From: an uncultured Planctomycetota bacterium
GTDB taxonomy: Bacteria; Planctomycetota; PLA2; JAEUHO01
Reading direction: 5' to 3'
Length of the DNA stretch: 64,000 bases
NCBI GenBank assembly: GCA_963752285.1
Contig: CAVVXN010000005.1
Span: 832,001 to 896,000 of the forward strand
In this document: piece after piece, positions 1 to 64,000 of the stretch
Position numbering within the stretch: position 1 is the first letter of the stretch
Layout of the letters: every line of letters begins with the position of its first letter
Position numbers and translations under genes: made by a program
Notes under the pieces: model-generated
Database searches by the model: none
Seen by the model: the letters and a program-made list of their open reading frames with translations, nothing else
What the model was told of the DNA's origin: nothing

Positions 1-1803
1 CACGAGCTCGTTCACCGTGTAGGCCATCGAGTACTCGCGGTCGTCCGCGCCGAACCGCGCGCGGAACGCGGCGAGGTCGTGGGCCTGGACGGCCCGGCGC
101 ACGCGGTCCGAGACCGGCGCCGCGACGAGCGCCTGCATCGCGGCGATCGCGACCGCCGACTCGGGGTCGTCGAGACCCGCGAGGAGCGCGTCCAGGATGC
201 GACCGGGTTCCGTGCCGGCCGCGGGGTCGAGGTACGCGCCGAGCGACTCCGCCGCCCGGGACCGCAGGAACGGCGACGCGTCCGAGAAGAGCTCCAGGAG
301 CCGGTCGATGGCGCGCGGGTCGTCCACGAAGCCCAGCGCCCGCAGGATCTCCGCCCTGAGCACGGTGCTCTCGGCGACGTCGAGCGTCTGGAGCAGCACC
401 GGGGTGGCCGCCGGCCCGAGGAGCTCGCACGTCTCCTGCGCCATCTGCTGTTCGCCGGCCTGCCGCCCGCGGAGCTGCTCGACCATGCTCCGCGCGGCCG
501 CGCGGAGCTCGGGGTTCGTCTCGTCGAGCGCGCGCCCCACCGGCCAGCGCTCGTGACGGTGCCGGTCCCACCACCTCGTCAGCGCCTCGAACTCCTCCTG
601 ACGCTGGGGCAGGCCCGCGTCCGTGTTGTACCTCGGCGCGTCCTCGGGCAGGACGCGCCGGAGCGCGTCCCAGGCGTCCTGGAGCACCCGGATCCGGAAG
701 TTCGACTTCTTGGGGTCCAGCTTGTTGCGGATGAGCCACCCGATCGCGTTTCGCACGCCGAGGCGCAGGAGCGAGTCCGCCGCGGCGCAGTCCACCACGA
801 AGTAGTCGATGGTCGGCCACTGGTCGCCTGGGATCGTCGTCTCGCCTTCGCCGGGCCAGACCCACTGGTCGCGCGGCCGGAGGACGTCGCCGCGGTACGT
901 GATCTTGCGGCACAGCGGGATGACCGCGGCGGGATCGCCGAGGTCTCCGAGCGCGGTGGCGGCGGCCACCTGCAGCCACCCGTCGGGGGCATCGAGCGCG
1001 TCCAGGAGCGCGGGAGTCGCGCGATGGTCTCCGATGACGCCGAGCGCCACGGCGGCGCGACAGGCGCGGGGCCAGCGTCCGGGCGGGCCGTCGGGCCCGG
1101 TGGCACGGGACACCTCGACCGCGAGCGGTTCGACGGCCGCCGCGCCGAGCTTCACCAGACGGTCGAGGCCGTCCCGGGATCGGGTGACGTCGTCGCGCTC
1201 GGCCTCGTCGAGGGCCGCGGCCACCCCGCGCTGACCCTCGACGGCGCGGTGCAGGGCGGCCTGGTCGAGCGTCGCGATCGAGGCCCGCGTCGCCGCGTCC
1301 ACCAGCAGGTCTCGCTCGAGCGTCGCGCGCACGGCCGGGGAAGGCGGCCACGCGGCGGTCACCTCGTCGGCGACGTTCGGGGACCGACGGCCGACCAGGA
1401 GGCCCGCCGCGGCGTACGCCGAGGTCGCCGCGGGGTCCGACGTGCTCTCGAGCAGGGCGTCCACGCGCTCCACGGCGTCCTGCACCCGCTCGTCCGGAAG
1501 GAAGCCGGCGTCGCGGGCCCGCACGAGGAGCCAGAGCCCGGTCTCGGGGTCCACGGGAAGGAGGGAGAGGCCGGCCTCGAGGCCGGTCTCGGGGTCGCCG
1601 GAGGCCTTCCCCGCGAGCGCGCGCTGCGCCGCCGCGAGGCGCTCCGCGCGCGGGAGCGAGGACCGCAGGACCTCGCGCAGCGCGGAGTCGACGGACTCGG
1701 CGTCCGCCGTGTCTCCCTCGGCGCGGACGCCTGGGGGGAGCCCGGTAGCGAGGATTACCGCCGCCACACACCACGTCGTCCAGGAGATACGCTTCCAGTC
1801 CAT
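1..1803 (-). CDS. HEAT/PBS-lyase repeat exported protein (3' end runs off window)
   Basis: ATG at 1803 abuts the cca stop (1804-1806). Translation MDWKRISWTTWCVAAVILATGLPPGVRA (signal peptide-like), then HEAT-like segments such as ALLDALDAPDGWLQVAAATALGDLGDPAAVIPL. Frame appears open to the window edge. Confidence 0.75.
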   Translation of the reverse strand, partial: MDWKRISWTTWCVAAVILATGLPPGVRAEGDTADAESVDSALREVLRSSLPRAERLAAAQRALAGKASGDPETGLEAGLSLLPVDPETGLWLLVRARDAGFLPDERVQDAVERVDALLESTSDPAATSAYAAAGLLVGRRSPNVADEVTAAWPPSPAVRATLERDLLVDAATRASIATLDQAALHRAVEGQRGVAAALDEAERDDVTRSRDGLDRLVKLGAAAVEPLAVEVSRATGPDGPPGRWPRACRAAVALGVIGDHRATPALLDALDAPDGWLQVAAATALGDLGDPAAVIPLCRKITYRGDVLRPRDQWVWPGEGETTIPGDQWPTIDYFVVDCAAADSLLRLGVRNAIGWLIRNKLDPKKSNFRIRVLQDAWDALRRVLPEDAPRYNTDAGLPQRQEEFEALTRWWDRHRHERWPVGRALDETNPELRAAARSMVEQLRGRQAGEQQMAQETCELLGPAATPVLLQTLDVAESTVLRAEILRALGFVDDPRAIDRLLELFSDASPFLRSRAAESLGAYLDPAAGTEPGRILDALLAGLDDPESAVAIAAMQALVAAPVSDRVRRAVQAHDLAAFRARFGADDREYSMAYTVNELV

Positions 1804-3171
1804 TCACGCCTCGGGGGAATCGACGGGGAACTCGGCTCGCACGCGTCGTACCGCGTCCTCCAGGGTCGTGACCTCGCCCTCGAGCTGGAGGTCGCGCACC
1901 CACGAGAGGATCCGGCCGATCCGCGGTCCGGGCCGGTGACCCATCTCGATCAGGTGACGGCCCGTCAAGACCGGCGGAGGCAGGATCGGCTCGGCCGCGT
2001 ACCGGCGCCTCTCCTCCTCGACCCAGGCCACGAGCGAGGTGTCGCCGTGGCTCGCGCCGCAGTCCGCGGCGTGGAGCCTCAGGTGCAGGTCGATCTCCGG
2101 GACGGCGAGGAGGCGGCGCCGCTTCGCGGGTCGCATGTCGGGCAGGCTCGCGAGGCGCATGTGCGTCTTCACGAGCTCGGCGACGCGCTCGACCCGCTTG
2201 CGCGGCATGCGGAGCCGTTCGAGCACGGCCGTCGCCATCTCGGCTCCGAGCGCGTCGTGTCCCGAGAAGCGGATGCGCCCGTCGGGGTCCCGCGTGAGCG
2301 TCGGTGGCTTCGCGACGTCGTGCAGGAGCGCGGCGAGGAGCAGGTCGCCCCGCTCGTCCGGGTCGGAGAACCCCGACACGTCCGTGCCGTCGAGGACGAG
2401 GCACGTGTGCACGAAGACGTCGCCTTCCGGGTGGAACTGCGGGGGTTGCGGCACGCCGCGCATCGCGTCGATCTCGGGGAGCACGATCGAAAGGAGCCCC
2501 GCGTCGCGGAGCAGCCGGAGCGCCCGTCCCCGGCCCGGATCGAGCATCTTGAGGATCTCGTCGCGCACGCGTTCGTGGCTCACGGTCCCGACGAGCGGCG
2601 CGAGGCGCCGGATCGCCTCGCGGGTCCCGGGCTCGATCGCGAACCCGAGCTCTGCGGCGAAGCGCACCGCGCGCAGCATGCGCAGGTGGTCCTCCCGGAA
2701 GCGGGCCTCGGGATCGCCGATCGCGCGGACGAGCCGCGCCGCGAGGTCGGCGCGGCCCCCGACGTAGTCGAGGACCTCGCCCGTCTCGGGCTCCTCGAAG
2801 AGCCCATTGACGGTGAAGTCGCGACGCCGTGCGTCCCGCTCGGGGTCGGAGTAGCGAACCGTCGCCGGCCGACGGCCGTCCACGTACAGACCGTCGTCGC
2901 GGAACGTGGCCACCTCGACGTCGTGACGCTCGTGCGGCACGACGACGACGCCGAACCGCGCGCCGACCATCACGCCGCGGGGGAAGAGCCGCTTCACCTC
3001 TTCCGGGGGCGCCGACGTCGCCACGTCGTAGTCGCCGGGCCGACGGCCGAGCAGGCGGTCGCGCACCGCGCCCCCGCAGAAGAGGGCGCGGTGTCCAGCG
3101 GCGGCCAGGGTTCGCGCCACGGCGAGGGCGACCGCCCGGGCCTCGTCCTCGGGAGACGTCGGGCGGGGCAT
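1804..3171 (-). CDS. cca: CCA tRNA nucleotidyltransferase with HD domain
   Basis: GGAVRD..DYDVAT, RRDFTVN and EDHLRMLRAVRF motifs; HD domain (HPEGDVFVHT, LLHDVAKP). Confidence 0.93.
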   Translation of the reverse strand: MPRPTSPEDEARAVALAVARTLAAAGHRALFCGGAVRDRLLGRRPGDYDVATSAPPEEVKRLFPRGVMVGARFGVVVVPHERHDVEVATFRDDGLYVDGRRPATVRYSDPERDARRRDFTVNGLFEEPETGEVLDYVGGRADLAARLVRAIGDPEARFREDHLRMLRAVRFAAELGFAIEPGTREAIRRLAPLVGTVSHERVRDEILKMLDPGRGRALRLLRDAGLLSIVLPEIDAMRGVPQPPQFHPEGDVFVHTCLVLDGTDVSGFSDPDERGDLLLAALLHDVAKPPTLTRDPDGRIRFSGHDALGAEMATAVLERLRMPRKRVERVAELVKTHMRLASLPDMRPAKRRRLLAVPEIDLHLRLHAADCGASHGDTSLVAWVEEERRRYAAEPILPPPVLTGRHLIEMGHRPGPRIGRILSWVRDLQLEGEVTTLEDAVRRVRAEFPVDSPEA

Positions 3172-3183
3172 CGGGGGCGGATT

Positions 3184-5373
3184 CTACGTCCGCTCGGCGC
3201 GGCGCTTCCGCCGCTTCGCCACGACGTCCCGAAGCCGCTCCAGGTGGGCCCAGGCCGCCTGGGTCGACCCGGCGTCGAGCGCACGGCTCGCGTAGCGGAC
3301 GAGCTCGTGGGCCTTCGTGACCTCCAGGAGGTCCGGCCGGGCCTCCGGGGCCCACGTCGTCACCTCGGTCAGGAACTCGCGCGGGGTGACCGCGCGGCGC
3401 CGGACGAGCCCGGCCGACGCGAGGGCCCGGAGGGCCTCGCGATACGGCTCGCGCGGCGCGTGGGCCCCCGCCGGGGCGTGCCGCGCGACGTAGGACCGCC
3501 GCGCGCGGCTTCCGAGACCGAGGAGGAACAGGAGGATCACCGCGGCGAACACCGGGCGTGGGCCGCTCAGCAGGAAGCTCACCGGCGCCGCGATCCACGA
3601 CGACACCGACGCCACGACGCGCCGGACCACCTCGCGGGGGTCGAAGCCGAGGAGCCTGCGGAGCCAGTCGCCCTCGGGCGCCCTCTCCGGCCCCTCGGGG
3701 TTCTCGGCAGCCTGCGTCCGCGTCGCGTCCGCGGCGTTCATGTCGGCCGGCGTCGGGTCGAGCGGGATCCAGCCGGGTCCCTCCAGGTACATCTCGGTCC
3801 ACGCGTGGTAGTTGCTGCCACGGACGACCCACGTGTCGCGCGCCATCTCCTGCTGGTCGCCGCCCCGGAATCCGCGTACGACGCGCGACGGGTGTCCGAG
3901 CGCGCGGAGCATCAGGGTCAGGGCGGCGGCGAAGTACTCGCAGTGGCCGCGGCGCGCGGAGAGCACGAAGTCCACGACGGGCGTCCGCGAGTCCACGCGC
4001 GGCATCTCGAGCGTGTACGTGAAGTCCGGGCCCTGGAGCCAGCTCGAGAGGAGCACCGCCCGGCGCCACGGGTTCGTCTCGCTCCCCACCACGCGCCGCG
4101 CGACCTGGACCAGCGGCCGGCACGACGCCGGGAGCGCCAGGTAGGACGGGCGCGGCGCCACGCCCGCGTCCGAACGCGCGCGAACGAGGGCCGCGGGGTC
4201 CGTCACCGGCGGGACGACGCGGAGGTCGATGCGATCGTCCACGCGAAGCATCGACGTGGAGTCCACCTGTTCGTTGTCGAGCCGCCGGAGCGTCGTCGCG
4301 AGCGGCACGCCGTCGCGGAGGACGCGGAGCCGGACCACGTCGCGTTGGAGGTAGAGGCGGTGGATGTCGCCCCGCACGAGGAGGATCCGTGCGTCGTACC
4401 CACGGAGCGTGTCGTCGGGCTTCCCGAGGTCGAACCAACCGCCGCCGGCGGAGGCGATGCGCTCGGGCGCGCGCACACCCGCGCCGGTCGCGCTGGTCCA
4501 CGTGCCGTCCCGGTACACGTCGTACGTGTTCTCCCGCAGGAACGGCGTGCGGCCCGGGGGGAGGCGCATGAGGAAGTAGGGGTTCAGGTCGAGCTTGATG
4601 CGCCCGACGTCCCCGAGTCGGATGCCCTTCGATCCCTCATCCGGCCCCGTGCGGTCCCCCGCACCCCGGTCCGGGCCGGGATCGCCTCCGTCGTCGCCGG
4701 CGGCGCCGGCGCGCGCGCCGCCGGCGAAGGGCAGGTGCCGCGGGGTCACGACCCACAGCAGCCCGCCGACGACGAACCCGAAGAGCGAGAGCCCGACGAG
4801 CGCCCGTACGTACGCCCCCACCGGGACGGCCGCCGGGTCGCCGGCGCGTACGTGGCGCCAGCCAGGGCCCGCCGGACGCATGTCCTCGACCGACATGCGG
4901 CGTTCGAAGAGGAGCGCCGCCGCGAGGAGCGCGAAGAGCGCGAGGACCGTCAGGCCGAGACCGGCCGCGTCGTCGGCGACGAAGGCCGCGCCCGTGACCT
5001 GCGTCGTCGAGAGGAGCAGGGTCAGGAACGTCGCGAAGGGCGATTGCGCCTCCGCGAGGAGCACCGCTTCGCCGATCGCGAGGAGCACGAGCAGGCCCGC
5101 GAGCGGCGGGAGAAGGGTGCGCGTCATCGCGGCGAGCACGAGGAAGCCCGCGAGAGCCGCCAGGGCGCGGAGGGCGACGCGGACGCGCCACGGGGCGAGC
5201 GCCTGGCCGCCGGCCCCCCGCAGGGTGCGCCACGCCCCGACGAGCACGAGCGCCGCGCCGACCTGCCACGGGAACCCGGGCACGCGCAGCGTCGGGAGCA
5301 CGCTCACGAGCGCGAGCACGCCCAACATGGCGTGCACGCTCGGCGCCCGCCGGCGGGTTCGGGCCCTGGTCAC
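3184..5373 (-). CDS. Membrane transglutaminase-like protein (DUF3488/TgpA type)
   Basis: N-terminal TM helices; catalytic GHCEYFA, HAWTE and WIPLDPTP motifs; GTG start overlaps the DUF58 stop (GTGA). Confidence 0.88.
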   Translation of the reverse strand: MTRARTRRRAPSVHAMLGVLALVSVLPTLRVPGFPWQVGAALVLVGAWRTLRGAGGQALAPWRVRVALRALAALAGFLVLAAMTRTLLPPLAGLLVLLAIGEAVLLAEAQSPFATFLTLLLSTTQVTGAAFVADDAAGLGLTVLALFALLAAALLFERRMSVEDMRPAGPGWRHVRAGDPAAVPVGAYVRALVGLSLFGFVVGGLLWVVTPRHLPFAGGARAGAAGDDGGDPGPDRGAGDRTGPDEGSKGIRLGDVGRIKLDLNPYFLMRLPPGRTPFLRENTYDVYRDGTWTSATGAGVRAPERIASAGGGWFDLGKPDDTLRGYDARILLVRGDIHRLYLQRDVVRLRVLRDGVPLATTLRRLDNEQVDSTSMLRVDDRIDLRVVPPVTDPAALVRARSDAGVAPRPSYLALPASCRPLVQVARRVVGSETNPWRRAVLLSSWLQGPDFTYTLEMPRVDSRTPVVDFVLSARRGHCEYFAAALTLMLRALGHPSRVVRGFRGGDQQEMARDTWVVRGSNYHAWTEMYLEGPGWIPLDPTPADMNAADATRTQAAENPEGPERAPEGDWLRRLLGFDPREVVRRVVASVSSWIAAPVSFLLSGPRPVFAAVILLFLLGLGSRARRSYVARHAPAGAHAPREPYREALRALASAGLVRRRAVTPREFLTEVTTWAPEARPDLLEVTKAHELVRYASRALDAGSTQAAWAHLERLRDVVAKRRKRRAERT

Positions 5374-6539
5374 GGGAGGCCCCGCACGTAGCGGCGGACC
5401 ACCGGCTGGTCGGCACGGAGGAAGAGGCCCGTCCCCTCCCGGCCGGCCGCCTCGTCGAGACGACGCTCCACGCCGGGCTCGGGCCCGGTCGCCACGTACA
5501 CCACGACGCGGTGGCCGGACCGGCGTCCGAGCAGACGCAGCGCGGCGCGCGGGCGACGGCCCCCCTGGGGGCGGACCTCGGCGAGCGCGTCGAGGTCGGC
5601 GCCGAGCATGGCGCGGCTGCGTGTGTCCACGCGGTCGCCGGTCCGCCCGAGGTACAGGCGCGCGCGCAGGCCGTGCTGGGCGGCGGCCCTCAACACGGTC
5701 GCCGAGACGCTCACCGCGCGTTCGAAGTCGCCGGCGGCGCTCGGCCCCACGCCCGCGCCGCGCCCCAGGATCACGACGACCTCGCGTCCCTCCTCGCGAT
5801 GCCACTCGGCCACGGCCAGGGACCCGAGCCGCGCGGTCGTCCGCCAGTGGATGCGCCGCGGGTCGTCCCCCTCGCGATACTCGCGAACGCCGTGGAACAC
5901 GTCGTCCCCGACGAGCCGCGCACTCGGCCGATGGTCGGCGTGGAGGCGTCCCCGGAGCAGGTCCCGCAGGCGTGGCGTCGGGCGCCCCTCGCGCGGGCGG
6001 ACGAGGATCTCGCCGCCCTCCAAAGCGCGGTGCTCGGCGCGGTACAGTCCGAGCGGCCAGCGGCTGTGGACGAGCGGCGGCGTCACGTGGACGCGCCCGC
6101 GGCGCGTCGGCTCGACGGGGACGGTTCCCACGACCCGGCCGCCGGGCGGGAGCGGGGCCACCGAGACACGGAGGCCCTGGGGGCGGGCCCCGGGGGGCAT
6201 CCGGTCCTCTACCGTCAGGCCGATCGCCGTGGTCCGCCCCGCGTTCCGGATCTCGTACTCGAGCCGCGCCGCGACACCGACGCGCCCCCGGGCGGGCACG
6301 ACCCGCGTCACCTCGACGCCCCGCAGGTTCCTACGGGCGAGGCGACGGGTGCCGAAGATCGTCGCGAGCGAGACCGCGCCCACCAGGAACACGAGGTCCT
6401 CGCCGAGGAGGAGGGCGGCGACCGAGAAGGCGAGGACGAAGAGTCCCAGGACCCGCCCCTCGAAGGAGAGCCCCAGCGCGTGCTCCCCGGGCGGCAGCGC
6501 GCGTCCCGCGGTGCGCGACGGGGTGAGCGCGGTTCTCAC
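5370..6539 (-). CDS. DUF58 domain-containing protein
   Basis: GVREYREGDDPRRIHWRTTAR signature; two N-terminal TM segments; start GTG 6539 inferred from an upstream TATACT. Confidence 0.88.
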   Translation of the reverse strand: MRTALTPSRTAGRALPPGEHALGLSFEGRVLGLFVLAFSVAALLLGEDLVFLVGAVSLATIFGTRRLARRNLRGVEVTRVVPARGRVGVAARLEYEIRNAGRTTAIGLTVEDRMPPGARPQGLRVSVAPLPPGGRVVGTVPVEPTRRGRVHVTPPLVHSRWPLGLYRAEHRALEGGEILVRPREGRPTPRLRDLLRGRLHADHRPSARLVGDDVFHGVREYREGDDPRRIHWRTTARLGSLAVAEWHREEGREVVVILGRGAGVGPSAAGDFERAVSVSATVLRAAAQHGLRARLYLGRTGDRVDTRSRAMLGADLDALAEVRPQGGRRPRAALRLLGRRSGHRVVVYVATGPEPGVERRLDEAAGREGTGLFLRADQPVVRRYVRGLP

Positions 6540-6559
6540 GGTGGGAGTATACGGAGGCC

Positions 6560-7246
6560 GTGCCGCCCGCGCCCGAAGCCCCCCCCGCCCCGACGCCCGT
6601 CCCCCCCGCGGGCGCGCGCGCGGCGCGACGGGCGCTCGGGAAGCGGCGCGAGCGGGCCTGGCCCTACCTCGTGGTCGTCGCGGCTGCGGCCGCCGCGATC
6701 GTCTGGCCGCTGGTGCGGGAGTCGCGGCGGGCCCACGCGATGATCGAGCGCGAGCACGAGGCGCTCGCGGCGCTCGACCGGGTGGCGGCCGCGGAGGAAT
6801 CACTGCGCGAGGCCACGGGGCGCTACGGCTGGGTCGAGGACCTCGAGCGGTCGGGGCGCCTCGGCGGCCTCCGGGTTGCCGGACCGGATGCGGGGCGGTA
6901 CGTGGCGAGCCCGGGCTACCGGGTGGACGTGCTCCTCCCGTGGGGGCGTCTCGGAGGGCGCGGCATCGGACTCGTGCCGAGGGGCGGCGCGCACCCGCCG
7001 GACGACGACCTCTCGACGTCGCACTTCGCGGTCGTCGCCCGTCCGCTCGAGCCGGGCACGTCGGGATGGCGCGCCTTCTACATGGACGAGGAAGCGGTGC
7101 TCTTCCTGAACGAGGGCGTGACCGACGCCGACAGCGCGGCGCTGAACCCGCTCCCCGAGACGAAGGTGCACGCGTCCCAGCCGATGCAGAGCGGCCGCGC
7201 GCTGCTCTGGCAGCGGGCCGACGAGGCCGTCCCCTCCGACGACTGA
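6560..7246 (+). CDS. Hypothetical membrane-anchored protein (pilin/DUF2950-like C-terminal motif)
   Basis: Single TM (WPYLVVVAAAAAAIVWPLV); C-terminal FAVVARPLEPGTSGWRAFYMDE resembles pseudopilin/DUF2950-like motifs (inference). Confidence 0.6.
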   Translation: MPPAPEAPPAPTPVPPAGARAARRALGKRRERAWPYLVVVAAAAAAIVWPLVRESRRAHAMIEREHEALAALDRVAAAEESLREATGRYGWVEDLERSGRLGGLRVAGPDAGRYVASPGYRVDVLLPWGRLGGRGIGLVPRGGAHPPDDDLSTSHFAVVARPLEPGTSGWRAFYMDEEAVLFLNEGVTDADSAALNPLPETKVHASQPMQSGRALLWQRADEAVPSDD

Positions 7247-7261
7247 CCGCGGACGACGCCC

Positions 7262-8287
7262 TCAGTCCGCGAAGCGCACGCCCTCGCCCGCCTCGATCCG
7301 ACCCGCGATCCAGGCCTCCTCACCGGCGTCCCGGAGCGCGCCGACCGCCCGCTCGGCCTCCTCCGCTGGGACGACGACGAACAGGCCGAGGCCCATGTTG
7401 AACACCCGCCACGCCTCTTCGCGGTCGATCGGTCCGGCCCCGAGGAGCCACGTGAACACGGGGTTCGGGGTCCAGGCGCTCCGATCCACCACCGCGCCGA
7501 GGCCCGGCGGGAGCACGCGCGGGAGGTTCTCGCGGATCCCTCCGCCCGTCACGTGCGCGATCGCGTGGACGGGGACCGAGTCCCGGAGCCGGAGCACGGG
7601 CCGCAGGTACGAGCGGTGCGGCCGGAGGAGCGCGCTCGCCAGGCTCTCGCCGAGGAGCTCCGGGCTCCCGTCGAGGTCGGGGCCGTCGCGATCGAGGATC
7701 GCGTTCGCGAGCGAGTAGCCGTTGGTGTGGAGGCCGTCGGACCGGACGCCGACGAGCGCGTCGCCCGCGGCGACACCCTTCGGCCAGAGCCGCGCGCGGT
7801 CCACGACCCCCACCAGGAAGCCCACGATGTCCACCTCGCCCGCGGCGTAGGTGCCCGGCATCTCGGCCGTCTCGCCGCCGAGCAGCGCGGCGCCCGCCGC
7901 GCGGCAGGCCTCGACGATGCCGGCGAGCAGCTCCTCCAGGACCGCCGACTCCAGGCGGCTCGCCGCGAAGTAGTCGAGGAAGAAGAGCGGCTCCGCTCCC
8001 TGCACGAGGACGTCGTTCACGCAGTGGTTCACGATGTCGTGCCCGAGCCCGCGTACCCGGCCGGCCCGAAGCGCGAGCCGGACCTTCGTGCCGACGCCGT
8101 CGTTCGTGGCGACGAGGACGGGATCCTCGAAGCCGTCGAACCGCGCGGCGAAGAGGCCGCCGAACGCGCCCGGCTCGTGCAGGACGCGCGGCGTGAAGGT
8201 GCTCTTCACCAGGCCGGCGACGCGGCGGAGGCTCCCCTGCTTCCGATCGATGTCCACGCCCGCGTCGCCGTACGTGATCTCGCCCAT
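7262..8287 (-). CDS. purM: Phosphoribosylformylglycinamidine cyclo-ligase
   Basis: TYGDAGVDI, DGVGTK, GAEPLFFLDY, GGETAEMPG, GLHTNGYSL, HVTGGG and FNMGLG motifs. Confidence 0.96.
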   Translation of the reverse strand: MGEITYGDAGVDIDRKQGSLRRVAGLVKSTFTPRVLHEPGAFGGLFAARFDGFEDPVLVATNDGVGTKVRLALRAGRVRGLGHDIVNHCVNDVLVQGAEPLFFLDYFAASRLESAVLEELLAGIVEACRAAGAALLGGETAEMPGTYAAGEVDIVGFLVGVVDRARLWPKGVAAGDALVGVRSDGLHTNGYSLANAILDRDGPDLDGSPELLGESLASALLRPHRSYLRPVLRLRDSVPVHAIAHVTGGGIRENLPRVLPPGLGAVVDRSAWTPNPVFTWLLGAGPIDREEAWRVFNMGLGLFVVVPAEEAERAVGALRDAGEEAWIAGRIEAGEGVRFAD

Positions 8288-8477
8288 CGTGCGCTCCCAT
8301 CGGCCGCGGGGGCGTCGGCCCGCCGGACGCGGCTCGGCGCGGATCGACCCCGGAAGGGTCGGCATCGTACCGCCCCGGGGCCCGCGCCCGGGGGAACGGG
8401 TATGGTGAGCGCCAAGGTCGCCCGGCGGCGCCCGCAGTCCTTCGTTCCGGGCGGACGCCCGCCTCCGAGGGCCCCTC

Positions 8478-10424
8478 ATGGCAGCACTCTTCCCCCCCGT
8501 CCTCGCCTCGGTGGGATCCGTGTCCCTCTCGATCGTCGGCGTGGGGTTCCTGATCTTCGTCCACGAGCTCGGCCACTACCTCGCGTGCCGCGCGACGCGC
8601 ACCCGGGTCGAGACCTTCTCGATCGGGTTCGGGACGCGCCTCTTCGGCTGGGAGAACCTGCCGGGGCAGCCGCGCCGGTTCACGGTGGGACGCCGCCGTC
8701 TCGACCCCGCGGACCACGCGATGGACTTCCGCGTGGCGCTGATCCCGCTCGGGGGCTACGTCAAGATGGCGGGCGAGAACCCCGGCGAGGCGCGGTCGGG
8801 CGCGCCCGACGAGTTCCCGAGCAAGCCCGCGCTCGCGCGCGTGTTCATCGCCTCGGCCGGCGTGATCATGAACGTGATCACCGCGGCGGTCCTCTACTTC
8901 GTCGCCTTCTCGGCCCACGTCCCGCAGCAGCCCGCCGTCGTCGGCGCGACGGTGAAGGGCGGCCCCGCCTGGCAGGCCGGCATCGAGCCCGGCGACCGGG
9001 TCCTCGCGCTCGGCGGCGCCCGCCTCGACTCCTTCCTCGACCTGCGGATGGAGACCGTCTTCCTGGATCGCGACCGGTCCGCCCCGGTGGAGATCGACCG
9101 CCAGGGCGTCCGCAAGACGCTCCAGGTCGTGCCGCGGTACGACGAGGAAGCCGGCGCCGTCCAGCTCCAGGTCGCGCCCGCGGTGGAGCTGCATCTCACG
9201 TCCGGGTCGAAGACGCTCGAGATCGGCGGGACGGAGGCCGCCCAGGTGGCCGGGATTCCCGTCCACGGCGGACGCGAGGCCATGTCCGTGATGATCGACG
9301 CCTGGTCGGCGAGGCCCGGCCAGCCCATCCCGATCGAGAAGTCGGACGGGTCGTCGATCGAGTTCGCCTTCGCGCCCGCGGACCCCGGGCCCAAGGAGGA
9401 CGCGTCGTACAAGCTCGGCATCGAGGCGTACGGCTCGCCCGTCGTGGAACAGGTCCGGGCCGCGGCCGCGAAGGCCGGGATCGAGCCGGGGGACGAGATC
9501 CGCGCGGTCGTCACCGCCGCGGGCCGGCATCCGGTGGACCGCTCCGGCGCCCTCGCCGAGCTCCCTTTCGGCGCGCCGATCCGCGGCGTGGTCGTCGCGC
9601 GCAAGGACCCGGCGCGGGAGATCGTGCTCCCGGTGGACCTCGCGACGCCGGCCGCGGCGCGCGCGTTCTTCGAGGACGTCGCGGTGGTCCCGCTCGACGG
9701 GACGGCGGTCGCGCCGGTCCCCCCGGGTCTCGTGACGCCGTACGTCGCCTCGGGTTCGCTCGCGCGCTATCCGTCGTCGCCCGCGACCGAGGCCGGCATC
9801 CGGAGCGGTGAACGGATCGTCGCCATCGCGGGCGCGCCGGTCGGCTCCTGGAAGGACATCCTGGCCAAGCTCGGGACGCTCCGGTCCGCGGCGCCGATCT
9901 CCGTCGAGGTCGAGAGCGTGGACGGCGTGAAGCGGACCCTCGACGTGACCCCCGTCGCCATCGAGCCGATCGCGCCCGGGACCTTCACGTCCACCATGCT
10001 TCAGGTGCCGTTCGAGGCGCACGGCGCGGTGCACGCCGGCGTCCTCGCGATCGGCCGCGCCGGTCGGGAGATCGCGAGCATCTTCCGCATGATCGGCGCG
10101 TTCTTCACGGGCAACGTCTCGTTCCGGCGCAACGTGGCGGGCCCCGGGACGATCGTGAACGTGAGCGCCGGCTACGCCGAGAGCAGCCTCCTCACGTGGT
10201 TCCTCTTCCTCGCGTACATCAGCATCACGCTGGCCGTCCTGAACGTCCTCCCCGTCCCGCCCCTCGACGGGGGTCTCCTCCTCTTCATCGCGATCGAGAA
10301 GATCAAGGGCTCGCCGCTCAAGGAGGAGGTGATGGGCCGGCTCCAGTTCGTGGGCCTGATGCTGCTCCTGGTGCTGATGTTCTTCGCCTTCAAGAACGAC
10401 TTCACGAACCTGACGTCGCACTGA
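8478..10424 (+). CDS. rseP: RIP metalloprotease RseP (site-2 protease with multiple PDZ domains)
   Basis: HELGH, IPLGGYVKM and NVLPVPPLDGG motifs; PDZ-like repeats (PAWQAGIEPGDRV, AAKAGIEPGDEI, PATEAGIRSGERI). Confidence 0.93.
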   Translation: MAALFPPVLASVGSVSLSIVGVGFLIFVHELGHYLACRATRTRVETFSIGFGTRLFGWENLPGQPRRFTVGRRRLDPADHAMDFRVALIPLGGYVKMAGENPGEARSGAPDEFPSKPALARVFIASAGVIMNVITAAVLYFVAFSAHVPQQPAVVGATVKGGPAWQAGIEPGDRVLALGGARLDSFLDLRMETVFLDRDRSAPVEIDRQGVRKTLQVVPRYDEEAGAVQLQVAPAVELHLTSGSKTLEIGGTEAAQVAGIPVHGGREAMSVMIDAWSARPGQPIPIEKSDGSSIEFAFAPADPGPKEDASYKLGIEAYGSPVVEQVRAAAAKAGIEPGDEIRAVVTAAGRHPVDRSGALAELPFGAPIRGVVVARKDPAREIVLPVDLATPAAARAFFEDVAVVPLDGTAVAPVPPGLVTPYVASGSLARYPSSPATEAGIRSGERIVAIAGAPVGSWKDILAKLGTLRSAAPISVEVESVDGVKRTLDVTPVAIEPIAPGTFTSTMLQVPFEAHGAVHAGVLAIGRAGREIASIFRMIGAFFTGNVSFRRNVAGPGTIVNVSAGYAESSLLTWFLFLAYISITLAVLNVLPVPPLDGGLLLFIAIEKIKGSPLKEEVMGRLQFVGLMLLLVLMFFAFKNDFTNLTSH

Positions 10425-10433
10425 GACATCGGC

Positions 10434-11381
10434 ATGCTCGGAGAGCGGGGCCGGCGGCTCGATGGATCGTCCGCGGCGCTCCCCGCGTGGCTCGCGCTCG
10501 TCCGCGCGCCGCTCGCGCCCACCGCCGCGCTCGACGCCGCCGCGTGCCTGGGCCTCGCCCTCTCGGGCGCCGGGCGTGCGCCGGGCTCGGTCGGGTTCGT
10601 CGGGTGGGCGCTCCTCGTCCTGACGGCCGTGCTCGTCTACGCCTTCGGCATGGCGCTGAACGACCTCGTGGACCGCGACCGCGACCGCGTGCTCGCCCCC
10701 GACCGACCGCTGCCGTCCGGCCGGATCCACCCGGGTCGGGCGACCGCCCTGGTCGTGGCCCTCGCGGTCGCGGCCCTCGCGATCGGCGGAGGACCGGCGG
10801 GATCGCGGCTCGCCGTGGCGGTTGCGCTGGCCGCCGCCGCGCTCTACGACCTCGTGCCCCGGAACGCCCTCGGCCTCGGCGCGGCGGCGCTGGGACTGGC
10901 GCGCTTCGCGAACGCCGCGGTCGCCGTGACGCCCCTCGTCCTGGACGGACGGGCTCCCCTCCTCGTCGGGATCGGGCCGCTCGCGGTCGGCCTCTACGCG
11001 GCGGCCGTCACGGTCTGGAGCACGACCGAGGACGTGGACCGCCCGGCGCGCCGGCTCACGAGCCGCGCCCTGGCGCTCGCCGCGTTCGTCCTGGCGGGGC
11101 TCGGGCCGTGGCTCGTGGTCGGCCACCCGACCCTCGGCCTCGTCGTCGCCGCGGGGGCCGTCTCGAGCCTCGCCTTCGCGCGAACGCCCCGCGCGGGCCC
11201 GCCGAAGCGCCAGGTGCTCGAGATGCTCCTGGGCCTCTACTTCCTCGGCGGCTCGATCGCCTCGGGCACCGACGGCGGCTCGCTCGTCGCCGGCGCGGCG
11301 TCGATCGCGCTGGCGTTCGCCCTCATCTTCCTGAGCCAGGTGTCGATCCGGGCGCTCGCGCGCGCTCGTCGGGCGGTGTGA
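10434..11381 (+). CDS. UbiA family prenyltransferase
   Basis: GMALNDLVDRDRD..RPLPSGRI motif; multiple TM helices. Confidence 0.87.
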   Translation: MLGERGRRLDGSSAALPAWLALVRAPLAPTAALDAAACLGLALSGAGRAPGSVGFVGWALLVLTAVLVYAFGMALNDLVDRDRDRVLAPDRPLPSGRIHPGRATALVVALAVAALAIGGGPAGSRLAVAVALAAAALYDLVPRNALGLGAAALGLARFANAAVAVTPLVLDGRAPLLVGIGPLAVGLYAAAVTVWSTTEDVDRPARRLTSRALALAAFVLAGLGPWLVVGHPTLGLVVAAGAVSSLAFARTPRAGPPKRQVLEMLLGLYFLGGSIASGTDGGSLVAGAASIALAFALIFLSQVSIRALARARRAV

Positions 11382-12669
11382 TCTCCTCGAGCACGCGCGC
11401 CCGGAGCTCTTTGAAGCGCGACGTGTCCCGAATGGGGTCGAGGTCGCGGTCCTCGTCGAGCCAGCCGAGGTCGCTCCACCGCGCGTCCACCGCCTTCTCG
11501 AGGTGCCACAGCGAGCGCGCCCGGTACTGCATCTTCGTCGCGTCGCTCTTCTGGACCTCGCCCCACTGGGCGTACGCGCACGCGAGGTTGTAGTGCGTCA
11601 TCGCCCCGCTCCCGTCGGGGTCGGGCCACTGGAGCAGGTCCTCGTAGAGGCCGATCGCCTCCCGGTACCGGCCCACCCGCAGGAGGACCGCGGGGTACAG
11701 CGTCTCCGACGCCTGCGTCTTCCAGCTGTGCCCGAGGCGGTACAGGAAGTCCTCGAGCCGGTCGTCGTAGTCGTCCGGCCAGATGCGGTACGCCGCGACG
11801 ATCAGGTCGGCGTAGCGCCCCACGCCGTACGTGAACTCGATCCAGTCCCGGTCGGACTGGGTGCTGATGGACCGGTAGAGGCTGTGCTCGGTCTCGTCGT
11901 GGACGCGACGCAGCAACGCGTCGAGCTCGGCCTTCGCCTCGAGGTCGTCGGGACGCGCGACCTCGATGAGGGCGTTCGCCGCCATGTCCTGGATCTCGCC
12001 GATGTCCCAGGTGAAGCGCGGCGGACGGACGAACTCGAACGGGCCCGCGCGGACCACGCCCGGCTCGGCGCGCGCGCGGTCCACGAGCATGTCGAGCACC
12101 ATCTCGAGCGCGGCCTCGCGGTACGGGAGCAGGATCGCGAACTGGCCCCGATACGTCCCCGTGCTGCCGGTGCTCGACTTGCGCGAGAGGAAGAGCCGTT
12201 CGACCTCCGCGCGGTCCAGCATGGCGAGGAGGCGTCGCTCGCGGGCCGTCGGCTCGCGTGCGGACTCCGCGGCCGCGCGAAGCGTCTCGCGCGCGATCCG
12301 CGAGGCCGTCTCGTCGCGAACGACGCTCCGCGCGATCGAGAGCGCGAGCTCGTCGCTCGCCGCGTCCAGGTGCGCGAGGAGCGCCTGCACCGCCTCGGGT
12401 GAGCCGTCCTCGGCGAGCACGCGGGCGATCTCGGCCTGCACCTCGGGCGCCGCGTTCGTCAGGCCTTCGACGAGCCGTGCGCGCGCGTCCGGGAGGAGTG
12501 CCAGCAGCCGCGCGCGGGCGGCCGCGCGCTCGCGCTCCGCCGGCGAGGACAGCGCCTCGATCGACGATCCGACCTCGTCGGCGGCGCGGGCCCGCGCCGC
12601 CGGCCCCGCCAGGAGCAGGAGCACGACCGGGACGAGGAGCGCGGCCGGGAGGACGGGACGGCGAGGCAC
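11323..12669 (-). CDS. Exported HEAT/TPR repeat protein
   Basis: Signal peptide; C-terminal HYNLACAYA...LEKAVDARWSDLGWLDEDRDLDPIR TPR-type end; overlaps the convergent ubiA-family 3' end by 59 nt. Confidence 0.75.
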   Translation of the reverse strand: MPRRPVLPAALLVPVVLLLLAGPAARARAADEVGSSIEALSSPAERERAAARARLLALLPDARARLVEGLTNAAPEVQAEIARVLAEDGSPEAVQALLAHLDAASDELALSIARSVVRDETASRIARETLRAAAESAREPTARERRLLAMLDRAEVERLFLSRKSSTGSTGTYRGQFAILLPYREAALEMVLDMLVDRARAEPGVVRAGPFEFVRPPRFTWDIGEIQDMAANALIEVARPDDLEAKAELDALLRRVHDETEHSLYRSISTQSDRDWIEFTYGVGRYADLIVAAYRIWPDDYDDRLEDFLYRLGHSWKTQASETLYPAVLLRVGRYREAIGLYEDLLQWPDPDGSGAMTHYNLACAYAQWGEVQKSDATKMQYRARSLWHLEKAVDARWSDLGWLDEDRDLDPIRDTSRFKELRARVLEEITPPDERARAPGSTPGSGR

Positions 12670-12801
12670 GAGGGGATGCTACCCGTCCCGGGATGGGCCG
12701 CGCCGCCCCCGGGCCGCGCTCCGCCCCGCCGCCCCGGGGCCGGACGGAGCGCCTCCGCGCGGCGGGGTTCATGTCGCCGGCCGATCCGGTCGAAGCAGGA
12801 G

Positions 12802-13197
12802 GTGGAAGGTTCCCTGCCCGAACCGGCCGTGGTCCCGGTCCCCGGAGGCTCCCCGATCGGTCCCCCCGCTTCCCTCGACGCGCGACTGGAAGCCGAGCTG
12901 AGACGCGGCGCGGTGCAGCTCGTCACGATGGTCTTCCTCTCGACCCCGCGGTACGGCTACGACCTCGTACGCCAGCTCTCGACCTCCGGGTTCGACGTCG
13001 AGGAGGGGACCCTCTACCCGATCCTCAGGCGTCTCGAGCAGCAGGGCCTGCTCGACGCGACCTGGAACACCGACGGCGCGCGCCCGCGCAAGTACTACCA
13101 GCTGTCCGATGAGGGGCGCCGGCGGCTGGCCGACATGATCGAGACCTGGCGCCGCGTACGGGACGCCACCGACGCCGCCGTGGAGGGTGCGGGATGA
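12802..13197 (+). CDS. PadR family transcriptional regulator (start uncertain)
   Basis: ELRRG..YGYDLVRQL..EEGTLYPILRRLEQQGLL..RPRKYYQLSDEG. Confidence 0.92.
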   Translation: MEGSLPEPAVVPVPGGSPIGPPASLDARLEAELRRGAVQLVTMVFLSTPRYGYDLVRQLSTSGFDVEEGTLYPILRRLEQQGLLDATWNTDGARPRKYYQLSDEGRRRLADMIETWRRVRDATDAAVEGAG

Positions 13198-14156
13198 CGA
13201 CCAAGGCCCCGCGCAAGTCGGAGTACCTCGAACGCCTCCGGGATCTGCTCCCCTACCGGGACGGCTCGCGAATCGTCGAGGAGGTGGACGGTCTCATCGA
13301 GGACCGCATCGAGGCCGAACGCGAGGGCGGCGCGACGTCGGAAGACGACGCCGAACGCCGCGCCCTCGACGCCCTCGGGCCGGCCGAGCACCTCGCCGCC
13401 GAGCTCGTCACGCCGCCGATCACCGTGGACCTCGCGACGCGGCGCACCTTCACGCGCCTGCTCGCGATCACGTTCGCCGTCCACCTCCTGCTCTCGATCG
13501 TGCTGACGGTGGCGGGCACGGGCGGCGCGGCGATCCCGGGCCTCCTCGGACCGCTGCCGCGCGAGCCCTTCGCCGCGCTCGTGACGAGTGCGCTCTCGAT
13601 CTTCCTCGTGGACACGGGCGGCCTGTTCCTCGTCTTCGCGCTGCTCGGCCGCGGCAAGGCGCCCCGTCACCTCCCCGTGCCGCGCCTGCGCGTCGCAACG
13701 AGCCGCCGGGACGCGGTCACGGCCCTCGTGCTCCTCGGCCTCGTCGTGCTGATCCTCCACCCGTTCCGGGACCACGTGTTCGCGGTGCGGGACGGCGAGC
13801 GCATGGTGCCGATCCTCGCCCCGGACCTCGTCTCCCTGATGCCGTTCGTGGACGTGGCCCTCGGCCTGCTGGCCGCCCGCCAGCTGGCGATCCTCCTCGC
13901 CGGGGCCGAGCGTGTCACGGGCGTGCTGGCCGACGCGCTGGCGTCGATCGCCCTCGCCGCCGTGCTGCTGCTCGCTGCGACACGGGGCGAGCTCGTTCGG
14001 TTCCCCGAGGTCTCCCTGGGGCACCGCGGCGCGCTCCTCCTCTCCGACCTCACGACGCGCGTGCTGCTCTTGGTGTTCGTGGGCGCCGCGCTCTTCCTCA
14101 CGGTGCGCTTCGTGAAGCGCTGCCTGCGACTACGCCAGATCCTCGCGTCCGCCTGA
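13194..14156 (+). CDS. PadR-associated membrane protein (HAAS-like N-terminus)
   Basis: YLERLRDLL..IVEEVDGLIED..ALDALGPAEHLA N-terminus followed by about 6 TM helices; ATGA overlap with padR. Confidence 0.75.
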   Translation: MTTKAPRKSEYLERLRDLLPYRDGSRIVEEVDGLIEDRIEAEREGGATSEDDAERRALDALGPAEHLAAELVTPPITVDLATRRTFTRLLAITFAVHLLLSIVLTVAGTGGAAIPGLLGPLPREPFAALVTSALSIFLVDTGGLFLVFALLGRGKAPRHLPVPRLRVATSRRDAVTALVLLGLVVLILHPFRDHVFAVRDGERMVPILAPDLVSLMPFVDVALGLLAARQLAILLAGAERVTGVLADALASIALAAVLLLAATRGELVRFPEVSLGHRGALLLSDLTTRVLLLVFVGAALFLTVRFVKRCLRLRQILASA

Positions 14157-14435
14157 GCGCCGTCGCCGGCCGATCGCGTCGGGTCGGACATTCCTCCGCT
14201 GGGCGCACGAGGCGCGCCTCGTCGGCCCGGCCACGATCGGGCGCCTGCTCGCGCGCCGACCGGCGGGCCCGGTCACGCTGCGCCAGAGCGTCCCTCTTCC
14301 GGGCCCCACGCGCGGTCCGGTCGCTCCGTGCCGGGAGGCGGTCCCCTCCCGCCCGCGGGATTCCGTTCTACGAACCCGGGTGGATGGTGCGATTCTGGTG
14401 GACGAAGGGCAGTCCCAGGCACGAGGGGTCGTGGT

Positions 14436-14708
14436 ATGCGGCAGAGAGGCACCTCTGGCGTCGCGGTTCTGGGCATCGCCTTCGTGATCGCAGTTCTCGC
14501 GGCCGCGGCTTGGATGGTGTACCGCCCCCGCTGGGAGTACCGGGTCGTGACGTTCAGCGACAGCGCCTGGGGGTCCGGCAACGGACGCCAGGGGAGCCCG
14601 GACGAGCTCGGGCGCGAAGGCTGGGAGATCGTCTCTGCCCGTCGCGCGCGTGGCGACTTCGACTTGATGGGCTACGAGTGCATCCTTCGGCGACGGGTGT
14701 TCCCGTAG
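14436..14708 (+). CDS. Small membrane-anchored DUF4177-like protein
   Basis: TM helix, then WEYRVV...ELGREGWEIVS...ILRR pattern typical of DUF4177. Confidence 0.7.
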   Translation: MRQRGTSGVAVLGIAFVIAVLAAAAWMVYRPRWEYRVVTFSDSAWGSGNGRQGSPDELGREGWEIVSARRARGDFDLMGYECILRRRVFP

Positions 14709-15034
14709 CCCGCCGCAAAGATCGAGGACTGCTGCGGGCGGGTCCGCGACACGGCGAGCGCCGAGCCGCCGCGCGCGTGGACGGGCGTTCGTTCCCGCTG
14801 GACCCGATCCCCTGGGAGCCACCGGCGCGATTCCTCCGGGATCCCGACGTCGAGATCCTCGAGGAAGACCGCCCGCCGAGCGCGGAGTGACCCGCCGCTC
14901 GTGCGATCTCGTTCGTGCGGCGCTGGCGGACGGCTACTCCCAGGGACCGTACCGGAACGGTCGGTGCCACGCACGCCGCCGCGCCAAGCGCCTCGACAGG
15001 CCGGATTCGTGCGGCCTGAACGTGGATCAGAAAC

Positions 15035-15051
15035 AGCCCGTCACGCGGGCT
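15035..15051 (-). promoter_or_regulatory. Candidate bacterial SECIS hairpin (could also act as a terminator)
   Basis: Minus strand AGCCCG-CGTGA-CGGGCT: perfect 6-bp stem with a GU-containing loop beginning 19 nt after the in-frame UGA at 15065-15067. Confidence 0.55.
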
Positions 15052-15913
15052 TGCGCTTGACGCGTCACCCCACCGGCTTCGTGTCGTTCGCGTTCGTCGG
15101 GAGGTTCTTCCCGGACCGCACGGCCTGGATCGCGTCGCGCAGGTAGTCCTTGCGCTCCGCGCCCTTGAGCTCGTCCTGCGGGTCGTTGTCCACGGCGCCG
15201 CGGTAGCGGAGGTGGTGGTCGGCGTCCAGGAGGAAGAGGTGCGGCGTGTTCGTGGCGCCGAAGAGATCGGAGACCTTCTGGTCGGGGTCCATCACGACCT
15301 TCCAGCGGTAGCCCGTGAGGTCCTCGTAGTCCGTGACGTGTCCGGGCTTGTCCGGGTAGTCGCCGGCCACGGCGAGCAGGCGCACGCCGGTGTCGCCGAG
15401 GATCGACTGGACGCGCTCGTCGTACACGCCCTTGCACATCGGGCAGCGGGGCGACCAGACCATCACGAGGATCGGCGCCTTCGCCGCGCCTTCGATCCAC
15501 GTGGCGAGGTCGCGGAGCGTCTTCGCCCCGTCGCGTGTCTCGTCACCGGGCACCAGACCGAAGCCCTGGCCGACGCGGGCGACGAAGTCGGCTCGGAGGT
15601 CCGAATCGAGCTCCCCGTCCGACTGCAGGCCCGGGAGGGCGTCGATCGCGGTGTCGAGCGTCACCGGCTTCCCGTCCGCCTTCGCGCGGGCCGCCTCGAG
15701 CACCCAGGACTCGGCCTTCGGAGCGGTGATCTCGAGGTCGGAGAGCGAGACGTTCCTCCCGTCCACGCCAGGACCCGAGAAGCCCTGGACCAGGTCCCCG
15801 ATCGCGTAGGGCCCACTCGCCTCGGCGGCGCCGCCGGATCGGGCGGCGAGGGCCAGGGCGAACGCGGCGGCGGGCACCAGGAGCCAGGCGAGACGGAGCG
15901 GGGCAGCGCGCAT
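15041..15913 (-). CDS. Exported redoxin/AhpC-TSA-like thioredoxin-fold protein, probable selenoprotein (TGA 15065-15067 read as Sec; ends at 15065 if not)
   Basis: Signal peptide; CPMC motif; GATNTPHLFLLD..LRYRGAVDN; C-terminus TKPVG-TGA-RVKRKPA-stop, where this family normally has GCxxK. Confidence 0.85.
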
Positions 15914-16014
15914 ACGGGTCCTCCTCAGGCGACGACCCCCGATGGTACGGGCCGCGGAGAGGGGCTCACTTCGAAGTCCAAAGCCCCGTGTTCATACCGC
16001 CGGAGCGACCCGGG

Positions 16015-17211
16015 TCAGGCGTCGGCCTGGAGGAGGAGGCCGGAGAGGTAGCGGCCCTCCGGGGCCGCCAGGAGCACGGGGTGGTCGGGTCCGGCGGACA
16101 GCTCCCGGAGCACGCGGAGGGGGCGGCGACACTCGCGCGCCGCGGAGGCGACCATCTCCGCGAGCCGAGACGCACCCAATGCGTGGGTGCACGAGAAGGT
16201 CGCCAGCAGGCCGTGCGGAGCGAGCCGGGTGAGCGCCTGCACGGTCAGGTCGCGCCACATCTTCGTCCCGGCCGCCGTGCGGGTCCGTCGCGGCAGGAGG
16301 TTCGGCGGGTCGAGCACGATCACGTCGAACACGCGATCCTCGTCCTTCAGCGCGCGGAGCGCCACGCGCACGTCCTCCACGCGGGTGGCCATCCGCGCGT
16401 CCACGCCGTTTCGCGCGGCGTTGTGGAGCGCGGTCTCGGCCTGGCGGGCCGACGACTCGACGAGGAGCGCCGATCGCGCGCCGGACCGGAGCGCCTGGAG
16501 CGAGAACCCGCCCGTACCCGCGAAGAGGTCCAGCACGTCGCGGCCCTTCGCGAGCGCGGCGACGACCCGTCGGTTCTCCCGCTGGTCGGCGTAGTGCCCG
16601 GTCTTCTGACCGTGGCGTGGGTCGATCTCGAGCTCCATGCCCTCCTCGCGTGCGATGACGCGCTCCGGCGCGGGCTCGCCCGCCTCGAAGGAGACGTCGG
16701 TCTCGAGGATCCCTTCCTCCGCCTCGAAGCCCCCCGCGCGCGCCACGAGCGAGCGCGCGCCCGACGACGAGAGGAGCAGGTCGGACAGCGCTCCGCGGCG
16801 CCGGTGCATCGCGGCCGTCGCGAACACCGCGACCAGGACGTCGCCCGCGCGGTCCACCACGAGCCCCGGCAGCCCGTCTCCCTCGGCGTGCACCAGACGG
16901 TAGGCGTTCGTCTCTGCGGGATCGGGAAACAGGGCGCGGCGCAGCGCGACGGCCCGCTCGACCCGATCTCGGAGCACGTCGAGCACGGGCGCGGCGCCCA
17001 GCGTCCGGTCGAAGAGGCGCACGCGGATCGCCGAGCCGCCCGAGAAGAAGCCGCGCCCGATCTCGCGGCCCTCGGCGTCGGCGACACGCACCACGTCCGG
17101 CTCGTCCGCGAGGGGGACGCCGTGGACCTCGGCGACGGACGACGCGTGGACCCAGGGGTGACCCGCCCACAGCGGACGAGCCCGGCCCTTCTGGACGACC
17201 ACGGTGCGCAT
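16015..17211 (-). CDS. rlmI: RlmI/RlmK-like class I SAM-dependent rRNA m5C methyltransferase
   Basis: GHPWV PUA domain, EGDGLPGLVVD, GQKTGHYADQRENR, VLDLFAGTGGF, LDPP, TFSC and DHPV...PEGRYL motifs. Confidence 0.88.
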   Translation of the reverse strand: MRTVVVQKGRARPLWAGHPWVHASSVAEVHGVPLADEPDVVRVADAEGREIGRGFFSGGSAIRVRLFDRTLGAAPVLDVLRDRVERAVALRRALFPDPAETNAYRLVHAEGDGLPGLVVDRAGDVLVAVFATAAMHRRRGALSDLLLSSSGARSLVARAGGFEAEEGILETDVSFEAGEPAPERVIAREEGMELEIDPRHGQKTGHYADQRENRRVVAALAKGRDVLDLFAGTGGFSLQALRSGARSALLVESSARQAETALHNAARNGVDARMATRVEDVRVALRALKDEDRVFDVIVLDPPNLLPRRTRTAAGTKMWRDLTVQALTRLAPHGLLATFSCTHALGASRLAEMVASAARECRRPLRVLRELSAGPDHPVLLAAPEGRYLSGLLLQADA

Positions 17212-17255
17212 CGGGCCCAGCATGACACCGGCGGCGTCCGAAGGCTCCCCGCGCG

Positions 17256-17732
17256 TCAGCGCATCGCGTCGCGCATGCGGCGCCGGTCGTCCTTCTCGCG
17301 CTCGCGCGCCCGGTGGTCGGCTTTGCGGCGGCCCTGGGCGAGCGCGAGCTCCACCTTCACCCGGACGCCCTTGAAGTAGAGCGACAGCGGGATCATCGTC
17401 GTGCCTGCCGCCTCGAGGCCCTCCTCGATCGTCCTCAGCTCGCGGCGGTGGACCAGGCACTTGCGGGGGCGGTCGGGCTCGTGGCCGAAGCTCGCGGCCT
17501 GCGAGAGCGGAGGGATGTGCACCCCGTGGAGCCAGAGCTCGTCGTCGCGCAGGCGCGCATAGCCCTCGCGGATCGTGGCCCCGTTCTGTCGGAGCGAGCG
17601 CACCTCGCTGCCCTGGAGCACGAGGCCGGCCTCGACCTTGCCGAGCAGCAGGTAGTCGTGCCGCGCCCGGCGGTTCGTCGCCAGGACGCGACGACCGCCC
17701 TTCTCGTCGGACGCGGGGCTCGACTTCGTCAT
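17256..17732 (-). CDS. smpB: SsrA-binding protein SmpB
   Basis: NRRARHDY..EAGLVLQGSEVRSLR, HEPDRPRKCLVHRREL, PLSLYFK..KVELALAQGRRKADHR. Confidence 0.96.
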   Translation of the reverse strand: MTKSSPASDEKGGRRVLATNRRARHDYLLLGKVEAGLVLQGSEVRSLRQNGATIREGYARLRDDELWLHGVHIPPLSQAASFGHEPDRPRKCLVHRRELRTIEEGLEAAGTTMIPLSLYFKGVRVKVELALAQGRRKADHRAREREKDDRRRMRDAMR

Positions 17733-17755
17733 CGGCGTATCCTACGGGGCCCGAC

Positions 17756-18967
17756 ATGACCGCCCCCCGCCCGACGTCGATCGCTTCCGGGCCCCACCGA
17801 CGCGCGGCGGTCCGGGGGGGAGCCGGCGACCCGCGGTGGGCACCGCCCGTCCGCGCGCCCCGGCGTCCGTCCTCGACGGCGGGCTTGGGCACGGCGCTCG
17901 TGGCCCTCGCGCTGGCCGCCTGCCAGGGCGCCGGAGGCGGCGCGGCGGACGCGGCGCCGGCGCCGTGGCGTCCCGCGCCCCGCCTCGTGGGCGCACGACT
18001 TTTGGACTTCGCGGGCGTGTCGCCCGAGGCGCGCGGCTGGTCCCAGGTGGACGGCCTCTTCTGGGTACCGCGCGAGGAGGCCGGCTCCTGGGGACGCGGA
18101 CTCGTCCTCGTGAACGACGCGTGGACGCCGGCCGGCGAGGCACCGGCCCTCGCCACGTCGGCCGCGGACGGCTACCTGGTCCGCACGGACCACGTGAGCC
18201 TCCGCACGAACGCGCGCTGGCGGACGGGCGCCTCCCTCGCGCGCGCCGCCGAAGACCACGTGCGGCGCGTCTTCGCCGCCTGGGGCGACGCGCTCGACCT
18301 CCGGTTCCCGGACGGGCCGCTGCCTGTCGTCGTCCACGCGCGCCGCGCCGAGCTCGTTCGGGCTCTCGCGGGCGCCCTGCCGGAAGGTCCCGCGTACGGG
18401 GCGTTCTACGACGCACGCACCGGCGTGGTCCACGTGTGCGTCGAACCCGCGCCCGAGGGCGCGTTGCCCGTCGTGGCCGACCTCCGGCACGAGCTGACGC
18501 ATCAGATCCTCGATCTCTCGAGCCGGAGGTCGGGACTCGCCACGCCGCCCCCCCATCACCTCTGGCTCTGGGAGGGGTTCGCCGTGGCGAGCGAGACGCT
18601 CGGCGACACGGCCGGCGAGGACGCGGGCGGGCTCCGCCGGGCGCGGCTGTCGCTTCGCGCCCGCCGCGGCGAGCTCGAGCCCCTCTCGCGGCTCTTCCGC
18701 CTCGCTCCCGCCGAGTTCGAAGGCCGTCACTACGACGAGGCCGGCGCGCTCGTCTCCTTCCTCCTCGCGGACGGCGTGCCGGGCGGTCGGCGCGCGGTGC
18801 TCGACACGCTCGCCGACCTGCTCGCGGGACACGCGACCGCCGGCGACTTCGTGGGCCGCCTGGGCACCGCCCCCGCCGAGCTCGAGCGCCGCTGGCGCGC
18901 GAGCGGGACGACGGGCGCGCCACTCGCCACGGGTTCGCCCGCGGGGGGTGCGGAGGGGCGCGGCTGA
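17756..18967 (+). CDS. Putative lipoprotein with HExxH zinc-peptidase (DUF1570-like) domain; start uncertain
   Basis: Lipobox LAAC; LRHELTHQ...WLWEGFA gluzincin-like motif. Confidence 0.7.
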   Translation: MTAPRPTSIASGPHRRAAVRGGAGDPRWAPPVRAPRRPSSTAGLGTALVALALAACQGAGGGAADAAPAPWRPAPRLVGARLLDFAGVSPEARGWSQVDGLFWVPREEAGSWGRGLVLVNDAWTPAGEAPALATSAADGYLVRTDHVSLRTNARWRTGASLARAAEDHVRRVFAAWGDALDLRFPDGPLPVVVHARRAELVRALAGALPEGPAYGAFYDARTGVVHVCVEPAPEGALPVVADLRHELTHQILDLSSRRSGLATPPPHHLWLWEGFAVASETLGDTAGEDAGGLRRARLSLRARRGELEPLSRLFRLAPAEFEGRHYDEAGALVSFLLADGVPGGRRAVLDTLADLLAGHATAGDFVGRLGTAPAELERRWRASGTTGAPLATGSPAGGAEGRG

Positions 18968-18969
18968 CA

Positions 18970-19167
18970 GGCTCCGGCGCTGCGCGGGGATCGCGGGGAG
19001 GGCGGGCGCGGGCGTGGGGGGCGGGCTCCCCCGCTGCGCGGGGATCGCGGGGGCGCGGCGGGCGGGCTCCCCCGCTGCGCGGGGATCGCGCGGGCGCCGC
19101 GGGCGGGCTCCCCCGCTGCGCGGGGATCGCGGGGGCGCCGCGGGCGGGCTCCCCCGCTGCGCGGGGA
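18970..19167. repeat. 41-bp-period palindromic tandem repeat (4 copies plus 1 degenerate)
   Basis: Core GCGGGCTCCCCCGCTGCGCGGGGA(TCGCG) at 19021, 19062, 19103 and 19144, degenerate copy at about 18970; 12-nt near-identical linkers. Confidence 0.9.
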
Positions 19168-19186
19168 CGGGGGGACGCGGAGCGTA

Positions 19187-19972
19187 GTGGAGGCGGGGGA
19201 GGCTCCCCCGCGGGGTGGGGCGCGCGGGCGAATGGGGCGACGGCGTACGGAGGCGGGGGGTGGGCGTTTGGCCCTTGGGCGCGGGGGAGCATTACTTCTC
19301 TCCCCCCGCCTCCTGGATCGGGGCTCGCGGTCGAGCGGGGCTTGGCGTACGTCCGGACCTTGTGATCGACGGTGGGTGGTGGGGATGGAGGCGGGGGAGG
19401 CTCCCCCGCGGGGTGGGGCGCGCGGGCGAATGGGGCGACGGCGTACGGAGGCGGGGCGTGGGCGTTTGGCCCTTGGGCGCGGGGGAGCATTACTTCTCTC
19501 CCCCCGCCTCTTGCATCGGGGCTCGCGGCCGAGCGGGGCTTGGCGTACGTCCGGACCTTGTGATCGACGGTGGGTGGTGGAGATGGAGGCGGGGGAGGCT
19601 CCCCCGCGGGGTGGGGCGCGCGGGCGAATGGGGCGACGGCGTACGGAGGCGGGGCGTGGGCGTTTGGCCCTTGGGCGCGGGGGAGCATTACTTCTCTCCC
19701 CCCGCCTCTTGCATCGGGGCTCGCGGTCGAGCGGGGCTTGGCGTACGGACGGGCCTTGTGATCGACGGTGGGTGGTGGAGATGGAGGCGGGGGAGGCTCC
19801 CCCGCGGGGTGGGGCGCGCGGGCGAATGGGGCGACGGCGTACGGAGGCGGGGGGTGGGCGTTTGGCCCTTGGGCGCGGGGGAGCATTACTTCTCTCCCCC
19901 CGCCTCCTGGATCGGGGCTCGCGGTCGAGCGGGGCTTGGCGTACGGACGGGCCTTGAGATCGACGGTGGGTG
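19187..19972 (-). repeat. tmRNA-linked tandem repeat: four ~198-bp units, each carrying a copy of the ssrA 3' end
   Basis: Units start (plus strand) at 19187, 19385, 19583 and 19781 (last 192 bp). Each begins with TGGAGGCGGGGG, as does the ssrA 3' end at 19974. Confidence 0.95.
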
Positions 19973-20330
19973 GTGGAGGCGGGGGGAATTGCACCCCCGT
20001 CCCGAGATGGGTGAGCGGGCGTCACTACGCGCGTAGTCCGAGGTTTGAGGTCTCGCTCTCGGGGACGCCCTCGGACGGGCTTCCCTTCGGGCCAGCGGGT
20101 GAAGTCTCGCTGCCCCTTCGACCCGCGGCGAAGGGGCGGCCAGCCTGCGTTATGGCGGCCGTACGTCCCCCGCAGACAGAGGGACGGGGCCGCGCCACCT
20201 GACTAGGCGGCGAGAGCGTAGTTGCTGTTGGCAACTGAGGTTCCAGGGGAGGTTGTTGACGAGGTCCGACCCTGGGTACCCCGGCGCGCGACGCAAACCC
20301 ACCGACATCCGGTCGATTCTGTTCGCCCCC
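19971..20330 (-). ncRNA. ssrA: tmRNA (transfer-messenger RNA); tag peptide ANSNYALAA at 20203-20232
   Basis: 5' GGGGGCGAACAGAATCGAC; 3' GGACGGGGGTGCAATTCCCCCCGCCTCCACCA; internal GCC AAC AGC AAC TAC GCT CTC GCC GCC TAG; smpB 2.2 kb away. Confidence 0.96.
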
Positions 20331-20391
20331 ACGCGGAGCGTTCGTCCGGTGCCGGGGCCGCGGCTCGCGGTCCCGACTGCCAAAGAGCGAC

Positions 20392-20943
20392 CTACATCCT
20401 ACCCCGCGACGGGTGGTCGCGGCTCGCGGGCTCTGCGACGAGGGCCACCTGGAGGGCGTCGGCCGCCGCCGCGTCGTACGCCACCAAAAGCACGCGCCGG
20501 GGATGATCGTGCTCGTCGAGGAACGCGCGGACCGCGCCGACCGCGACGCGCGCGGCGTCGGACGCCGGGTACCCGAACACGCCCGTCGAGATCGCGGGGA
20601 ACGCGATCGTCTCCAGGGTCTTCGCCCGGGCGAGCTCGAGCGACCGCCGGTAGCACGAGGCCAGAAGCTCCGCCTCGCCGCGGGCTCCGCCCTGCCACAC
20701 CGGCCCGACCGCGTGGATCACCCACCGCGCCCGGAGCGCGAACCCGGGCGTCATCCGCGCATCCCCCACCGGGCACGGCGCGGCCCGCGCGCACGCCGCC
20801 CTGAGGTCCCGTCCCGCCGCGCGGTGGATCGCCCCGCACACGCCACCGCCCGGCGCGAGCGCCTCGTTCGCCGCGTTGACGATCGCGTCCACGTCGAGCC
20901 GCGTGATGTCACCGATCACGACCTCGACGCGCTCGTCGTTCAC
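20392..20943 (-). CDS. ymdB: Macro domain O-acetyl-ADP-ribose deacetylase (YmdB-like)
   Basis: GDITRLDVDAIVNAAN..GGGVCGAIH, VIHAVGP and AFPAISTGVFGYP motifs. Confidence 0.93.
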   Translation of the reverse strand: MNDERVEVVIGDITRLDVDAIVNAANEALAPGGGVCGAIHRAAGRDLRAACARAAPCPVGDARMTPGFALRARWVIHAVGPVWQGGARGEAELLASCYRRSLELARAKTLETIAFPAISTGVFGYPASDAARVAVGAVRAFLDEHDHPRRVLLVAYDAAAADALQVALVAEPASRDHPSRGRM

Positions 20944-23030
20944 GTCTCGGACTCCTTCTTGTGCTCGAGCCTCGTGGGCGCCGCCGCCCCCGAGGGGGGC
21001 GCGGCGAGCGCCTCCTCGCAGCGTAGCGCGAGGGTGCGGGCCGCTTCGTCGCCGGGCAGCGTGCGTGCGACCTCGAGCGCCTCGGCCGGGCGTCCCGCCT
21101 GGAGCAGGTCCAAGGCCCGCTCGAACGTCCGCGCCGCGTCGAGGGTCGCCGCGTCCACCGCCCCCACGCGGCCGAGCAGCTCGTGCACGTGGACCGCACC
21201 GTGCCGCCCCTTCACGGCGACGTGGTCGATCCGCCGCCAGAGGAAGTCCGGGCCGGCCGCCTCGACGGTGGCCGTCGGGGCGAGGACCGTCGTCCCGAAG
21301 TGGCCGTTCGCCCCCTCGAGCCGGCTCGCGAGGTTCATCGTGTCGCCGAGCGCCGTGTAGTGCAGTCGCGACGGCGAGCCGACGTTCCCGACGACCACCG
21401 GCCCGGTCGCGAGGCCGAACCGCGTGGGGAGCGGCGGACGACCTGCGGCCTCGAAGTCCGCGTTCAGCCGGTCGAGCCGCGCGCGGCAGGCAAGGACCGC
21501 GGACGTCGCGCGCGCGGCGTGGGCCGGCTCGGGACGGGGCGCGCCCCAGAACGCCACGATCGCGTCGCCGACGAGCTTGTCGATCGTCGCGCCCTCGTCA
21601 CGGAGGGTGTCGATCATCGCGCCGAAGTACTCGCTCATGTGCGAGACGAGGTCGGCGGGCGTCATCTGCTCTGCGATCCCGGTGAAGCCGCGTACGTCGG
21701 TGAAGAGCACCGTGGCCTCGACCGTGCGACCTCCGATGCGCGCGGCCTCGCCGCGGTCGAGCAGGTCGCGCACGACGTCCGTGGGCACGTACCGGGCGAA
21801 CGAGTCGAGGGCCTGGCGCATGCGCTCCTGGGCGTCGTAGAGCCCTTGGACCTCGCGGATCCGGCTCGGCGGATGCGGGTGGGGCGCCGTGTCGAGACGT
21901 CGGATCCGGTCGCTCTGCTCCGCGAGATCCTCGAGGGGCCGACCGTACCGACGTGCGAGCGCGAGGGCGAGCCCCGCCGCGAAGCCCAGCGCGAGGACGC
22001 CGAGCCCGAGGACCACGAGGCGGTTCTTGCGCGCCGGGCCCAGGAAGTCCTCGAGCGGCGCGGCGATCCCGACGTCGAAGCGCGTGTCCTCGTCGAGGGC
22101 CAACGCGCGGCACTCGCCCCACCACGTCGCGCCCTCGCTCTCGAACGCGAACGGCGCGCCGCCGCGGCCGACGCCGTCGCGGAGGAGCCGCGCCGCGGTC
22201 GGGAGGCGCAGGTCCTCGAGCGGGGTCAGGATCGCCGCCTCGCGCGCACCGGGGTCGGCGAAGCGATCGGCCCGCGGCAGCCCCACCACGCGGTGCTCGG
22301 GCTCCGTGGCGACGATCGCGAACCCGCCCGCGCTCACGTCCAGGGTGGTCGTGAACGTCGAGAGGTCGCCGAGGAGCACGTCGAACGCCACCACGAACGT
22401 CGCGCCGTCCGGCCCGTTCACCGTGAGGGACGCCGTGAGCCCGGGCCGCTTCGACGTGAAGAAGACGTACGGCTCCGTCCAGCGCACCCGCGCCGCACCC
22501 GCGGTCCGGTACCACGGCCGCGTGCGGGGGTCGAAGTCCGAGTCCTCGAACCAGGGCTCGGCGGCCGCGCCCGCGCCGAGACGGTGGAACCGCGCCCGAC
22601 GTCCCCACGTCGTGGGATCGACCTCGCGCACGAGCCACCCCTCGCCCTCGCGCAGGAACGACACGCCGCCGCCCTCGGCGTCGCCGGTCAAGAACCCCGC
22701 GACCTGGGGCAGACCTTCGAGCACCGGGACCACGACGGGCTCGAGGCACGTGGCGCCGCGGCACCGGATCGTCCCGTTCTTCGCCCAGCGGCCGACCACG
22801 GCGAGCTGGTCCGTGATCGGGTCGAAGAGGCGATGCAGGCGGGTTTCCGTGCGGTCGGCCAGCGTGCGCGTGAAGCCGCGCACCACCTCCTGGACCGTGT
22901 CGCGCGCCCCCACCCCCATCACGAAGAGGATCGCGCCCGAGAGGAGCAAGATCAGCACCAGGAGCGAGCGGAGGAGGCTCCGCCGCATCGGGACGGTGCC
23001 GCGGCGAAGGAACGCCAGGGGTGACGGCAT
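20940..23030 (-). CDS. Class III adenylate cyclase with Cache-like sensor and HAMP domain
   Basis: TM, then DPRTRPWY (Cache), TM and HAMP; LFTDVRGFT, DKLVGDA and YTALGDTMNLASRLE motifs. Confidence 0.93.
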   Translation of the reverse strand: MPSPLAFLRRGTVPMRRSLLRSLLVLILLLSGAILFVMGVGARDTVQEVVRGFTRTLADRTETRLHRLFDPITDQLAVVGRWAKNGTIRCRGATCLEPVVVPVLEGLPQVAGFLTGDAEGGGVSFLREGEGWLVREVDPTTWGRRARFHRLGAGAAAEPWFEDSDFDPRTRPWYRTAGAARVRWTEPYVFFTSKRPGLTASLTVNGPDGATFVVAFDVLLGDLSTFTTTLDVSAGGFAIVATEPEHRVVGLPRADRFADPGAREAAILTPLEDLRLPTAARLLRDGVGRGGAPFAFESEGATWWGECRALALDEDTRFDVGIAAPLEDFLGPARKNRLVVLGLGVLALGFAAGLALALARRYGRPLEDLAEQSDRIRRLDTAPHPHPPSRIREVQGLYDAQERMRQALDSFARYVPTDVVRDLLDRGEAARIGGRTVEATVLFTDVRGFTGIAEQMTPADLVSHMSEYFGAMIDTLRDEGATIDKLVGDAIVAFWGAPRPEPAHAARATSAVLACRARLDRLNADFEAAGRPPLPTRFGLATGPVVVGNVGSPSRLHYTALGDTMNLASRLEGANGHFGTTVLAPTATVEAAGPDFLWRRIDHVAVKGRHGAVHVHELLGRVGAVDAATLDAARTFERALDLLQAGRPAEALEVARTLPGDEAARTLALRCEEALAAPPSGAAAPTRLEHKKESET

Positions 23031-23158
23031 GCGTCCTTCGGGCTCCTCGGACCGGGAGAGACGGCGCGGCGCCCGCCGAGTCTACGCGTGGAGCCCGACC
23101 CCGGGTCACGCCGCGCGATCGGGCTTGCGCACGCCCCGCGCGGCCGGAGGATCACGGC

Positions 23159-24124
23159 GTGTCGTCCCCCCGTGCCCCGCTCCGTGTCGCCGTCGTCGGC
23201 GCCCGACGCGTGCGCCAGGGCACCGGGCCGTTCCTCGCACGTTTCCTCCACGAGGCCGGCGCGAAGGTCGTCCTCGTCGTCGGGACGAGCGAAGGCTCGC
23301 TCGCGACCGCGCGAGACGACCTCGCCGCGGCCGGGATCGCCGCCGCCGGCCGTCTGGTCGAGGACGGGCTCCGCCCCGAGGACGAGCTCGATCTCGTCGT
23401 GATCGCCTCGCCTCCGGCGACGCACGCGCACTGGCTCGATCGCGCGTTCTCGCTCCGCGCGCACGCGCTCTGCGAGAAGCCGCTCCTCGAGGGACCCGGC
23501 GCGGGGACCGCCGCGTGGGATCGCGCGCGCGCCTTCCAGCGCGCCGGGCTCCACCTGGTCGTCGCGGCGCAGTGGCCGCGCACGCTCCCGACGTTCGACG
23601 CGCTCCACCCGGGGGTCCTCGCCCGCCCACCGCGTCGCTTCTCGATGCACCTGGCACCGACCGTCTCCGGTCCGGCGATGGTCCCCGACTCCCTTCCCCA
23701 CCCGCTGAGCCTCCTCTACGCGGCCGTCCCCGACCCCGAGCCGCGACTCGAAGACGTGGAGGTCCGGCCGGGCGACGCCGAGGGGCGGAGCGCCACGATC
23801 CGCTTCACGTACGGCGCCGCGGGACACCGCGTCGAGGTCGAGGTGCGCCTCGCCTCGAGCGACCGCGTCCCCCGGCCCGCGGGCTACGCCTTCGACGGCC
23901 GGGCGGTCGAGCGCGAGATCGAGATGGCGGGCTATCGGCTCCGTCTCGCGGCCGACGGACGGCGCCTCCCCCTGCCCGACCCGCTTCGCGACTTGGCGTT
24001 CGACGTCGTCCGTCGCGTATCCTCCGCGGACCCGCCCCGCGTGGACCCCTCGGCCTGCCCCGGCATGCGGCACGTCCTCGAGGTCCTCGCCGCCTGGCCC
24101 GCCGGGGCGCCCGGAGATCGATGA
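23159..24124 (+). CDS. Gfo/Idh/MocA family oxidoreductase
   Basis: VAVVGA N-terminus; LVVIASPPATH...HALCEKPL motif. Confidence 0.8.
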   Translation: MSSPRAPLRVAVVGARRVRQGTGPFLARFLHEAGAKVVLVVGTSEGSLATARDDLAAAGIAAAGRLVEDGLRPEDELDLVVIASPPATHAHWLDRAFSLRAHALCEKPLLEGPGAGTAAWDRARAFQRAGLHLVVAAQWPRTLPTFDALHPGVLARPPRRFSMHLAPTVSGPAMVPDSLPHPLSLLYAAVPDPEPRLEDVEVRPGDAEGRSATIRFTYGAAGHRVEVEVRLASSDRVPRPAGYAFDGRAVEREIEMAGYRLRLAADGRRLPLPDPLRDLAFDVVRRVSSADPPRVDPSACPGMRHVLEVLAAWPAGAPGDR

Positions 24125-25380
24125 CCGGCCCCGTGCCCCGACCCGTCACGCCCCCGGCTCCGCTCCAAGCGGTCCACGACTTCGCCGGGAAGCTCCGGCA
24201 GGAGGCGTTCCTGCCGCGGTTGCGCGCGTACGTGCGCTGGCGCCGGGCCGTGCTCGACGCGCGCGCCGCGGGACGCCCCGACCCCGAGCCGCCCCCCTGG
24301 GCCCCGCTCTCGGTCAACCTCGACCTGACGACCGCGTGCAACTACGCGTGCGACCACTGCATCGACTGGGACGCCCTGAACCAACGCGTGTCCCACGACC
24401 ACGCACGGCTCGAGTCGTCCCTCGCGACCCTCGCCGCGCGCGGGACGAGGTCGGTGATCCTGATCGGAGGCGGCGAGCCCACCGTGTACCCCGGCTTCGG
24501 CCGGATCGTCCGGCACGCGAAGGACCTCGGCCTCGACGTCGCGGTGGTCTCGAACGGCAGCCGCAACGAGAAGATCCTGGAGGTCGCGGACCGCCTCGGC
24601 CCGAACGACTGGGTCCGTCTGAGCCTCGACGCCGGCACCGACGCGACGTTCCAGCGCATGCACCGTCCGAAGCGACGCGTCACGCTCGAGGCGATCTGCG
24701 CCGGCGTCCCGCCGATCCGAGCGCGGAACCCGGCGCCGCGCGTGGGCTTCTCGTTCGTCATCACGTGGGAGGGCGCCACGGGCGGGTCGAAGGCGCCGCT
24801 CGTCGAGAACGTGGACGAGATCCCGCTCGCGGCGCGCCTCGCGCGCGACCACGGGTTCGACTACCTCTCGCTGAAGCCCGTGCTGGTCCGCACGGACGGG
24901 GGCGCGGAGGTGATGGACCCCGCCTCCGCGCACGCCCGCCAGGACGCGCTGGTGGCGCGGATCCGCGCGCGGGTCGAGGAGGCGCGGGCGCTCGAGACGG
25001 ACGCGTTCCGCGTGGTCGAGAGCACGAACCTCGTCCTCCTCGAGAGCGGCGGGTGGCGGACGTGGACGCGGCAGCCGAAGACCTGTCACTTCCAGGCCTT
25101 CCGGCAGGTCCTGTCGCCGCTCGGGACCTGGAACTGCCCCGCGCACCGCGGCGTCGAGAAGGCGCGCGTCGGCGCGAAGGACGCCTGGGCCGGCGACGCC
25201 GAGGCGGACGGCGCGGTCCGGGCCACCTCCGCGCTCCTCGACGGCTTCGACGCGTCCGTGGAGTGCCGCGAGGTGACGTGCCTCTACCACGACGCGAACT
25301 GGTGGATCGACGGGCTCGTCGAGCGTCCCGAGGGCCTCGACGGGCTCACGCCCGCGCCGGGCGAGGACCACTTCCTGTGA
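24121..25380 (+). CDS. Radical SAM protein with C-terminal Cys cluster (SPASM/twitch-like)
   Basis: CNYACDHC, IGGGEPT, VSNGS and RLSLDAG motifs; C-terminal CHFQ..NCPAH..CREVTC; ATGA overlap. Confidence 0.9.
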   Translation: MTGPVPRPVTPPAPLQAVHDFAGKLRQEAFLPRLRAYVRWRRAVLDARAAGRPDPEPPPWAPLSVNLDLTTACNYACDHCIDWDALNQRVSHDHARLESSLATLAARGTRSVILIGGGEPTVYPGFGRIVRHAKDLGLDVAVVSNGSRNEKILEVADRLGPNDWVRLSLDAGTDATFQRMHRPKRRVTLEAICAGVPPIRARNPAPRVGFSFVITWEGATGGSKAPLVENVDEIPLAARLARDHGFDYLSLKPVLVRTDGGAEVMDPASAHARQDALVARIRARVEEARALETDAFRVVESTNLVLLESGGWRTWTRQPKTCHFQAFRQVLSPLGTWNCPAHRGVEKARVGAKDAWAGDAEADGAVRATSALLDGFDASVECREVTCLYHDANWWIDGLVERPEGLDGLTPAPGEDHFL

Positions 25381-26135
25381 GCGCGGCCGGGGGTGGGAAG
25401 GCGCTGCTCAGAATCGAGGTCGTGGAGGACCGGACCCGGACGTCGCGCCCGGACGAGGGCTTCCTCCGCCTGCGCCGCCTCCTCCTCCGAAACCACTACG
25501 ACGACGGCTCGGTCTCGCGGCCGTACCCCTGCGACGTGGCGTCGCGGCGCGACGTGGACGCCGTAACCGTCGTGATCCACGGTCCGGTGGTGGACGGCGC
25601 GGTCGAGGTGCTCCTCCGCGCCGGCGTCCGCGCCCCGGTCTGGCTCCGCCGGGAGAAGGACATCGCGCACGGCGGCGGCCCCGTCACGACGATCGTGGAG
25701 ACGATCGCGGGCGTCGTCGAGCCCGACGACGCGGGGCCCGGCGGCGTCGAGCGCCGCGCCGCCAAGGAGGTCGAGGAGGAGGGCGGGCTCCACGTCGCCG
25801 CCGGCGCGGTTCGCGCCCTCGGCGGGGCGCTCTTCCCGAGCCCCGGCGTCACGGACGAGCGTGTGCACTTCCGCCGCGTCGAGGCCGACCTCGTCCCACG
25901 GACGCAGGCCCGCGGCGACGGATCGGTCATGGAAGAGGTCGGCGAGGCCGTGGTGCTGCCGCTCCGCGAGGCCATCCGGCGGTGCCGGTCGGGAGAGATC
26001 CCCGACATGAAGACCGAGGTCGCGCTGCTCCGCCTCGCGGACGCCCTCGGCTACGTCCCCGCGCTCGACCGCTTCGTGGACGAGCTTCCCGCCGACCTCG
26101 CGGCCCGCGCCCGCGAGCTTCCCCCGCTCGTCTAG
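25377..26135 (+). CDS. NUDIX hydrolase (ADP-ribose/NDP-sugar pyrophosphatase-like)
   Basis: ETIAGVVE...[24 protein letters not shown] and IPDMKT motifs; GTGA overlap. Confidence 0.82.
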
Positions 26136-28090
26136 CCCCGCGCGTCGGGACGCCGGCGGCGCGCGCCCTTGCGCCCCGGACGATAGCCCGTGCTCGGCGC
26201 GGTGCCCGCGTCCTTCGCGTGGACGTACGTCGCGTCCGTCGCGGTACGGCGCCGCGCCTCGACGGCCTCCGGCGGGGGGTTCGCCGGGATCAGCGCCCCC
26301 TCGTGGTCGCCGACCAGGTCGCCCCGGCCGGCCTCGAGCAGGGCGCGCCGCACCACGAACCAGTTCCTCGGCTCGAAGTACTGGAGGAGCGCGCGCTGCG
26401 CGGACCTCTCGGCGAGCCGCCTCGCGGAGGGGACCGGACGATGGGTGAAGGGATCGAGCCCCGTGTAGAACATCGACGTCGCCACGTCCATCGGCGCCGG
26501 GATGAAGTCCTGCACCTGGCGCGGGCGGTAGCCGTTCGTCTTCAGGAACACGGCGAGCTCGATCATCTCGTCTACCGTCGACCCGGGGTGGCTCGCGATG
26601 AAGTACGGGACGAGGTACTGCTCCTTGCCGGCCCGACCGCTCGCCGCCGCGAAGTCGTCGGCGAAGCGCTCGAAGGACGCGCGCGGGGGCTTCTTCATCA
26701 CCGAGAGCACACGGTCGCTCACGTGCTCGGGCGCGACCTTCAGGTGCCCGCCGACGTGGTGTCTGGCGAGCTCCTCGACGTAGGCGGGATCGAGGTTCGC
26801 GAGGTCCATCCGGATGCCGGACGAGACGCGCACGCGCTTGACGCCCGGCGTGGCCCGCGCGTCGCGGAGCAGGTCGAGGGTCGGACCGTGGTCGGTGCCG
26901 AGCAGCCGGCAGACGGTCGGGTGGATGCACGAAAGGCGGCGGCAGCGGGCCTCGACCTCGGGCTTCGTGCACCGCATCCGGTACATGTTGGCCGTGGGGC
27001 CCCCGACGTCGGTGATCGTCCCGCGGAAGTCCGGATCGCGGGCCACCTTCTCGACCTCCGCCTGTACGGACCGCGCGCTGCGACTCTGGATGATGCGCCC
27101 CTGGTGCATCGTGATGCTGCAGAACGTGCAGCCGCCGAAACACCCCCGCATGATCGTGATCGAGTCCTTGATCATCTCGAACGCGGGGATCGGCGCCGTG
27201 TAGCGCGGATGCGGGCGGCGCGCGTAGGGCAGGTCGTACGCGTGATCCAGCTCGGCCTCCGCGAGGGGCAGCGTCGGAGGGTTCTGGACGAGGAGGCGGT
27301 CGCCGTGCCGCTGCACGACGCGCCGCGCGTTGAGCGGGTTGGTCTCGTGGTGGTGGAGCGCGGTCATGCGCGAGAAGAGCCGGACGTCGTGCGCGACGTC
27401 CTCGAACGAGGGGATCTCGATCGTCCGGTCGTCCCCGTGCGCGTCGGTCCAATGGTGGTCGGGCAGGTCCTCGCTCCGTCCGAGGAGGTACGCGACGCCC
27501 CGCATGTCGCGGAGCGCCTTCACGTCCTCGCCGGCGTCCAGCCGCCGGGCGACCTCGAGGATCGGACGCTCCCCCATCCCGTACACGACCAGGTCCGCCT
27601 TGCTCGAAACGAGCATGGACGGGCGCACCGAGTCGCTCCAGTAGTCGTAGTGCGCGATCCGCCGCAAGGACGCCTCGACGCCGCCCGCCACCACGGGCAC
27701 GCCCGGGAACGCCTCCCGACATCGCTGCGCATACACCGCGGTGGGACGGTCGGGCCTCAGCCCGATCGCGCCGCCGGGGGAGTACGCGTCGTCGTTCCTC
27801 CGCTTCCGGTTGGCGGTGTAGTGGTTGATCATCGAGTCCATGTTGCCGGCGGACACCGCGTAGAAGAGCCGCGGCGGTCCGAGCGCACGCCACGCCTCGG
27901 CGTCGCGCCAGTCGGGCTGAGGCAGGATCGCCACGCGGTAGCCCGCCGCCTCGAGGACGCGCGAGAGGATCGCCGCCGCGAACGAGGGATGGTCCACGTA
28001 GGCGTCGCCCGACACGAAGACGACGTCCGCGGCGTCCCAGTCGAGCTCGTTCATCTCTTCGCGGGTCGTGGGGAGGAAGCGCGCGGCCAT
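26132..28090 (-). CDS. ygiQ: YgiQ/UPF0313 family radical SAM protein
   Basis: [53 protein letters not shown] and QVQDFIP motifs. Confidence 0.94.
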
Positions 28091-28107
28091 CCCCGCGAGG
28101 GTATCCG

Positions 28108-29004
28108 TCAGAAGAGCGAAGGCTGGCCGTCGAGCCGGGTCGCCTCGACGAGGCGTGGGAAGGCGCGGCGCACGGTCTCGGGGGCGAGGGGCGGGGTCCC
28201 CGCAAGCCGCCCCTTCAGCTCGAGGGCGTTCGCCACCGCCTTCCCGCCGTAGTGGTTGTTCGTGACGAGGTACGTGCGCCGGCCACCGGCGGCCGCCTCC
28301 CGGACGCGGGCCGCGATCCGATCGAGGTCGTCCGGCGCGTAGAGCCAGTCGTATCGCTCGTCCCGCCCCGCGCGGCGGTCGAACCACGCGGCGGCGTTCC
28401 GGCCGTGGAGGCGCACGTATCCCACCGGTCCCACGCGCGGCACGTCGGGCGGCGGGTGGTCCGCCGCCGCCGGCAGGTCGATCCACGCGACGCTCAACCC
28501 GAGCGCCCCGACGCGGTCGAGCGCCCCGGCCTCGAACCACGACCGATGCCGGAGCTCCACGACGAGCGGGACCCGGTCGAGGTGCTCGGCCAGGTCCGCG
28601 AGACGGCCGAGGTTCGCGGCGTCGTGACGGAAGGAGACGGGGAACTGCGCGAGGAGGGCCGACAGCCGGCCCGCCTCCTCGAGCGGGCGGACGCCCTCCA
28701 GGAACGCGCGGACGGTCGTCGGGGAGAGCCGGTTCCCCGGCTCGTGCGTGAGCTCACGATGGACCTTCGCGAGGAACGAGAAGCCCGGGCGATCGGCGAC
28801 GCGCCGCACCCAGCGCCGGGCCACGTCCGCGCGGGGGAGCGCGTAGAAGGACGCGTTCACCTCCACGAGGTCGAGGTAGCGCGCGAGGAACGCGAGGGGA
28901 TCGAAGCCCCGGGGGTGGGGACGCGGATAGACCGGTCCTTCCCAGTCGGGGTACGACCAGCCGGCGCTCCCCACGCGCACGTCCTGCGGGGCCGAGGCGA
29001 CCAT
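28108..29004 (-). CDS. DUF72 domain-containing protein
   Basis: [41 protein letters not shown] and NNHYGGKA motifs. Confidence 0.93.
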
Positions 29005-29089
29005 CGCCCCAGGCTACCGTCCGGGACCCGCGTTCGCGGTCGAGGGACCCCGCCGACGGAGGGGGCCGGCCCCTACGTAGGATGGGTGC

Positions 29090-29398
29090 ATGCCGCCCCA
29101 GTCTCCGGTCCTCGCCCCGAAGCCGTCGATCGAGGAGGAGACGGACCTGATCCCGCCGTACCAGGTCGTCCTCCTGAACGACGACGTCACGACGTTCGAC
29201 TTCGTGATCTGGCTCCTGATGACGCTATTCGCCAAGCCCGCCGTCGAGGCCGGCCGGCTCACGTGGGAGATCCACAACACCGGGGCGGCGGCGGTCTGCA
29301 CCACGACGAAGGAGCGGGCCGAGCTCTACGTCGAGCAGGTGAGGGCCCTCGCCCGGCCCCGGGGCTTTCCCCTCGAGGCCGTGATCGAGCCCGCCTGA
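29090..29398 (+). CDS. clpS: ATP-dependent Clp protease adaptor ClpS
   Basis: YQVVLLNDDVTTFDFV..EIHNTG..C..ERAE..FPL. Confidence 0.93.
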   Translation: MPPQSPVLAPKPSIEEETDLIPPYQVVLLNDDVTTFDFVIWLLMTLFAKPAVEAGRLTWEIHNTGAAAVCTTTKERAELYVEQVRALARPRGFPLEAVIEPA

Positions 29399-29531
29399 CC
29401 GGGCCCCGGGCGCCGCCGGCGGGCGTGAACGGTTCGGCCCACAGGTCCTCCCCGCGGGCGGTCCTGCCGGCGTATGCTCCAGAGGGAGCCCCGTCCGGCC
29501 GATTGCCAGGGCGGGAGGCAGGAGGGCCGTC

Positions 29532-29819
29532 GTGACCGGGACCGGGCTGTCGATCGTGCGACGCCTCGCCATGCTCGTGGGCGTCGCGCTCCTGGCGGGA
29601 TGTTGCCGTCTTCCCTGCCTGACGTGCCCCCAGGACGCGTGCTGGCCGGGGCCGCGTCTGGGGCCGGTCTCCCCGTGCCTCTGCCGAGAGCCGAGGCTCG
29701 AGCCGCCCTGCCCCGAGCCCGTCTGCCCGCCCCCGGCCACCCGGTCCTCGCCGTGCGCCCCGTCCCGCGCCGGGACGGGAGCGACGACACCGATCGGGGC
29801 GCCCGGGTGGGTGCCGTGA
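29532..29819 (+). CDS. Small Cys/Pro-rich putative lipoprotein
   Basis: AGGAGG RBS upstream of GTG; lipobox LAGC; mature part rich in Cys and Pro. Confidence 0.55.
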   Translation: MTGTGLSIVRRLAMLVGVALLAGCCRLPCLTCPQDACWPGPRLGPVSPCLCREPRLEPPCPEPVCPPPATRSSPCAPSRAGTGATTPIGAPGWVP

Positions 29820-29919
29820 CAGGACGGCGACCGAAGTCGGGCACCATGCTCGACCGAGGAACGGCGCGGGATCCGATGTCGGACCCGGTGAAGCCACCGG
29901 ACTAGGAGAGGACCGACCC

Positions 29920-30360
29920 ATGAAGAAGTGCCTGGTGCTCGCCGCCCTGGCGGGCTCGTTGCTGCTCGCGGCGTGCAGCGGCCACGGGCCGACCCGCTGT
30001 GATCAGTGGGGCTGGTACCGTCCCTGCCGCCTCGTGGACTGCTGGAATGGCGACCAGCCGTGCAGCCAGCCGTGCAACCAGCCGTGCAAGCGGCGCGGCC
30101 CCTGCGCGCGCCCCGGTCCCTGCGGTCCGTGCGGATTGAGGCCGGGGCAGGTCGTTTCGCAGCAGTGGGCCGTCCCCGCGCAGCCGATGCCCGCCCCCGC
30201 GGCCCCCGAGACGGCTCCGGCCCCCGAGACCGGCACGGCCCCGGCGGCTCCCGCGGAAGGCCCCGCACCCGAGGCGGCTCCGGCCCCCGAGGCGGCGCCC
30301 GAGGCCGCACCCGAAGAGGCGCCGGACTCCGACGGCGAGTCCGCGCCCACCGGCGGCTAG
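29920..30360 (+). CDS. Cys-rich lipoprotein with QPC repeats and a Pro/Ala/Glu tail
   Basis: AGGAGAGG RBS; MKK signal peptide with lipobox LAAC; QPCSQPCNQPC; (A)PE(A) repeats. Confidence 0.75.
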   Translation: MKKCLVLAALAGSLLLAACSGHGPTRCDQWGWYRPCRLVDCWNGDQPCSQPCNQPCKRRGPCARPGPCGPCGLRPGQVVSQQWAVPAQPMPAPAAPETAPAPETGTAPAAPAEGPAPEAAPAPEAAPEAAPEEAPDSDGESAPTGG

Positions 30361-30572
30361 CCCGACCCCGAGCGATTCCCGCGCCGACGGGCGTCGGGGG
30401 CGCCGGCCGACTCGACACGAGCCGCGGTCCGCGGTGCGCGACGACGTCGCCGCCGTGGACCGCGCGTTTTCGTTCGGGCCCCCGTCGTCGGTCGTTCGCC
30501 GCACGCCTGCCGTTGCTGAGCGGCCCGCGCGACGGGTGGTAGGTTGCCCCGCGCATCGAGTCGGGAGGGCAC

Positions 30573-31664
30573 ATGCGCACGACGCCGCTCACCGGGGCCC
30601 ACGTCGAGACCGGCGCCCGGATGGTGGACTTCCACGGCTGGAACATGCCGGTCCAGTACGAGGGGATCCTCGACGAGGCGCGGCGCGTCCGGACCTCCGG
30701 CGGTCTCTTCGACCTGTGCCACATGGGCCGGCTCGAGATCACCGGGCCCGGGCGGGAGGCGCTGATCGACCGGGTCTTCTCGGGCAAGACGCGAAAGCTC
30801 GCCGTGGGCCGTGCGAAGTACGGGTTCCTGCTGAACGAGCAGGGATACCCGATCGACGACGTCCTCGTGTACCGCGACCACGACACCATGCACGTCGTGA
30901 TCAACGCGACGGGTCGTGCGTCGGACCCCGCCTGGGTCCGCCGCGTGGCCGAGGACGAGGGCTTCGACGTCCGGATCGACGACCGCTCCGACGCGCAGGC
31001 CATGATCGCGATCCAGGGGAAGGTCTCCGAGATGACCCTGCAGCCGCTCTGCGGCGCAGACCTCTCCGGCGTCCGCTACTACGGGTTCGTGCACGCGCCG
31101 GTGGACGAGGCGCCGGCCCTCGTGGCCCGGACGGGCTACACGGGAGAGGACGGGTTCGAGATCTTCCTCCCGCAGGCCGACGCGCGGCGCGTCTGGGACG
31201 CGCTTCTCGGGTCGGGCCGGAAGCTCGAGGTGCGGCCGATCGGGCTCGGCGCGCGCGACATCCTGCGGCTCGAGGCCGGAATGCCGCTCTACGGCCAGGA
31301 GGTCAACCTCGAGATCGACCCGCTGGAGGCCGACCTCGGGTTCGGCGTCGATCTCGAGAAGCCCGGCGCGATCGGCGTCCCCGCGCTCGCCGCGCGCGCT
31401 GGCGCGGGCACCCGCCGAGAGGCCCTGTCCCTCTCCGCCTCGGGCGGTCCCGTCCCGCGCACGGGGTGCCGGGTCCTCGCGGGCGGGAAGCAGGTCGGCA
31501 TCGTGACGAGCGGCGGGCACAGCCCCACGCTCGACCGTCGCATCGCCCGCGCGCTCGTGGAGAAGGGCAGCGCCCGCGAGGGCGGATCTCTCGACGTCGA
31601 GATCCGCGGCCGCGCGTTCCCCTACCAGGTGGTGCCCTCCCCGTTCTACCGGCGTCCGCGCTGA
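30573..31664 (+). CDS. gcvT: Glycine cleavage system aminomethyltransferase T
   Basis: MVDFHGWNMPVQY, LFDLCHMG, RTGYTGEDGFEI and GLGARDILRLEAGMPLYGQE motifs. Confidence 0.96.
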   Translation: MRTTPLTGAHVETGARMVDFHGWNMPVQYEGILDEARRVRTSGGLFDLCHMGRLEITGPGREALIDRVFSGKTRKLAVGRAKYGFLLNEQGYPIDDVLVYRDHDTMHVVINATGRASDPAWVRRVAEDEGFDVRIDDRSDAQAMIAIQGKVSEMTLQPLCGADLSGVRYYGFVHAPVDEAPALVARTGYTGEDGFEIFLPQADARRVWDALLGSGRKLEVRPIGLGARDILRLEAGMPLYGQEVNLEIDPLEADLGFGVDLEKPGAIGVPALAARAGAGTRREALSLSASGGPVPRTGCRVLAGGKQVGIVTSGGHSPTLDRRIARALVEKGSAREGGSLDVEIRGRAFPYQVVPSPFYRRPR

Positions 31665-31697
31665 GGCGGTTGGACCCGGGCCAGGAAGGAGCCAGGC

Positions 31698-32093
31698 ATG
31701 TCGGATCGTCCGAAGGACGTGAAGTACTCGAAGACGCACGAGTGGATCCGCAGGGAAGGCGACATGGCCACGGTCGGCATCACCGACTTCGCCATCGAGC
31801 ACCTCGGCGACCTCGTCTTCGTGGGTCTGCCCGACGTGGGGCGCGCGCTCTCGGCCAAGGAGGTCGCCGCCGAGGTCGAGTCCGTGAAGGCGGTCGGCGA
31901 GGTCTATGCGCCGCTCGCCGGCGAGGTCGTGGAGGTCAACGCCGCGGTCTCCGAGAACCCCGCCTCGATCGCCGACGACCCCTACGGCACGGGCTGGCTG
32001 TTCAAGCTCTCTCTCTCGGGTGACGAACCCGGCGACCTGATGGACCTGGACGCGTACGAGGCGCAGCTCGCCTCGGACGCGACCGAGGCCTGA
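31698..32093 (+). CDS. gcvH: Glycine cleavage system H protein
   Basis: YSKTHEW, VGITDFA, lipoyl-Lys motif VESVKA, DPYGTGWL. Confidence 0.96.
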   Translation: MSDRPKDVKYSKTHEWIRREGDMATVGITDFAIEHLGDLVFVGLPDVGRALSAKEVAAEVESVKAVGEVYAPLAGEVVEVNAAVSENPASIADDPYGTGWLFKLSLSGDEPGDLMDLDAYEAQLASDATEA

Positions 32094-32106
32094 GCCCCTC
32101 GCGCCC

Positions 32107-32901
32107 GTGAAGCCGATCCTCGTCGATCGCGTCCCCGTGCTCGGCGTGCCGATCCACGCGTTCGGCACCCTGATCGTGATCGCGTTCCTCGTGAGCGCGC
32201 TCTACGTGCGGCGGCGCGCGGCCGTGAAGCTCGGCCTCGACCGCGAGCGGGTGTTCAACGTCTGCTTCGCGTTGCTGTTCATCGGGATCGCCGGGGCCCG
32301 GGTCCTCTACGCGTTCGTCCACCACGACGAGTTCGCGAAGGCCCCGCTCACCTTCCTCGCGATCTGGCAGGGCGGCTTCGTGTTCTACGGCGGCCTCCTC
32401 GCGTGCCTCGCCTGGCTCGCCTGGTACCTGCCGCGCCACGAGGACGTCCCGGGCTTCGCGTTCACCGACGTCCTCGCCCTCGGCGCCTGCCTCGCGGTCT
32501 TCGTCGGGCGTTGGGCCTCGTTCCTCTCGGGCGAGAACTACGGCAGGGAGGCCCCGAACCTCCCCTGGGGCGTGGTCTTCCCGCCGGGGAGCCACGCCCC
32601 CGTCGGGGTGAAGCTCCACCCGACGCAGCTGTACCACTCGCTCCACGGGCTCCTCCTCTTCGGCCTCCTCTGGCTCTGGTCGCGGCGGGACCCCCATCCA
32701 GGCCGCGTCTTCGCGCTCTTCCTCATGCTGTACGCGGTGGGCCGGTTCGTGATCGAGTTCTGGCGCGGCGACGACGTCGCCCGGGGCATGGTCATCGAGG
32801 GGACCATCTCGACGAGCCAGCTGATCTCGATCCCCGTCTTCTTCGCCGGGCTCGCGATCTACCTGATCCGCCGCCCCCCATCCCACGCGGGAGCGCGGTA
32901 G
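32107..32901 (+). CDS. lgt: Prolipoprotein diacylglyceryl transferase
   Basis: IWQGGFVFYGG, GRWASFLSGENYG, HPTQLY and RFVIEFWR motifs. Confidence 0.92.
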   Translation: MKPILVDRVPVLGVPIHAFGTLIVIAFLVSALYVRRRAAVKLGLDRERVFNVCFALLFIGIAGARVLYAFVHHDEFAKAPLTFLAIWQGGFVFYGGLLACLAWLAWYLPRHEDVPGFAFTDVLALGACLAVFVGRWASFLSGENYGREAPNLPWGVVFPPGSHAPVGVKLHPTQLYHSLHGLLLFGLLWLWSRRDPHPGRVFALFLMLYAVGRFVIEFWRGDDVARGMVIEGTISTSQLISIPVFFAGLAIYLIRRPPSHAGAR

Positions 32902-32905
32902 CGGA

Positions 32906-33346
32906 ATGACGGACGGGCGTCGCCAGGAAGACGATCGGCGCCAACGGCCGACGCCGATGGTCTCGAGGTACTTCCTCCTGGGCCGACGACGCGGAGGCCG
33001 CCGGGAGGGCGAGACGGACCGCATCTACGTCGATCGACCCGGGGGCCTCGTGCTGACGGGCTTCTTCGTGCTCGTCGGCCTTTCGATGCTCGACGCGGCC
33101 TTCACGCTCTGGCTGCTCGAGCGTGGCGCGACGGAGGCGAACCCCGTCATGCGCGCCGCGCTCCACCTCGGCGACCACGCGTTCGTGCTCGTGAAGACCG
33201 CCGTGACGATCGTGGCCGCCGCTTTTCTCTGCCTCCATCGCACCTGGCCGCTCGGTCGCGTGTGCCTCGGGCTCGCGATCTTCGGGTACGCGGCGCTCAC
33301 CGCGTACCACCTCTACGCCCAGGGCGTGGTCCGCGCGCTCCTCTGA
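32906..33346 (+). CDS. DUF5658-like membrane protein
   Basis: LSMLDAAFTLWLL..GATEANPVM...FVLVK pattern. Confidence 0.75.
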   Translation: MTDGRRQEDDRRQRPTPMVSRYFLLGRRRGGRREGETDRIYVDRPGGLVLTGFFVLVGLSMLDAAFTLWLLERGATEANPVMRAALHLGDHAFVLVKTAVTIVAAAFLCLHRTWPLGRVCLGLAIFGYAALTAYHLYAQGVVRALL

Positions 33347-33349
33347 CGG

Positions 33350-35308
33350 CTATCGCCGCGGCGACGGGGAGGCGGACGGGGTGCGGCCCGGCGCGCGGTG
33401 ACGAACCGACTCGAGGATGTCGTCCACCTCCGACCTCGCGGAGGGGTCCACGCGGTCGCGGGCCGCGGCGAGGGCGGGCGCGGCCTCCGCGGGCGCGCTG
33501 CGGTACGCGGCGATCCACGCCGCGCGGCGGTCCGGCGCGGGCGTCTCCGCGTCCACGCCGTCGAGCAGCGCCTCCGCCACGTCGAGCGGCACCAGGCCCG
33601 ACGTCCCGAGGAGCGTCTGGAGGTAGATCGCGCGCCGCGGGCTCGCGAGCCCGAGCGCGAACGCGTGCGCGCCCGCGGGCCCGAGGTCGAGGAGCGCCGA
33701 GGCGAGCGTCGCGGCCCAGGCGTCGGGCGCGTCGTCGAGCCAGCGCTCGAGCTCCCGCACCAGCGCCGCGCGCTGGCCCTGGGTCACGTCGGGCGCGCGG
33801 CTCGCCACCCACACGAGGAGGAGGCGGATCGCGTGGTCGTCGAGCGCCGTCCCGGGCCGCGCGAGTGCGTTCTCGAGCGGCGCGATCGAGGCCGCGCGCG
33901 GCTCCTTGCGCACCACGATCGCCGCGGCCTCCGCGGCGCCGGCGTCGTCCCCGCAGAGCGCCGCGTCGAGCCACCCGTCCGCCGCCGCCGGGTCGGCGGC
34001 GCGGAGGCGCTCGTACGCGAGGTGGACCAGGCCCGAGAACGAGCCCGCGGGCCGAACGCCGTCGAGGACCTTTCGTGCGAGGTCCCGCCAGCCGTCCGCG
34101 TCGGCCTTCGCCAGCTCGTCGAGCGCCCGGGCCGCGGGGGGGCCCTCGGCCGGGTTCGGCACGGGGACGTCGAGGAACGCCTCGAGCGTCGCGCGCGCCT
34201 CCTCGAGCTGGTTCGCGCTCTCCCCCTCCACGGGGCTGCACTCACGGGCGAGCACGTCCAGCAACGGATCGGGGCCGCCGAGGTCCGCGCGCACGGCGCG
34301 CACGTACGTCTCGTGCCCCGCGCGCGCCAGCGCGCAGCGGGCGCGCGCCGCCGGGACGAGGCCCGACTCGAGCCACGGCCGCGTCGCGGACACGCTGCTC
34401 TCCCCCGGAAGCGTCGGCGCGTACGCGAGTCCCTCCATGACGGTCGTGGGGGCGAGGACCCCGCCCTTGGCGAGCGCCGCGAGGAGCTCCTTCGGGTCGC
34501 TCGGCCACACCGCGTCGTCCACGCGGACGCGCGCGGCCCTCCAGACGGGCGCGACGAAGCGGCCGACCGAGCGACCGGGTCTCGGGCCCGCCGTCTCCGC
34601 GCAAAGGGCCCACCAGACCAGCGCGTCCGCGGCGTCGGGCACCGCATCGAGCCAGCCTCCGACGCGCGACCACTCGAGCGGCGTCGAGCCCGCGAGTACG
34701 ACGCCGAGCGCCGCTTCACGCCAGGGCGTCCCCCGTCCGAACAGGGCCGGCGCGGCCACGGACGCCACGACGGGGTCCGCCGGGAGCCCGCGCAGCGCCG
34801 CGAGCAGCGCTTTCGAGCCGCGCGGGTCGTCCCCGCGCGCGAGCACCGCCACCGCGCTCCGCGTGAGCGTGGCCTCCTGCCGGTCGACCGCCGGCACGGC
34901 CCACGCGAGCGCGAGGTCGGCCGGCAGGTCGTCCAGGTCGCGGAGGACGTCGAGGATCGAGAACCAGGAGTTGGGGATCTGGTACGGGTTCGACGTCAGA
35001 CGGCGGAGGAGCCCGGGGTCGGCGAGCAGCCGCTTCGTCGGGTCCTGGAGCGCGTGGAGGTCGGCCTCCGCGTGGGCGAGGTTCAGCGCGTCGAGGTCCG
35101 GGATCTCGAACGTGCCCGTGCGCGGGAGGGGGCCCTCCACGAGCCGCGCCAGCGCGAATTTCGCGCGCGCGGCGTCGTCGAGCGGTGGCATCGCGACACG
35201 GCTCCGCGACGCCCGCGGCCGCGGTCCGGGCGCGGGCTTCCCGCAGCCCAGGACGAGGAGGGCGGCGAGCAGGAGGGGCAGGAGGCCGCGTCGGGTCCGA
35301 GTCGTCAT
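33350..35308 (-). CDS. HEAT-like repeat putative lipoprotein
   Basis: Signal peptide with lipobox VLGC; long Ala/Leu-rich helical repeats. Confidence 0.65.
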   Translation of the reverse strand: MTTRTRRGLLPLLLAALLVLGCGKPAPGPRPRASRSRVAMPPLDDAARAKFALARLVEGPLPRTGTFEIPDLDALNLAHAEADLHALQDPTKRLLADPGLLRRLTSNPYQIPNSWFSILDVLRDLDDLPADLALAWAVPAVDRQEATLTRSAVAVLARGDDPRGSKALLAALRGLPADPVVASVAAPALFGRGTPWREAALGVVLAGSTPLEWSRVGGWLDAVPDAADALVWWALCAETAGPRPGRSVGRFVAPVWRAARVRVDDAVWPSDPKELLAALAKGGVLAPTTVMEGLAYAPTLPGESSVSATRPWLESGLVPAARARCALARAGHETYVRAVRADLGGPDPLLDVLARECSPVEGESANQLEEARATLEAFLDVPVPNPAEGPPAARALDELAKADADGWRDLARKVLDGVRPAGSFSGLVHLAYERLRAADPAAADGWLDAALCGDDAGAAEAAAIVVRKEPRAASIAPLENALARPGTALDDHAIRLLLVWVASRAPDVTQGQRAALVRELERWLDDAPDAWAATLASALLDLGPAGAHAFALGLASPRRAIYLQTLLGTSGLVPLDVAEALLDGVDAETPAPDRRAAWIAAYRSAPAEAAPALAAARDRVDPSARSEVDDILESVRHRAPGRTPSASPSPRR

Positions 35309-35425
35309 CCGGTCCTTCGTCGCTTCTCCGCGCGCCCGCCGCATCCTACCGGGCGGGACGCGGGACGGCGGGCCCGCGAGCCCGACGCAGCGGCGCCCAC
35401 CCCGGTCCCGCGCGATCTCCGACGG

Positions 35426-37033
35426 CTAGTGGGGGCCGACGCCGAGGTTTTCGCCGAGGAGGCCGACGGACCGCCAGAACCTCGCCTCCGCCTTCCGGAC
35501 TTCGGTCGCGGCGGTCGATCGCCGCAGGCGCGCGTTCGTCAGCGCCTCCTCCTTCTGGAGGGTGTTGAACGGCGTGGACTTGCCCTGCGCGAGGAGCTGC
35601 TGCTCGCCGCGCAGGTCCTCTTCGGCCGCGTCCACCTGCGCGTCGGCGCTCTCGAGCACCGCGCGCGCGGTCACGAGCTGGCGCACGCCGTCCCGGACCT
35701 GCTGGACCACCTGGTTCTGCTGTTCCTGGAAGCGGAGCACCGCCTGCCGCCGGGCCCACTGGCTCGCGCGGAGCCGACTTCTGGCCGCGCGCTGCCCGAT
35801 GAACATCGAGAAGCGGATCCCGAGGTTCGCGGACAGGGCCTGGCCCTTGAACATCTCCCCCACCGAGTCGGCGAAGCCCGACTTGAGGCTCGAGCTCCCG
35901 ACCCCGCCGACGAGGTCGAGCTGGGGACGGACAGAGTCCGCGGCGACGGTCACGTCGATGCTGCGGTTCGCGAGCTCGGCGTGGGTGGCCTTGAGCTCGG
36001 GCCGGTTCTGCATCGCGACCGCCACGTAGCGGTCGATCGCGTCCACCTCCGGGGTGTTCGTCGTCGCGACGTTCACGTCGTCGGCCGCGACGAAGCGGAT
36101 GCCCTTCGCGTCCGTCGGCGTGAAGGGCTCGACGAGCGCCCGAAGCACGTCCTGCTGGTGCGCGAGGAGCCCCTCCGTCGTGATTCGGGTGCCGCGCCGG
36201 TCCTCGAGGCCCGCGCGCGCCTCGGCGACCTGGAGCGGCGTGCCGACCTTCGCATCGAGGCGCGCGTTCGCGTCGCGGAGGAGCTTCGCCGCGGTCTCCT
36301 CGGACTTGAACCGCGAGCCGAGGTCGTCCTGGAGACGCGCGAGCTCCCAGTACGCCTGCACCACCTGGAGGATCGTGTCCTCGCGCAACGCGCGCACGCC
36401 TTCGCGCGCGCGGATCACGTCGTTGTGCGCGGTCCGGGCCTTCGAGAGCACCACGTCGCCGGCGCCGCGCAGGAGCGGCTGGGTCGTCTCGAACCCGACC
36501 TCGTGCGTCCAGGCCGGGTTGACCGTCACGAACAGGCTGTCGCTCTGGTCTCGGTCCGCGCGGTACATGAACGAGACCGTCCCCCCCGAGGGGAGGAGCT
36601 GCGTCACGCCCGCGGTCCCGTTCACGTCGTTCTCGGTGACGACGGAACGTCCGAAGAACGCCGAGACCGAGGGCGTCTCCGAGTGCGCATAGCCGAACTC
36701 GGCCGAGAGAAGGGGGTCGAAGAGCGCGCGCTCGGCCTGGTAGCCGGCGTCCGCGATCGCCGGGTCGATCCGGCCCGCGCGGAGCGACAAGTTCGCCTGG
36801 AGCGCGAGGCGCACGACGTCGAGCAGCGAGACGCGCCGGACCTCGCCCGCGTTCAGCACGCCCGCGGGGGCGGTGCGGTCGTCGGCGCCCTTCTCGGGTT
36901 GCGCCGTCGGCCCGGCCGGGGCCGTGGCCGTGGCTGTTGCCGGGACGTGCGCCGTCGGCTCGTCGTCCGCACGCGCGCGGAGCGCGAGGACCGAGAGCGA
37001 CGCGGCGACGACGAAGACGATCGTGCGGCGCAT
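35426..37033 (-). CDS. TolC family outer membrane protein
   Basis: Signal peptide; LLDVVRLALQANLSL, TQPLLRGAG, VVQAYWEL and RPQLDL motifs; two OEP repeats. Confidence 0.9.
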   Translation of the reverse strand: MRRTIVFVVAASLSVLALRARADDEPTAHVPATATATAPAGPTAQPEKGADDRTAPAGVLNAGEVRRVSLLDVVRLALQANLSLRAGRIDPAIADAGYQAERALFDPLLSAEFGYAHSETPSVSAFFGRSVVTENDVNGTAGVTQLLPSGGTVSFMYRADRDQSDSLFVTVNPAWTHEVGFETTQPLLRGAGDVVLSKARTAHNDVIRAREGVRALREDTILQVVQAYWELARLQDDLGSRFKSEETAAKLLRDANARLDAKVGTPLQVAEARAGLEDRRGTRITTEGLLAHQQDVLRALVEPFTPTDAKGIRFVAADDVNVATTNTPEVDAIDRYVAVAMQNRPELKATHAELANRSIDVTVAADSVRPQLDLVGGVGSSSLKSGFADSVGEMFKGQALSANLGIRFSMFIGQRAARSRLRASQWARRQAVLRFQEQQNQVVQQVRDGVRQLVTARAVLESADAQVDAAEEDLRGEQQLLAQGKSTPFNTLQKEEALTNARLRRSTAATEVRKAEARFWRSVGLLGENLGVGPH

Positions 37034-37078
37034 CGAGGCCTCCCACCTCCCGGTCCGGCGCCCGCCCCGCCCGGGCCG

Positions 37079-38332
37079 TCACCGACCCGGGAACGCGGCG
37101 GTACCGCGATCCACCGCCTCGAAGGCGGGGCTCAGCAGATAGTCCACCAAGGCGGTCACGTCCGTGTCTCCCGACGCCTCGACCTGGGTCCGGACCCGGA
37201 ACCGCCGGAGCGCCTCGAGCGCCTCCGGCGTCCGGATTCGGGCGAGCGAGAAGAGGGCCTCCCGTCGGACCGAGAGGCTCTCGAGCCGCGCCACCAGCCA
37301 CGGCACCTCGGGCGGGCCCCCGAGCCGACCGACCGCGCGCACGATCGCGGCGAGGACCTCGGTCTCGTCCTCCTGTGCGTACGCGTCGCGAACGAGGGGC
37401 AGGGCCTCCCGCCAGCCCCCCTCGGCGAGGAGGTCGAACACGCGGCGCCGGACGGCGGGGCGCGTCTCGGGGAGGGCGTGGAAGATCGCGGGGAGCGCCC
37501 GCCGTCCCCCGGACTCCAGCGCGCGCTCGAGCACCGCTACCCGCGCGTCGTCGTCGGGTGCGGCCGTAACGGCGCGGGCGAGGGCGTCGGGCGGCGTCGC
37601 CGTCGCGTCGCGATCGACCCGGGTCGGCGCGCGGCCCTTCGTGACGATCCCGAGGAGGCGCATCAGCCACGTCTTCTCCGCCGGGGTGCGCACCCGGTCT
37701 GCGACGGACTCGAGCCGGGCGGTGACGGCCGCGTCGAACACGTCCGGCCGGACGCCCGCGAGGTACACGAGCTCGCGGGCGGCGTGGACCCGCGTCCAGA
37801 CGCCGCCGCCGAGGAGCCGCGAGACGAGCTCGTCCCGCGTGGCCCGGGCCCGCTCGTCGGGCGAGACGATGGCGGCGAGCTCGACGTGGCGCCGGAGCAT
37901 CTCGAGCTTCTCCTGGCCCACGTCGCCGGCGACGTCGAAGAGGGTGAGGAGCCGCCACGCCACCCCGTCCCCCGAACGGCCGAGGAAGAGCGCCACCCGA
38001 CGACTCGACCTGGTGTCGAAGTACGGCGCGGAGGGGTGCTGCTCGTCGTTCGTCGGGTGCGGGCCGCCCACGAGGACCATCACGCGGTCGAGCTTCGGCC
38101 CGCGTACGACCTCCTCGACCTGGATCTCGGCGACCTGCGGGCTCCGCTCGCCGTGGAGTCGCGCGAGGTGACCCACCACGACCAGGTCGCTCGGCCGAAG
38201 GGCCCCCGCGTCGAGCGCCGTCATCGGCGGCCCGAGGACGTCGGCCCCGGGCGTCCCGTCCGACCGGGCGAGACCGGCCGGGAGCCCGGCCAGGAGGAGG
38301 AAGAAGATCGATCCCGCGCCGCGCCGTACCAC
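37079..38332 (-). CDS. Exported HEAT repeat protein
   Basis: Signal peptide; HEAT repeats (VLAAIVRAVGRLGG, VRREALFSLARIRTPEALEAL). Confidence 0.72.
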   Translation of the reverse strand: MVRRGAGSIFFLLLAGLPAGLARSDGTPGADVLGPPMTALDAGALRPSDLVVVGHLARLHGERSPQVAEIQVEEVVRGPKLDRVMVLVGGPHPTNDEQHPSAPYFDTRSSRRVALFLGRSGDGVAWRLLTLFDVAGDVGQEKLEMLRRHVELAAIVSPDERARATRDELVSRLLGGGVWTRVHAARELVYLAGVRPDVFDAAVTARLESVADRVRTPAEKTWLMRLLGIVTKGRAPTRVDRDATATPPDALARAVTAAPDDDARVAVLERALESGGRRALPAIFHALPETRPAVRRRVFDLLAEGGWREALPLVRDAYAQEDETEVLAAIVRAVGRLGGPPEVPWLVARLESLSVRREALFSLARIRTPEALEALRRFRVRTQVEASGDTDVTALVDYLLSPAFEAVDRGTAAFPGR

Positions 38333-38382
38333 GCGGGCAGGCTACCCGGCGGAGCACGCCTCCGGGCGGAGACGCGGACGCG

Positions 38383-38601
38383 CTACCCCGCGCGCGGGGC
38401 CGTCATCCGGCGCACCCGCGGGCGGAACGCCGGAGGCCGTACGGGCAGGCGGTCGTGCTCTCGCTCCTCACGCACCTTGCGGTGGTGGAGCTCCGCGAAC
38501 CGCGCGCACTCCTCGATCGACCCCACGAAGATCTCGAGACCCTGTCGTCGAACGCTGTACAGGCGCTTCCCCTCCGACAGGCACCGGAAGACCACCTCCA
38601 T
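38383..38601 (-). CDS. Small hypothetical protein (72 aa)
   Basis: GGAAGGGG RBS-like element; protein-like, non-shadow composition (MEVVFRCLSEGKRLYSVRRQGLEIFVGSIEECARF). Confidence 0.6.
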   Translation of the reverse strand: MEVVFRCLSEGKRLYSVRRQGLEIFVGSIEECARFAELHHRKVREEREHDRLPVRPPAFRPRVRRMTAPRAG

Positions 38602-38826
38602 CGAACGCCCCTTCCGCGTCCCAGCCCCGGAAGAGGTGGGCCGTCCCCGGGATCGGCTCCGTCGTCCGGCCGGACGCTCGCAATCGTGACATATAGCCCA
38701 CGCCCGCGTCGCCGGTCGCCCGAACGTGAAGGCCCGGTTGGCCCCCGCGGACGTGTCGCGCAACCCTTGGATCGACCATTTGGACGCCGCTCCGCACCGA
38801 TCGTCTCGCACGATCTGGGAGAATCC

Positions 38827-40464
38827 TCAGTACGTGCGGTACGCCGCCTGGAGCGCGAGCAGGACGAGCGCCGTGTCCCCCACCGGATCGCCGTCGCGCA
38901 CGACCCCCACCGACGTCAGCCGGCGGGCGAGACGACGGTCGAGGTCCCGGCTCCAGGCGCGGAACGCGGCGGGCGCCTCGCGCACGAGGCCCGCGCCCGT
39001 GGTCGCCAGGACGAAGGGCTCCGCGTCGATCGAGACGCCGGTCTCGGCGACGCGCGCGGCACGGCTCCGGACCGCGGCGCGGACGCGCTCGCCGAGCTGT
39101 CGCGTGAGGAGGAGGCTCGCGGCGTCGTCCATCGGGGTGGCGCGATCCGTGCGCTCGAACCAGGCCGCGAACCGTTCCGCCACGGACGCCGGCGGGAGCA
39201 CGGCCCCCGTTCGCGCCGCGGCCTCGAGTCCCCACATCGGCCAGATCGCGCGGCGCAGGTCGTTCTCCGCGCCGGCGAAGCTCCCGTCGTCGCGTTGGCT
39301 CCCGACGACGCGGCCGGTCAGCGCCGCGATCTCGGTCGCGCGCGTGCTCGCCTCATGCGGGGTGAGCCGGCCGTACGAGAGCATGTAGTCCTCGGACAGC
39401 GCCTTCAGGGCGATGCCGAGCTCGAACGCCGGCGCCTTCGCGAGCTCGCCCTCGCCCGCCGCGAGACGCGCGCGGATCCACGCGACGCCCGTCGCGACGA
39501 CCGCCTGGTCGGCGCCCGTTCGCGACCCGTTCCCGTCACCGAGGAAGGGCAGGAGCGCGAGCGCGGTCTCGCCCAGGTCGGTCCGGTCGCCCGCGCCGGC
39601 GAAGGCGCCGCCGGGCCGCTGCCGCAGGCGCAGGGCGGCGAGGCCGCGGTGGACGGTTTCGAGCGTGTGGTCCGCGTCGAGCCCGAGGCCCTCCAGGCGG
39701 ACGCGCTTCCGCGCGGTCTCGATCCGGTCGAGCATCGGTCCCACGACCCCGCGCGGGTGGTCGTACTGGTGCTCCTCGAGCGGAGACAGGCTCTCGGGCG
39801 ACCGCTCCGCGGGACCCGTCGGCGCCGGCTTCGGCGCGAGCGGTTCGGGGAAGCCCTCGCCCGGCTGCGGGAGCCAGGGCGATCCGACGGGCTCGCCCAG
39901 GGGCTCGTCGGCCGCGGGACCGAGCCCCTCGACCGGCGGGGGCGCCCAGGCGACGACCCGTCCCGACGAGGTGCCGACCGGACGCTTCGTGATCGCGAAG
40001 ACGACGAGCGCGAGGACCACGAGGTGTGCGAGGGCCGAGAGGGCGATGACGCGCGCCCACACGAGCCGCCGCCGGGAGGCGGCTTCGCGGGCGCCGCGGG
40101 CCTCGCGCGCCTCCTCCCGCCCCACCTCGGCGCGGACGAAGGCGGAGAGGCGCCGGGCGACCTCGGGATCGGGCCGGGCCGCGTGCGCCTCGCGCAGGCG
40201 GTCGAGGAGGCGGGTCGTCCGCCCCGACTCGGCCTGCAGGTCCCGGCCCTCGGCGCGGGCCCAGGCCGCCAGCCGCGCGAGCCCCGTGGCGTCGATCTCG
40301 CCACGGGCGCGGTCCACGAGGAGCCCCTCGATCTCGGGGTCCGGGACGGCGTCGGGGCGGGGGGTCGGGGCGGGCTTCACGGGGCCTTCTCCCGAGGCGG
40401 CTCGGGCGGGTGGACGGCGGGCGGGGTCGGGGTCCTCCAAGGGGAAACGGGCGGGGCGGCTCAC
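38827..40464 (-). CDS. Anti-sigma-like membrane protein with extracytoplasmic prenyltransferase/squalene-cyclase-like domain
   Basis: N-terminal anti-sigma-like helix (LLVDRARGEID), one TM; QRPGGAF and QRDDGSF repeats; TALALLPFLG and TALVLLAL motifs; GTGA overlap with the sigma gene. Confidence 0.75.
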   Translation of the reverse strand: MSRPARFPLEDPDPARRPPARAASGEGPVKPAPTPRPDAVPDPEIEGLLVDRARGEIDATGLARLAAWARAEGRDLQAESGRTTRLLDRLREAHAARPDPEVARRLSAFVRAEVGREEAREARGAREAASRRRLVWARVIALSALAHLVVLALVVFAITKRPVGTSSGRVVAWAPPPVEGLGPAADEPLGEPVGSPWLPQPGEGFPEPLAPKPAPTGPAERSPESLSPLEEHQYDHPRGVVGPMLDRIETARKRVRLEGLGLDADHTLETVHRGLAALRLRQRPGGAFAGAGDRTDLGETALALLPFLGDGNGSRTGADQAVVATGVAWIRARLAAGEGELAKAPAFELGIALKALSEDYMLSYGRLTPHEASTRATEIAALTGRVVGSQRDDGSFAGAENDLRRAIWPMWGLEAAARTGAVLPPASVAERFAAWFERTDRATPMDDAASLLLTRQLGERVRAAVRSRAARVAETGVSIDAEPFVLATTGAGLVREAPAAFRAWSRDLDRRLARRLTSVGVVRDGDPVGDTALVLLALQAAYRTY

Positions 40465-41042
40465 GGTTCGAACCCCGCGCGCTGGAGAGCCTCCCTCAGG
40501 AGTCGTACGGCCGCGTGGACCCGGGACTTCACCGTGCCCACGGGGATGCCCAGGATGCCCGCGATGTCCTGGTAGCGCAGTCCCTCGACCTGGGTCAGGA
40601 CGAAGACCTCGCGCTGCTCGTCCGAGAGGACGGCCATCGCCCGGTCGAGCGCCTCGCGGAGCTCGCCGAGGTCGAGACCCCGTTCGGGCGGGTCCGGTCC
40701 CGCTTCGAGGTCGGGGGCGCGCCCCGCCTCGGATCCCGCGACCGGCGCGTCGGCCGAGACCGTGGGCGGACCGGCCCGACGGTGGCGGACCACGTCGATC
40801 CAGTGGTTTCGCGCCACGTGGAAGAGGTACGTGACGAAGCGCGCCTCGGCGCGGTAGCGCTCGCGTACGCGATAGATGCGCAGCAGGACGTCCTGCGCGC
40901 AGTCCTCGGCCGTGGCGGGGTCGGCTCCGAGCCGGCGGAAGAACCCGAGGAGCCGGGGCAGCACGCGCTCGACGAGCGGCGTGAAGGCCGCGACGTCGCC
41001 CTGGGCGACACGCGACATCAGCTCGGTCTCCTCGTCGATCAA
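40461..41042 (-). CDS. ECF RNA polymerase sigma-70 factor
   Basis: AEDCAQDVLL, YLFHVARN and LRYQDIAGILGIPVGTVKSRVHAA motifs. Confidence 0.94.
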   Translation of the reverse strand: MIDEETELMSRVAQGDVAAFTPLVERVLPRLLGFFRRLGADPATAEDCAQDVLLRIYRVRERYRAEARFVTYLFHVARNHWIDVVRHRRAGPPTVSADAPVAGSEAGRAPDLEAGPDPPERGLDLGELREALDRAMAVLSDEQREVFVLTQVEGLRYQDIAGILGIPVGTVKSRVHAAVRLLREALQRAGFEP

Positions 41043-41119
41043 GGCCCGCTCCCCACCGTTCGCGATGCGGAGGATACGGTGCCGGCTCTCGAACCCAGTC
41101 GCTCTGCGGCGCGCCTGGG

Positions 41120-44100
41120 TCAGCGACCCGCGGTCGGCGAGAGCGTCGCCTGGACGTCGGTCGTGCGGCCGCCCTCGATCACGACCTCCGCCTCGAGCGG
41201 CGCGTACGAGGGGCCGGCGTCCACGCGCACGAGGTAGGCGCCCGGCGCGAGGTCGTCCACGACGAGCGCGCCGGTGGACGGGAGCCGTCCCCCGAAGGCG
41301 GAGAGGCGGACCGGCTCGAGCCGCGCCCGACGCTCCACCGGCTCCCCGCTCACGGCGCGGACGACGTCCACGCGCGCACGTGGCAGGGGATCCCGCCCCG
41401 TCCCGCGCACGACGAGTCGGAGCGCGCCCGCCATGGGCAGGCGGATCTGGGCGGTGGTGGTCTGCCCCTCGACCACGCGGACGAGCGCGGGCGGAGGACG
41501 ACCGAAGCCCGCGGCCTCGACGCGCAGGCGGTGCGGACCCGTCGGCACGCCTCGGATCTCCAGCCGGCCCGTCGGGGGCGTGGCGTAGGCCACCGCGTTC
41601 AGCGCCCGACCCACCTCGTCCTCGATCCACACGCGCGCGCCACCGACGGGGCGTCCGTCCGTGTCGGTCACCAACGCCACGAGGACGCCGCCGGCGCCCA
41701 GCACGATCTCGACGTCCTGCTCGGCGCCCGCCTCCCGCGCGACGGCGGCCACGACGGGGCCGGGGCCGAGGCCGGGCGCGTACGCCGTGAGCTCGTACGG
41801 GCCGACCGGCAGGCCGGGGATCAGGAACGCGCCCTCGGGGTCCGTGACCCCGCGCGCGCCCGCCACCTCGCCGGTCCCGCCGCGAGGCGACGCGACGACG
41901 GTCGCTCCCGACACGCCGCGGCCCGAGGGCAGCACCACGCGCCCTCGCACCCGCCCGCCCCACACCTCGAGGTCGAGCGAGAGCCGGTCCATTTCCCGCA
42001 CGAAGACCGGGTGGCGGCGGCGGACGACCCCGTCGAGCACCTCCACCTCGTAGGCGCCCTCGGGCAGCTCGTCGAACGCGAACGCGCCGCTGCCGTCCGT
42101 CGCGACCTCGAGCTGGAACGGCGTCTCGTCCGCGTGGGCGGGGACCGACACGAGCCCGACGCGCGCGTCGGGCACCGCGCGGCCGTCCCTCGTCACGTGA
42201 CCTCCCACCTCGCCGCGCCCGTCCGGCTGCAGGTCGAGGTGGACCGTTCCCTCGGCCGGCACGTCCACGAGCGCCGTCACGTCGCGTACGACGTCGAATC
42301 CCTCGAGCGTCGCGCGCCACGGTCCCGCGGACACGTGCTCGATCGTGAACCGTCCCTCCGCGTCGGTGGTCGCCTCGCGCGCGTCCGGTCCCTCGTCCAC
42401 GGGCTCGAGCACGACGCGCGCGCCGTCGAGCCCGGCGCCGGTCTTCGCCACGACGCGGCCGTCCAGCGTCGCGCCGCCACCGAGGACGACGTCGGGCACG
42501 ACGATCGTCTCGCCCTCGCCCACGCGCACGAACGACGTCCAGGTCGCACGGTCCCGGGCCCGTACCTCGACCCGCCAGCCTCCTGGCGCGATCTCGTCGA
42601 ACGCGAACCCGCCCTCCGCGCCCGTCGTCACCTCCACCTCGCCGTCGGGCCCGCCCGCCGCGTCCCCCTTCGCCCGCAGCCGGACGAGGCGGACGCCGGC
42701 GCCGAGGTACGGCGCGCCGGTCGGGTAGAGCACCGTCCCCACGACGCGCCCGCCCGCCGCGGGCAGCGTGAGGACCAGCCCGTCCACGTCGCTCTCGTCC
42801 ACCCGCGCGGGCACGGGGCCGGAGTCCACGAGACCGCGGACGAGGCGCACGGCGTACGGTCCCGGAGGGAGGTCGTCGAACGCGAACGAGGGGTTCGGCT
42901 CGCTCGTGGGGAGCGGACGGTCGTCCACCACCTCCCAGTGCCACGACCCGTCCTCGGGGTCGGGGAGCGCGGCCTCGAGCGTCACGTGCGCAGCGGGCAG
43001 GCCGAGCGCGAGATCCTCCGCCCGACCGTGCACGTGGCGCCGCGGCGGGACCACGATCGAGAGCGCTTCGGTCTCGCCCGGCACCGCGCCCGCGTACGCG
43101 GGCGACGGCACGGGCGTGCGCGCGCCGGGGTCCCAGAGCGAGAGGTCGGTCGGCACCGCGGGCAGGCCCACGAGCCGGAACGCGCCGGCGTCGTCGGTCC
43201 GTGCGGTCGCCTGGCCCTTCGCGCCGCGCGCGTGCGCCTCGACCACCCAGCCCCGCGCGGGCTTCCCTCCCTCGAACACGACGGTGCCGTCGAGCGTCGG
43301 CGCCGGCCGCATCTCGGGCCGCCACACCGTCCCCGAGCCCGAGCGGGGCCACACGACCAGGTCCTCGACGGACGCCCAGTCGCCGCCGCCCGCGACGACC
43401 TTCACGTCGAAGGGCGGCAGGTCCACGAGGGAGAGCCGGCCCTCCGCGTCCGTGACGCCCTTCGGCGCCCGGCCGAGCACGCGGTCCGACGGGCGCGACA
43501 CGGGGATCGCGGTCACCTGGACGCCGCGCGCCGGCTTCCCGCTCGAGACGTGCGCCTCTACCTCGAGCGTCCATCCGCGAGCGAGCTGGATCGGGGGCAC
43601 GTCAGTCGCATGCCCGCGCAACACGTCGAACGGGGGCGTGACCGCCGAGGCGTAGCCGTCGGCTTTCACCTCGACGCGCCACGCGAGGTCGGGCCGCACG
43701 GGCGCGAGCGTGAAGCGGCCCTCGGCGTCCGTCTTGCCGACCGGCTCGGGCGGCGCGCCGTCCGGCGGGAGCGGCTGCGACGCGGCGACGAGGGCGCGCA
43801 CGCGCGCCCCCGCGACCGGGCGCTCGTCGGGCCCCATCACCCTCCCCGAGACGCTCGTCGTCCGGATGCCGTACCAGGCGTGGAGCTCCACGTCCCGGCC
43901 CGCCTCGACCTCGAAGCGCTCGGGCGCAGGGTCGAAGAACCAGTCGGGTTCCGCCGGCCGCGCCTCCCAGACGCCGGCCGGAAGGTCGTCCGCCTCGAGG
44001 AAGCCCCGGTCGTCGGTCGTCCGCGTGGGTCCCTCTCCCGGAGGCGCGCTGCCGCCGGGGAGCAGGGACAGGGTCACGCGTCGTCCGGGCCACCCGGGTC

Positions 44101-44725
44101 CGCCGCTCGCGGCGGCGTCCAGGAGCTGGACCTGGACGTGCCCGCCGGACCCGAGCGTGGCGGAGACGTCGCCGCCCGTTGTGAAGGTGCCGAGCCCCTG
44201 CCAGCGCCCGTCGCCCCGCAGGAGCCAGACGCGCCAGGAGCCCGGCGCGACGGACGGGATCGAGAACCGGCCGTCGGCGTCGGTCTCGGCCCGGTGCGCC
44301 ACGCCACCGCGGAGGACGGGGCTCGCCACGACGTCTCGCTTCGCCGCGGGTGCGCCCGTGGCGTACCGGACGCGACCCGAGAGCTCGGCGGCCGCGGGCA
44401 GACGGAGGCCCACGACGGACGGCTCCGACGGCCACGCGCTCGCGCCGAGGTCGGGGCGCCAGAGGATCACGTCCGCCGTCCCGTCGGCGGCCTCCTCCGG
44501 GGGCGCGAGGAGACCCCGATCGAGCGCGACCTCGCGACCCACGGACTCCGGCGCGAGGAGCGGCCGGCCCTCGAAACGCTCCTCGGCGCGCGTGACGAGC
44601 ACCCGGTCGAGGGGGCGCCCCGCGGGACCGAGGACGAGGAGCGTTCCCGCCCCGTCGTCTGCACGCGCGGCGACCGCGAGGAGCCAGGCCAGCACGAGGA
44701 CGGGGATCGCCCTCGGGATCCTCAC
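41120..44725 (-). CDS. Large exported protein with about 10-12 carboxypeptidase-regulatory-like (Ig-like) repeats
   Basis: Signal peptide; recurring G.V..P..GA.V...TD.EG.F....L..G.W/Y units. Confidence 0.85.
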   Translation of the reverse strand: MRIPRAIPVLVLAWLLAVAARADDGAGTLLVLGPAGRPLDRVLVTRAEERFEGRPLLAPESVGREVALDRGLLAPPEEAADGTADVILWRPDLGASAWPSEPSVVGLRLPAAAELSGRVRYATGAPAAKRDVVASPVLRGGVAHRAETDADGRFSIPSVAPGSWRVWLLRGDGRWQGLGTFTTGGDVSATLGSGGHVQVQLLDAAASGGPGWPGRRVTLSLLPGGSAPPGEGPTRTTDDRGFLEADDLPAGVWEARPAEPDWFFDPAPERFEVEAGRDVELHAWYGIRTTSVSGRVMGPDERPVAGARVRALVAASQPLPPDGAPPEPVGKTDAEGRFTLAPVRPDLAWRVEVKADGYASAVTPPFDVLRGHATDVPPIQLARGWTLEVEAHVSSGKPARGVQVTAIPVSRPSDRVLGRAPKGVTDAEGRLSLVDLPPFDVKVVAGGGDWASVEDLVVWPRSGSGTVWRPEMRPAPTLDGTVVFEGGKPARGWVVEAHARGAKGQATARTDDAGAFRLVGLPAVPTDLSLWDPGARTPVPSPAYAGAVPGETEALSIVVPPRRHVHGRAEDLALGLPAAHVTLEAALPDPEDGSWHWEVVDDRPLPTSEPNPSFAFDDLPPGPYAVRLVRGLVDSGPVPARVDESDVDGLVLTLPAAGGRVVGTVLYPTGAPYLGAGVRLVRLRAKGDAAGGPDGEVEVTTGAEGGFAFDEIAPGGWRVEVRARDRATWTSFVRVGEGETIVVPDVVLGGGATLDGRVVAKTGAGLDGARVVLEPVDEGPDAREATTDAEGRFTIEHVSAGPWRATLEGFDVVRDVTALVDVPAEGTVHLDLQPDGRGEVGGHVTRDGRAVPDARVGLVSVPAHADETPFQLEVATDGSGAFAFDELPEGAYEVEVLDGVVRRRHPVFVREMDRLSLDLEVWGGRVRGRVVLPSGRGVSGATVVASPRGGTGEVAGARGVTDPEGAFLIPGLPVGPYELTAYAPGLGPGPVVAAVAREAGAEQDVEIVLGAGGVLVALVTDTDGRPVGGARVWIEDEVGRALNAVAYATPPTGRLEIRGVPTGPHRLRVEAAGFGRPPPALVRVVEGQTTTAQIRLPMAGALRLVVRGTGRDPLPRARVDVVRAVSGEPVERRARLEPVRLSAFGGRLPSTGALVVDDLAPGAYLVRVDAGPSYAPLEAEVVIEGGRTTDVQATLSPTAGR

Positions 44726-46239
44726 GCCGCGCGCTCCCCGTCGTACGCGTCGCGCCACGCGGCGAGCGCCTCGCGCGACCGGGGGCCGCGGGCGCGCACG
44801 GCGAGGCGCCGCGGGAACGGCGGGACGTCCCCCGGCTCGCCGCCTTCCGGCGTCGGGCAGGTCGTGTCCGCCTCGACCTCGATCACCACGTCGATGCGGT
44901 CCTCCGGCAAGGCGTCCTCCACGCGTCCCCCCCATTCGACGCACGCGAGGCGCCCCTTCCCGCAGCAATCCTCGAACCCCGCGTTCTCGAGGTCGTCGGC
45001 TCCGTCCAACCGGTACGCGTCCACGTGGTTCAGGGTGTACGACCTGCCGGGAGCGTCGTACGACCGCACGATCGTGAACGTGGGGCTCACGACCGGGACC
45101 TCGGGCGGGACCCCGAGCCCTTCGGCGACGCCCTTCACGAGCACGGTCTTGCCAGCGCCGAGCTCGCCCTCGAGCGACACCACGAGGCCCTCGGCCGCCA
45201 CGCGCGGGGCAACCCGACCGAGCGCGCGGCCGAGGGCCCGGGTCGCCTCGGGGGTTTGCGCGACGAGCGACCACGCCCGATCGTCCCGCCGCCCCGCGGG
45301 CCGGGCGAAGTGGTCGTAGCCCTCGGCCACGAGCGGCAGCGCGGCCGATCCCATCACGAGGCGGATGCCCGAGGCCGCCGGGACGACCTCGCCGACGTCG
45401 AAGAGGCGTACGCCGTCCGCGGCGAGCGCCGCGCGCGTCGCCTGGTCGAGCGGCGCGTGCGCGAGCAGCAGCTCGAAGTCCTCGCCGTCGTGGAGCGCGT
45501 GCTCGAGGGGCGAGCGGCCCCCGCCGGCGCGACGGGCGTCCTTGTGGACGGGCACGCGCGCCGCCATCACGCGAGCGCCGACGCCCGACGCTCGGCACAG
45601 GCGCGGCAGGTCGCGGGAGAGGCCGTCCGAGAGGTCCATCATCGCGTGGGGCACGCCGAGCCGCGCGAGCGCGCGCGCCGCGTCCAGTCGGGGAAACGGC
45701 GCGAGGTGACGTCCGAGGAGCGAGCCGCCCAGGGGCCCGGTGACACTCAGCCGGTCGCCGGCGCGCGCGCCCGCGCGCGTGACGACGCCCGTCGGCGCCG
45801 CGCGGCCGAACGCGGTGACCGCCAAGACGAGCGGCCCCTCGCCGACGTTCGTGTCGCCGCCCGCGAGTGGGCAGTCCCAGGCCCGCGCGGCCTCGGTGAA
45901 CCCGTCCGCGAGGGCCTCGAGGATGCGCGGGTCCTCGTGTCGCGGCAGCACGACGCCGACCTCGAACGCGAGGGGCGACGCGGCGGCGGCGGCGAGGTCG
46001 CTCAGATTGACGAGCAGCGCCTTTCGCGCGGCGGCCGCCGCGCCGTCGCGCGCGAGGTCGAAGTGGACGCCGTCCACGAGCACGTCCGTCGTGACGACGA
46101 CGAGCGCGCCGTCCACGAAAAACGCCGCGCAGTCGTGACCCGGCCCCACCGCGAGCCGCCCCGGCACGTCCGCCCCGCGCGTGCGTTCGAGCACGCGAAG
46201 GACCCAGTGGTCCTCGTCCTCGGCCGGTCGAAGCGTCAT
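44722..46239 (-). CDS. thiL-tsaE: Fused thiamine-monophosphate kinase ThiL / t6A biosynthesis ATPase TsaE
   Basis: ThiL motifs (GHDCA, TDVLVDGVHF, NLSDLAA, GGDTN, MDLSDGL, GEDFELL, GYDHF) continue in frame into TsaE motifs (GELGAGKT, SPTFTI, HVDAYRL, VEW). Confidence 0.92.
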   Translation of the reverse strand: MTLRPAEDEDHWVLRVLERTRGADVPGRLAVGPGHDCAAFFVDGALVVVTTDVLVDGVHFDLARDGAAAAARKALLVNLSDLAAAAASPLAFEVGVVLPRHEDPRILEALADGFTEAARAWDCPLAGGDTNVGEGPLVLAVTAFGRAAPTGVVTRAGARAGDRLSVTGPLGGSLLGRHLAPFPRLDAARALARLGVPHAMMDLSDGLSRDLPRLCRASGVGARVMAARVPVHKDARRAGGGRSPLEHALHDGEDFELLLAHAPLDQATRAALAADGVRLFDVGEVVPAASGIRLVMGSAALPLVAEGYDHFARPAGRRDDRAWSLVAQTPEATRALGRALGRVAPRVAAEGLVVSLEGELGAGKTVLVKGVAEGLGVPPEVPVVSPTFTIVRSYDAPGRSYTLNHVDAYRLDGADDLENAGFEDCCGKGRLACVEWGGRVEDALPEDRIDVVIEVEADTTCPTPEGGEPGDVPPFPRRLAVRARGPRSREALAAWRDAYDGERAA

Positions 46240-48707
46240 CGCCGGGGGATTATCGTCGAGCCCGACTCCCCGCGTCGCGTGAAGAGGCCGAGCCGGCCGA
46301 CGAGGCGTTCCACGTCCGCGCGGGGCATGCCCGGCCAGTAGCCGGGATCCCAGCCCGTGTGGCGGCGGACGAGGCCGAAGAGGCGGGCGAACGCCGCGGC
46401 GCGGGGCTGGGCACGCCGGAGCTCTCCCTCGAGCGCCCGCCGCGCGGCGGGCAGCGCGTCTTCTGCGTCGAGGCCCGCGAGCGCCCGCTCCGCCGCGGCG
46501 CCGACGCTCGGGTCGGGATCGTCGAGCGCGGCCACCAGCACGTCCGCGAGCTCCGCGCGTCCCGCGACGAGCGGACCGAGCGTCTCGACGGCGGTCCGGC
46601 GGACCGCCGGCTCCGGGTCGGACCGGACGAACGGCACGATCAGGTCGGCGGCGTACATGCCGTGCGCCACCGGCGTGGCGGCGACCGCGGCCTGCCGGAC
46701 CGCCCAGGCCGGGTCCTGGAGCGCCACGGAGAGGACCGCGCGGTACCCGAGGCGCCCCGCGGCCGAGGCCGCGGACCGCCGGAGAAGCAACGCCGGGTCC
46801 TCGAGCGCGTGTGCGACGAGCTCGGGCGTGGCCTGTCCCGCCTCGACCACCTCGGCGAACGCGGCGCGCCGCGTGGCGTACGTCTCGCTCCGGAGTCGCA
46901 ACAGCAGGTCGCCCCGGTCGTCGAGCCACGCGGCGTCCAGGCCGAAGCGGAGGCTCGTCCACAGCGTCTCGCCGCCCGCCCGCGCGGTCGCCGCGTCCGC
47001 GAGCCCCTTCGTCCAGAGGCGCAGCACCGCGTAGGAGATCTCTCCGAGGAGCGCGTCGAGGTCGGGCGCGACGCGGTCCGCGTCGTCGTTCCACGCGGGC
47101 GCGAGGAGCGCGACCACGCGCCCCGGCTCGGCCGTGCGGGCGAGGAGGCGGAGCGCCTCCGGCCGCGAGGGCACGCGGCCCTCCGCGAGCGCCCCGGCGA
47201 GCGAGCGCGCCGCGGCGGTGCCGCCGTCCTCGACGTCCCTGGCGGTCGCCGGACCGGGCGCGGCGACCCAGGCGCCGACGCGGTGCTCGTTGACCTCGAG
47301 CGCGCGGGCGTCCGGCGTCTCCTCCGCCTCCGCCACGCGCCGCGCCACGTTCTCGAGCTCCGGCGCAGAGGCCCGCTCGCCGAGCGCGTGGAGGAGCCGG
47401 CGCGCCGCGCCCGCGCGGCCGTCGTTCAGGAGCGCCGCGAGGCGCCGGCGGGCCTCCATCACGTCCAGGCCCTCGGCGACCGGCCCGGCGGTCGGACGGA
47501 GCGCCGCCGCGGCGCGCGGATAGTCCCGCTCGAAGCGTTCCTCGAGCGTCGCTGCCCGCGCCACGTCGCCGCCGGGGCGGTCCTCCTCGCGAATCGAGAG
47601 CGCCAGCGCGGCCGCGGGGTCGTCGAGGCGCGCCGCGGCCCCCTCGGCGAGCTCCGACAGGAGGCGGCGCGCCCGCTCGTGGTCGCCCGCGTCCGAGGCG
47701 GCGCGCGCGCGGAGCACGCGGACCTCGTCGGCGATCTCGCCGGGGACCGGATCGGGCAGCGCCGACTCGAGCCCCGCGCCCCCCGCCTCGGACGCCGCCC
47801 GCCGCGCCTCAGCGAGCGCGCGCCACGGCGCGAGGTCGATGGCGGACAGGCGCCGCGCGAGCGCCGCGCGGCCCGCCTCGATCCACGAGCCACCGGGCTC
47901 GTGGAGCCGTCGGGCGAGGAGCGCGTCGGGGTCGTCGCCCTCGCTCGCGAACGCGAAGAAGGTGCGCATCGCGACGGGGTCGCCCTCGTCCACCAGTGCC
48001 AGCACGGCGGCCAGGCCCGTCGCCGCGGCGGCCTCGGGCTTGGCCTCGTCCACGAGCGCCGCGTCGTCTCCCTCCCCCACGGTTCGACGGGCGAGCGCGA
48101 GGACCTCCTGGTCCACGGAGCCCGCGGCCGCGAGGCGCGCCGCCCGGACGAGCCACGGGGGTGTGGGCGCCTCGACCGGGCCGCGCGGCTCGAAGACGGC
48201 CGCCGCGAGCGCTTCGAGGAGCGTTCGGTCCGCGTCGCGGCGCCCCGACGCGATCCCCTCGAGGTTCACGGTCACCTTCGCGACGCGGCGTCCGCCCTCG
48301 ATCGCGACGTCCACCAGGAACGGACGCGCCTCGTCGCCGAGCGAGCCGAGCACCACGCGGGGCGCCGAGCCCTCTCGGAACCGGAGGCCCGTGACCAGCG
48401 CCAGCCGGTCCGTCGCGCGCGACACGTGATCGGGCCACGTCGAGACGAGGTCCGCGACGCGCTCGTCGCCGGCGTACGGGCCCGGCACGACCTCCGCCCG
48501 CGCGACGGCCACGGGCTCCGCCGGCGCGGCCGCGTCGGGCACCGGGGCGCCGGCGGCCCTCGCGTCCGACGCCCGGGGCGCCAGCGGACCGCGACACGCG
48601 GCGACCAGGAGCGCCGCCCCGAGCACGTGGAGACCGCGGGGAGATCGGCTGCGCTCGGGGTCCGGGGTGGGCCGCACGGAGGGGCGATCTTCGCCCGGGG
48701 GGTTCAT
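46236..48707 (-). CDS. Putative lipoprotein with C-terminal HEAT repeats
   Basis: Lipobox-like VAAC; repeated L.DP...VR..A HEAT units. Confidence 0.7.
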   Translation of the reverse strand: MNPPGEDRPSVRPTPDPERSRSPRGLHVLGAALLVAACRGPLAPRASDARAAGAPVPDAAAPAEPVAVARAEVVPGPYAGDERVADLVSTWPDHVSRATDRLALVTGLRFREGSAPRVVLGSLGDEARPFLVDVAIEGGRRVAKVTVNLEGIASGRRDADRTLLEALAAAVFEPRGPVEAPTPPWLVRAARLAAAGSVDQEVLALARRTVGEGDDAALVDEAKPEAAAATGLAAVLALVDEGDPVAMRTFFAFASEGDDPDALLARRLHEPGGSWIEAGRAALARRLSAIDLAPWRALAEARRAASEAGGAGLESALPDPVPGEIADEVRVLRARAASDAGDHERARRLLSELAEGAAARLDDPAAALALSIREEDRPGGDVARAATLEERFERDYPRAAAALRPTAGPVAEGLDVMEARRRLAALLNDGRAGAARRLLHALGERASAPELENVARRVAEAEETPDARALEVNEHRVGAWVAAPGPATARDVEDGGTAAARSLAGALAEGRVPSRPEALRLLARTAEPGRVVALLAPAWNDDADRVAPDLDALLGEISYAVLRLWTKGLADAATARAGGETLWTSLRFGLDAAWLDDRGDLLLRLRSETYATRRAAFAEVVEAGQATPELVAHALEDPALLLRRSAASAAGRLGYRAVLSVALQDPAWAVRQAAVAATPVAHGMYAADLIVPFVRSDPEPAVRRTAVETLGPLVAGRAELADVLVAALDDPDPSVGAAAERALAGLDAEDALPAARRALEGELRRAQPRAAAFARLFGLVRRHTGWDPGYWPGMPRADVERLVGRLGLFTRRGESGSTIIPRR

Positions 48708-49354
48708 CGTCCCGTCACCGGCCCCCCCCCGGCCGCGGCCCGGCCGCCCGAGAGGGCCCGCGCCGTTCGCGACGGATGGGCCGCGTCCCGGAGCGCCCGG
48801 ACCACCGCGACCCCGTCGGCCCCCGCCTCGAGGACCCGCCCGAGACCGGCGGACGTGATCCCGCCGAGCGCCACGACGGGGAGCCCCACGCTCCGCCGGA
48901 GCGCCGCGAAGGCGTCGAGGCCGAGCGCGCGGCCCTTCCCCGGGACGTCGTAGACCGGCGAGAGCACGGCCCAGTCCGCGCCCGCGGCCTCGGCGCGCCG
49001 GAGGTCCTCGGCCTCGTGGCAGGACAGCCCGATCCACCCGGGGAACCAACCGCGGACGGCCTCGATCGGCGGCGCGCGGTGCCCGAGCTGGACCCCGTCC
49101 GCCGCGAGCGAGAGCGCGACGTCGGGACGGTCGCCGATCACCAGGGCCGCGGTGCGGCGCCGGCAGGCCGGGAGGAGGCTTCCGCCCAGGTCGTAGAGCG
49201 CGCGCCCGGTCGCCCCGGGCGCCCGGAGCCACACGGCGGTCACGCCGGCCGCGAGGACGGCCTCGAGACGCCGGAGGTTCGACGCCGCCTCCTCGTCCAC
49301 GACGTAGACGAGCCGGATCGCCGCGCGCGGGTCCGGGCGTCCGGCGGCCGCCAC
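48704..49354 (-). CDS. thiE: Thiamine phosphate synthase/TenI family protein
   Basis: TIM-barrel motifs ADGVQLG, GLSCH, GAD.AVLSPV, PVVALGGIT and GADGVAV; several canonical ThiE residues are altered. Confidence 0.75.
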   Translation of the reverse strand: MAAAGRPDPRAAIRLVYVVDEEAASNLRRLEAVLAAGVTAVWLRAPGATGRALYDLGGSLLPACRRRTAALVIGDRPDVALSLAADGVQLGHRAPPIEAVRGWFPGWIGLSCHEAEDLRRAEAAGADWAVLSPVYDVPGKGRALGLDAFAALRRSVGLPVVALGGITSAGLGRVLEAGADGVAVVRALRDAAHPSRTARALSGGRAAAGGGPVTGR

Positions 49355-49364
49355 GGGCGACGGC

Positions 49365-50144
49365 TCAGCCCGGCTTCCCGGCCGGGCCGGGCGCCGCGCG
49401 CGGCAGGTCGAGGAGCGCGTCGAGTCCGCGGAGGAGCCCCACGCGGCCGGGCATCCGGCGCACGGCGAGGACGACGCCGGGGAGGAAGCACTCGCGTCCT
49501 TCGACGTCGTGCTCCAGGCGGAGGCGTTCGCCGAGCCCGCCGAAGAAGACCTCCTGCCGAGCGACCACGCCCGGGAGACGGAGGCTGTGCACGCGGACGC
49601 CGTCCACGTCGAGGCCGCGCGACGCCTCGCTCGCGCCGGAGAGGCTCCTCCCGCCCACGCGCGCCAGGCGACGCGCCGTGGCGATCGCGGTGCCCGACGG
49701 CGCGTCCCGCTTCCCGGGATGGTGCGTCTCGACGATCTCGACGTCCGGGAAGCGCTCCGCCGCGAGCTCCGCGAACCGCTGCAGCAGCACCATCCCGATC
49801 GAGAAGTTGGGCGCGACGAGGAGGCCCCGCTTGGCCGCGTGCGCCTCCTCGTCCAGCGCGTCGAGGTCGGCGTCCTCGAACCCCGTGGTGCCGATCACGC
49901 CCTGCGCGCCGGCGGCGAGGATCGCGCGCGCGTTCGGGACGGCCGCCGACGGCTCGGTGAAGTCGATGACGACGTCCGCCCGCATGGCGCGCGCGACGCC
50001 GGTGAGGTCGTCGCCCTTCTCGACCTCGCCCACGAGGGAGAGACCGGGCGTGGTGGCCAACCGCGGCACGAGCACGCGGCCCATCCGTCCGCGCGCGCCG
50101 GAGAACACGACGCGCAGCGGGGCCCGAGGGGCGGGCTCCTTCAC
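49365..50144 (-). CDS. dapB: 4-hydroxy-tetrahydrodipicolinate reductase
   Basis: GARGRMG, IDFT, IGTTG, APNFSIG and ETHHPGKRDAPSGTA motifs. Confidence 0.95.
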   Translation of the reverse strand: MKEPAPRAPLRVVFSGARGRMGRVLVPRLATTPGLSLVGEVEKGDDLTGVARAMRADVVIDFTEPSAAVPNARAILAAGAQGVIGTTGFEDADLDALDEEAHAAKRGLLVAPNFSIGMVLLQRFAELAAERFPDVEIVETHHPGKRDAPSGTAIATARRLARVGGRSLSGASEASRGLDVDGVRVHSLRLPGVVARQEVFFGGLGERLRLEHDVEGRECFLPGVVLAVRRMPGRVGLLRGLDALLDLPRAAPGPAGKPG

Positions 50145-50614
50145 GAAGCCCCTGACGCCTTCAGGAACTCCCGCGCGACGCGTTCGACGAGGCGCTGCTG
50201 CGTGGAGGTCTCGATCGAGCCGGGGCGCGCGGTCCGAACCGTCGCGATGGCCTGGGGCGCGGGCGTCCCCCCCGCGGCGAGATACGCGGCGAGGACCATC
50301 CCCGTGCGCCCCAGCCCCGCGCGGCAGTGGACGACCACGGGCTTCCCCGAGGAGATCTGTCGCTGGATCCAGTGCACGGCCTCGCGGAGCGCGTCCACGT
50401 CCGGGACGCCGAAGTCCTCGATCGGGAGGTGCCGCCAGGCCAGCCCCGCCGCGCGGGGGTCGCCGGGCGGGGGCGCCTCGGTCAGGCTCAGGACGGCCTG
50501 GACCCCCTCCGACTTGAGGGTCTCCCAGGCCTCCCGGTCCGGCCACGCCATCCCGGCCAGCTTTCCCTCCTCGAGCCAGGAGAAGTTCGCGAGCCCGCCG
50601 TCGTCCCTCGCCAT
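50141..50614 (-). CDS. Dual-specificity/Cys-based protein phosphatase
   Basis: HLPIEDF and VHCRAGLGRTG (CX5R) motifs; RPGSIET. Confidence 0.93.
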   Translation of the reverse strand: MARDDGGLANFSWLEEGKLAGMAWPDREAWETLKSEGVQAVLSLTEAPPPGDPRAAGLAWRHLPIEDFGVPDVDALREAVHWIQRQISSGKPVVVHCRAGLGRTGMVLAAYLAAGGTPAPQAIATVRTARPGSIETSTQQRLVERVAREFLKASGAS

Positions 50615-50708
50615 GCCCCTTTCGTACCGCCGAGCGCGGGGGAGGGGAAGTCCCCCTCCCTCGGGGCTTCGTTGCGGCGGGGGGAAGGGGTTCGTACCGT
50701 CTCCTCGC

Positions 50709-52475
50709 GTGAACGATCCGCAGGCGAAGACCCTCGTCGCGTTGGGCATCGTGTTCCTGGGCGCCGTTCTCCCCGGGGTCGGCCTCGACCTGGTGGCGAT
50801 CCTGGCCGTCACGTTCCTCGTGGTCGGAGGCGTGCTCACCGCGGACGACGCGGCCGCCGGGTTCGGCAGCACGACGATGCTCACCGTCGCGTGCATGTTC
50901 GTCCTGGCGGAGGCCCTGCAGCAGACGGGCGCGGCCGACCGCGTCACGCACTTCGCGCGACAGGCGGGCCGGGTCGGCGTGCGCCGGCTCTTCATTCTCC
51001 TCCTGCCGATGGTGATGCTCCTCTCGGCGTTCATGAACAACACGGGCGTCGTCGTGCTCCTCCTCCCGGCGTTCGTCGCGATCGCCGACGAGCACGGCCT
51101 GCCGCCGAGCCGGCTCCTGATCCCGCTCTCCTACGCGGCGATCCTCGGCGGGACCATGACGCTCGTCGGCACGACGACGAACCTCCTCGTGGACGGCATG
51201 GTCCGCCAGGCCGGCATGGAGGGGATCCGTCTCCTCGACTTCCTGCCGGTCGGCGGCGCGTTCGCCGCCGTGGGTCTCGTCTACCTGATCGTGGTGGGAC
51301 CGCGCCTCGTCCCGGACCGCATGGGTCTCTCGACGCTCGGACCGAAGTCGCAACGCTCGGACTACCTGACCGAGGTGGTCCTGGGACGCGGCTCCCGCCT
51401 CGTCGGCCGCACGCTGGACGAGGTCGTCGCGACGACGGCGGGCGTGCGCTTCCTCGAGATCGTGCGCGGCGAGGAGACGCTCTGGCCACCGTACACGGGG
51501 ATCCACCTGCAGGAGGGCGACCTGCTCCTCGTGAAGGGGCCGCCCCAGGCCATCGTCGCGCTGCTCCAGGAGCGCGGCCTCTCGGGTCCGCCCGACGGAG
51601 AGGGCCGCGTGATGGACGTCACCCTCGAGCTCGCCGAGGTGATGATCGCGCCGGGCTCGCGCATCGAGCGCACGACGGTGAGCGCGGCGGGCCTGCGGCG
51701 GCGCTTCGGCGTGGTGATCCTCGCGGTGCTGCGCCGCGGCGAGCACCTGCGCCAGCACCTCGGCTCGGTCGCGTTGCAGGTCGGCGACCTCCTGCTCGTG
51801 CAGGGCGAGGAGCGCGACCTCGCCCGACTCGGCTCGTCCCCCGACCTGATCCTCCTCGGCGGGCCCCGACCGCGCGCGCCGAGGCGACACAAGGCGGTGC
51901 TCGCGGTGACCGTCGTGGCCGTCGCGCTCGCCGCGGCCGCGGCCGGCTGGCTCGCCCTCCCGGTCGCCGCGCTCGTCGCGAGCGTCGGCCTCGTGGCCGG
52001 CCGGTGCATCTCGAGCGGGCAGGCGTACCGCGCGATCAACCTGCGACTGGTGGTGATCCTGGGCTGCATGCTCGGGGTCGGCCTCGCGGTCCACAAGACG
52101 GGCCTCGCGCACGCGGTCGCGGAGTCGATCGTGTCGCTCGGCCGACCCTGGGGGCCCGTCGGGATGCTCGCGGCCATCTACCTCGCGACCTCGCTCCTGA
52201 CGGAGGTGGTGACGAACGCGGGCACGGCGAGCATCATGGTGCCCGTCGCGCTCGAGACCGCGCAGCTCGCGTCCGTGTCGCACCGCCCGTTCGTGATGGC
52301 GGTCGCGCTCGCGGCCTCCTGCAGCATGCTGACGCCCATCGGCTACCAGACGAACCTGCTGGTGTACGCGCCGGGCGGGTACCGGTTCCTCGACTACCTC
52401 CGCGTCGGGCTGCCGCTGGAGCTCCTCCTCTGGGGGATCGCGACCCTCCTCCTTCCCGTCGTGTTCCCGTTCTGA
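50709..52475 (+). CDS. SLC13/CitM family permease with two TrkA-C domains
   Basis: SAFMNNT, GGTMTLVGTTTNL and TPIGYQTNLLVYAPGGYRF motifs. Confidence 0.93.
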   Translation: MNDPQAKTLVALGIVFLGAVLPGVGLDLVAILAVTFLVVGGVLTADDAAAGFGSTTMLTVACMFVLAEALQQTGAADRVTHFARQAGRVGVRRLFILLLPMVMLLSAFMNNTGVVVLLLPAFVAIADEHGLPPSRLLIPLSYAAILGGTMTLVGTTTNLLVDGMVRQAGMEGIRLLDFLPVGGAFAAVGLVYLIVVGPRLVPDRMGLSTLGPKSQRSDYLTEVVLGRGSRLVGRTLDEVVATTAGVRFLEIVRGEETLWPPYTGIHLQEGDLLLVKGPPQAIVALLQERGLSGPPDGEGRVMDVTLELAEVMIAPGSRIERTTVSAAGLRRRFGVVILAVLRRGEHLRQHLGSVALQVGDLLLVQGEERDLARLGSSPDLILLGGPRPRAPRRHKAVLAVTVVAVALAAAAAGWLALPVAALVASVGLVAGRCISSGQAYRAINLRLVVILGCMLGVGLAVHKTGLAHAVAESIVSLGRPWGPVGMLAAIYLATSLLTEVVTNAGTASIMVPVALETAQLASVSHRPFVMAVALAASCSMLTPIGYQTNLLVYAPGGYRFLDYLRVGLPLELLLWGIATLLLPVVFPF

Positions 52476-52492
52476 CGCGGCGCCGGCTCGGT

Positions 52493-52536
52493 CTGTGAAG
52501 GAAGGGGCCGAAGCCCCGGTCTCGATTCCTTCACAG
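52493..52536. terminator. Stem-loop between convergent genes (probable terminator)
   Basis: 11-bp inverted arms CTGTGAAGGAA / TTCCTTCACAG enclosing GGGGC-CGAA-GCCCC. Confidence 0.5.
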
Positions 52537-52540
52537 GCGC

Positions 52541-53515
52541 TCAGTCGGAGGGAGCGCGCGCGAGCGCGCGGACGACGTCCCCTACGTGGACGGCGAGGAG
52601 CGACAGGCCGACGAGCGCCGCGACGACCGCGCCCGCGAGATCGGCGCCGCGCGTCGCGAGGAGCAGGCACGAGAGGGAGAGCGCGGCGTACCGGACCGCG
52701 ACCACGACCGCGGGCGTTCCGGCGGCGACGAGCCGCTGGTACGGGTGCCAGCGGTGCGGCGCGGTCCACCCGAAGCCGTGGCGCCGCTTCAGCACCACGC
52801 CCCACGCGACGTCCAGCGCAGCCGGAAGGAGCACGGCGGCGACCGCCACGAGCGGGAGGCCGGCCCCCGCGGCGGGCCCGTCGAGCGCGAGCGTGGCGGC
52901 GAGGAACCCGAGCGCGTGCGTCGTCGCGTCGCCGGGGAACACCCGCGCGGGCGTGCGGTTCCAGGCCGCGAGCGCGAGGAGACCGCCGAGCGCCGCCGCG
53001 TACACCGCGCCGGCGTCGCCGCCCGCCCCCGCCCCCGCGCCGAGGAGCACCGCGCCCGTCGCGCACGTGATGGCGTCGATGCCGTCGAGGAAGTTCACGA
53101 CGTTCGTCACGACGAGGACGAAGGCGGCGACGAGCGCGACGTTTGCGGGATCGGGAAGCGAGACCGTGTCGGGGAGGCTGGCGCCCGAGAGCGCCGCGTA
53201 GCCGACCGCGGCCGCGACCTGGAGGCACAGCTTGGACGGGCCCGCGATCCGGCCCAGGTCGTCGAGCGCGCCGACCGCAAAGAACGCGAGCGCGCCGAGC
53301 GAGACCGGGAGCCCGAGGCGCGCGGGCGCGAGGAGGGCGAGCGCGAGGGCCCCCGCCAGGAGCGCGCCCACCCCGCCGGTCCGGGGGACGGGCCGCGCGT
53401 GGACGCGGCGCGCATCGGGGCGGTCCAGGAGGCCGATCCGGCGGCCGATCCGCGCCGCCGCCCCGACGCCGGCGAGCCCGAGGAGGAAGGCGAGGGCGGC
53501 GGCGGTCTCGGGCAC
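52541..53515 (-). CDS. Glycosyltransferase family 4 (MraY/WecA-like polyprenyl-phosphate sugar-1-phosphate transferase)
   Basis: LDRPDARRVH..PVPRTGG, GALDD, NVVNFLDGID, ARVFPGD and HPYQRL motifs. Confidence 0.9.
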   Translation of the reverse strand: MPETAAALAFLLGLAGVGAAARIGRRIGLLDRPDARRVHARPVPRTGGVGALLAGALALALLAPARLGLPVSLGALAFFAVGALDDLGRIAGPSKLCLQVAAAVGYAALSGASLPDTVSLPDPANVALVAAFVLVVTNVVNFLDGIDAITCATGAVLLGAGAGAGGDAGAVYAAALGGLLALAAWNRTPARVFPGDATTHALGFLAATLALDGPAAGAGLPLVAVAAVLLPAALDVAWGVVLKRRHGFGWTAPHRWHPYQRLVAAGTPAVVVAVRYAALSLSCLLLATRGADLAGAVVAALVGLSLLAVHVGDVVRALARAPSD

Positions 53516-53634
53516 CCCGTCCTTGTAGCCCCTCGTCCGCCCGCCCGAAACCTCGGCGACCCGCAGGGGTACGGCCTGTCGAGAGCACGGTCGCCCCGCC
53601 CCCGCGGGCGCTCGGCGACCCGGAGGTGCCCGCC

Positions 53635-54852
53635 GTGCCCACCCGCCTCGCGTCGAAGGCCGCGCTCGCGCACCTGGCCCGGCGCGCGGGCTTTGGTCCG
53701 GACCTCGCCACGTGGGGGGAACGCGCCGGCGACGATCCCGACGCGGCCCTCCGGGCGGTCCTCGCGTCGCTGGGGACGCCGGCGGCCGGGGCGCCCGCAG
53801 CTTCGACCTCCGAGGAAGCGGACTTCGATCCCTACGCGCCGGCGGCGATCCAGACGCGCGCGCTCTCGTCGATGCTTTGGAGCCCCGCGCCGCTTCGCGA
53901 GCGGCTCGCGCTCGTCTGGCACGACCACTTCGCGACGAGCGACGCGAAGGTCCGCGACCCCGGCGCGATGTGGCGGCAGTGGCGCCTCCTTCACGCGCGC
54001 GGATCCGGGCGGCTCGAGGCGCTCGTCGTTGGGCTGCTCGAGGACGTCGCGATGCTCCGCTGGCTCGACGGCGACGCGAACCGGAAGGGTCAGCCCAACG
54101 AGAACCTCGCACGCGAGCTGCTGGAGCTCTTCCTCCTCGGGCGCGGGCGCTACGACGAGCACGACGTGCGCGAGGTGGCCCGCGCCCTCACGGGCGCGAC
54201 GACGAGGGGCGGCGCGTACGCGTTCGACCCCGCGCTCCACGACGACGGCGAGAAGACCGTACTCGGTGCGCGCGGACGCCTGGACGCCGCGGGCGTCGTG
54301 CGCCTCCTCGTCCACTCGGACGCCTGTCGCCGCCACGTCGCGCGGCGGCTCCTCGCGTCGTTCGTCACGCCAGCGCCGGACGAGGCCGACGTCGTTCGCG
54401 TCGCGCGCCGCCTCGCACAGAGCGACGGCGACGTCGGAGCGGGGCTCGCCGCGGTGTTCGAGCCGGACCATTTCTTCCGGCGCGAGCACGCACACACGCT
54501 CGTGCGGGGCCCGGTCGAGACCCTGGTGGCCGCACTCCGCGCGGCGGGCGCGCGCGAGGTGCCCTCCTGGGCGCACGCCGTTCTCGCCCGCGCCGGGCAG
54601 ACGCTCTTCCGACCGCCCTCGGTCAAAGGCTGGCCTGCGGGCGCACGCTGGCTCACGACGGCCACCACGGTCGCGCGGGTGGACCTCGCGTCGCGCGTCG
54701 CGGACGGCGTGGCGGACGGCGACGCCGACCAGGTCGTCGAGACCGCGTACGCGGGCGACGTCCCCTCGTCGGTCGCGCGGGTGCTTCGCGGCGTGCGCGG
54801 CCGCCGCCGCGTCGCGATCGCGCTCGCCGCGCCGGAGTTCCAGGTCGCATGA
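53635..54852 (+). CDS. DUF1800 domain-containing protein (copy 1)
   Basis: HLARRAGFG, LRERLALVWHDHFATS, PNENLARELLELF and PPSVKGW motifs; GGAGG RBS. Confidence 0.92.
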   Translation: MPTRLASKAALAHLARRAGFGPDLATWGERAGDDPDAALRAVLASLGTPAAGAPAASTSEEADFDPYAPAAIQTRALSSMLWSPAPLRERLALVWHDHFATSDAKVRDPGAMWRQWRLLHARGSGRLEALVVGLLEDVAMLRWLDGDANRKGQPNENLARELLELFLLGRGRYDEHDVREVARALTGATTRGGAYAFDPALHDDGEKTVLGARGRLDAAGVVRLLVHSDACRRHVARRLLASFVTPAPDEADVVRVARRLAQSDGDVGAGLAAVFEPDHFFRREHAHTLVRGPVETLVAALRAAGAREVPSWAHAVLARAGQTLFRPPSVKGWPAGARWLTTATTVARVDLASRVADGVADGDADQVVETAYAGDVPSSVARVLRGVRGRRRVAIALAAPEFQVA

Positions 54853-56027
54853 CGCCGTCCCGCCCCCCCACCCGACGTGACGTACTCCAGGGCCTCGCGG
54901 CGGCTGGCCTCGTCGCGGCGCTCCCCGCGTCGCTCCTCGCCGCGCCGAGGACGCGCCGGCGCCGGACCGTGATCTGGCTCCACCTGCGGGGAGGGAACGA
55001 CGCGCTCGCCACCGTCGCCCCCATGCGCGACGCGCGCTACCGGCGTCTCCGTCCGACGCTCGCGCCCGACCCGGATGCGGTCCTGGACCTCGCGGACGGT
55101 CGCACCCTGGCGCCCGCGCTCCAGGGCCTTCACGGACTCTGGAAGCGCGACCGCCTCGCGATCGTGGAGGGCGTCTCGTGGCCGCGGCCCGACCTCAGCC
55201 ACTTCCGTTCCACCGCGCTCTGGCACGCGGGCCGCGAGCGCACGATCGACGGCTGGGCGGGCCGCGCGCTCGCGAACGAGTCGCACGGCCTTCGCGCGGT
55301 CGCGCTCGCGGACGAGCCGCCGTTGCTCCTGGAGGGCGCGGGTCCGACGACCGCGGTGTTCCGCGAGCCCTCGGCGCTCGCCGAACCCGCGGACGCCGAC
55401 GCCGTGCGCCTCCTCTATCGCGCCGGCGCGATCTCGCCCCGCGCCGTGGGCGAGGTCGCGCGCGTCGGCGCCGAGGCGCTCGACGTCGCGTCGCGGCTCG
55501 CACGACTCGCCCCCGTGCCCCTCACGCACGGCGGCGCGGGCGGGCCCGGGCCCTCGCGACTCGCCACCGACCTCGGCCTGGCCCTCGCGCTCGTCGCGTC
55601 CGAGCCCGACCTCGCCGTGGTCTCGCTCGCACACGACGGCTACGACACGCACGCGAACCAGGCCGCCACGCACGCCGCCCTCCTCGGGGACCTCGGCCGC
55701 TCCCTCGCGAGCTTCCAGGGCGAGGTGGAACGTCGCGGACTCGGGGACCGGGTCGCGGTGTTCGTCTGGAGCGAGTTCGGACGCCGTGCGGCGGAGAACG
55801 CGTCGGCCGGCACCGACCACGGCACCGCCGGCGTGGTGTTCGTCGTGGCCGAGGGCCTCCAGCCCGGCCTCTACGGCGCGCCCCCGGCCCTCGACGACCT
55901 CCGGGACGGAAACCTCGTGCCCACCACCGACCTGAGGCGCGTGGAGGCCGAGGCGCTCGCCTACGCGCTCGACGTCGATCCCGTTCCGGTCCTCGGTCCG
56001 CACGCGCCCCTGGAGATCCTCTCGTGA
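54849..56027 (+). CDS. DUF1501 domain-containing protein (copy 1, Tat signal)
   Basis: TRRDVLQ Tat-like signal; GGNDAL, SHFRS, YDTHANQ and SEFGR..ENASAGTDHG motifs. Confidence 0.93.
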   Translation: MTPSRPPTRRDVLQGLAAAGLVAALPASLLAAPRTRRRRTVIWLHLRGGNDALATVAPMRDARYRRLRPTLAPDPDAVLDLADGRTLAPALQGLHGLWKRDRLAIVEGVSWPRPDLSHFRSTALWHAGRERTIDGWAGRALANESHGLRAVALADEPPLLLEGAGPTTAVFREPSALAEPADADAVRLLYRAGAISPRAVGEVARVGAEALDVASRLARLAPVPLTHGGAGGPGPSRLATDLGLALALVASEPDLAVVSLAHDGYDTHANQAATHAALLGDLGRSLASFQGEVERRGLGDRVAVFVWSEFGRRAAENASAGTDHGTAGVVFVVAEGLQPGLYGAPPALDDLRDGNLVPTTDLRRVEAEALAYALDVDPVPVLGPHAPLEILS

Positions 56028-57343
56028 AGCGTCCCGCCGCCGCGTTCGTCGCCGCCCTCTCGGCCTTCTTCGCCCTGGCGACCCTCCTCCCCCCCGCGCG
56101 CGCGGACGGCCCGGCTCGCGCGTCGTTCGATCCCGCCGGCCTCGACGTGCTTCCCGTGCACGACGTGGAGTGGGCCCTCCTCGCCCGCGACCATCCGGAC
56201 GACGTCGCCGAGCTCCTCGTCCTCGGACAGCGCGCGAAGAAGATCGGCGAGCACCTCGCCGCCCGTCCGGACCCGAACGACGCGGGCGGACGCATCCTCC
56301 GGGCGGAGTCGCAGCGCGTCGTCGAGCAGATCGCCGAGCGCATCGACGCGCTCCGGCCCGCGCTCGCCGCGCTCGGGATCGACGACGACGTCCTCTCCGT
56401 GACGCGCGACGTGCCCGCGGGGCCGCGCCGTCCGGTGCGCCAGGCGGTCCGGCTCGTGGGGATGGCGCCCGGCGTCGCGGCGCGCGCGAAGGCGCTCCTC
56501 GAGGTCCTCGTCCCCCGCGTGGACGGCGCGCTCCTCGCGCTCGACGCCGCCGTGCAACGCGAACGGGCCGCCGGCGCGACGTCGGCCGACGCGCTCGCGA
56601 CCGAGGCCGCCGCCCTCGAGCGTCGGTTCTGGCGTGTGGTGGACGCCGCGCTCGACGACGCGGCGCGCGCGTGGCTGCGCCGGCGCCTGCCGAACGACGT
56701 CGCGAAGTCGAGCGACCTGCTCGAGCACGTCTTCCTCCTCCCGGACCTCACCCCCTCGCAGCTCGCGCGCATCCAGGCGCTCGTGGTCGGCGTGGACGCC
56801 GCCAGCGCGGGTGATCGCGCGGCGCTCGCGAAGATCCCGGGCGGTCCCCTCGCGCCGGCCGGGCGCGAGCCGGCGCTCCGCCTGGCGGGCGTCGTGGCCG
56901 ACGCGTGGGCGCGCGGCCTCGCGATCCTGACGCCCGCGCAACGCCTCGCGCTGGCCGCCCTCCCGCCGCGGCTGACCGCGAAGGAGCGGGGGGGCGATCT
57001 GAAGGAGGTGCTCGCGGCCGTGGACCTCGACCCCGCGGAGCAGGAGGCCGCGCGTCGCCTCGCCGTCGCGTACGGCCCGACGAAGGGCCGGCTCGCCGAG
57101 CGCCTCGTCGCGCTCGCGCTCCGGGCGCGGGCCGAGCCGGCGGAGAGCCCGCGGGCGGCGGGCCTCCAGGCGGAGTCCCTCGCGGCCTACGCCTCGGCGC
57201 TCCTCGACGCGCGGCGCGCGGCGACGGCGGTGTTCGTGGACCTCCTCCGGCCCGACCAGGTCACGCAGTGGGTGCTCGGAAACGGCGCCGGCGCGGCCGC
57301 GCGCGGCCCGTCATCGCCCCCCGCCGCCAAGGGTCAGGGATAG
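56024..57343 (+). CDS. Exported helical protein with LTxxQ (Spy/CpxP-like) motifs
   Basis: Signal peptide; LTPSQ, LTPAQ, LDPAEQ and LRPDQ motifs; GTGA overlap with DUF1501. Confidence 0.65.
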   Translation: MKRPAAAFVAALSAFFALATLLPPARADGPARASFDPAGLDVLPVHDVEWALLARDHPDDVAELLVLGQRAKKIGEHLAARPDPNDAGGRILRAESQRVVEQIAERIDALRPALAALGIDDDVLSVTRDVPAGPRRPVRQAVRLVGMAPGVAARAKALLEVLVPRVDGALLALDAAVQRERAAGATSADALATEAAALERRFWRVVDAALDDAARAWLRRRLPNDVAKSSDLLEHVFLLPDLTPSQLARIQALVVGVDAASAGDRAALAKIPGGPLAPAGREPALRLAGVVADAWARGLAILTPAQRLALAALPPRLTAKERGGDLKEVLAAVDLDPAEQEAARRLAVAYGPTKGRLAERLVALALRARAEPAESPRAAGLQAESLAAYASALLDARRAATAVFVDLLRPDQVTQWVLGNGAGAAARGPSSPPAAKGQG

Positions 57344-57403
57344 AGTTGGGCCCCGATCCGCCGGCCGGGCCGCTCGGACCGGCGTCGGGAGAGGTGCGGG
57401 GCG

Positions 57404-58375
57404 TTGAAGATCCACGAGGTCGTCGTCGTCGGCGCCGGGCTGGCCGGGGCGTCCACCGCGTGGCACCTCGCGCAAAGGGGCATAGACGACGTCCTGCTGT
57501 TCGAGCGCGAGGCGACGCCGGGGGTCCACTCCTCGGGGCGCAACGCCAGCATGGTCCGCGAGCGGGTGCGCGACGCGACGTGGCAGCCCCTGGCCACCGA
57601 GGGGGCGGCGTTCCTCCGCGAAGGGAGGTTCGCCGAGTTCAAGCGGACGGGCAGCCTGCTCCTCGGGCTCGGCGACGAGAACGCGGCCGCGCACGTGCCG
57701 ATCGCGCGCGGAAGCGGGCTCTGGTGCCCCGACGACGGTCTCGTGGACGTCGCCGCGCTCCTCGCCGGCTACCTCTACGGTCGCGACGTGCGCTACGGGA
57801 CGAGCGTCCGCGGCTGGTCCCGCGCGGGCGATCATCTCGTGGTGCAGACGTCGGCCGGAGAGATCGGCGCCCGGACGCTCGTGAACGCGGCGGGACCGTG
57901 GGCCGGCGAGGTGGGCGGGATCCCGATGACCCCGCTGAACCGCCACGTCTTCGTGACCGAGCCGATGCCGGACGTGGACCCCGCCTGGCCGTTCGTCTGG
58001 GACGTGGACGCCGGCTTCTACTTTCGCCCCGAGTCGGGAGGACTCCTGCTCTCGCCGTGCGACGAGACGTCGGCACCTCCCGGCGCGTACGTCCAGGACG
58101 AGGCGCAGCTCGAACGGCTCGCGTGGCTGGTGGAGACGCGCCAGCCCGCGCTCGGGGACCTCAAGATCGCGTACCGCTGGGTGGGCCAGCGCACGTTCGC
58201 CGCCGACCGCGCGCCCGTGATCGGACGAGACCCCGCGGAAGCCCGTCTCGTGCACGTGGCCGGCCTGGGGGGCCACGGGGTGACGGGCTCCTTCGCGGTG
58301 GGCCGGGTCGCCGCGGACGCGGTGCTGGGCGAGGCCGTTCCCGAGTCGGTGGACCCCGCGCGCCTCGCGAGGTAG
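57404..58375 (+). CDS. FAD-dependent oxidoreductase (DAO/DadA family)
   Basis: VVGAGLAG, SSGRNA, VNAAGPWA, YFRPE and AGLGGHG motifs. Confidence 0.92.
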   Translation: MKIHEVVVVGAGLAGASTAWHLAQRGIDDVLLFEREATPGVHSSGRNASMVRERVRDATWQPLATEGAAFLREGRFAEFKRTGSLLLGLGDENAAAHVPIARGSGLWCPDDGLVDVAALLAGYLYGRDVRYGTSVRGWSRAGDHLVVQTSAGEIGARTLVNAAGPWAGEVGGIPMTPLNRHVFVTEPMPDVDPAWPFVWDVDAGFYFRPESGGLLLSPCDETSAPPGAYVQDEAQLERLAWLVETRQPALGDLKIAYRWVGQRTFAADRAPVIGRDPAEARLVHVAGLGGHGVTGSFAVGRVAADAVLGEAVPESVDPARLAR

Positions 58376-58391
58376 CACGCCGCCCCGCCCC

Positions 58392-60368
58392 TCACCGGTG
58401 CGCGTTCCGCTGCGCTCTCAGCTGGGCGAGGTGCGGCGGCACGTTCCGGTTCAGCGGATCCAGGGCGACCTGACGGGCGAACGCGTCGATCGCACCGTCC
58501 AGGTCGCCGGCGATCTCGCGCGCGGACCCGAGGCGGAACCAGCGCAGGTCGTCGTCGGGGACGTCCGCCGCGTCGCGTTCGAGCTCCGGGAGGGCCTGGT
58601 CCAGCAGGCGGCGGTTCTCCCGGACGCGGTCCCACCCCTCCAGGGCCGCCCGCGCCGCGCGTCGCCGGACCGGGAGCGACGGGTCCTTCAGCGCGTCGAG
58701 GAGGGTCGCGTCCACGTCGGTGCCCCGGATCCCGGCGAGCGCGCCGACGGCCTCGCGGCGGACGAGCGAGTCGTCGTCCGTCGCGTAGAGGAGCAGCGCC
58801 TCCCGGGCCGCGTCGCCGTGCGGCGCGAGGAGGCGGGCCGCGGTGGCGCGGTAGAAGCGCGGCGCGTCGCGGTCGCCGAGGAGGGTCGTGAGCGCCACGA
58901 GCGTCGCGGGGCTCGCGTCGCGGTCTTGGCGGGCCGCCGCGAGGATGCGTTCGTACCGTTTCATCGGCCGCGCGTCGGGCCACCATCCCCGCCGGGCCCC
59001 CACGACCTTCTCGTGGTCCAAGGCGGGCGCGCCCGGCGGCGCGCCCCGGGCGCCCGTGTGGCACCACGTGCAGGCGTCCAACGCCAGGCGGTCGCTCGTC
59101 GCCTCGGGGCGCGGGATCGAGATCGTGTGGTCCACCACCACGCCCCGTCCCCGCTCGATGCGCAGGAACGGCATGTGGCAGTCCACGCACCGGCCCCCCG
59201 GCGCGTGCGCGGGATGGTGCGAGTGCGGCTCGGGGTCCGACGTCAGGTTCTCGTGGCAGTCGCTGCACATCGAGTCGTCGCCGAGCGGCACGTAGAGCGA
59301 CACGTCGCGCTCGGTCCCGTGCGGGTCGTGACAGGTGACGCACGTCATCTTGCCCTCGGCCGCGCAGCGGCTCACGAGGAACGGGAGGCCCGCGTAGACG
59401 AGACGCACGGGCCGGCCGAACGCGTCCACACGCTCGGGGTCGTCGAGCAGGGAGGGGTCCACGTGCTCGAAGACGTCGTCGCCCGGCCGCCACCGGTGGT
59501 CGAGACGTTCGCCCTCCATGTGGCATCGGATGCAGATCCCGACGGCCTGGTCCCGCGAGAGCCCCTGGATCGGGAAGATCGGGTCGGTGCCCGACCCCGC
59601 CTCCCCCGCGGGCACGCCGTGGCGGGCGGGCGCGTAGTAGCGCGCGTGGTCGGCGCCCGGACCGTGGCACGCTTCGCACTCGATGCCCGCGCGCTGCCAC
59701 CTCGCGTGTCCCGGGTTGCCGTCCGGCGTCGGCGGGACCACGGAGCGGCCCGTGACGTGGCACTCCGAGCACCGGGCGCCGAACGCGCGTACGGGGCCGG
59801 TCCAGAACGTCGGGTCCCCCGGCTCGACCTGCGGCACCTCGTCGTACGCGCCGGCGGCCGTGGCGGTCCCCATCGCGCCGTAGATGAGCACCGTGTAGTC
59901 GAACCACTGGTCCTCGGGCAGGTCGAGCATGCCGGGCAGGATCTGGAGCCGGCCGTCGGGGAGCGTCGTCAGGTACATCTGGACGCGGCGGCGGCCGAGG
60001 ACGTACGTGAGCGGGTACGTCACGTCCTTCCCCTCGGGTCCCATCGTGGTGGCGTAGGCGCGCCAGTCGTCGCCCTGGCCCTCCGCGATGAAGCTCGTGC
60101 GGCCGGGCGGGTGCTCGACGGTCCGGCCCTCGCGGATCGCCGCCGGCACGTCGTCGGGCCGCGCCCGCTCGAGCGTGTGCGCGTGCGTGCTCGGCGCCCA
60201 CGCGAGGTATTCGACGCCGTGGCAGGCCTGGCAGCCCTGGGCGCCGAGGAGCGCGCCTCCCGACTCGTCCGGACGCGCGTTCGGCGCGAGGAGCACGCCG
60301 ACCCCTGCGAGGAGGACGACCGACAAGACGGTCAGTGCGGCGCGGAAGGTGGCGCGTCGGGCGGACAT
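58392..60368 (-). CDS. Octaheme cytochrome c with C-terminal HEAT/TPR repeats
   Basis: Eight CxxCH motifs (CQACH, CSECH, CEACH, CIRCH, CVTCH, CSDCH, CVDCH, CTWCH); N-terminal signal/TM. Confidence 0.92.
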   Translation of the reverse strand: MSARRATFRAALTVLSVVLLAGVGVLLAPNARPDESGGALLGAQGCQACHGVEYLAWAPSTHAHTLERARPDDVPAAIREGRTVEHPPGRTSFIAEGQGDDWRAYATTMGPEGKDVTYPLTYVLGRRRVQMYLTTLPDGRLQILPGMLDLPEDQWFDYTVLIYGAMGTATAAGAYDEVPQVEPGDPTFWTGPVRAFGARCSECHVTGRSVVPPTPDGNPGHARWQRAGIECEACHGPGADHARYYAPARHGVPAGEAGSGTDPIFPIQGLSRDQAVGICIRCHMEGERLDHRWRPGDDVFEHVDPSLLDDPERVDAFGRPVRLVYAGLPFLVSRCAAEGKMTCVTCHDPHGTERDVSLYVPLGDDSMCSDCHENLTSDPEPHSHHPAHAPGGRCVDCHMPFLRIERGRGVVVDHTISIPRPEATSDRLALDACTWCHTGARGAPPGAPALDHEKVVGARRGWWPDARPMKRYERILAAARQDRDASPATLVALTTLLGDRDAPRFYRATAARLLAPHGDAAREALLLYATDDDSLVRREAVGALAGIRGTDVDATLLDALKDPSLPVRRRAARAALEGWDRVRENRRLLDQALPELERDAADVPDDDLRWFRLGSAREIAGDLDGAIDAFARQVALDPLNRNVPPHLAQLRAQRNAHR

Positions 60369-60575
60369 CAGAGGGAGGATACCGCGGCGTCGCCCGTCGC
60401 CGGCCCGCCGGGTCGGAGGCGTCGTCCGCGGGCGTCGGGTAGGGGCCTGGATCCACGGCGGGCGGGGCCCGGGCCCGAGCACGTGCACGCTCTCGGGCAA
60501 CGCGGGCGCGACCGCCCGTCGCGCCCGTGCTCGATCTCGTGCCCCGCGAAGCCGCGGGACGGACGGGGCCCCGCC

Positions 60576-61775
60576 CTACCCCAGCATCCCCAGCCCCTCG
60601 TACGCGCCGTCGAGGACGCGCTTCGCGTCCACGCCGAGCCAGCGGTCGAGGATCGTCGCGTACACGCGCCGAAAGTCGGTCGTGAAGACCAGGTCGCCGT
60701 TGTGATCGAGGTGGTCGAGGCTCGGCTGCGTCCCGTAGAGTCCGCCCTTGAGCGGACGGCCCACGAGGAAGAGCGGCGCCGCGGTCCCGTGGTCGGTGCC
60801 GCCGGAGGCGTTCTCGGCCACCCGGCGTCCGAACTCGGAGAAGGCCATCACGACGACCCGGTCCGCGACCCCCTGCGCCTCGAGGTCGGCCAGGAAGGCC
60901 CCGAGGGCGTCGCCGAGATCGTGCATCAGCGTGTCGTGGCGGGTCTGCTGCTGCGTGTGGGTGTCGAAGCCGCCCGTCTCGACCGAGATCACGCGCGCCC
61001 GGATCCCGCCGACGATCAGCGCGGCGGCGAGGGAGAGGTCGCGGCCGAGCGAGCCGCGCGTCGGGTACTCGGACTTCGGCCGGTACTTGGAGACCGTCCG
61101 TCGAACCCGCGCCGACGACGCGAGGGCCTCGGCGGCCTCGCGGTGGAGCCACGCGGGGTCGTCGTCGCCCCGCCGGGCCGCGTTCAGGGCCTCGAACGCC
61201 TGCTGCTCGCGCGAGCGGCCGAACCAACGGTAGGCCTCGGCGTAGCGGATGGCGATCGCGTCGTGCGACACGGACTCGAGCGCGTAGGGAACGCGCTCGC
61301 CGACGTGGATCGAGGCCTCCGCGCCCGCGTCGCCCGCCGCGCCGGCGTCGAGCGCGCGGCCGAGCCAACCCGTGGGCACCTGGCGGCCACGCGGGCTCGC
61401 CGTCTGCCAGATGTCCATGCTCTCGAAGTGGCTCCGGTTCGGGTTCGGGTACCCGGCGCCGAGCACGACGGCGAGGCGACCGGCGTCCCACGCCGGGCGG
61501 AGCCCGGAGAGGCCGGGATGGAGCCCGATGCCGTCCCCGAGGCGGATCACCTCCTTCGCGGCGACGGCGGTCGTTCGCCGGACGCGGTAGAGCGTCTCCT
61601 CTCCGAACGGCACCACGGTCGAGAGGCCGTCGTTGCCTCCGCTCATCTGCACGACCACGAACACGCGGTCGTTCGTGGGCGCCCCCAAGGCCGGGAAGGC
61701 GCCGCGGCCGAGCGCGGCGAGGGCGAGGCCGGCGCCCGCGCTCTGGCGGAAGAGGTCGCGACGGTTGATCGGCAT
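60576..61775 (-). CDS. DUF1501 domain-containing protein (copy 2, Tat signal)
   Basis: NRRDLFR; SGGNDGL, YPNPNRSHFES, GFDTH and SEFGRRVAENASGGTDHG motifs. Confidence 0.93.
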   Translation of the reverse strand: MPINRRDLFRQSAGAGLALAALGRGAFPALGAPTNDRVFVVVQMSGGNDGLSTVVPFGEETLYRVRRTTAVAAKEVIRLGDGIGLHPGLSGLRPAWDAGRLAVVLGAGYPNPNRSHFESMDIWQTASPRGRQVPTGWLGRALDAGAAGDAGAEASIHVGERVPYALESVSHDAIAIRYAEAYRWFGRSREQQAFEALNAARRGDDDPAWLHREAAEALASSARVRRTVSKYRPKSEYPTRGSLGRDLSLAAALIVGGIRARVISVETGGFDTHTQQQTRHDTLMHDLGDALGAFLADLEAQGVADRVVVMAFSEFGRRVAENASGGTDHGTAAPLFLVGRPLKGGLYGTQPSLDHLDHNGDLVFTTDFRRVYATILDRWLGVDAKRVLDGAYEGLGMLG

Positions 61776-61798
61776 GGAAGGGGCTCCCGAAGGGAAGG

Positions 61799-63457
61799 TC
61801 AGCGGAGCTGGAACTCGGGGGACGAGACGAGGAGTCGGAGCACGGCGTGGACGCGGGCGTCCACGGGTCCCACGTCCGGGTCCTGGAGGAGGCCGAGGAG
61901 CGCGGCGTGCGCAGGCAAAGCGAGGGGGCGGGCGAGGAGACGCGACTCGTAGTGGTCGAGGATGTCCGCGGGTCGCTTCAGGCCGCGCGCCGCGAGATCC
62001 CTCTCGGCGTCGTAGAGGTCGGGCCCGCCCCGTCCGCGCGCACCGCGTCGCGCGGCGCGTCGCGCGTCGTTCGGACGCATCGTGTCGCCGCCGCCCGCCG
62101 GCGCGCCCTTCTTCGGAGCGCCGCCCTTCGTGGCCCCGGCCTTCCCCCCGCCGGCGTTCGGCCGGGCGAGGGCGGCGAGGCCCGCGCGGTCCTCGGGCTC
62201 CCCCACCACGGCGAGCGCGACGTTGTAGCGTGCGAGGAGCTGCCCGGTGGTGATCCACGCGCGACCGCCATCCCAGCCCTTCACGTTCGGCGGGTCGAAG
62301 AGGTCCTGGCCCAGGAACGCCGTCAGGCGCCCGAGCGGGAGCCGCGGCGGCGGCACGACGCCGAGGGTGCGGAAGAGCCCGGCCACGAGGTCCACCGGGC
62401 TCTTGATCTTCGTGCCGACGGCGGCGTCGTCGTAGAAGGCGCGCGACGCGAAGATCTTCTCGAGGACCGGGGCGATCTCGTAGTCGGACCGGCGGATCTC
62501 GCCCGACACCGCCTCGACCAGGGCATCCGGAGGCGACGCCTCCACGAAGCACGCGAGGAGTCGCTGCGCGAGATGCCTCGGCGCCGCGTCCTGGGCGAGA
62601 AGGATCTCGAGCACGTCCTGCCCGTCGAGGCGACCCGTCTTCCCGAGCACGGTCTTCTCGCCGTCGTCGTGCTGCGCGCGGTTCATCGCGAACTGGCCGT
62701 CGTTCACGGTCCAGCCGGTGAACGCACGCGCGGCCTCCTTCACGTCGGACTCGGTGTAGTGGCCGATGCCGAGCGTGAACAGCTCCATCACCTCGCGGGC
62801 GAAGTTCTCGTTCGGATGACCCTTCACGTTCCGGTCGCCGTCGAGGTAGCGGAGCATCGCGGCGTCGCGGGCCATCTCCTGGAGGAGACGCCGGAAGGAG
62901 CCCGTGGCGAGGCCGCGCATCGTCGTGTTCTGCTCGTAGAGGTGGTACGAGGAGCGAACCGAGCGCCACGCCGACGTGAAGAGCCCGTGCCAGACGAGCG
63001 TCATACGCTCCTCGAGCGGTCGCGGCGTGGTGATCATCCGGCGGATCCACCAGTCCTTCAGCTCGCGCGCCTGCGCGGCGTCCTCGCGCTGCCACGTCTG
63101 GCGGACCTCGCGACGCTCCTCCTCCGTCTTCCCGAGGAGCGCCTCGCGACCGGGCCGCTCGCGGACGGTGACCTCGAACCGCGGCGCGTCCCGCCACGCG
63201 ACGTCCTGGTACCGGACGAGGCGGTGGACCGCGCCCTCGAGGCCGAGGTCGAAGAGCGCCTTCACCTCCTCGGGCGTGCCGCCGAAGCCCGCACGGTCGA
63301 GCAGGTGACGCGCGTCGGCGAGGGTGAACCGTTCCGCCGGGAGCGGGGCGAGCGGGTCGTCCGCGGCCGCGGACGCGGGCCGCGTCGCGACGCCGACGAG
63401 CACGAGCGCCGCCAGGAGGGCGGCGCGAACGAGGTGGGTCCCGAGGCGGCGTCTCAT
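61799..63457 (-). CDS. DUF1800 domain-containing protein (copy 2, with signal peptide)
   Basis: HLLDRAGFG, ERMTLVWH, PNENFAREVMELFTLG, PPNVKGW and SPEFQL motifs. Confidence 0.93.
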   Translation of the reverse strand: MRRRLGTHLVRAALLAALVLVGVATRPASAAADDPLAPLPAERFTLADARHLLDRAGFGGTPEEVKALFDLGLEGAVHRLVRYQDVAWRDAPRFEVTVRERPGREALLGKTEEERREVRQTWQREDAAQARELKDWWIRRMITTPRPLEERMTLVWHGLFTSAWRSVRSSYHLYEQNTTMRGLATGSFRRLLQEMARDAAMLRYLDGDRNVKGHPNENFAREVMELFTLGIGHYTESDVKEAARAFTGWTVNDGQFAMNRAQHDDGEKTVLGKTGRLDGQDVLEILLAQDAAPRHLAQRLLACFVEASPPDALVEAVSGEIRRSDYEIAPVLEKIFASRAFYDDAAVGTKIKSPVDLVAGLFRTLGVVPPPRLPLGRLTAFLGQDLFDPPNVKGWDGGRAWITTGQLLARYNVALAVVGEPEDRAGLAALARPNAGGGKAGATKGGAPKKGAPAGGGDTMRPNDARRAARRGARGRGGPDLYDAERDLAARGLKRPADILDHYESRLLARPLALPAHAALLGLLQDPDVGPVDARVHAVLRLLVSSPEFQLR

Positions 63458-63636
63458 CCGGCTCTCCGAGGGGCTCGAGGCGCGCCACCACGCGCGACCT
63501 CCACCGGGGCCCTGAACCCCGCGCGCCCGCGAGGGTAGCGAGCGGGGAGCCCGGGTCGGGACCATCCTCCCGGCCGCGGGGCCCGTCCCCGCGTCCTCGC
63601 GCCGACCGGTCCCGGGCGGGGGCCGCCCGGATCCCC

Positions 63637-64000
63637 TCAGGGGCGTTCGAGGCGGCAGACGACCCAGCGGCCGTGCCGCCCGACGACCGTCTGCCGGAAG
63701 ATGCCCCGTCCGGAGAGGGTCGAGACGGGCCCGAGGTCCTCCGTCGCGGTCACGAGCCCGATCGGGCCTTCGAGGCGACCCGCGTCGGCGGGGTCGAGGA
63801 GGTCCACGGTGGGACGGCCGCCCGCGAGGTCGGCGAGTCGGCGCCGCGCGACCGGGTCCACCCCGGGCAGCTCGAGCGCCACCGTGCCCGCGGCGCCCGC
63901 GGCGTCGGCGGCCGAGCGCACGGCGTCGCCGAGGTCGAGGAGGCGACCCGCGAGCCCGGGCGCGCGCGGGGCGAGCTCGGCCCGAACCGCGCCCGAGCCC
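63637..64000 (-). CDS. Hypothetical protein, 3' end only (5' end outside window)
   Basis: Frame open from the window edge to TGA at 63637; no recognisable motif. Confidence 0.5.
   Translation of the reverse strand, partial: GSGAVRAELAPRAPGLAGRLLDLGDAVRSAADAAGAAGTVALELPGVDPVARRRLADLAGGRPTVDLLDPADAGRLEGPIGLVTATEDLGPVSTLSGRGIFRQTVVGRHGRWVVCRLERP

Follow-up and report, generated by a model that had tools for sequence, protein, structure and literature searches.

The minus strand of the window (the whole stretch of Planctomycetota DNA that was analysed, 64,000 nucleotides) appears to encode a selenoprotein of 290 amino acids, a predicted exported redoxin of the PRX_like1/PrxL type in which the TGA at codon 283 would be decoded as selenocysteine (Sec), helped by a GU-loop hairpin 19 nt downstream, and in which Cys157 and Sec283 likely constitute the redox pair. 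We assign this reading a probability of about 0.93. Judging from sequence features, conservation and the machinery genes of the genome, Sec insertion at residue 283 is very likely. By itself the hairpin is no more than chance could give, whereas chance does not explain what the relatives show jointly, namely a TGA confined to the cysteine column, a coded tail under conservation and a hairpin with a GU loop.

The in-frame TGA, the cysteine column and the coded tail

Under translation table 11, the listed open reading frame starts from an ATG at 15913, preceded at 6 nt by a Shine-Dalgarno-like GAGGAGG (15920..15926, minus strand, read directly from the sequence), and closes after 282 residues at TKPVG-TGA (15067-15065). 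Past this TGA the frame continues as CGC GTC AAG CGC AAG CCC GCG, a coded tail of RVKRKPA (15044..15064), up to the true stop, a second TGA (15043-15041), which brings the coding sequence (15041..15913) to 290 residues. The sequence-only reading had described the TKPVG-TGA ending, the continuation, the second TGA and a hairpin at 19 nt, all of which are present on the minus strand, a strand that it left unstated. It had also expected standard annotation to truncate the product, and the entry for this gene in the protein collection is indeed the 282-residue form. The N-terminus carries a predicted signal peptide (approximately residues 1-32, 15818..15913), with a basic start and a hydrophobic stretch common to 21/21 orthologues, so export of the redoxin to the periplasm is predicted from sequence.

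The in-frame TGA (15065..15067) falls on the cysteine of a conserved G-C-x-[IV]-K ending. With the TGA read as a cysteine-like residue, G-U-RVK aligns with G-C-TIK, G-C-SIK and G-C-NIK of the solved homologues 2cvb, 2ywi and 3u5r. Genomes of the window's own family supplied 22 full-length orthologous loci; at this column 19 of them have TGA and two TGC, the remaining locus is cut by a contig end, and neither TAA nor TAG occurs there in any of the 22. Cysteine thus fills the column in three structures and two orthologues, as anticipated by the proposal of Sec at a C-terminal redox cysteine. Marks by which selenoproteins are recognised are found together: a UGA aligned with a conserved cysteine of homologues, no UAA or UAG in its place, and coding that continues beyond it.

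This continuation is visible in the tail itself. In the 19 TGA orthologues, the real stops lie 4-25 codons past the column (13 TAG, five TGA, one TAA), and the residues after the TGA follow the pattern x-[VI]-K-R without exception, with V or I at position 2, K at position 3 and R at position 4 in 19/19. The arginine at position 4 is written with four synonymous codons (CGC 13 times, CGA, CGG and CGT twice each), which, together with the conservation of the tail, points to a coding constraint at the protein level. A looser pattern, x-[VI]-K-[RYWK] after a TGA, occurs in 1/1981 TGA-ended reading frames of the genome, namely in the gene itself.

The column was followed further in a phylum sample in which 210/301 genomes hold a family member (507 matches). 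Scoring covered 34 TGA-containing loci, fetched from among the matches listed (best 150 of 507) and chosen for an internal TGA, plus 22 loci returned by the search and 80 loci from named genomes. In the phylum set, the same column carries TGA in 34 loci from 14 families, a number to be read with the choice of the fetched loci for TGA in mind; the scored phylum and named rows otherwise give cysteine in 92, another sense codon in six and one row that did not align, again with no TAA or TAG at the column. Fourteen further regions comprised seven with TGA at the column, five whose match includes a TAG and which stop past the column, and two that fall short of it. The sequence-only reading had held that homologues with TAA or TAG here would count against Sec; none was encountered in any locus checked. 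Full-length matches among the named genomes numbered three (50, 48 and 37% identity), all of them Planctomycetota records. A sub-clade (L163, L164, L100) has phenylalanine at the column (G-F-R/K-I), and its redox box contains C-P-H.

Probable redox pair and function, and a predicted ACP-fold insert

The protein matches the Pfam AhpC-TSA and Redoxin families, and its closest structures, both by sequence and by model fold, are 2cvb, 2ywi and 3u5r, which we take to be members of cd02969. By sequence it is a PRX_like1/PrxL-type redoxin and not a true AhpC peroxiredoxin, a refinement of the earlier assignment to an AhpC/TSA-like family. The peroxidatic T/S-x-x-C motif of AhpC/Prx proteins is absent; the box reads WSPRCPMC, of thioredoxin type, with the motif C157-P-M-C160 at 15434..15445. 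Throughout 21 orthologues Cys157, P224, G282 and column 283 are invariant, and Cys160 is a cysteine in 7/21, which makes Cys157 and Sec283 the likely redox pair. The invariant T223-P224 loop (15242..15247) presumably corresponds to the cis-Pro position of the thioredoxin fold. In the structural model (pLDDT 92), residues 222-223 and 283-284 both form short strands, which would fit a tail docked against the cis-Pro loop, close to Cys157.

These features lead us to propose that Cys157 and Sec283 act as a couple in a thiol-disulfide oxidoreductase of the periplasm, and a reductive activity of this kind, as opposed to that of a classical peroxiredoxin, is the most likely function. In this reading the hairpin would recruit SelB with its Sec-tRNA for decoding of the UGA, and the ribosome would then translate another seven codons before terminating at the second UGA, within the hairpin loop. 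After export, the C-terminal tail is expected to adjoin the active-site loop, where Sec283 and Cys157 would alternate between a selenenylsulfide and the reduced form. The pair would be re-reduced by the DsbD/ScsB-type membrane protein of the genome, as a presumed electron donor, a single DsbD-type gene being found elsewhere in the genome and not adjoining the redoxin gene. According to the available portion of Cho et al. 2012 (PMC3322552), the Caulobacter PrxL, also of cd02969, is exported, forms a disulfide between two distant cysteines and is kept reduced by ScsB, with peroxidase activity described there as not detectable. The C-terminal cysteine of 2ywi is treated as resolving-like in the corresponding part of Pawlowski et al. 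2010 (PMC3091736).

A second feature, overlooked by the sequence-only reading, is a predicted four-helix insert inside the redoxin domain (residues 61-144, 15482..15733), kept in 21/21 orthologues, absent from the wider family and, among the matches listed, matched solely in genomes of the window's own family. In a comparison of a profile of the 21 inserts with PDB sequences, acyl carrier proteins (ACPs) or ACP-containing complexes take the top 37 of 41 matches (best E 0.002), and the profile aligns to the genome's own ACP with E 3e-4 and a probability of 38%. The insert model (pLDDT 94.9) superimposes on ACP chains with TM of approximately 0.7-0.8, the Foldseek matches listed being ACPs or ACP-containing complexes. 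Individual matches are weak, at best E 0.002 by sequence and 0.018 by Foldseek, and Pfam PP-binding matches just 2/21 inserts, weakly. The position of the carrier serine, Ser104 here, is a serine in this protein alone (1/21), which argues that most members have the ACP fold but do not act as carriers. The insert is thus predicted, partly from the model, to fold like an acyl carrier protein, mostly without the carrier serine, and it would serve as a non-covalent docking or substrate-binding module and not as a phosphopantetheine carrier. The combination of an ACP-fold insert with an exported redoxin was not found in the searches run. Two proteins of approximately 1000 residues, P0052 and P0056, carry the insert-redoxin unit C-terminally, behind N-termini that look TIR-like or Ser/Thr-kinase-like by eye, and both end at the glycine preceding the Cys/Sec column.

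Sec often serves peroxide reduction, and ACP folds bind acyl chains non-covalently in a helical pocket. Together with the AhpC-TSA match and the insert kept in every orthologue, this lends some weight to a different function for a genuine selenoprotein, namely that of a selenium-dependent peroxidase or of a lipid-directed enzyme whose insert binds an acyl chain. We consider it unlikely, however, given the missing T/S-x-x-C motif, the lack of detectable peroxidase activity in the Caulobacter PrxL, as far as the available text of PMC3322552 goes, and the neighbours (an rRNA-methyltransferase-like gene upstream in 13/22 loci), which hint at no lipid metabolism. More doubtful still is an elaboration in which a serine-less ACP fold, recruited from fatty-acid synthesis, would hold either an acyl chain or some acylated target in the envelope beside Cys157/Sec283, making the protein a lipid-directed periplasmic selenoprotein and its kinase- or TIR-fused relatives extra-membrane redox or lipid sensors.

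As for the neighbourhood, in 13/22 loci the gene immediately upstream, in the same orientation, encodes a SAM-dependent methyltransferase (PUA plus Methyltrans_SAM; 16015-17200, minus strand, in the window), and next to it is a reading frame (17256-17732, no Pfam match) that we take to be smpB-like. Several long direct repeats occur in the reading-frame translations of 19000-20000, beside an ARAGORN tmRNA call at 19971-20170.

Hairpin, termination and the selenocysteine machinery

The predicted bacterial SECIS (bSECIS) hairpin spans 15035..15051 on the minus strand, with a 6-bp stem (AGCCCG at 15051-15046, CGGGCT at 15040-15035) and a 5-nt loop CGUGA (15045-15041 as CGTGA) that includes the second TGA (15041..15043) and begins 19 nt past the Sec codon. 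A published bSECIS rule, as worded in the part of PMC13188914 available, asks for a loop of 3-9 nt with G in its first two positions, a spacing of 16-37 nt and an MFE <= -7.5. The hairpin fits it according to our own pattern script, against a background of 1032/1981 ordinary TGA stops of the genome (52%) that satisfy a loose form of the rule. Its 48-nt fold is not unusually stable (z = -0.30).

A GU-loop pattern of our own was also scored: a Watson-Crick stem of at least 4 bp and a loop of 3-6 nt that begins with GT in the first positions, at a distance of 12-45 nt from the codon. It is found in 21/21 TGA loci against 0/8 cysteine loci, a circular result for the former since the pattern was defined after inspecting these first 21 loci; in the genome at large it occurs after 302/1981 ordinary TGA stops and 490/3504 cysteine codons, and with stems of at least 6 bp in 16/21 TGA loci against 53/1981 ordinary stops. 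On independent loci, from which repeats of earlier ones had been removed (two TGA and four cysteine loci in the phylum set, three TGA loci in the named set), it is present at 26/32 TGA loci against 10/88 cysteine loci, and 5/7 further TGA loci have it as well. Of the TGA loci that miss it (6/32 and 2/7), several have a long hairpin whose loop contains a G or whose stem includes a wobble pair, and in some orthologues the best hairpin lies 37-43 nt away. Stem sequences vary while pairing is kept (AGCCCG/CGGGCT, AGTCCG/CGGACT, AGTCCT/AGGACT), and both cysteine orthologues are without a GU-loop hairpin. The earlier proposal of a SECIS element stands as regards the rule and the enrichment of GU loops at TGA loci, and is weakened by the z of -0.30 and the terminator-like score of the hairpin in this one genome.

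This terminator-like score speaks for taking the TGA as a true stop, with the protein ending at Gly282 without a C-terminal cysteine and the hairpin acting as an intrinsic terminator. Together with the GTTTCTGATC tail, the hairpin is the sole terminator-like site in 14600-16200; TGA is the commonest stop of the genome (1981/2643 long reading frames); the protein would keep its full CxxC; and, of 27 insert-bearing, full-length database representatives (260-300 aa), 20 end at this glycine, six go on as G-C and one as G-T (by eye). Nevertheless, a tail of at least five T follows in just 1/21 TGA loci, and 5/21 hairpins lie wholly within the coded tail. The tail is conserved at the protein level with synonymous variation, the loci checked hold no TAA or TAG at the column, the five matches that contain a TAG stop past it, and truncation would leave a single cysteine because most orthologues lack the second cysteine of the motif. 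A true stop is accordingly very improbable, and the decoding of codon 283 as Sec is preferred.

For this decoding the genome (89% complete, 73% GC) appears fully equipped, and the four genes whose presence the sequence-only reading had wanted checked are all there: selA (507 bits), selB (317 bits) and selD (356 bits), each over its cut-off, and the tRNA-Sec gene selC (70 bits, cut-off 47). Its selD carries an in-frame TGA of its own at the GAGG-x-AAK site, downstream of which no GU-loop hairpin of the same type was found; a TlpA-like UxxC gene of the same genome does have such a hairpin after its TGA. In the genomes with a TGA orthologue, selA was found in 18/19, and in further TGA-bearing genomes in 33/34 against 221/301 in the phylum sample, a comparison cross-read by eye among kin that are not independent; the two selA-negative genomes, one in each set, both have selB over the cut-off. 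The use of TGA as the main stop shows that the genetic code of this genome has not been reassigned. Read-through that bypasses the Sec machinery and inserts cysteine or tryptophan, through near-cognate or reassigned decoding, would agree with the hairpin missing after selD and with a tail whose conservation speaks for read-through and not for the identity of the residue, yet it is scarcely credible in a genome with TGA as its main stop and complete machinery, in a family whose hairpin is tied to the TGA forms and lost in the cysteine forms, and with selA or selB in every TGA-bearing genome checked.

Possible Sec/Cys switching, other candidates and known systems

In a tree that FastTree built from 113 core domains (duplicates removed, one in three named loci used), the insert-bearing proteins form one clade (0.995) with both cysteine members nested among TGA members. 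The tree needs 14 changes between Sec and non-Sec overall, against a shuffled minimum of 29, and its deep branches are weakly supported; this suggests, at the level of sequence, that Sec/Cys switching was repeated.

Four other genes of the genome (G000) contain an in-frame TGA of interest. A TlpA/redoxin-like gene (C5, minus strand, TGA at 252206; L209:207-1214) has its TGA in a U-V-P-C box, followed at 21 nt by a GTC-loop hairpin, and is likely a UxxC selenoprotein of known type. A CusB/HlyD-type efflux adaptor (C5, plus strand, TGA at 148343; L211:145-1458) ends G-TGA-C-V-E-K-stop, has a GGTC-loop hairpin with a 6-bp stem 20 nt away, and is on this sequence evidence a candidate C-terminal selenoprotein of a family absent from the 2026 table of selenoprotein families (PMC13188914). 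A predicted exported HMA-domain protein (C2, minus strand, TGA at 357831; L212:347-964), with G-M-G-TGA-G-P-C at the metal-binding CxxC and a weak hairpin, is a candidate UxxC selenoprotein. Finally, a 514-residue protein without a Pfam match (C4, plus strand, TGA at 42005; L210:273-1814) has its TGA in D-P-E-V-G-x-S-I, a hairpin at 23 nt and an earlier similar stretch with cysteine (D-P-E-L-A-C), and is a candidate for an unlisted selenoprotein.

A C-terminal redoxin Sec site is absent from the inventory of 119 families in Table 1 of the 2026 review (PMC13188914), where redoxin-type selenoproteins all have Sec in the N-terminal box; the available parts of the Lokiarchaeota PrxL paper (PMC4989117) and of a 2022 review place it likewise. 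No NCBIfam selenoprotein model matches the protein, and a text search of the deep-Sep, BSepDB and SelCysML texts returned no mention, the BSepDB family table and Haft and Tolstoy 2025 standing outside the comparison. Catalogues appear to miss the site because few residues follow the UGA. TGA stands here in 19 orthologues and, within the phylum sample, in another 34 loci spread over 14 families; the catalogues would gain a selenoprotein site. Sec would also identify the C-terminal cysteine of PRX_like1/PrxL proteins as catalytic and so render the mechanism of the family testable. Since database entries (20/27 representatives) are without the residue, clones made from such entries would be inactive at the site.

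Compared with PRX_like1 (cd02969) proteins such as the Caulobacter crescentus PrxL CC0220 and the structures 2cvb, 2ywo, 2ywi and 3u5r, the present protein shares the thioredoxin-fold redoxin domain, the active-site cysteine toward the N-terminus, the distant C-terminal G-C-x-[IV]-K position and export (here predicted), and differs in having TGA/Sec in place of the C-terminal cysteine and an 84-residue ACP-fold insert before the active-site strand. With the acyl carrier proteins (PF00550), this insert shares the four-helix fold and the sequence pattern of helices II-IV, although here it is placed in a predicted exported redoxin and has the carrier serine in 1/21 members. Relative to the bSECIS consensus, the element differs in that its loop holds the stop codon and one half of its stem falls within the 3' untranslated region. 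Among listed selenoproteins (Prx-like UxxC/UxxU PF00578, Redoxin UxxC PF08534, UGC-TlpA cd02966, AhpC/TSA UxxS cd02970, Prx TxxU and the Lokiarchaeota PrxL), the Pfam clan, the UGA at a conserved cysteine and the downstream SECIS are shared, whereas here the CPMC box keeps its cysteine and the predicted Sec codon stands 126 residues downstream, seven from the end of the protein.

Follow-up and report, generated by a model that had tools for sequence, protein, structure and literature searches.

The tRNA-linked repeats (TLRs) of E. coli were described as units that lie behind a stable-RNA gene, with one to five units per locus and with the last 18-19 nt of the unit matching the 3′ end of that RNA (PMC8144298, in its passages on these repeats). 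The 178-bp repeats of tyrT/tyrV correspond to rttR, or RtT RNA (Egan and Landy 1978 and Rudd 1999, as cited in PMC8144298). Units of this kind also follow 5S rRNA genes, and these, RrA, RrB, and RrF, are transcribed and processed (Stenum et al. 2021, PMC8144298). In tyrT, where 3.1 copies of 178 bp are present, the E. coli unit includes 10 nt complementary to the 3′ end of tRNA-Tyr, as well as small C-GAA-G hairpins. A second arrangement at a tmRNA gene is that of Dehalococcoides, where many tandem islands are each bounded by a 20-bp ssrA repeat, some of them without an integration module; these islands contain genes and serine recombinase modules and reach up to 100 kb downstream of ssrA, and no strain has duplicate islands (PMC3146451). 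Finally, REP/BIME arrays place GC-rich hairpin repeats in tandem in the intergenic regions behind genes, with REPs dispersed in many copies.

Here we describe an array behind the tmRNA gene of a high-GC, probably planctomycete bacterium, far from the enterobacteria, which on sequence comparison is TLR-like in design while having neither sequence nor Rfam homology to the E. coli units. As with TLRs, it is non-coding, follows a stable-RNA gene immediately and in the same orientation, consists of units in the range of about 100-200 nt that copy the host end, has a number of units between one and five (four here), and is found in a genome with several such loci. The first-pass annotation had compared the array with the tyrT repeats, which was apt, as these are its closest known analog by design. 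The differences lie in the host, a tmRNA immediately upstream on the same strand that is not among the hosts named in the cited passages of PMC8144298, and in the unit, which is a dimer of two modules of ~99 nt in which the inverted copy adjoins the direct copy as a simple hairpin. Its ending is also shorter than the 18-19 bp identical to the host RNA in E. coli and is split by 6 nt. Local alignment of the unit with two E. coli units gave z values of at most 1.0, and 20 comparisons with the E. coli TLRs gave two short motif-level similarities only (z 5.2-5.6), which is too little, and homology to the E. coli TLRs is therefore not claimed.

The array resembles the Dehalococcoides ssrA islands and cis-mobilizable elements in that some of those segments have no integrase of their own (PMC3146451). 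In contrast to the islands, it is formed by gene-less 198-bp copies of one sequence, includes an inverted copy of its target, and has no recombinase within 64 kb. The likeness to REP/BIME arrays is in their GC-rich tandem hairpins, whereas the 198-bp unit is private to one locus and copies the end of its host gene. A REP/RAYT reading was rejected, as the unit and its 41-bp neighbor are private to the locus and the genome has G6/C6 hairpins at just 10 sites. The single Y1 transposase (Y1_Tnp) gene of the genome is flanked by a different motif, that of 101-bp repeats behind tRNA-Ser.

The tmRNA gene and its surroundings

The window, meaning the whole 64-kb stretch of DNA that was analyzed (C5:832001-896000), contains a full-length tmRNA gene, ssrA, at 19971-20330 on the minus strand (Rfam RF00023, 106.2 bits against a gathering score of 47, model positions 1-374). 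The gene encodes its CCA end and a tag read by eye as ANSNYALAA, and its T-loop, TGCAATT, is unusual compared with those of 31 relatives. On the same tmRNA, ARAGORN made only a truncated call of 200 nt with the wrong tag. Upstream lies a gene for a macro-domain protein (20392-20943, minus strand; Pfam PF01661, E 4e-43), and on the far side of the array a convergent ORF of 403 aa (17756-18967, plus strand) has no Pfam match and belongs to no known family. Homologs of this ORF are located on the opposite side of the tmRNA in two related genomes (tblastn identity 56% and 45%), and the gene order around the tmRNA differs among three genomes, namely, the genome of the window (G000), that of a sister species of the same genus (G001), and that of a member of another genus (G009). 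Four 198-bp units follow the tmRNA at 19179-19970 on the minus strand, and the locus is closed by 4.3 copies of a 41-bp repeat with CCCCGC-GCA-GCGGGG hairpins (19006-19180, minus strand), found only here in the genome. A scan of 18600-20800 for promoters and terminators found none. The first-pass annotation had also noted that no integrase is nearby, and indeed none of the 12 PF00589 matches of the genome, nor its one PF00239 match, falls inside the window.

Anatomy of the 198-bp units

Tandem Repeats Finder placed a repeat with a period of 198, 4.0 copies, and 97% matches at 19188-19978, and a second repeat search returned the same register. Unit 1 (19773-19970) begins with the base after the tmRNA CCA and is followed by unit 2 (19575-19772), unit 3 (19377-19574), and unit 4 (19179-19376), all on the minus strand. 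A whole-genome search with the unit retrieved four copies with 96-100% identity, all at this locus, and nothing else above chance. These results confirm the four near-identical 198-bp units of the first-pass annotation. The unit sequence was absent from the 40 relatives searched; what two related genomes have instead are arrays of nearly the same period and unrelated sequence. A total of 10 substitutions, distributed as a mosaic, distinguish the four units, and this speaks against a repeat that was collapsed or invented.

Each unit rebuilds part of the tmRNA 3′ end. The closing sequence is CCCCCGCCTCCATCTCCACCA in units 1 and 2, ...CCATCCCCACCA in unit 3, and ...CCTCCACTA in unit 4, against CCCCCCGCCTCCACCA in the tmRNA, and re-reading the sequence confirmed these ends as first annotated. 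The identity covers 12-13 nt plus CCACCA and is interrupted by a 6-nt insertion (CCCCCGCCTCCA-TCTCCA-CCA in the units); in unit 4 the tmRNA-end copy is CCCCCGCCTCCAC, after which the repeat is left (TACGC...). Just 5′ of the rebuilt end, a hairpin, GCGGGGGAG CC TCCCCCGC, is located at 19193-19211 in unit 4 (minus strand) and at the equivalent place in every unit. It had been called T-stem-like, and its stem, GCGGGGGAG/CTCCCCCGC, is indeed common with the tmRNA T-arm, but this holds for the stem only, as the loop has 2-5 nt rather than the 7 nt of a T-loop.

The units also contain copies of the tmRNA end in both orientations. In unit 1, GGAGGCGGGGGGA (19895-19907, minus strand) is a perfect 13-nt complement of the tmRNA 3′ end TCCCCCCGCCTCC, a match reached by none of 2000 shuffles. 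The inverted copies of units 2-4 lie 198, 396, and 594 nt lower, and those of units 2 and 3 start with AGAGG and are perfect over 11 nt. Together with the CTCCCCCGCGCC that follows, GGAGGCGGGGGGA forms a hairpin. An internal direct copy of the tmRNA end (CCCCCCGCCTCC G; 19842-19854 in unit 1, minus strand) starts the second ~99-nt half of the unit, with a match of 12 nt that was also attained in 11 of 2000 shuffles. Alignment of the two halves gave a z of 2.8 (reached by 3 of 500 shuffles), and Tandem Repeats Finder gave a sub-period of 95 nt with 56% matches. The folding stability of the unit as a whole is not unusual (z -1.4). A search of 17000-22000 against Rfam, with E values up to 1, returned the tmRNA only, with no match in the unit to RtT (RF00391) or any other family; a sub-threshold match to "permuted tmRNA" is produced by the tmRNA end together with the inverted copy.

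In public sequence data, a 186-nt contig joins the tmRNA 3′ end to unit 1 (19865-20050, one difference), which does not count as independent support because it comes from a run that is possibly the window's own source sample. Contigs from four public DNA runs are short and break inside the repeat, and they cover only the first 106 nt of the array. No RNA run containing the locus was identified. A metagenome scan with a 19-mer across the junction of the tmRNA end and the unit gave 13 loci, none adjoining a tRNA or tmRNA and all of them chance matches. The hairpin pattern, scanned against a genome collection, gave six loci, of which the one linked to a tmRNA is the G009 record.

Arrays behind the tmRNA gene in related genomes

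The first-pass annotation did not extend to the inverted tmRNA-end copy in each unit, to the tmRNA-linked arrays of two relatives, or to the other tRNA-linked arrays of the genome. Behind its tmRNA, the sister species G001 has 4.7 copies of a 195-bp unit whose sequence is different from that of G000, and G009 has 2.5 copies of a 196-bp unit. The units of the three genomes are not alignable with each other, which fits unconstrained DNA turnover as well as function. A hairpin made of an inverted and a direct copy, 65-90 nt past the tmRNA, was found in these three genomes, at three of 32 tmRNA loci (G000 and 31 relatives). In four of the six most contiguous relatives (1-40 contigs), namely, G007, G013, G015, and G036, an array is absent within 1.5 kb of the tmRNA. 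A clean empty site was not observed at the tmRNA, because relatives carry other arrays at the same gene.

The hairpins of G001 and G009 take the form of an acceptor/T-arm minihelix with ACC. We considered that the units might provide an aminoacylatable minihelix. The full form with a free CCA exists only in the tRNA-Ala unit of G001 (39 bits to the tmRNA model), position 3:70 of the minihelix is A-U and not G-U, and the idea was dropped because the G000 unit has no minihelix.

Arrays behind tRNA genes

In G000, five of the 34 tandem arrays with a period of at least 90 lie at the 3′ end of a tRNA or tmRNA gene, against ~0.28 expected, which is an enrichment of ~18-fold. Likewise, of 64 genes, 4 had a second copy of their last 21 nt downstream and none had one upstream. 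The arrays of tRNA-Met (180 bp, three copies), tRNA-Val (149 bp, five copies), and tRNA-Pro(cgg) (209/444 bp) all have the layout O-(X-O)n, in which O is the last 26-32 nt of the tRNA. G001 has an array of three 184-bp copies at tRNA-Ala, and Pro(ggg) of G000 is followed by a single second copy of the tRNA end. Irregular forms were also seen in G000, as one Pro unit is of the 209-nt type with ~240 nt inserted, the Val array ends within a T-loop copy, and a fourth Met-type unit lies 1.36 kb past the Met array with other DNA in between. The single 5S rRNA gene of G000 has no TLR-like copy behind it.

These arrays, from G000 and its order, resemble the tmRNA-linked array in their O-(X-O)n layout, in unit length, in having GC-rich hairpins and no nearby recombinase, and, in many cases, in an antisense copy of a portion of the 3′ half of the host RNA. 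They differ in copying the whole T-arm and acceptor strand, where the tmRNA unit copies less, and their host-end copies of 26-32 nt have the whole of a TLR-type end. They also differ in their core, which contains GGGGTAG..., GTAGGGGG-loop-CCCCCT, and GAAG-loop hairpins and which the tmRNA unit does not have. A covariance model (R1) of this core matched 11 of 41 genomes, in two families, and did not match the tmRNA-linked unit; of the R1 matches, 10 loci were inspected, and these follow genes for tRNA-Pro, Met, Ile, and Asp. No match to Rfam RtT was found at 10 related loci.

The Met array, unlike the tmRNA arrays, is conserved between species. Its core is identical between G000 and G001 at 102 of 124 positions (82%), which is about the level of the tmRNA (80%), compared with 39 of 65 for the 5′ 60 nt of the unit. 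In the hairpins of the core, 15 of 54 predicted pairs keep their pairing through two-sided changes among three sequences. The rebuilt Met end tracks its own T-stem, with GTTGG/CCAAC in the G000 units and GGTGG/CCACC in those of G001. Based on these alignments, the tRNA-linked relatives of the array look constrained. Antisense segments matched to their own targets are not universal, as no more than 6 of 14 unit types had a segment that scored above every non-cognate comparison, and a cruder helix test found no difference (mean 6.64 for own against 6.35 for non-cognate). Because own and non-cognate helices do not differ, we dropped the claim that the GGGGTAG motif covaries with the acceptor strand of each tRNA; the motif belongs to the family.

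Discussion

The first-pass annotation had offered three possible readings of the array, namely, co-transcribed RNAs released by processing, an array of att sites, and a minimal element amplified in tandem. We propose that the array is a trailer module of the TLR type that was amplified by unequal recombination and is probably co-transcribed and cut at each rebuilt 3′ end, an explanation to which we give about an even chance of being correct. The basic module would be a stretch of ~99 nt of the ssrA trailer, formed by a spacer followed by a GC-rich hairpin that pairs an inverted copy of the tmRNA 3′ end with a direct one. Two such modules, diverged from each other, would have become a single 198-bp unit in this lineage. 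The tmRNA 3′ end and its downstream copies may then have engaged in unequal homologous recombination, or replication may have slipped between them, raising the number of units to four and keeping them alike. By analogy with E. coli RttR and RrA/B/F, RNA polymerase could read through from ssrA into the array, and the nucleases that form the tmRNA 3′ end could cut after each rebuilt end, releasing RNAs of ~200 nt or ~100 nt; any function of the array is likewise suggested by this analogy only. It is also possible that the hairpins act as fail-safe stops ahead of the convergent gene. In favor of the proposal are the non-coding nature of the units, the enrichment of arrays at stable-RNA 3′ ends, their recurrence at the tmRNA of two related genomes, the inverted copy, the constraint seen in the tRNA-linked relatives, and the likeness to E. 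coli TLRs in design. Against it are the negative promoter and terminator scan, the ordinary folding stability of the unit, the short and interrupted identity with the tmRNA end, the negative Rfam and R1 searches, the unalignable units of the three genomes, the antisense segments that are not universal, and the four contiguous relatives with no array.

A rather unlikely alternative is a neutral minisatellite, in which a short duplicate of the tmRNA end, arisen by chance or ancient, seeded slippage or unequal crossing-over and gave a functionless array homogenized by recombination only. The genome is rich in intergenic tandem arrays (the 34 with a period of at least 90), some of which begin at the 3′ ends of apparent ssb and sod genes; arrays end at arbitrary points (2.8, 3.0, 4.7, and 5.1 copies), the unit sequence is private to G000, its variants are mosaic as expected from recombination, and its folding energy is unexceptional. 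Against this reading are the enrichment at tRNA and tmRNA 3′ ends, a near-identical period (195-198 bp) at the same gene in three species, the inverted-copy hairpin kept in all three, and the conserved, covarying cores of the related tRNA-linked units. It is unlikely, too, that the unit is the scar or miniature non-autonomous remnant of an integrative element that inserted at the tmRNA 3′ end, rebuilt it, and then lost all but its att-bearing ends (~200 bp), with later multiplication through a trans-acting recombinase or through exchange between att copies, as a gene-less counterpart of the cis-mobilizable elements and ssrA islands. The signature of such an insertion is a directly repeated tRNA or tmRNA 3′ end, the array segment has the rebuilt gene at one boundary and a displaced direct copy of the gene's 3′ end at the other, and the tandem ssrA islands of Dehalococcoides include some without an integration module (PMC3146451). 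Several of the 12 PF00589 matches of the genome are beside tRNA genes (Arg, Asp, Met, SeC, and Asn), and tRNA-Val of G015 is followed by three non-identical elements that all end in a copy of the tRNA end. The displaced fourth Met-type unit, the Pro unit with its insertion, the Val array that stops inside a T-loop copy, the unrelated tmRNA-linked units of the three species, and the different gene order around their tmRNA would also fit. Against this, the window contains no tyrosine or serine recombinase, the unit is absent elsewhere in the genome and in the relatives, and att scars leave unexplained both the inverted copy of the target and the conservation of its hairpin in three species. In addition, the identity and compensatory changes of the Met-linked core, located at the same tRNA in both species, look like vertical descent under constraint, and E. 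coli TLRs are also found behind 5S rRNA genes (PMC8144298).

We consider it very improbable that the array is an assembly artifact in which one unit was wrongly expanded. Public short-read contigs do break inside the repeat, but the units can be told apart by their mosaic substitutions, the genome is assembled in five contigs, two other contiguous assemblies have analogous arrays at the tmRNA, and a public contig joins the tmRNA to unit 1, albeit from a run that may be the source sample. Least probable of all is a protein-coding gene with a repeat of 66 codons. Although 198 is a multiple of three and four ORFs of 256-750 aa cross the array, GC content is flat over the codon positions of all six frames (0.70-0.79, in a genome of 73% GC), the four ORFs have no credible Pfam match, the longest of them starts inside the tmRNA gene, and sister arrays have periods that are not multiples of three (149, 184, and 196). 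A Pfam AraC_binding line for one of these ORFs was spurious, with no significant stretch.

From a biological perspective, neither a function nor an origin has found general acceptance for TLRs, although E. coli was shown to have them in 1978. Their design is now seen far from the enterobacteria, attached to a tmRNA gene and forming a family in a single genome; between two species, its conservation at tRNA-Met equals that of the tmRNA, and it often includes an antisense copy of the host end. What was a curiosity of E. coli becomes a comparative problem, with natural variation in hosts, in copy numbers, and in units that are conserved or replaced, and the hairpins are concrete objects for assays with RNase P, RNase E/Z, or recombinases. 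Arrays of this kind also matter for annotation, as they interrupt short-read assemblies immediately after tmRNA and tRNA genes, and the long spurious ORFs that span them lead gene callers astray.

Finally, one can speculate, as a doubtful further reading, that modules of the TLR type might form a class of elements, ancient and widespread, at the 3′ ends of stable RNAs (tRNA, 5S rRNA, and tmRNA) in distant phyla, defined not through sequence but by a design of opposed antisense and sense copies of the host end around small hairpins. If this were true, the antisense copy would be a target-matching guide in such modules. At the RNA level, it might pair with the 3′ half of the host RNA and thereby control maturation, or it might act as a decoy for the enzymes of tRNA or tmRNA ends, and as single-stranded DNA it might form a folded site that mimics the target duplex, by which the module is copied to the gene or kept there. 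The tmRNA case would then mean that the design follows the acceptor/T-arm end and not the identity of the tRNA.

Results

The tmRNA gene (ssrA) occupies the minus strand of the window at 19971–20330 and is full length, its 360 nt matching positions 1–374 of the Rfam model (106.2 bits); at 19971–20170, ARAGORN returned only a truncated 200-nt tmRNA with a wrong 23-residue tag. From a reading of the sequence, the tag is ANSNYALAA and the gene ends in ...GGGGGTGCAATTCCCCCCGCCTCCACCA. At the base directly after this end begins a head-to-tail series of four 198-bp units, also on the minus strand: unit 1 (19773–19970), unit 2 (19575–19772), unit 3 (19377–19574), and unit 4 (19179–19376). Tandem Repeats Finder (TRF) gave 4.0 copies with 97% matches, and a second repeat search returned the identical register. 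Units 1–3 terminate in CCCCCGCCTCCATC(T/C)CCACCA, and unit 4 in CCCCCGCCTCCAC, after which the sequence departs from the repeat. The first-pass annotation, which had reported four near-identical units with these ends behind ssrA, was correct in every checkable detail. When the unit was searched against the whole 4.64-Mb genome, only these four copies were found (96–100% identity, the rest at chance level), and 40 relatives gave no DNA match. The ten variable positions form a mosaic, with some states common to units 1 and 4 and others to units 3 and 4.

Directly after the 198-bp array, TRF places a 41-bp × 4.3 array of CCCCGC-GCA-GCGGGG hairpins (19006–19180), a motif private to this locus in a genome-wide search. 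This array may serve as a terminator-like buffer ahead of a convergent 403-aa ORF of no known family (17756–18967; no Pfam match), which lies beyond it, downstream of the tmRNA. On the upstream side of the tmRNA, Pfam identifies a macro-domain gene.

The 198-bp array does not look protein-coding: in each of the six frames, GC content (73% genome-wide) is flat across the three codon positions (0.70–0.79), and none of the four ORFs running through the array has a credible Pfam match. Nor does it look like an island: of the 12 tyrosine-recombinase matches and the one resolvase match in the genome, none falls inside the 64-kb window, in agreement with the earlier remark that no integrase is nearby.

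Each unit also holds an inverted copy of the tmRNA end. The sequence GGAGGCGGGGGGA, at unit positions 64–76, is a 13-nt perfect complement of the tmRNA 3′ end, a length attained by 0 of 2000 shuffles; in units 2 and 3 the copy starts AGAGG and 11 nt are perfect. Together with CTCCCCCGCGCC, just after it, the inverted copy forms a hairpin. Among the tmRNA loci of 31 relatives, a homologous hairpin was found only in G001, a sister species of the same genus, and G009, of another genus, 65–90 nt past the tmRNA, where (G/A)GAGGCGGGGGG, an A/T-containing loop of 10–13 nt, and CCCCCGCCTCCACC form 12 bp whose 3′ strand is the tmRNA end. In the source genome of the window, G000, the trailer and hairpin module is located within the repeated unit; the array starts at the hairpin's 3′ strand in G001 and just past the hairpin in G009. 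The 198-bp unit appears dimeric, made of two ~99-nt modules with a hairpin at the end of each: TRF detects a sub-period of 95 nt at 56% matches, and the halves align with a z of 2.8, a score that 3 of 500 shuffles attain. The three genomes with the hairpin are the same ones whose tmRNA T-loop reads TGCAATT (window 19971–20003; fetched loci L044 of G001 and L043 of G009), the other 29 loci having TTCGATT or a close variant. It is possible that this unusual T-loop arose by exchange between trailer copies and the tmRNA gene.

Alanine charging needs a G-U pair at position 3:70. The hairpin has A-U there, and in G000 no free CCA comes after it, so a chargeable minihelix was abandoned as an explanation. 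Separately, a stand-alone perfect acceptor/T-arm minihelix (GGAGGCG GGGGG TTCGATC CCCCC CGCCTCC; L070 1501–1530) was seen in an uncultured Thermoleophilia, ~130 nt behind a tRNA-Ala(tgc); its sequence is a tmRNA-type end and not that of this tRNA.

Arrays recur at the tmRNA genes of three species. Behind the tmRNA, G001 carries 195 bp × 4.7, of a sequence unrelated to the G000 unit, and G009 carries 196 bp × 2.5; the units of the three genomes are mutually unalignable. Four of the six most contiguous relatives (1–40 contigs), namely G007, G013, G015, and G036, lack any array within 1.5 kb of the tmRNA. The remaining relatives are mostly fragmented assemblies, in which several contigs stop within a few hundred bases past the tmRNA; this matches the effect that such repeats would have and proves nothing. 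In G001 and G009 (L044 3004–3930; L043 1–771), homologs of the 403-aa ORF sit upstream of the tmRNA, in two different orientations, and the ssrA neighborhood has been repeatedly rearranged.

Arrays are also linked to the 3′ ends of other stable RNA genes. Genome-wide, G000 contains 34 separate TRF arrays with a period of at least 90 bp, five of which lie at the 3′ end of a tRNA or tmRNA gene, against ~0.28 expected. Of 64 tRNA/tmRNA genes, 4 have a second copy of their last 21 nt within 1.5 kb downstream, and none has one upstream; the tmRNA is missed here, its copies being split by a 6-nt insertion. On contig C5, which includes the window, arrays follow tRNA-Met (180 bp × 3; 242715–243286), tRNA-Val (149 bp × 5; 1143000–1143754), and tRNA-Pro(cgg) (a 209-bp unit followed by 444 bp × 2.7; 2005980–2007287). 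All three have the layout O-(X-O)n, where O is the last 26–32 nt of the tRNA, from T-arm through CCA. Behind tRNA-Pro(ggg), on contig C4 (~53630–54046), a single second copy 418 nt from the gene likewise rebuilds the tRNA end and falls within this length range. A fourth, solitary Met-type unit (C5:241238–241357; L091 1501–1620; 134.8 bits) lies 1.36 kb past the Met array; by eye, the opposite strand of the DNA between them resembles a partial metallophosphoesterase gene (GNHD motif), with no Pfam match.

The fifth array, 101 bp × 2 behind tRNA-Ser(gct) (C1:97520–97720), has no copy of the tRNA end and differs in kind from the other four. Its repeat bears TTCGACTCCCGACCCRGATTTTCG, a motif that also flanks, inverted, the genome's only Y1 transposase (PF01797) gene ~6 kb away (C1:103535–103858; flanks within C1:102770–104190), and the two look like a REP/RAYT-like pair.

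Some G000 arrays sit elsewhere. A 92-bp × 5.5 array (C5:2120195–2120702) starts at the end of an apparent ssb gene, named from a reading of its C-terminus; each unit repeats the last codons (...DDDIPF, stop) and ends in CCACCATCCACCG, which resembles the tmRNA-unit junction CCACCACCCACCG. An array of 181 bp × 3 (99% alike; C1:756718–757252) begins at the stop codon of what reads as a superoxide dismutase gene, and an abundant family of 97–111-bp tandem arrays is built on GGGCTCGCGGGGCCGCCTTTGGCGGCGCCGCATCGCG (e.g., C5:236596–237372 and C3:42634–43185).

G001 has further arrays behind tRNA-Ala(GGC) (184 bp × 3) and tRNA-Met (183 bp × 2.8); a cobalamin riboswitch match (50.8 bits; L045 563–712) lies upstream of the former locus. 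The Met array and its G000 counterpart are homologous (77% over 545 nt), and the unit core, nearly identical inside each genome, is identical at 102 of 124 positions between them, about the same as their tmRNAs (80%), whereas the first 60 nt match at just 39 of 65. The Met array is therefore older than the species split, and its core looks constrained, judging from this conservation. As the tRNA-end copies match the T-stem of their own species (GTTGG/CCAAC in G000, GGTGG/CCACC in G001), the array evolves in concert with the 3′ end of its tRNA gene.

The Met units of both genomes and the Ala unit of G001 are clearly related (z about 12), with common blocks TGGGGTAGCG, GGAGGGGGCGGAGCCCCC, and CATGAYCCC plus a GAAG-loop hairpin; pairing is kept through two-sided changes in 15 of 54 predicted pairs, in a comparison of three sequences only. 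A covariance model of this core finds matches in two families of the order, in 11 of 41 genomes, and the hits inspected, at ten loci, follow genes for tRNA-Pro, Met, Ile, and Asp, often as tandem copies; the model does not match the tmRNA unit. In many tRNA-linked units, an antisense copy of a stretch of their own tRNA's 3′ half precedes the core (CCAACGACC in the Met unit, GGACTCGAACC in the Val unit, GGATTCGAACCCCCG in a Pro unit of G013). This copy beats every non-cognate comparison in just 6 of 14 unit types, and a cruder test of the GGGGTAG motif found no difference between own and non-cognate tRNAs; the antisense copy is thus frequent and not universal.

Discussion

The 198-bp array had been likened to the E. 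coli tyrT repeats; the design is indeed the same, and homology is not demonstrated. Stenum et al. 2021 (PMC8144298) describe 22 E. coli tRNA-linked repeats (TLRs) at ten loci, one to five per locus, within tRNA or rRNA operons, each closing with 18–19 bp that are identical to the 3′ end of the RNA gene directly before it. According to the same paper, TLRs have no known function, except that RrA/B/F are transcribed and processed and, in vitro, bind Hfq and CsrA. The E. coli K-12 tyrT locus has 178 bp × 3.1; within each unit, GGGGAAGGAT is complementary to ATCCTTCCCC of the tRNA-Tyr end, and small C-GAA-G hairpins are present too. Rfam RtT matched neither the tmRNA locus nor the related loci searched, alignment of the tmRNA unit to two E. 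coli units scored at chance level, and 20 comparisons between E. coli and local units gave two motif-level similarities only. Among genomic islands, Dehalococcoides comes closest: according to PMC3146451, numerous tandem islands downstream of ssrA are each delimited by a 20-bp repeat that copies the 3′ end of this gene. By that description, however, genes and recombinases are part of those islands, and no island occurs twice in one strain, whereas the G000 units are gene-less repeats.

We propose unequal recombination or slippage as the way in which the array grew and stays uniform, with the tmRNA's own 3′ end and the copies downstream of it as partners; the mosaic variants, the fractional copy numbers, and a copy co-varying with its tRNA all point to this route. 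Polymerase would read through from ssrA into the array, the enzymes that make the tmRNA 3′ end would cut after each rebuilt end, and the unit hairpins and the 41-bp hairpin array may halt transcription ahead of the convergent gene. We consider the chances of this whole scheme to be evenly balanced; cutting at the rebuilt ends, which is suggested by analogy, is on its own a tentative proposal that we hold to be somewhat doubtful.

The array could instead be a minisatellite without function, as would fit a unit sequence private to the genome and an unexceptional folding energy (z −1.4). We find this rather unlikely, since it leaves unexplained the enrichment at tRNA/tmRNA 3′ ends, the common ~196-bp period, and the conserved hairpin. 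That the units are the amplified, gene-less remnant of an integrative element is suggested by the replacement of tmRNA units between species, by the shuffled gene order, by the fourth Met unit 1.36 kb from its array, and by the serial, non-identical elements behind tRNA-Val in G015 (L061 1588–2000). The latter are three different elements (186 nt, 140 nt, and a third cut short), of which the first two end in the tRNA-Val 3′ end and the first and third are diverged copies. However, the window has no recombinase, the inverted copy is present, and the arrangement at tRNA-Met is vertically conserved, which makes such an origin unlikely.

The 198-bp array is real, and it is best filed as a TLR-type element attached to ssrA; the genome is high in GC, probably that of a planctomycete, and has sister arrays at tRNA genes. 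TLRs are a known yet unexplained kind of element, of which the tmRNA-attached form is a new variant.
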